A DNA stretch of 10,658 nucleotides from Myxococcota bacterium (lineage in GTDB: Bacteria; Myxococcota; XYA12-FULL-58-9; JABJBS01): the NCBI GenBank assembly GCA_036339465.1, contig JAYZAY010000093.1:1-10658 (forward strand), given 5' to 3'. The notes under the pieces are model-generated. The model was not told the origin of the DNA and searched no databases. It saw only the letters and a list, made by a program, of their open reading frames with translations. The translations under genes were made by a program, and so were the position numbers. The first letter of the stretch is position 1; each line of letters starts with the position of its first letter. Positions 1-10,658 of the stretch are shown one piece after another.

Positions 1-33
1 CTTCGATTGAAAGGAGGAACACGAAGACCTCGC

Positions 34-1485
34 TTATTTTGGCAGCTCACTGAATTCCCCCCATGAATCAAAAACAAACAATTTCGTTTCGACACACAAC
101 GAGCCCCCCCCTTTTTCACAAATTATATTCCCATAAACGTCAGTCACCTCACACGTAAACTTAATAAGACTTTTATCATGGTCATCCGCAGAAATGGTGG
201 TCTGAGTATCGCCATAGAATAGAGTATTCACGCCGTAGGGACGGCCTGCATTAATCTGAATATCCTTGCCTACGGGGTCAACAATGGCTTCCCCACTGGA
301 AACGTTCTGTTCGCATTTTAGGTTGATGACACCTGCATTTTCTGAATAAGCGAGAAACTGCGTTGTTCCAACTTGCTTCGACACCACATCCCCAGAATCA
401 GCAACAATGATAACCTCCGATTCTAGAATGATGTTTCCAAATTCGTCCTTGGCAATGCAATTAATCAACATATCTTCACCAGCAATGGCAGTTTTGGCCC
501 CACCAACATCCGTTTCTAGAGCCACAACAGATCCCGGATTCACATGATAACTCTCCCATAGAGAAGCCCGCGTCTCGGTACCAACAACGACACATCTAGC
601 ATTGTAATCCCGAGAGGCTTCATGCTGAAAAGAAAAAGACCACTTACCCGTGGTGGGATCTCTTCCCTCAGCCGTCAGAAGCTCGGGACCATAAGGGTAA
701 AACTCAAGCCTAACTTCAATCTCTTCGACTCCGAGGTGTCCTCCGGAAGCACTGCACTGAACATTATTGGATACACCCGCCACCATTACGGCGCTTTCCA
801 GCTCAATAGCGACACTGAAGCTTCGGTCAACAGTAATCGGCATCACCTCCCGAGATTTACCACCTAAAATGTCCTTGGCGATAATCGCCAATTGTGGGTA
901 ACCGTATTCACTTTGGATGTCTTGTATCGCCACAGTCGCTTCGTACAAATCGCTAATATCCTCTCTTGCTCTTAGCCCTTGTTGGACAACGCATAGTCTA
1001 AGAGAACACAGCCAGCGAGATCCCTCACCACAGTCGGCAGCAGTATTACAAGTTCCCCCGGTCAAAACCTCAAGGCTCAAACTGTCCTTATCTAACCCAT
1101 CTTCATCGGTAATCTCCACGCGAACAACGAAGTCGGTAGTATACAACTCATAGGGGGTTTCAGGAGCGAGAAAGGAAATGTCGGGCCCAGTCCCAAGATG
1201 GTTCTGTGTAGGAGGTGAATCTCCTGACTCGTCGACTGTGGGAGACTCCTCCGAACCCTGACTATTGTTGTCTGAGGATGGAGTACCGACATCGGTGCTC
1301 TCACTATCTCCCCACTCGGGAAAATCTTCACCTTCACTTTGTTCATCCGTATTTGTGCAATCCCACCCCTCATAACAACTATCCTGAGTGGATTTATCGC
1401 CTCCCAAACACCCAGCCATAAATCCCATCATTAGGAATAAGCAAAGCAGATGAAGAGTCCTCACAATTTTACGTCGCTTATTCAA
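34..1485 (-). CDS. Putative lipoprotein with Ig-like domains and Cys-rich inserts (483 aa)
   Basis: TTG start with GGAGG 8 nt upstream, overlapping the upstream stop by 8 bp. Basic n-region (NKRRK), hydrophobic h-region and lipobox-like MAG-C26. An acidic Ser/Asp/Glu linker (aa ~44-99) precedes a beta-rich Ig-like domain (aa ~100-220). Then come about 2.5 repeats of AG..V.C...D.(F/Y)GN...C...(V/I).(P/A)G. Confidence 0.8.
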   Translation of the reverse strand: MNKRRKIVRTLHLLCLFLMMGFMAGCLGGDKSTQDSCYEGWDCTNTDEQSEGEDFPEWGDSESTDVGTPSSDNNSQGSEESPTVDESGDSPPTQNHLGTGPDISFLAPETPYELYTTDFVVRVEITDEDGLDKDSLSLEVLTGGTCNTAADCGEGSRWLCSLRLCVVQQGLRAREDISDLYEATVAIQDIQSEYGYPQLAIIAKDILGGKSREVMPITVDRSFSVAIELESAVMVAGVSNNVQCSASGGHLGVEEIEVRLEFYPYGPELLTAEGRDPTTGKWSFSFQHEASRDYNARCVVVGTETRASLWESYHVNPGSVVALETDVGGAKTAIAGEDMLINCIAKDEFGNIILESEVIIVADSGDVVSKQVGTTQFLAYSENAGVINLKCEQNVSSGEAIVDPVGKDIQINAGRPYGVNTLFYGDTQTTISADDHDKSLIKFTCEVTDVYGNIICEKGGGSLCVETKLFVFDSWGEFSELPK

Positions 1486-4400
1486 AGGCCAGTCCTCCCA
1501 TCAAGCGAAGTCCATCGGGAAGTCTCTTCACACTAAAACCATCGAGCTTCAAACGACCATCCACTGGAGCCTCTTCAGTGCCCACTCCCGTCAGAGGAAT
1601 TGTGGGTATGGGAATATTTTGTAGAAATCCACCAAGAACCCGAGGCAAAAGGAGACCCAACGCCTTCTCAAATAGGTCCGAAACCTCGTCTTTGTGCCCT
1701 TCTCCCCCAAATTCCCAAACTTCAACCCATACCTTCGGGGAATCCAAGAATCTCATTTCCAAACCCGAGAAATCGCTGCTGGGTTCAATTATCACGCCTC
1801 CCTTAAAGCTAACCAAGAGTTGAAAAGGAACCGACTCTAAATCCGAATTGTCACAGTCATACGATTGTGAGCTCAAGGCCATCGATGCCGCATGGGAGAG
1901 ATTTAGATTCCCCGACAACATAATATCCCCCCAGCCCAATTCAATGCCCGAAGATTGCTTCCCCGGCATTAGAAGAGGTGGAAGAAGAGACTCAAAATTC
2001 AACGTAATAATATCTTTAAACTCCAAAGGTCGTAGGCAGCCCACATCGGTAGAAGGTGTAAGCTCAACTGAAGATTCTGAACTCGCTTCGCCTGTGGTCG
2101 AAAGTAAACTGCCAAGATTGTCAATTTTGAGGGTACCCTGATGCCATAGTGCCCACAGGGCTTGATTCACCAAATTGTCCATCAACATAACCCCAAAGGG
2201 ATAGACGTTGCTAAAACTTGCCCCTTGAGCTTGCCGATAAATCGAGCCTGGGGCCGAGTTCGGGACGTGTTCTGCCTTGTGACCCGGAGAAATTTGAGCG
2301 TCAAAAGATATATTGAGTCCCGTTGATTCAATCACTTCAAAAGCGCCACCTCTCAAGGCTGTGGCAAGTAGTAACTCACCACTCAAAGGCTCAGGTAATG
2401 CAAAGCTGGTCCCAAATGAAAAACCCGAAAGAAACGTTTTGGATAGTTCAGGCATCAAGTCGGCAATAACATTAATCAACGCTTCCTGAATAGGAGCCTC
2501 CAATGCAGCTTTGACCGACTCAAAAACTCCCTCAAAGAGTTCATTAAAAGTAGGATTATTTTGAAACACCAGATTTAAATCGACGACACTCCATTTAAGA
2601 AGGATAGAAGAAGTCACCAATGAAAGATACGATTCGTATTCACCGGTCAAAATCCCTGCGTCCATAATCTCGTTGGTGTTTAACTCTAATTCCCCCTGAA
2701 AACTTAGCCCCTGAACAATGATGGTGCCATCCACAACTTCAGGAAGTATCGGTTGACCGTCGAACATTAAGCAGGCGTGGGCTTCGACATTGACCTCCAA
2801 TTTCCCCAGGCCAATCCCAAAATGGATTCGGCCATCATCTTCTACGGTAAAACTATCCACCGACACCCCTGTGAGGCTTGCATCCGCCCTAGTCGGATCT
2901 GTAGGGTCCATCTTTACCGCAACAACAGCCCCGGAAAGTCCACTGGTTTCATTGCAGTTTTTAATCTTTGCCTTGTCTTCTGCGGTCACGGGAAACAAGT
3001 CCAACTCGTCCCCTGAAGATTCCTGACCGATTTGCCCTGTAATCAACGTCCCTATATCGGCACCTTGCAACAAATACTGAAGGATCGACGCAATATCATC
3101 AAGCTCCCCAAAGGAATCCGATTCTTTTCTTTTGCCATCATCTAAACCTGGTTGATTCAATCGAACTGACAACCCCTTAGGAATTTCCCCATCTGCTAGG
3201 GGAGAAAGACTATCCGGTTCTAGGCCTGGGGTTAGAATAGACGCACTTCGAAAATCAGCACTTCGCAACAAAGGATAACGGCGGCTGGTTTTGTTACCAC
3301 AAATGTCGGAAGCACTAACAGAAATCAAATTGAAACCCCATCTGGAATCATGGCCCGACACCAAATCCAGACCCCACCCATTCTCGTTTTCGGTTTGGCC
3401 CTGAAGCACTACACTCGACTGCCGAACTTCATCGAGCCACACACTTCCGATTGCACTTTCACCATCTTCAACGCGAACTTTATATCCGATATTGCATCCA
3501 CCGCTTCCGCTCCCACTGGAAGAACACCCACTGCTACCATCGGAAGAACCCTGTCTTACATAAATCCCGGTTCGTCTACCATCGAGGGTCGCTAAATCGG
3601 GTAAATTGCTTGCCTCCAAATCGCCAACAGATTCCAGTAATATATTAGGAGGACTTGAGTCTACAGTAATCAGTTGTTCATAGGGTCCAACATTTTGGGT
3701 CTGGGCATCAAGAGGAATTTCAATCCTAATGGTGTATTCGCCTGGATGCGTAAAATACAAACCCGTATCTGGGTGACCACTCACACCTATGGTTTCATGA
3801 CTAAGGGCGCTCTCGCATGTTGAAGGACCGTTGCCTTGCTTGACACACCATTGATAATCGGGAGCTTCGATGTAATTTGAAAATGAATCGTAAGCAAAAA
3901 CCGTCAGCGGAAGACGCGCTCCTTGCTTATAGCAATCGAAATCCAATAAATCGACTCGCACCGAATCAATTTTCCCGGGTTTAACCTCCAGAATCTCCGG
4001 ACTCTCATCTCCAGCGATCTGGCCCGGTACAAAGCAAAAAACATAGTAAGACCCACTCCGAACAATGCGAATCTCATGGCCACTAACGACAGCGCCGGTA
4101 AAGACAGGGTGTGACCAATCCGCAGCAAGCACCGACACTTCGGTGTCGACATCAGCGATCTCATTATCGAATAGATCCTTAACCCTGCATGTCACCGTAA
4201 CAGGCTCTCCTGCGTGCCGTAGGGATTTGTCGAGACTGGTCACTGTTTGGTACGGTTCACCTGGTTGAACGGTTATCCTTAAAGGTGAAAGGTCGGTAAT
4301 AACCGGCTGGGTCTCATCGACTTGCACTGCAGCCTCAACAAGTTCGCTTACCTTGTATCCAAACCGACAACCGACTAAGAATTCTCCCCTTTGAGTTCCA

Positions 4401-5047
4401 TGAACTTTAAAGAGCCCTCCCGTTTTGGAGGAGAAACGCAATTTTGAACTCAACACTTTTTCGTCGACGCCAACGTCTTCATAAACCTCAAAGTCCAAAT
4501 CGGAATACGTTCCCATTAGTCCCATATTTGAAATTTCATTCCCAAAAACATCGAATCCTAAACAATGGATGTCTACATCAATACCCGCACTGACCATTGT
4601 CTTTTCTATTTTGGTCTCGATGGAATGAAGAGGCGCGGGAACAACGGTTATCTCCAACGGGCTCGGGTCAGCGATGGCCTCTGACTTGATACGACAAGTG
4701 GCAGAATAATTACCCATCTTCTTTGGCGTAAAGGTGGCCACAACACCGTTCTGAACAAAATCCTCTACAGTTGGACTTAATTCTACCAACACCTCTACAT
4801 CTGCGTTTTCCGACTCATTGGATGTGACAACACAAACGACGGTTACAAGGGTTCCTGCCTCAATTTTTTCCTTCTCAGAATAGGTTTCTACACTATAAAC
4901 AACTTCAACGACGCTCTCTTCAGAAGGTTGGTCAGGTACCAATCCCCGAGATCCACAACTCAAAGGACCGATTAACAAAAAGAACGTAAACGCTAGGCTA
5001 AAGCGACGACTCAGGCCGATCCAACGGAGTTGTATTCCATTAACCAT
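1478..5047 (-). CDS. Large putative lipoprotein: tandem Ig-like repeats plus C-terminal BPI/LBP-like (TULIP) lipid-binding region (1189 aa)
   Basis: Long ORF with ATG start and a signal peptide ending PLS-C31-G (non-canonical lipobox). Four Ig-like repeats at aa ~50-465 and a fifth Big-like domain at aa ~466-593. From aa ~623 to the end it has the motifs PKGLSVRLNQPGLD, PFGVMLMDNLVNQALWALWHQG and LLLPRVLGGFLQNIPIP, resembling BPI/LBP. The CDS is certain; the domain call is by eye. Confidence 0.75.
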   Translation of the reverse strand: MVNGIQLRWIGLSRRFSLAFTFFLLIGPLSCGSRGLVPDQPSEESVVEVVYSVETYSEKEKIEAGTLVTVVCVVTSNESENADVEVLVELSPTVEDFVQNGVVATFTPKKMGNYSATCRIKSEAIADPSPLEITVVPAPLHSIETKIEKTMVSAGIDVDIHCLGFDVFGNEISNMGLMGTYSDLDFEVYEDVGVDEKVLSSKLRFSSKTGGLFKVHGTQRGEFLVGCRFGYKVSELVEAAVQVDETQPVITDLSPLRITVQPGEPYQTVTSLDKSLRHAGEPVTVTCRVKDLFDNEIADVDTEVSVLAADWSHPVFTGAVVSGHEIRIVRSGSYYVFCFVPGQIAGDESPEILEVKPGKIDSVRVDLLDFDCYKQGARLPLTVFAYDSFSNYIEAPDYQWCVKQGNGPSTCESALSHETIGVSGHPDTGLYFTHPGEYTIRIEIPLDAQTQNVGPYEQLITVDSSPPNILLESVGDLEASNLPDLATLDGRRTGIYVRQGSSDGSSGCSSSGSGSGGCNIGYKVRVEDGESAIGSVWLDEVRQSSVVLQGQTENENGWGLDLVSGHDSRWGFNLISVSASDICGNKTSRRYPLLRSADFRSASILTPGLEPDSLSPLADGEIPKGLSVRLNQPGLDDGKRKESDSFGELDDIASILQYLLQGADIGTLITGQIGQESSGDELDLFPVTAEDKAKIKNCNETSGLSGAVVAVKMDPTDPTRADASLTGVSVDSFTVEDDGRIHFGIGLGKLEVNVEAHACLMFDGQPILPEVVDGTIIVQGLSFQGELELNTNEIMDAGILTGEYESYLSLVTSSILLKWSVVDLNLVFQNNPTFNELFEGVFESVKAALEAPIQEALINVIADLMPELSKTFLSGFSFGTSFALPEPLSGELLLATALRGGAFEVIESTGLNISFDAQISPGHKAEHVPNSAPGSIYRQAQGASFSNVYPFGVMLMDNLVNQALWALWHQGTLKIDNLGSLLSTTGEASSESSVELTPSTDVGCLRPLEFKDIITLNFESLLPPLLMPGKQSSGIELGWGDIMLSGNLNLSHAASMALSSQSYDCDNSDLESVPFQLLVSFKGGVIIEPSSDFSGLEMRFLDSPKVWVEVWEFGGEGHKDEVSDLFEKALGLLLPRVLGGFLQNIPIPTIPLTGVGTEEAPVDGRLKLDGFSVKRLPDGLRLMGGLAFE
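1494..1498 (-). promoter_or_regulatory. Shine-Dalgarno (GGAGG) for the 483-aa gene, embedded in the 3' end of the upstream gene
   Basis: Minus strand reads TGGGAGGACTGGCCT-TTG; GGAGG lies 8 nt before the TTG at 1485. Confidence 0.7.
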
Positions 5048-5137
5048 ACAAATCTCTTCGTAAATTTCCGTTGTCGCTTTATCGAAAGTTTTTATCAGGA
5101 GTTGTGTCTCTGGACGAAAACACGACCCAGCCCTACA

Positions 5138-5165
5138 ATTCTAACGATAAACCGGCAGCATTTAA
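5138..5165 (-). promoter_or_regulatory. Possible sigma70-type promoter for the 1189-aa gene
   Basis: Minus strand TTAAAT-N16-TAGAAT, downstream of the fadD terminator and ~90 nt before the ATG at 5047. The -10 is good and the -35 is weak. Confidence 0.25.
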
Positions 5166-5199
5166 CAGAAAAGAACGAAGAAAATAATTAGAGAGCTCT

Positions 5200-5232
5200 A
5201 AAAAGATGGGCTGATTGTAGTCAACCAACCCA
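5200..5232 (-). terminator. Probable Rho-independent terminator of the acyl-CoA ligase gene
   Basis: Minus strand TGGGTTGGTTG-ACTA-CAATCAGCCCA-TC-TTTTT forms an 11-bp stem with two G-U pairs (valid only in the minus-strand RNA), a 4-nt loop and a U tract. It begins ~30 nt after the stop codon. Confidence 0.65.
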
Positions 5233-5262
5233 CTCATCCTCACAAAATGAGGAGAAGATGTC

Positions 5263-7041
5263 TCAATCTGCGTACATCGCCTCGATTTCAGCTTCGAAGT
5301 GTTCATGAACAATCTTGCGTTTGACCTTTAGGGTTGGAGTCAATTCTCCATCCTCTACACTTAAAGCACGCTTCAAAACACTGAACTTACGAACATGCTC
5401 AACCCGAGCAAATTTATCATTCACCCCGTCGACACCTCGCTGGATATGAGAAAGCAAGAGTGAATTCGCGTGAGCATCTTCCTCCGAAATATCATTCTCT
5501 TTGGAAAAAATAGACATCGCATCAGGGTCCAAACTTATCAGCGCTGAAATATACTTTCGGCGGTCACCAATCAAAACCGCTTCGCCCACCACATCGATAT
5601 TTTTTAGAGCCGACTCAATATTCTTAGGGGTAATATTCTTACCACCTGCAGTGATAATAATATCCTTTTTGCGGCCTGTAATGGAGAGATAACCATCGGA
5701 ATCAAAACTCCCCAGGTCTCCCGAGTGTAGCCAACCATCAATCAAAGTCTCCCCTGAGGTTACCGGATCTTTGTAATATCCAGAAAAAACATTGGGTCCT
5801 CTGACACAGATCTCACCATCATCCGCAATCTTGACCTCAGCCCCAGGCAACGCGGGACCTACGGTTCCATATTTCGTGCGCCCCGGTAGATTAAATGAAG
5901 TCGGTCCAGAACCTTCCGATTGCCCATAAACTTCATGGACAACAAGATCCAACCCAGCAAAAAATTCAAGAACCTCTTTCGCAATAGGCGCCGCACCACT
6001 TACGCAGACCCTTGCTCGCCCCAACCCTAAAGCTGGCTTCAACTTAGAGAAAATCAGTTTGTCGGCTAAAGCATATTGCAAAACCAATAAGCCACTCGGA
6101 TTCTTACCAGCGTTCCTTAGGTCGGTCACCTGATTTGCAACCCCGCGCGCCCATGCCACCAAGTGAGCTTTCGCCCCTTCAGCCCCCTTTAGCTTGTTAT
6201 TGACACCCGCATAAAGCTTCTCCCAAATCCGTGGCACGCCAAAGAAAACTGTGGGTTGAACTTCCTTCATATTATCTGGAACTTTTTCAATGGATTCCGC
6301 AAAATAAACAGCGGAGCCTGCGGTTATAGGCCCGTGAATTGAAAACATTTGTTCTGCGATATGAGATAGTGGTAAATAAGAGAGAGTACAGTCTTGAGAT
6401 CTCAAGGCTACCAGCCCTTGCGCAATTTGGGAAGTCCACGCGAGATTCTTATGGGTCAGCATAACCCCCTTCGGAGGACCGGTGGTACCCGAAGTATAAA
6501 TGAGTGTTGCGGTCTTAGTTTCGTCGAGCTTTTCCACAAGTAAATCGATTTTGGCGTCGTCGACATCTCCTGCCTTTGCCAAAAATTCATCCCAACTCAT
6601 AACCAGTGGGTCATCGATCTTGGGAGCACCTTGCATCATAACCACGTGCTTCAGCTCGGGAAGGTTATCCCGTTGCTCCTTAACCTTTTCCCACTGCCCT
6701 ACATCTTCCAGAACCACCAAAGGTGCTTCAGCATGAGCAATAATATACTGCACCTCCTCAGCCGAACACGTGGTGTAAATGCCAGCCGGAGCACCACCAA
6801 CAACCATATTCGCGATATCCATAATAACCCATTCAGGTCGATTAAATCCCAGGATACAAATTGTCTGCCCTGGTTTAACTCCCAGCGAGCACAAGGACCT
6901 GGCGGCAGTTTTCACCTCGCGGACGTAATTGCGCCAAGAGGTTGGGCGCCATGTACCGCCTGCACGTACATAATACGCCGGAGAATCGGGCCGAATTTTT
7001 GCCTGCTCCATAAATCTTGCTGGGATAGTATCCGCTGGCAT
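5263..7041 (-). CDS. fadD: Long-chain-fatty-acid--CoA ligase (AMP-dependent synthetase, FadD15/ACSBG-like type)
   Basis: ANL-superfamily motifs: YTSGTTGPPKG (P-loop), SYLPLSHIAE, EVYGQSE, GWLHSGDLG, GRKKDIIITAGGKNITP and ELTPTLKVKR. GGAGG lies 5 nt upstream of the ATG. Confidence 0.93.
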   Translation of the reverse strand: MPADTIPARFMEQAKIRPDSPAYYVRAGGTWRPTSWRNYVREVKTAARSLCSLGVKPGQTICILGFNRPEWVIMDIANMVVGGAPAGIYTTCSAEEVQYIIAHAEAPLVVLEDVGQWEKVKEQRDNLPELKHVVMMQGAPKIDDPLVMSWDEFLAKAGDVDDAKIDLLVEKLDETKTATLIYTSGTTGPPKGVMLTHKNLAWTSQIAQGLVALRSQDCTLSYLPLSHIAEQMFSIHGPITAGSAVYFAESIEKVPDNMKEVQPTVFFGVPRIWEKLYAGVNNKLKGAEGAKAHLVAWARGVANQVTDLRNAGKNPSGLLVLQYALADKLIFSKLKPALGLGRARVCVSGAAPIAKEVLEFFAGLDLVVHEVYGQSEGSGPTSFNLPGRTKYGTVGPALPGAEVKIADDGEICVRGPNVFSGYYKDPVTSGETLIDGWLHSGDLGSFDSDGYLSITGRKKDIIITAGGKNITPKNIESALKNIDVVGEAVLIGDRRKYISALISLDPDAMSIFSKENDISEEDAHANSLLLSHIQRGVDGVNDKFARVEHVRKFSVLKRALSVEDGELTPTLKVKRKIVHEHFEAEIEAMYAD

Positions 7042-7223
7042 CCTCGCCTCCCTTGGAATTGCCTCAATTAAAGCCTTACGAGACTATGTAGCCACAACCC
7101 AAGGCTGGTTGCAAGTCAACTAACGCACTGCGCACCACAATTGTTTTTCCCTAAGAGATTGCAACTGCTCATTTTTTTCACAAAACTCTTTACATAGGGC
7201 CAAAGATTTCGGACCCTTTATAT
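7042..7223. promoter_or_regulatory. Divergent intergenic region expected to hold promoters for fadD and the plus-strand genes
   Basis: 182 bp between head-to-head start codons, with T/A tracts. No well-spaced consensus -35/-10 pair was identified. Confidence 0.45.
7047..7051 (-). promoter_or_regulatory. Shine-Dalgarno for fadD
   Basis: Minus strand AAGGGAGGCGAGG-ATG. Confidence 0.75.
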
Positions 7224-8297
7224 ATGGGCGACCGAGACCGACATCCTGGCGATGAGGAACGGCTCGATGACTTCGAAACCGATTTTGAAGACACCGACGA
7301 CGACCTCGATTCCGACGACGACCTCGATTCCGACGACGACCTCGATTCCGACGACGACCTCGATTCCGACGACGACCTCGATTCCGACGACGACCTCGAT
7401 TCCGACGACGATGACGTCGAAGAAGATCAAGTTGCGAATGACACAGAGCATGCAGGGATCATCCTCAAAACTCCTGAAGTTCATATCGGTGGGGATGACG
7501 AATATCCCGAAGATGGATTTACCGCTCCCGCACCTGAACCACGGCGTCGTTCGCCTGAAGAAGAGGAAGCGCGAACGAAAGCCAGAGCGCGGGCTGAAAA
7601 AAATCGCCTTAAAAAAATTGCCACCCACGACGCTCCTTCACCAACTGAGCCCCGATCCAAATCCAAACGCAGCGATAACCGTAAAGGCGGCAACCGACGC
7701 GAAGAGGCTCCCAAAGCTGAGCCCGCGCCAATTCCTACACGACACTATGCAACTCGAAACGAGTGGGGAAATATGTCCGACGCACCTCGCAGTGCCACTA
7801 GGAGTCCATTACTGTGGATAGCATTGACTCTTCTACTCATAACAGTTTTGGGAATGGGCGGCGTCATCACTTATCTGCTGGTGAGTGGAGATAACAGCGG
7901 AGATGAAATTTCACAACGTCGGCGAGGAAAATCAAAGTTACCCCCAGAATTATCTAAAGCATTTAATCAAGGATTCAATCCCGATTACGAAGATGAAGAC
8001 AATCAGCGTAGACCTGAACCTCCAAGTCTTAAGGCTCAAGAAAGTCCATTGGCCAATATCGATGACGACAACATGCGCCTCATTCACAGTAGGATTGGAG
8101 CCATCCGGAAAGAACTCAGAACACTGGACCGAAACAAAGCGAGGCTCGAAGAAGCAATCAATGAAATAGAAGATGTGCTATTAGATGCTGCAGAGGTGAA
8201 CACCAACAACCGCCGAACCCGCCGAGACTCTAGAAAAACTGACCGCAACGAAAAACGAAACTCTAGAGGCAATAGCCGAAATACACGTAGGAGGTAG
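7224..8297 (+). CDS. Hypothetical single-pass membrane protein: acidic disordered N-terminus, TM helix, coiled coil, Arg-rich tail (357 aa)
   Basis: (DDDLDS)x6 repeat; TM segment LLWIALTLLLITVLGMGGVITYLLV (aa 196-220); heptad pattern at aa ~284-322; Arg/Asn-rich aa 330-357. No clear SD, so the start is uncertain. Confidence 0.8.
   Translation: MGDRDRHPGDEERLDDFETDFEDTDDDLDSDDDLDSDDDLDSDDDLDSDDDLDSDDDLDSDDDDVEEDQVANDTEHAGIILKTPEVHIGGDDEYPEDGFTAPAPEPRRRSPEEEEARTKARARAEKNRLKKIATHDAPSPTEPRSKSKRSDNRKGGNRREEAPKAEPAPIPTRHYATRNEWGNMSDAPRSATRSPLLWIALTLLLITVLGMGGVITYLLVSGDNSGDEISQRRRGKSKLPPELSKAFNQGFNPDYEDEDNQRRPEPPSLKAQESPLANIDDDNMRLIHSRIGAIRKELRTLDRNKARLEEAINEIEDVLLDAAEVNTNNRRTRRDSRKTDRNEKRNSRGNSRNTRRR
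7294..7411 (+). repeat. Perfect 18-bp coding tandem repeat CCGACGACGACCTCGATT, 6 copies plus 10 bp
   Basis: Identical units start at 7294, 7312, 7330, 7348, 7366 and 7384, with a partial unit at 7402-7411. Encodes DDDLDS. Confidence 0.97.
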
Positions 8298-8359
8298 GAA
8301 GCGTCGAGACAAAATCAGCCTGGACGCCCCTCCGATACTCCCACAGTCATGTCATAACG

Positions 8360-10588
8360 ATGAGCAGACAACTTCCAGACATCATAAAAGACATGGCTCC
8401 TTCAACCGAAGCCATCCAGCAGGCTTTACTCATCGATGAAGCGATCACCCAAACCGAATGCCCGCTTGACTCGCTGGCCCTCTACGATACGGATTGGACC
8501 GACCCTGCCTTACAACTTGGTTGCCTCAAATTTTTGAGATTATCTCATAAGTACTACCCGCCCCTCGACAACGCTTCCAAGATTCTGGCTCAACTATTGC
8601 CCCAGCTCAGGGAAAGCTATCTCAAAGAATGGATATACACGGTCTATGAATTAAGAATTCAGGTCCCCAAAAAAATCATAAAACAACTCATAGTGATCGA
8701 ACACCCCGAAATAAGGAGCAGCTTAACATTCCTGCTGTCTAAACAAGACTGGCCGGGTAGCAGAGAATATCTTGCATCACTCTGCGAATCCGAAAGTGTC
8801 ATGGTTTCTGACTGGGCCAAATACCATCTAAAAAAACGCGACCTCCGCACTGAAAATTATGTTTCTCAGAGCACAGAAGAAGAAGAAGAAGAAGAAAGTG
8901 AAAATGAGTTACTCGACAATTTCTTTTCCGCCGCACTTAAGCGCTCTAAACGACAAGTTTCTGAGGCCATCCGCGAAGAGCTTCGAGATAACGGCGTCGG
9001 TAACATCATTATCAAAACAGCAGGTGCCTGCAAGCTCCCATCATTGTACGCCCCTATATGGTGGAATCAATGGTCATCAGAAGCCTCACAGACAACAATG
9101 GAAACAGCCCTTCGAAACTCTTTTTGGGATCACAAGGAAGCAACAACTGAGATAGCAGAAAAGTTAACCTCACCAGAACTCGGACAGGCACACAGGCAGG
9201 AGTTACTATTTATCTTGTTACGCCGGCCTGAGCAATACATCTCAGACTTGGCGCAGTCATGGATGAACTCAAAACACCCCATACTAAGGAGCCAGGGGGC
9301 AGTTATTTCACTCTTCCATGGTGGCCCCCGCTTCCCTGGAAAACACGCCAATATGAAAATTATTTGCGATCGATTAAGATTTGGAGAAGTGTTGACTGCG
9401 GCCTCCCTGGTGCCTTTTCTCGCAAAAATATCACCCTCAATTCTAACTCAAGCGCTCGACAATTTCCGGACTCATCAAGCTCCTTTGGTAACTTGGAATC
9501 TAAAATCGGTGATTCATCGGTGGGGCCGACTTCCTCCTGAGCACCAAGTACTCAGATGCCTTCACACCCCTACCCATAGCACTCGGATCATTGCCTGTAT
9601 GGAATTCGCAGAAACCATCGATGAAATGTTCCTAGCCGACGAATCGGAGGATGGGAGCGCTCTGAAGTTTAATTCAGAGTTCACTTTCAGAGAATCAACA
9701 AAAGTAGAATCTTTGGATTATGTGGGCACAGGGTCAGCGAAGCTGGACCCCAAGAAAAAGAAATTAGTTCAAAGTAAGTATGTCTCTCCCCAAAAACCTT
9801 TCTGGCAACATCAATTCGACAAATTAGCCAGAAGATATTCATCGAGTAGCATTTTCGGATTTGGATTTATTTTCTGCCTAGGAATTGCACTTCTAGGTGC
9901 TTTCACCTTCCATCTCATTGAGCAATCCATCAGCCCAAAACCCAGTGAGCAAGTATTTATTAAGTCCGAAGAGATAGCCCAAATAGAAGAGACAAAGCCC
10001 GACCTTCTGGTTGACCCTGCACTTCGTACCAACGGGATGTATTCGGCGCAACGAGTAAGCCTCGTTGCGAAATTATCCCGTGATTCCATACTACAAGTGC
10101 TACTGAAACAATCCGACCGCTGGAGTCTATATAATCGAATCGATGTGGTGGATTCAGCTGCCATCATTGCCAAAATTGAAGTACACCAAATCAAACCGGA
10201 ATCCACCTACCTGGAAGCGATGAATTACCTCCTCGACGATCTTGAAGTAGAGATCTCAGAAGACCGACATGAAAAAGTTGCCAAATTATTAATCAGTCTA
10301 ACGGCTTACAATTCCAAAGTCGGTGATTGGGCAACAACCAAAACTCTTGATAGAATCGATAAAATCCCATACCACAATGATAGCTTAGTATTGAAGATGG
10401 CAGAGATTAGTTCCGAATTTCGGACAGACTTACGAAAAGCCGGCATGCAATCAAAATATCACCCAGCCTTACAAAAGTTCAAAAAATCGACATTGCATCA
10501 AATGGTCGAGATACTTGACCATGGATGGGTTCGCAAAAAAGAAAAACTATTGGGAGGCTACCTCACGCACTTGAGTTCAATGAAATAA
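8360..10588 (+). CDS. Hypothetical membrane protein with degenerate HEAT-like helical repeats and one TM helix (742 aa)
   Basis: Long, Leu-rich, helical-looking ORF. HEAT-like segments include EHPEIRSSLTFLL, YLASLCESESVMVSDWAKYHL and SWMNSKHPILRSQGAVISL. TM segment IFGFGFIFCLGIALLGAFTFHLI (aa 498-520) is preceded by basic residues. Confidence 0.75.
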   Translation: MSRQLPDIIKDMAPSTEAIQQALLIDEAITQTECPLDSLALYDTDWTDPALQLGCLKFLRLSHKYYPPLDNASKILAQLLPQLRESYLKEWIYTVYELRIQVPKKIIKQLIVIEHPEIRSSLTFLLSKQDWPGSREYLASLCESESVMVSDWAKYHLKKRDLRTENYVSQSTEEEEEEESENELLDNFFSAALKRSKRQVSEAIREELRDNGVGNIIIKTAGACKLPSLYAPIWWNQWSSEASQTTMETALRNSFWDHKEATTEIAEKLTSPELGQAHRQELLFILLRRPEQYISDLAQSWMNSKHPILRSQGAVISLFHGGPRFPGKHANMKIICDRLRFGEVLTAASLVPFLAKISPSILTQALDNFRTHQAPLVTWNLKSVIHRWGRLPPEHQVLRCLHTPTHSTRIIACMEFAETIDEMFLADESEDGSALKFNSEFTFRESTKVESLDYVGTGSAKLDPKKKKLVQSKYVSPQKPFWQHQFDKLARRYSSSSIFGFGFIFCLGIALLGAFTFHLIEQSISPKPSEQVFIKSEEIAQIEETKPDLLVDPALRTNGMYSAQRVSLVAKLSRDSILQVLLKQSDRWSLYNRIDVVDSAAIIAKIEVHQIKPESTYLEAMNYLLDDLEVEISEDRHEKVAKLLISLTAYNSKVGDWATTKTLDRIDKIPYHNDSLVLKMAEISSEFRTDLRKAGMQSKYHPALQKFKKSTLHQMVEILDHGWVRKKEKLLGGYLTHLSSMK
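8876..8896 (+). repeat. (GAA)7 trinucleotide repeat encoding poly-Glu
   Basis: Seven consecutive in-frame GAA codons. Confidence 0.9.
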
Positions 10589-10658
10589 AAAACGTGGATT
10601 AATCAAACCCTTTGTCAAGGATGAAAGCACTTAGTTTTTCGCCAAAGACCATAGGATT

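Follow-up and report, generated by a model that had tools for sequence, protein, structure and literature searches.

A predicted BPI-like double-TULIP module on an Ig-like stalk in a lipoprotein-type protein of an uncultured marine myxobacterium

Double-TULIP lipid carriers were long regarded as a eukaryotic invention, and in BPI and LBP, as LPS binders, the N-terminal barrel is cationic. One bacterial case has already been supplied by TipA (Bd2538) of Bdellovibrio bacteriovorus, characterised in the available text of its report as an exported BPI-like double TULIP that carries lipid in its lumen and binds membranes; the same text describes TipA as free-standing, about 570 aa and 142 A in length, dimerising via a hairpin insert and opened by a separate adaptor, the small C2-like sandwich TipB, which docks on helix A and the N-barrel sheet, and it mentions relatives in the AlphaFold database that are fused to beta-rich domains (bioRxiv 10.1101/2025.09.09.675085). 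E. coli YceB, in the available portion of its source, has a single TULIP barrel and a 10-residue spacer and is a lipoprotein of the outer membrane (PMC5507252). Bacterial proteins of the BPI-like double-TULIP kind are already known, and the gene call reported here is a solid annotation. The first-pass annotation of this locus knew no characterised example of its architecture; TipA removes the general part of that statement, while its narrower part stands, as we found no characterised stalk-tethered lipoprotein double TULIP in the searchable literature.

Gene layout, lipoprotein-type signal and stalk

The gene encodes 1189 aa and a stop (ORF list and translation) within the window, the whole stretch of 10,658 nucleotides that was analysed, and its host is an uncultured marine myxobacterium (Myxococcota). 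It showed zero insertions or deletions against contigs of four marine metagenome runs. The Rfam scan of the window found no family, and no RNA run was among the 20 runs listed for expression look-up. The features are as follows:

34..1485, minus strand: downstream gene, a 483-aa lipoprotein with lipobox MAGC, overlapping the TULIP gene by 8 bases (translation)
1478..5047, minus strand: whole gene, with signal/lipobox, five Ig-like domains, linker and predicted double-TULIP module (ORF list and translation)
4955..5047, minus strand: signal peptide with lipobox-like PLSC, aa 1-31 (direct sequence reading)
4640..4897, minus strand: Ig-like beta-sandwich domain 1, aa 51-136, approximate (AF2 stalk model, Foldseek matches to tandem-Ig proteins)
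4361..4630, minus strand: Ig-like domain 2, aa 140-229, approximate (AF2 stalk model, Foldseek)
3980..4282, minus strand: Ig-like domain 3, aa 256-356, approximate (AF2 stalk model, Foldseek; weak Pfam ZirS_C match at aa 264-306)
3662..3970, minus strand: Ig-like domain 4, aa 360-462, approximate (AF2 stalk model, Foldseek)
3260..3646, minus strand: beta-sandwich domain 5, aa 468-596, immediately N-terminal of the TULIP module (alignment A6 of 13 family members, AF2 stalk model)
3182..3259, minus strand: low-confidence linker between stalk and module, aa 597-622 (pLDDT <50 at stalk-model residues 570-591)
2414..3181, minus strand: predicted N-terminal TULIP barrel, aa 623-878, with N-terminal strand, helix A, long sheet and 43-residue helix B (AF2 model, HMM alignment to BPI 75-203, single-TULIP superpositions)
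2198..2413, minus strand: predicted central sheet and inter-barrel connecting region, aa 879-950, approximate (model strands 259-299, then a poorly structured stretch)
1481..2197, minus strand: predicted C-terminal TULIP barrel, aa 951-1189, including helix B' (AF2 model, YceB and E-Syt2 SMP superpositions, sub-threshold HMM alignment, alignments A2 and A5)
5206..5233, minus strand: terminator-like hairpin and T-run between the acyl-CoA ligase gene and the TULIP gene (consensus scan, 12-pair stem; a pattern match only)
5263..7041, minus strand: upstream neighbour, a FadD-like long-chain fatty-acid--CoA ligase (Pfam AMP-binding E 1.3e-75; NCBIfam FadD11-like)

By tblastn, the 483-aa downstream protein matches the stalks encoded by relatives' TULIP genes, and its paralogy is to the stalk alone; its stop, TAA at 34-36, may not be real, as contigs from three other runs have GAA there. 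The ligase adjoins the orthologous TULIP gene in all three same-family loci and was found upstream of none of 12 other TULIP genes; because of this absence and of the intervening terminator-like hairpin, we rejected it as a general functional partner.

At the N-terminus, a positively charged n-region and a hydrophobic core precede PLSC, whose Pro at -3 is non-canonical (canonical pattern used: [LVI][ASTVI][GAS]C). Canonical lipoboxes were present in the orthologues in G001, G002 and G003 (LVGC, MVAC and VGAC) and in the C67 paralogue, and 42 of 51 full-length family representatives had a lipobox-like pattern. Cys31 is presumed to be the lipidated residue.

The AF2 model of the stalk (pLDDT 84.7) is all-beta and shows a tandem of five Ig-like domains. 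Foldseek (E<=0.001) returned at least 500 matches, led by tandem-Ig proteins, the best being titin, Robo, contactin and the E. coli adhesin FdeC (4e9l, TM 0.55 on target). None of the Pfam Big models reached cut-off against the 1189-aa protein; relatives gave weak Big_1, Invasin_D3 and Big_7 matches. Domain 5 carries the conserved family motifs VDSTPP, SRWG and D.CGN and, in the query copy, a Gly/Ser-rich insert with two Cys; at the equivalent place, relatives gave weak Big_7 and Glucodextran_B matches. Consistently with the lipid-anchored Ig stalk proposed in the first-pass annotation, five Ig-like domains are modelled behind a lipoprotein-type signal; the anchor itself we infer.

Predicted fold and sequence kinship of the module

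The proposal of a full two-barrel BPI-like module had been built on five segments held to follow the same order as in BPI, and their coordinates and letters proved correct (segments 1 to 5: aa 623-636, 834-873, 950-971, 1132-1148 and 1178-1189). A template-free AF2 model of the module, defined as the C-terminal 567 residues (module numbering + 622 = protein numbering), reached pLDDT 81.8 and pTM 0.81 and recovered that element order: strand 4-9, helix 30-47, sheet 86-197, long helix 210-252, sheet 259-299, strand and helix 329-347, sheet 391-491, helix 497-522 and terminal strands 527-566 (module numbering). In Foldseek, the top four structural matches were all BPI, LBP or CETP, over the whole length (BPI 1bp1, E 1.5e-16, TM 0.62 on target; CETP, 2.5e-15; LBP, 3.2e-14), with clostridial OrfX/P47 and single TULIPs in the rows below. 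Model residues 1-567 superposed on BPI 2-456, with 432 residues matched and both barrels in register, at an identity of only 12-14%. Among single TULIPs, JHBP, Der f 7, SPLUNC1 and Takeout superposed on model residues 6-254/289 and YceB on 279-563, and the SMP domain of E-Syt2 on 333-525. As had been proposed, the AlphaFold and Foldseek comparison thus predicts a tandem of two TULIP barrels, each with helix A, a long curved sheet and helix B, and a central sheet linking them; the barrels are assumed, by extrapolation from the fold, to contain a hydrophobic lumen. The most conserved family motif, DD-LNQ-LW--W-GG, lies in the C-terminal barrel, whose helix B' carries LLPRVL...IPIP. The helix described earlier as long and amphipathic is indeed long and in its expected place, but the 43 residues (aa 832-874) have no net hydrophobic moment over their full length (0.02 at 100 degrees; 97% of shuffles were higher).

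Against 177,635 PDB sequences (E<=10), the family profile retrieved BPI (6.9e-5), LBP (0.01) and one more row at E 0.71, and a module-only profile retrieved BPI (0.0017) and LBP (0.2) and nothing else. These searches use no structure and still pick BPI and LBP, which speaks against a likeness due to modelling alone. The significant match to BPI was confined to the N barrel: segment 2, the long helix, falls within the alignment to BPI 75-203 (E 6.9e-5; 0.0017 module-only). Segment 4 was aligned by HMMER to BPI 399-429, with letters including LVLPRVNEKLQKGFPLP, in a sub-threshold second domain. Segment 3 was linked indirectly, through an hhalign match (probability 65%, E 6.1e-5, 71 columns) to a Pfam-positive Myxococcota family (A7) whose own profile gave BPI 245-326 at E 0.041; this suggests a weak link, short of proof. 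For segments 1 and 5, the resemblance comes solely from the structural superposition. BPI was not found in the PDB with a profile (A8) built on the N-terminal 60 residues of the module (chance row, E 0.68), the C-terminal-core profile alone (A2, 14 sequences) had 0 PDB matches, and single-sequence phmmer against PDB sequences gave a chance match only (E 1.8). No Pfam or NCBIfam model matched the module; PF01273 and PF02886 (E<=0.01) were found in 0 of 53 relatives scanned, PF01273 appeared in just two of 14 modules (best E 0.043), and across the whole genome no Pfam BPI-family model matched. Separately, and as a lead only, a language-model feature search listed clusters with PF02886/PF01273. 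The resemblance to BPI exceeds chance, and the sequence kinship, weak as it is, is specific.

Family, proposed role and alternatives

An exhaustive HMMER search found 107 family representatives at E<=1e-3, query included; word-index homologue searches recovered the query alone, or nothing with the module alignment as query, and a related-loci search with a 6-sequence alignment gave seven loci. The taxonomic survey called for earlier placed the family in 20 of the order's 22 genomes and, across the phylum, in 44 of the 301 genomes sampled; it was not found in the other 257, including all 115 of the best-sampled family. The query genome has three copies and relatives have up to seven matches, and orthologues are 26-28% identical, against 64-77% for the neighbouring ligase. 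Extracellular-type modules (EGF_CA, TSP3, dockerin and DUF4215 Cys-rich repeats) occur in relatives. The marked acidity noticed at first sight extends to the family: the module has a pI of 4.29 with 79 D+E against 33 K+R (41 against 15 in the N barrel), and pI was 4.05-4.65 in 14 of 14 family modules tested. The cationic N-terminal barrel, a feature of the BPI/LBP subgroup, is absent from the query module.

We consider it probable that the protein is a stalk-mounted double-TULIP envelope lipoprotein working as a tethered lipid-binding or lipid-transfer head. Its C-terminal 567 residues would fold as a double TULIP of the BPI/LBP/CETP type, with a central sheet linking two helix-wrapped beta barrels, and the five tandem Ig-like domains would hold this module off the membrane. 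The barrels may enclose a hydrophobic lumen taking up lipid, as in BPI, CETP and TipA, and the head could thereby engage another membrane or lipid source some 20-35 nm away from where the protein is anchored. We favour the cell surface as the likeliest site, in view of the fast divergence of orthologues, the several paralogues per genome and the extracellular-type modules in relatives. Since all the modules are strongly acidic, BPI-type, charge-driven LPS capture is unlikely, and the protein would more likely take up or exchange phospholipid or neutral lipid; the earlier judgement in favour of lipid extraction or transfer over electrostatic LPS killing therefore holds for the family in its acidity argument, with lipid binding itself presumed. 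If lipid is taken up at a distance from the cell, this would be a new lipid-scavenging or membrane-attack route in an uncultured marine group, and the protein would also be helpful as an outgroup for tracing how BPI and CETP arose.

A bolder version, which we regard as rather unlikely, is an outward-facing extractor: rapidly evolving BPI-like heads, displayed in arrays about 30 nm off the surface, would pull lipids from the outer membranes of prey or kin, for feeding or damage, with domain 5, the conserved membrane-proximal sandwich, as a built-in TipB-like opener. The protein would then be a bacterial, contact-dependent equivalent of BPI, the antibacterial protein of animals. Less probable still, the hydrophobic ligand of the barrels may be a pigment, isoprenoid or signal instead of a membrane lipid, as in JHBP, Takeout and carotene-binding TULIPs, or the module may be mainly an adhesive tip without transfer. 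A periplasmic device, with its anchor either in the inner membrane or in the outer membrane's inner leaflet, the stalk spanning the periplasm and the head moving phospholipid or lipoprotein acyl chains between the cell's own membranes, is about as doubtful as the extractor. Envelope machines with a housekeeping role are usually conserved and present in one copy, whereas here there are three copies in the query genome and up to seven matches in relatives, orthologues diverge far beyond the adjacent ligase, the family was not found in most sampled genomes of the phylum (257 of 301, and 115 of 115 in the best-sampled family), and relatives carry dockerin, EGF and TSP3 modules. Speaking for it, a lipoprotein signal alone makes the periplasm the default and a five-Ig stalk also suits a periplasm-spanning arrangement; with a double TULIP of about 14 nm (from the 142 A described for TipA), the five domains are of the order of the periplasm's width, the available text on TipA compares TULIP length with periplasm-spanning transporters (bioRxiv 10.1101/2025.09.09.675085), and YceB is, in the available portion of its source, a single-TULIP lipoprotein of the outer membrane (PMC5507252).

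That the BPI likeness is an artefact of modelling or convergence, and the region no TULIP, we hold to be very improbable. Such a reading would fit the lack of any curated family model for the module and the 12-14% identity to BPI; against it, structure-free profile searches single out BPI and LBP, the AF2 model is template-free, and the match spans both barrels in register over 432 residues.

Comparison with described systems

The tethered lipid-binding or lipid-transfer head that we favour differs from eukaryotic BPI (1BP1/1EWF), LBP (4M4D) and CETP (2OBD; PF01273 + PF02886) in more than its 12-14% identity and a score below every Pfam threshold: its module is about 110 residues longer, with low-confidence inserts, and is strongly acidic rather than cationic, and it is bacterial and presumably tethered through a lipoprotein-type signal and a stalk of five Ig-like domains, in contrast to freely secreted proteins. 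Clostridial P47 and OrfX1-3, from neurotoxin gene clusters, matched much more weakly (rmsd 8-13 A), have neither stalk nor lipobox and lie in another gene context. YceB (DUF1439, 3L6I), as available in its description, has one barrel and a 10-residue spacer against two barrels and a stalk of about 570 residues.

TipA was absent from the match lists of the PDB copy searched, by structure and by profile, and the comparison follows its available description only. On that footing the two share a bacterial BPI-like double TULIP, and TipA's group has many predators; the query module forms the tip of a lipoprotein-type protein of 1189 aa, whereas TipA is free at about 570 aa. The adjacent gene likewise differs: the next gene here encodes the 483-aa stalk paralogue, in place of a small sandwich adaptor such as TipB in the same operon. 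Invasin, intimin and FdeC, with their Big stalks, resemble the query in presenting a functional tip on tandem Ig-like domains; their anchor is a beta-barrel and their tip a lectin-like adhesin domain, whereas the query has a lipobox-like signal and a predicted lipid-binding fold.

Fold of the module and its kinship to BPI

The protein under study is encoded as follows.

1478..5047, minus strand: stalk-plus-TULIP gene, 1189 aa (open reading frame and its translation)

Its C-terminal module (aa 623-1189) had been read in the first-pass annotation as a two-barrel BPI-like region carried on an Ig stalk, a reading that profile comparison, structural modelling and Foldseek together showed to be real and correct. 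Template-free AlphaFold2 modelling of the module, using alignment A1 (the module aligned with 72 homologues out of 106 hits, relatives' stalks included, short or partial-coverage hits and the repeat-only match P0070 excluded), gave a mean pLDDT of 81.8 and a pTM of 0.81. The modelled elements follow the order strand, helix, long sheet, 43-residue helix, central strands, strand plus helix, sheet, helix and terminal strands, which is the topology of BPI. Foldseek against the PDB ranked BPI first (1bp1, E 1.5e-16, TM 0.62 on target), then CETP (2.5e-15) and LBP (3.2e-14); clostridial OrfX/P47, SPLUNC1, JHBP, Takeout and YceB came later, with single-barrel TULIPs superposing on the N half (model residues 6-254/289) and YceB on the C half (279-563). 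A hydrophobic cavity in the barrels is assumed from the modelled fold. The description of the long helix as amphipathic found no support in a whole-helix hydrophobic-moment test.

Taken singly, the sequence gave few matches: the module region matched neither Pfam nor NCBIfam, a word-index protein search returned the query alone, and a single-sequence search of PDB sequences yielded no genuine match. Exhaustive HMMER searching of 1.84 billion cluster representatives retrieved 107 proteins at E<=1e-3 (query counted), 49 of them at E<=1e-10, and local re-scoring placed the conserved core at module residues of about 200-567, with a short N-terminal motif (LNQ..DD) also kept in many homologues. Searched against 177,635 distinct PDB sequences at E<=10, the A1 profile returned four rows, namely BPI twice (6.9e-5 and 9.1e-5), LBP (0.01) and one unrelated entry (0.71). 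A module-only profile, A5, built from 14 sequences (taken from the window, the two further copies in its genome bin and loci of relatives, after removal of L004, L009, L011, L020 and L021, which are cut by contig ends, and of the duplicate L016), recovered just BPI (0.0017, 0.0019) and LBP (0.2).

Five peptides had been likened to human BPI, and the letters and positions of all five agree with the translation. The likeness was borne out for the long helix (aa 834-873), since the A1 profile pairs the N-barrel sheet and this helix with BPI 75-203, and for aa 1132-1148, where a sub-threshold second domain of A5 pairs helix B' with BPI 399-429 and the printed BPI letters agree. For aa 950-971 the link is indirect and weak: A7, an alignment of a second Myxococcota family, aligns with A5 by hhalign across C-barrel helix A' (65% probability, E 6.1e-5), and its own profile matches BPI 245-326 (E 0.041). 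Profiles of the C-terminal core alone (A2) and of the first 60 module residues (A8) gave, respectively, zero matches in the PDB and no recovery of BPI. The second, distant family (loci L039-L044, in other Myxococcota) comprises lipoproteins of 700-1150 aa at or near the LBP_BPI_CETP_C cut-off, three of six exceeding it; in one genome (G074) a gene of this family adjoins a member of the present one on the same contig.

Pfam models were touched rarely: PF01273 by just 2 of the 14 modules (best E 0.043), and neither PF01273 nor PF02886 at E<=0.01 by any of the 53 relatives scanned (of 106 hits). Weak PF02886 matches, three above cut-off, occurred in 6 of the 301 sampled genomes of the phylum, in other large lipoproteins, the ones aligned in A7. 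Among the best clusters from a language-model feature search were eukaryotic BPI-like ones and a bacterial one in which 57% of the members carry PF02886 (scores 0.94 to 0.89), which we treat as a lead only. Ten clusters that we looked up were annotated at source as 'hypothetical protein' or had no name.

Stalk, anchor and composition

The Ig stalk was confirmed by a model of aa 32-622 (alignment A3, 40 sequences; pLDDT 84.7), which is all-beta with five units of about 90-130 residues each, and by its Foldseek matches to tandem-Ig proteins, among them titin I65-I70, Robo, contactins, S-layer proteins and the E. coli adhesin FdeC (TM 0.55 on target). The last unit (aa 468-596) carries the family-wide conserved motifs VDSTPP, SRWG and D.CGN. 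Weak Ig-like matches (Big_1, Big_7, Invasin_D3, Glucodextran_B) were found in the 53 scanned relatives, some of which also bear DUF4215 Cys-rich repeats, EGF_CA, TSP3 or dockerin.

At the N-terminus, a charged n-region and a hydrophobic core precede PLSC, whose Cys is Cys31. Because this lipobox has Pro at -3, lipidation is graded as probable; canonical lipoboxes occur in orthologues of three related genomes and in the C67 paralogue, and a lipobox-like pattern lies within the first 45 residues of 42 of the 51 full-length representatives (at least 800 aa with a starting Met, out of 107). In 13 of these 42, an R-(S/T)-P-G-like motif follows the Cys by 2-5 residues (CGTRSPG, CNYRSPG; CGSRG in the window protein), possibly a sorting signal or the beginning of the first domain.

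The marked acidity ascribed to the module holds (pI 4.29; 79 D+E vs 33 K+R) and extends to 14 of 14 family modules tested (pI 4.05-4.65). The second TULIP gene of relative G001 (L012:1419-3074; G001:C182) has a Cys-rich insert of ~55 residues in a C-barrel loop, absent from the other 13 modules.

Distribution and neighbouring genes

The window is an entire 10,658-base contig of a 4.17-Mb bin (102 contigs, 92.8% complete) that holds two further paralogues (33% and 22% identity), and near-identical DNA is present in marine and seawater metagenome runs of several studies. With the protein alone as query, 14 of 41 relatives matched, including all five of the same family; the A5 profile matched in 20 of the order's 22 genomes and in 44 of 301 sampled across the phylum. 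The distribution is patchy by family (12/18 in f10, 7/20 in f12, 3/40 in f21, 0/115 sampled genomes in f17), and the open frames that contain matches are about 900-1500 aa long, with several in many a genome. Outside Myxococcota, a member in a 667-aa open frame of a Gemmatimonadota MAG chromosome (L022, CP070722.1; 23% identity, E 2e-9) may reflect a broader range or an occasional transfer.

The flanking genes are:

5263..7041, minus strand, upstream: long-chain fatty-acid--CoA ligase, FadD11-like (Pfam AMP-binding, E 1.3e-75)
34..1485, minus strand, downstream: stalk-type gene, 483 aa, canonical lipoprotein signal MAGC, 8-base overlap with the TULIP gene

The same ligase precedes the orthologue in three same-family genomes (ligase identity 77%, 71% and 64%); the TULIP orthologues beside it share just about 26-28% identity. 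The ligase was found in 0 of 12 regions upstream of TULIP genes elsewhere, whether paralogues or remoter orthologues, and a terminator-like hairpin lies 3' of its gene, so we do not count it as a partner.

Both the window and four relatives' contigs have a second stalk-type gene after the TULIP gene; the one in G001 encodes a complete stalk-plus-TULIP protein of 1218 aa. The TAA stop of the window's copy (34-36) lies 33 bases from the contig end, and contigs from three further marine runs have GAA (Glu) there, so the 483-aa truncation may be strain-specific or an end-of-contig error. One GAA-bearing contig extends 108 bases beyond the window start with the frame open to base 1, and the stalk-only lipoprotein may therefore represent the beginning of a longer gene.

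On the plus strand, 7224..8297 encodes a 357-aa protein without a family match. Its N-terminus is extremely acidic and its Arg/Lys-rich tail very basic, and it has one hydrophobic segment; its DSDDDL repeats are encoded by a perfect 18-base tandem repeat (6.6 copies, 7294-7411). The 742-aa product of 8360..10588 (plus) has one hydrophobic segment near aa 505-525 and no family match beyond a weak HEAT-repeat-like NCBIfam one (E 3e-4); a 21%-identical homologue stands divergently beside the ligase gene in same-family G003 (L014).

Possible role and comparison with known systems

The protein carries a BPI-type double TULIP at the end of an Ig stalk that is preceded by a lipoprotein signal, and its family is acidic, multi-copy and quick to diverge. 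By analogy with BPI, LBP and CETP, which bind lipids (PMC5507252), and with Bdellovibrio TipA, the barrels would hold lipid, and the stalk could put the head some tens of nanometres off its anchor, within reach of another membrane. We favour a surface-exposed protein engaged in lipid uptake or exchange, a combined statement that we hold to be rather probable. The acidity of the module argues against BPI-like electrostatic LPS capture. The same stalked architecture might instead span the periplasm, which we consider unlikely, and a non-lipid ligand or a purely adhesive role appears slightly less likely still; that the likeness to BPI is an artefact seems very improbable.

The module belongs, by predicted fold and weak profile similarity, to the BPI/LBP/CETP superfamily; since its scores fall below Pfam thresholds, we class the protein as a diverged bacterial relative that stands outside the Pfam families. 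Our literature searches returned no paper joining BPI, TULIP and Myxococcota, nothing relevant on permeability-increasing proteins in myxobacteria and, for 'double-TULIP', the TipA preprint alone, whose Fig. EV2 may have relatives of the present family among its examples. TipA/TipB of Bdellovibrio, a double TULIP with its adaptor, is the nearest characterised bacterial case: that preprint describes lipids in the TipA lumen, bilayer binding and destabilisation, and AlphaFold-database relatives with fused beta-rich domains (bioRxiv 10.1101/2025.09.09.675085).
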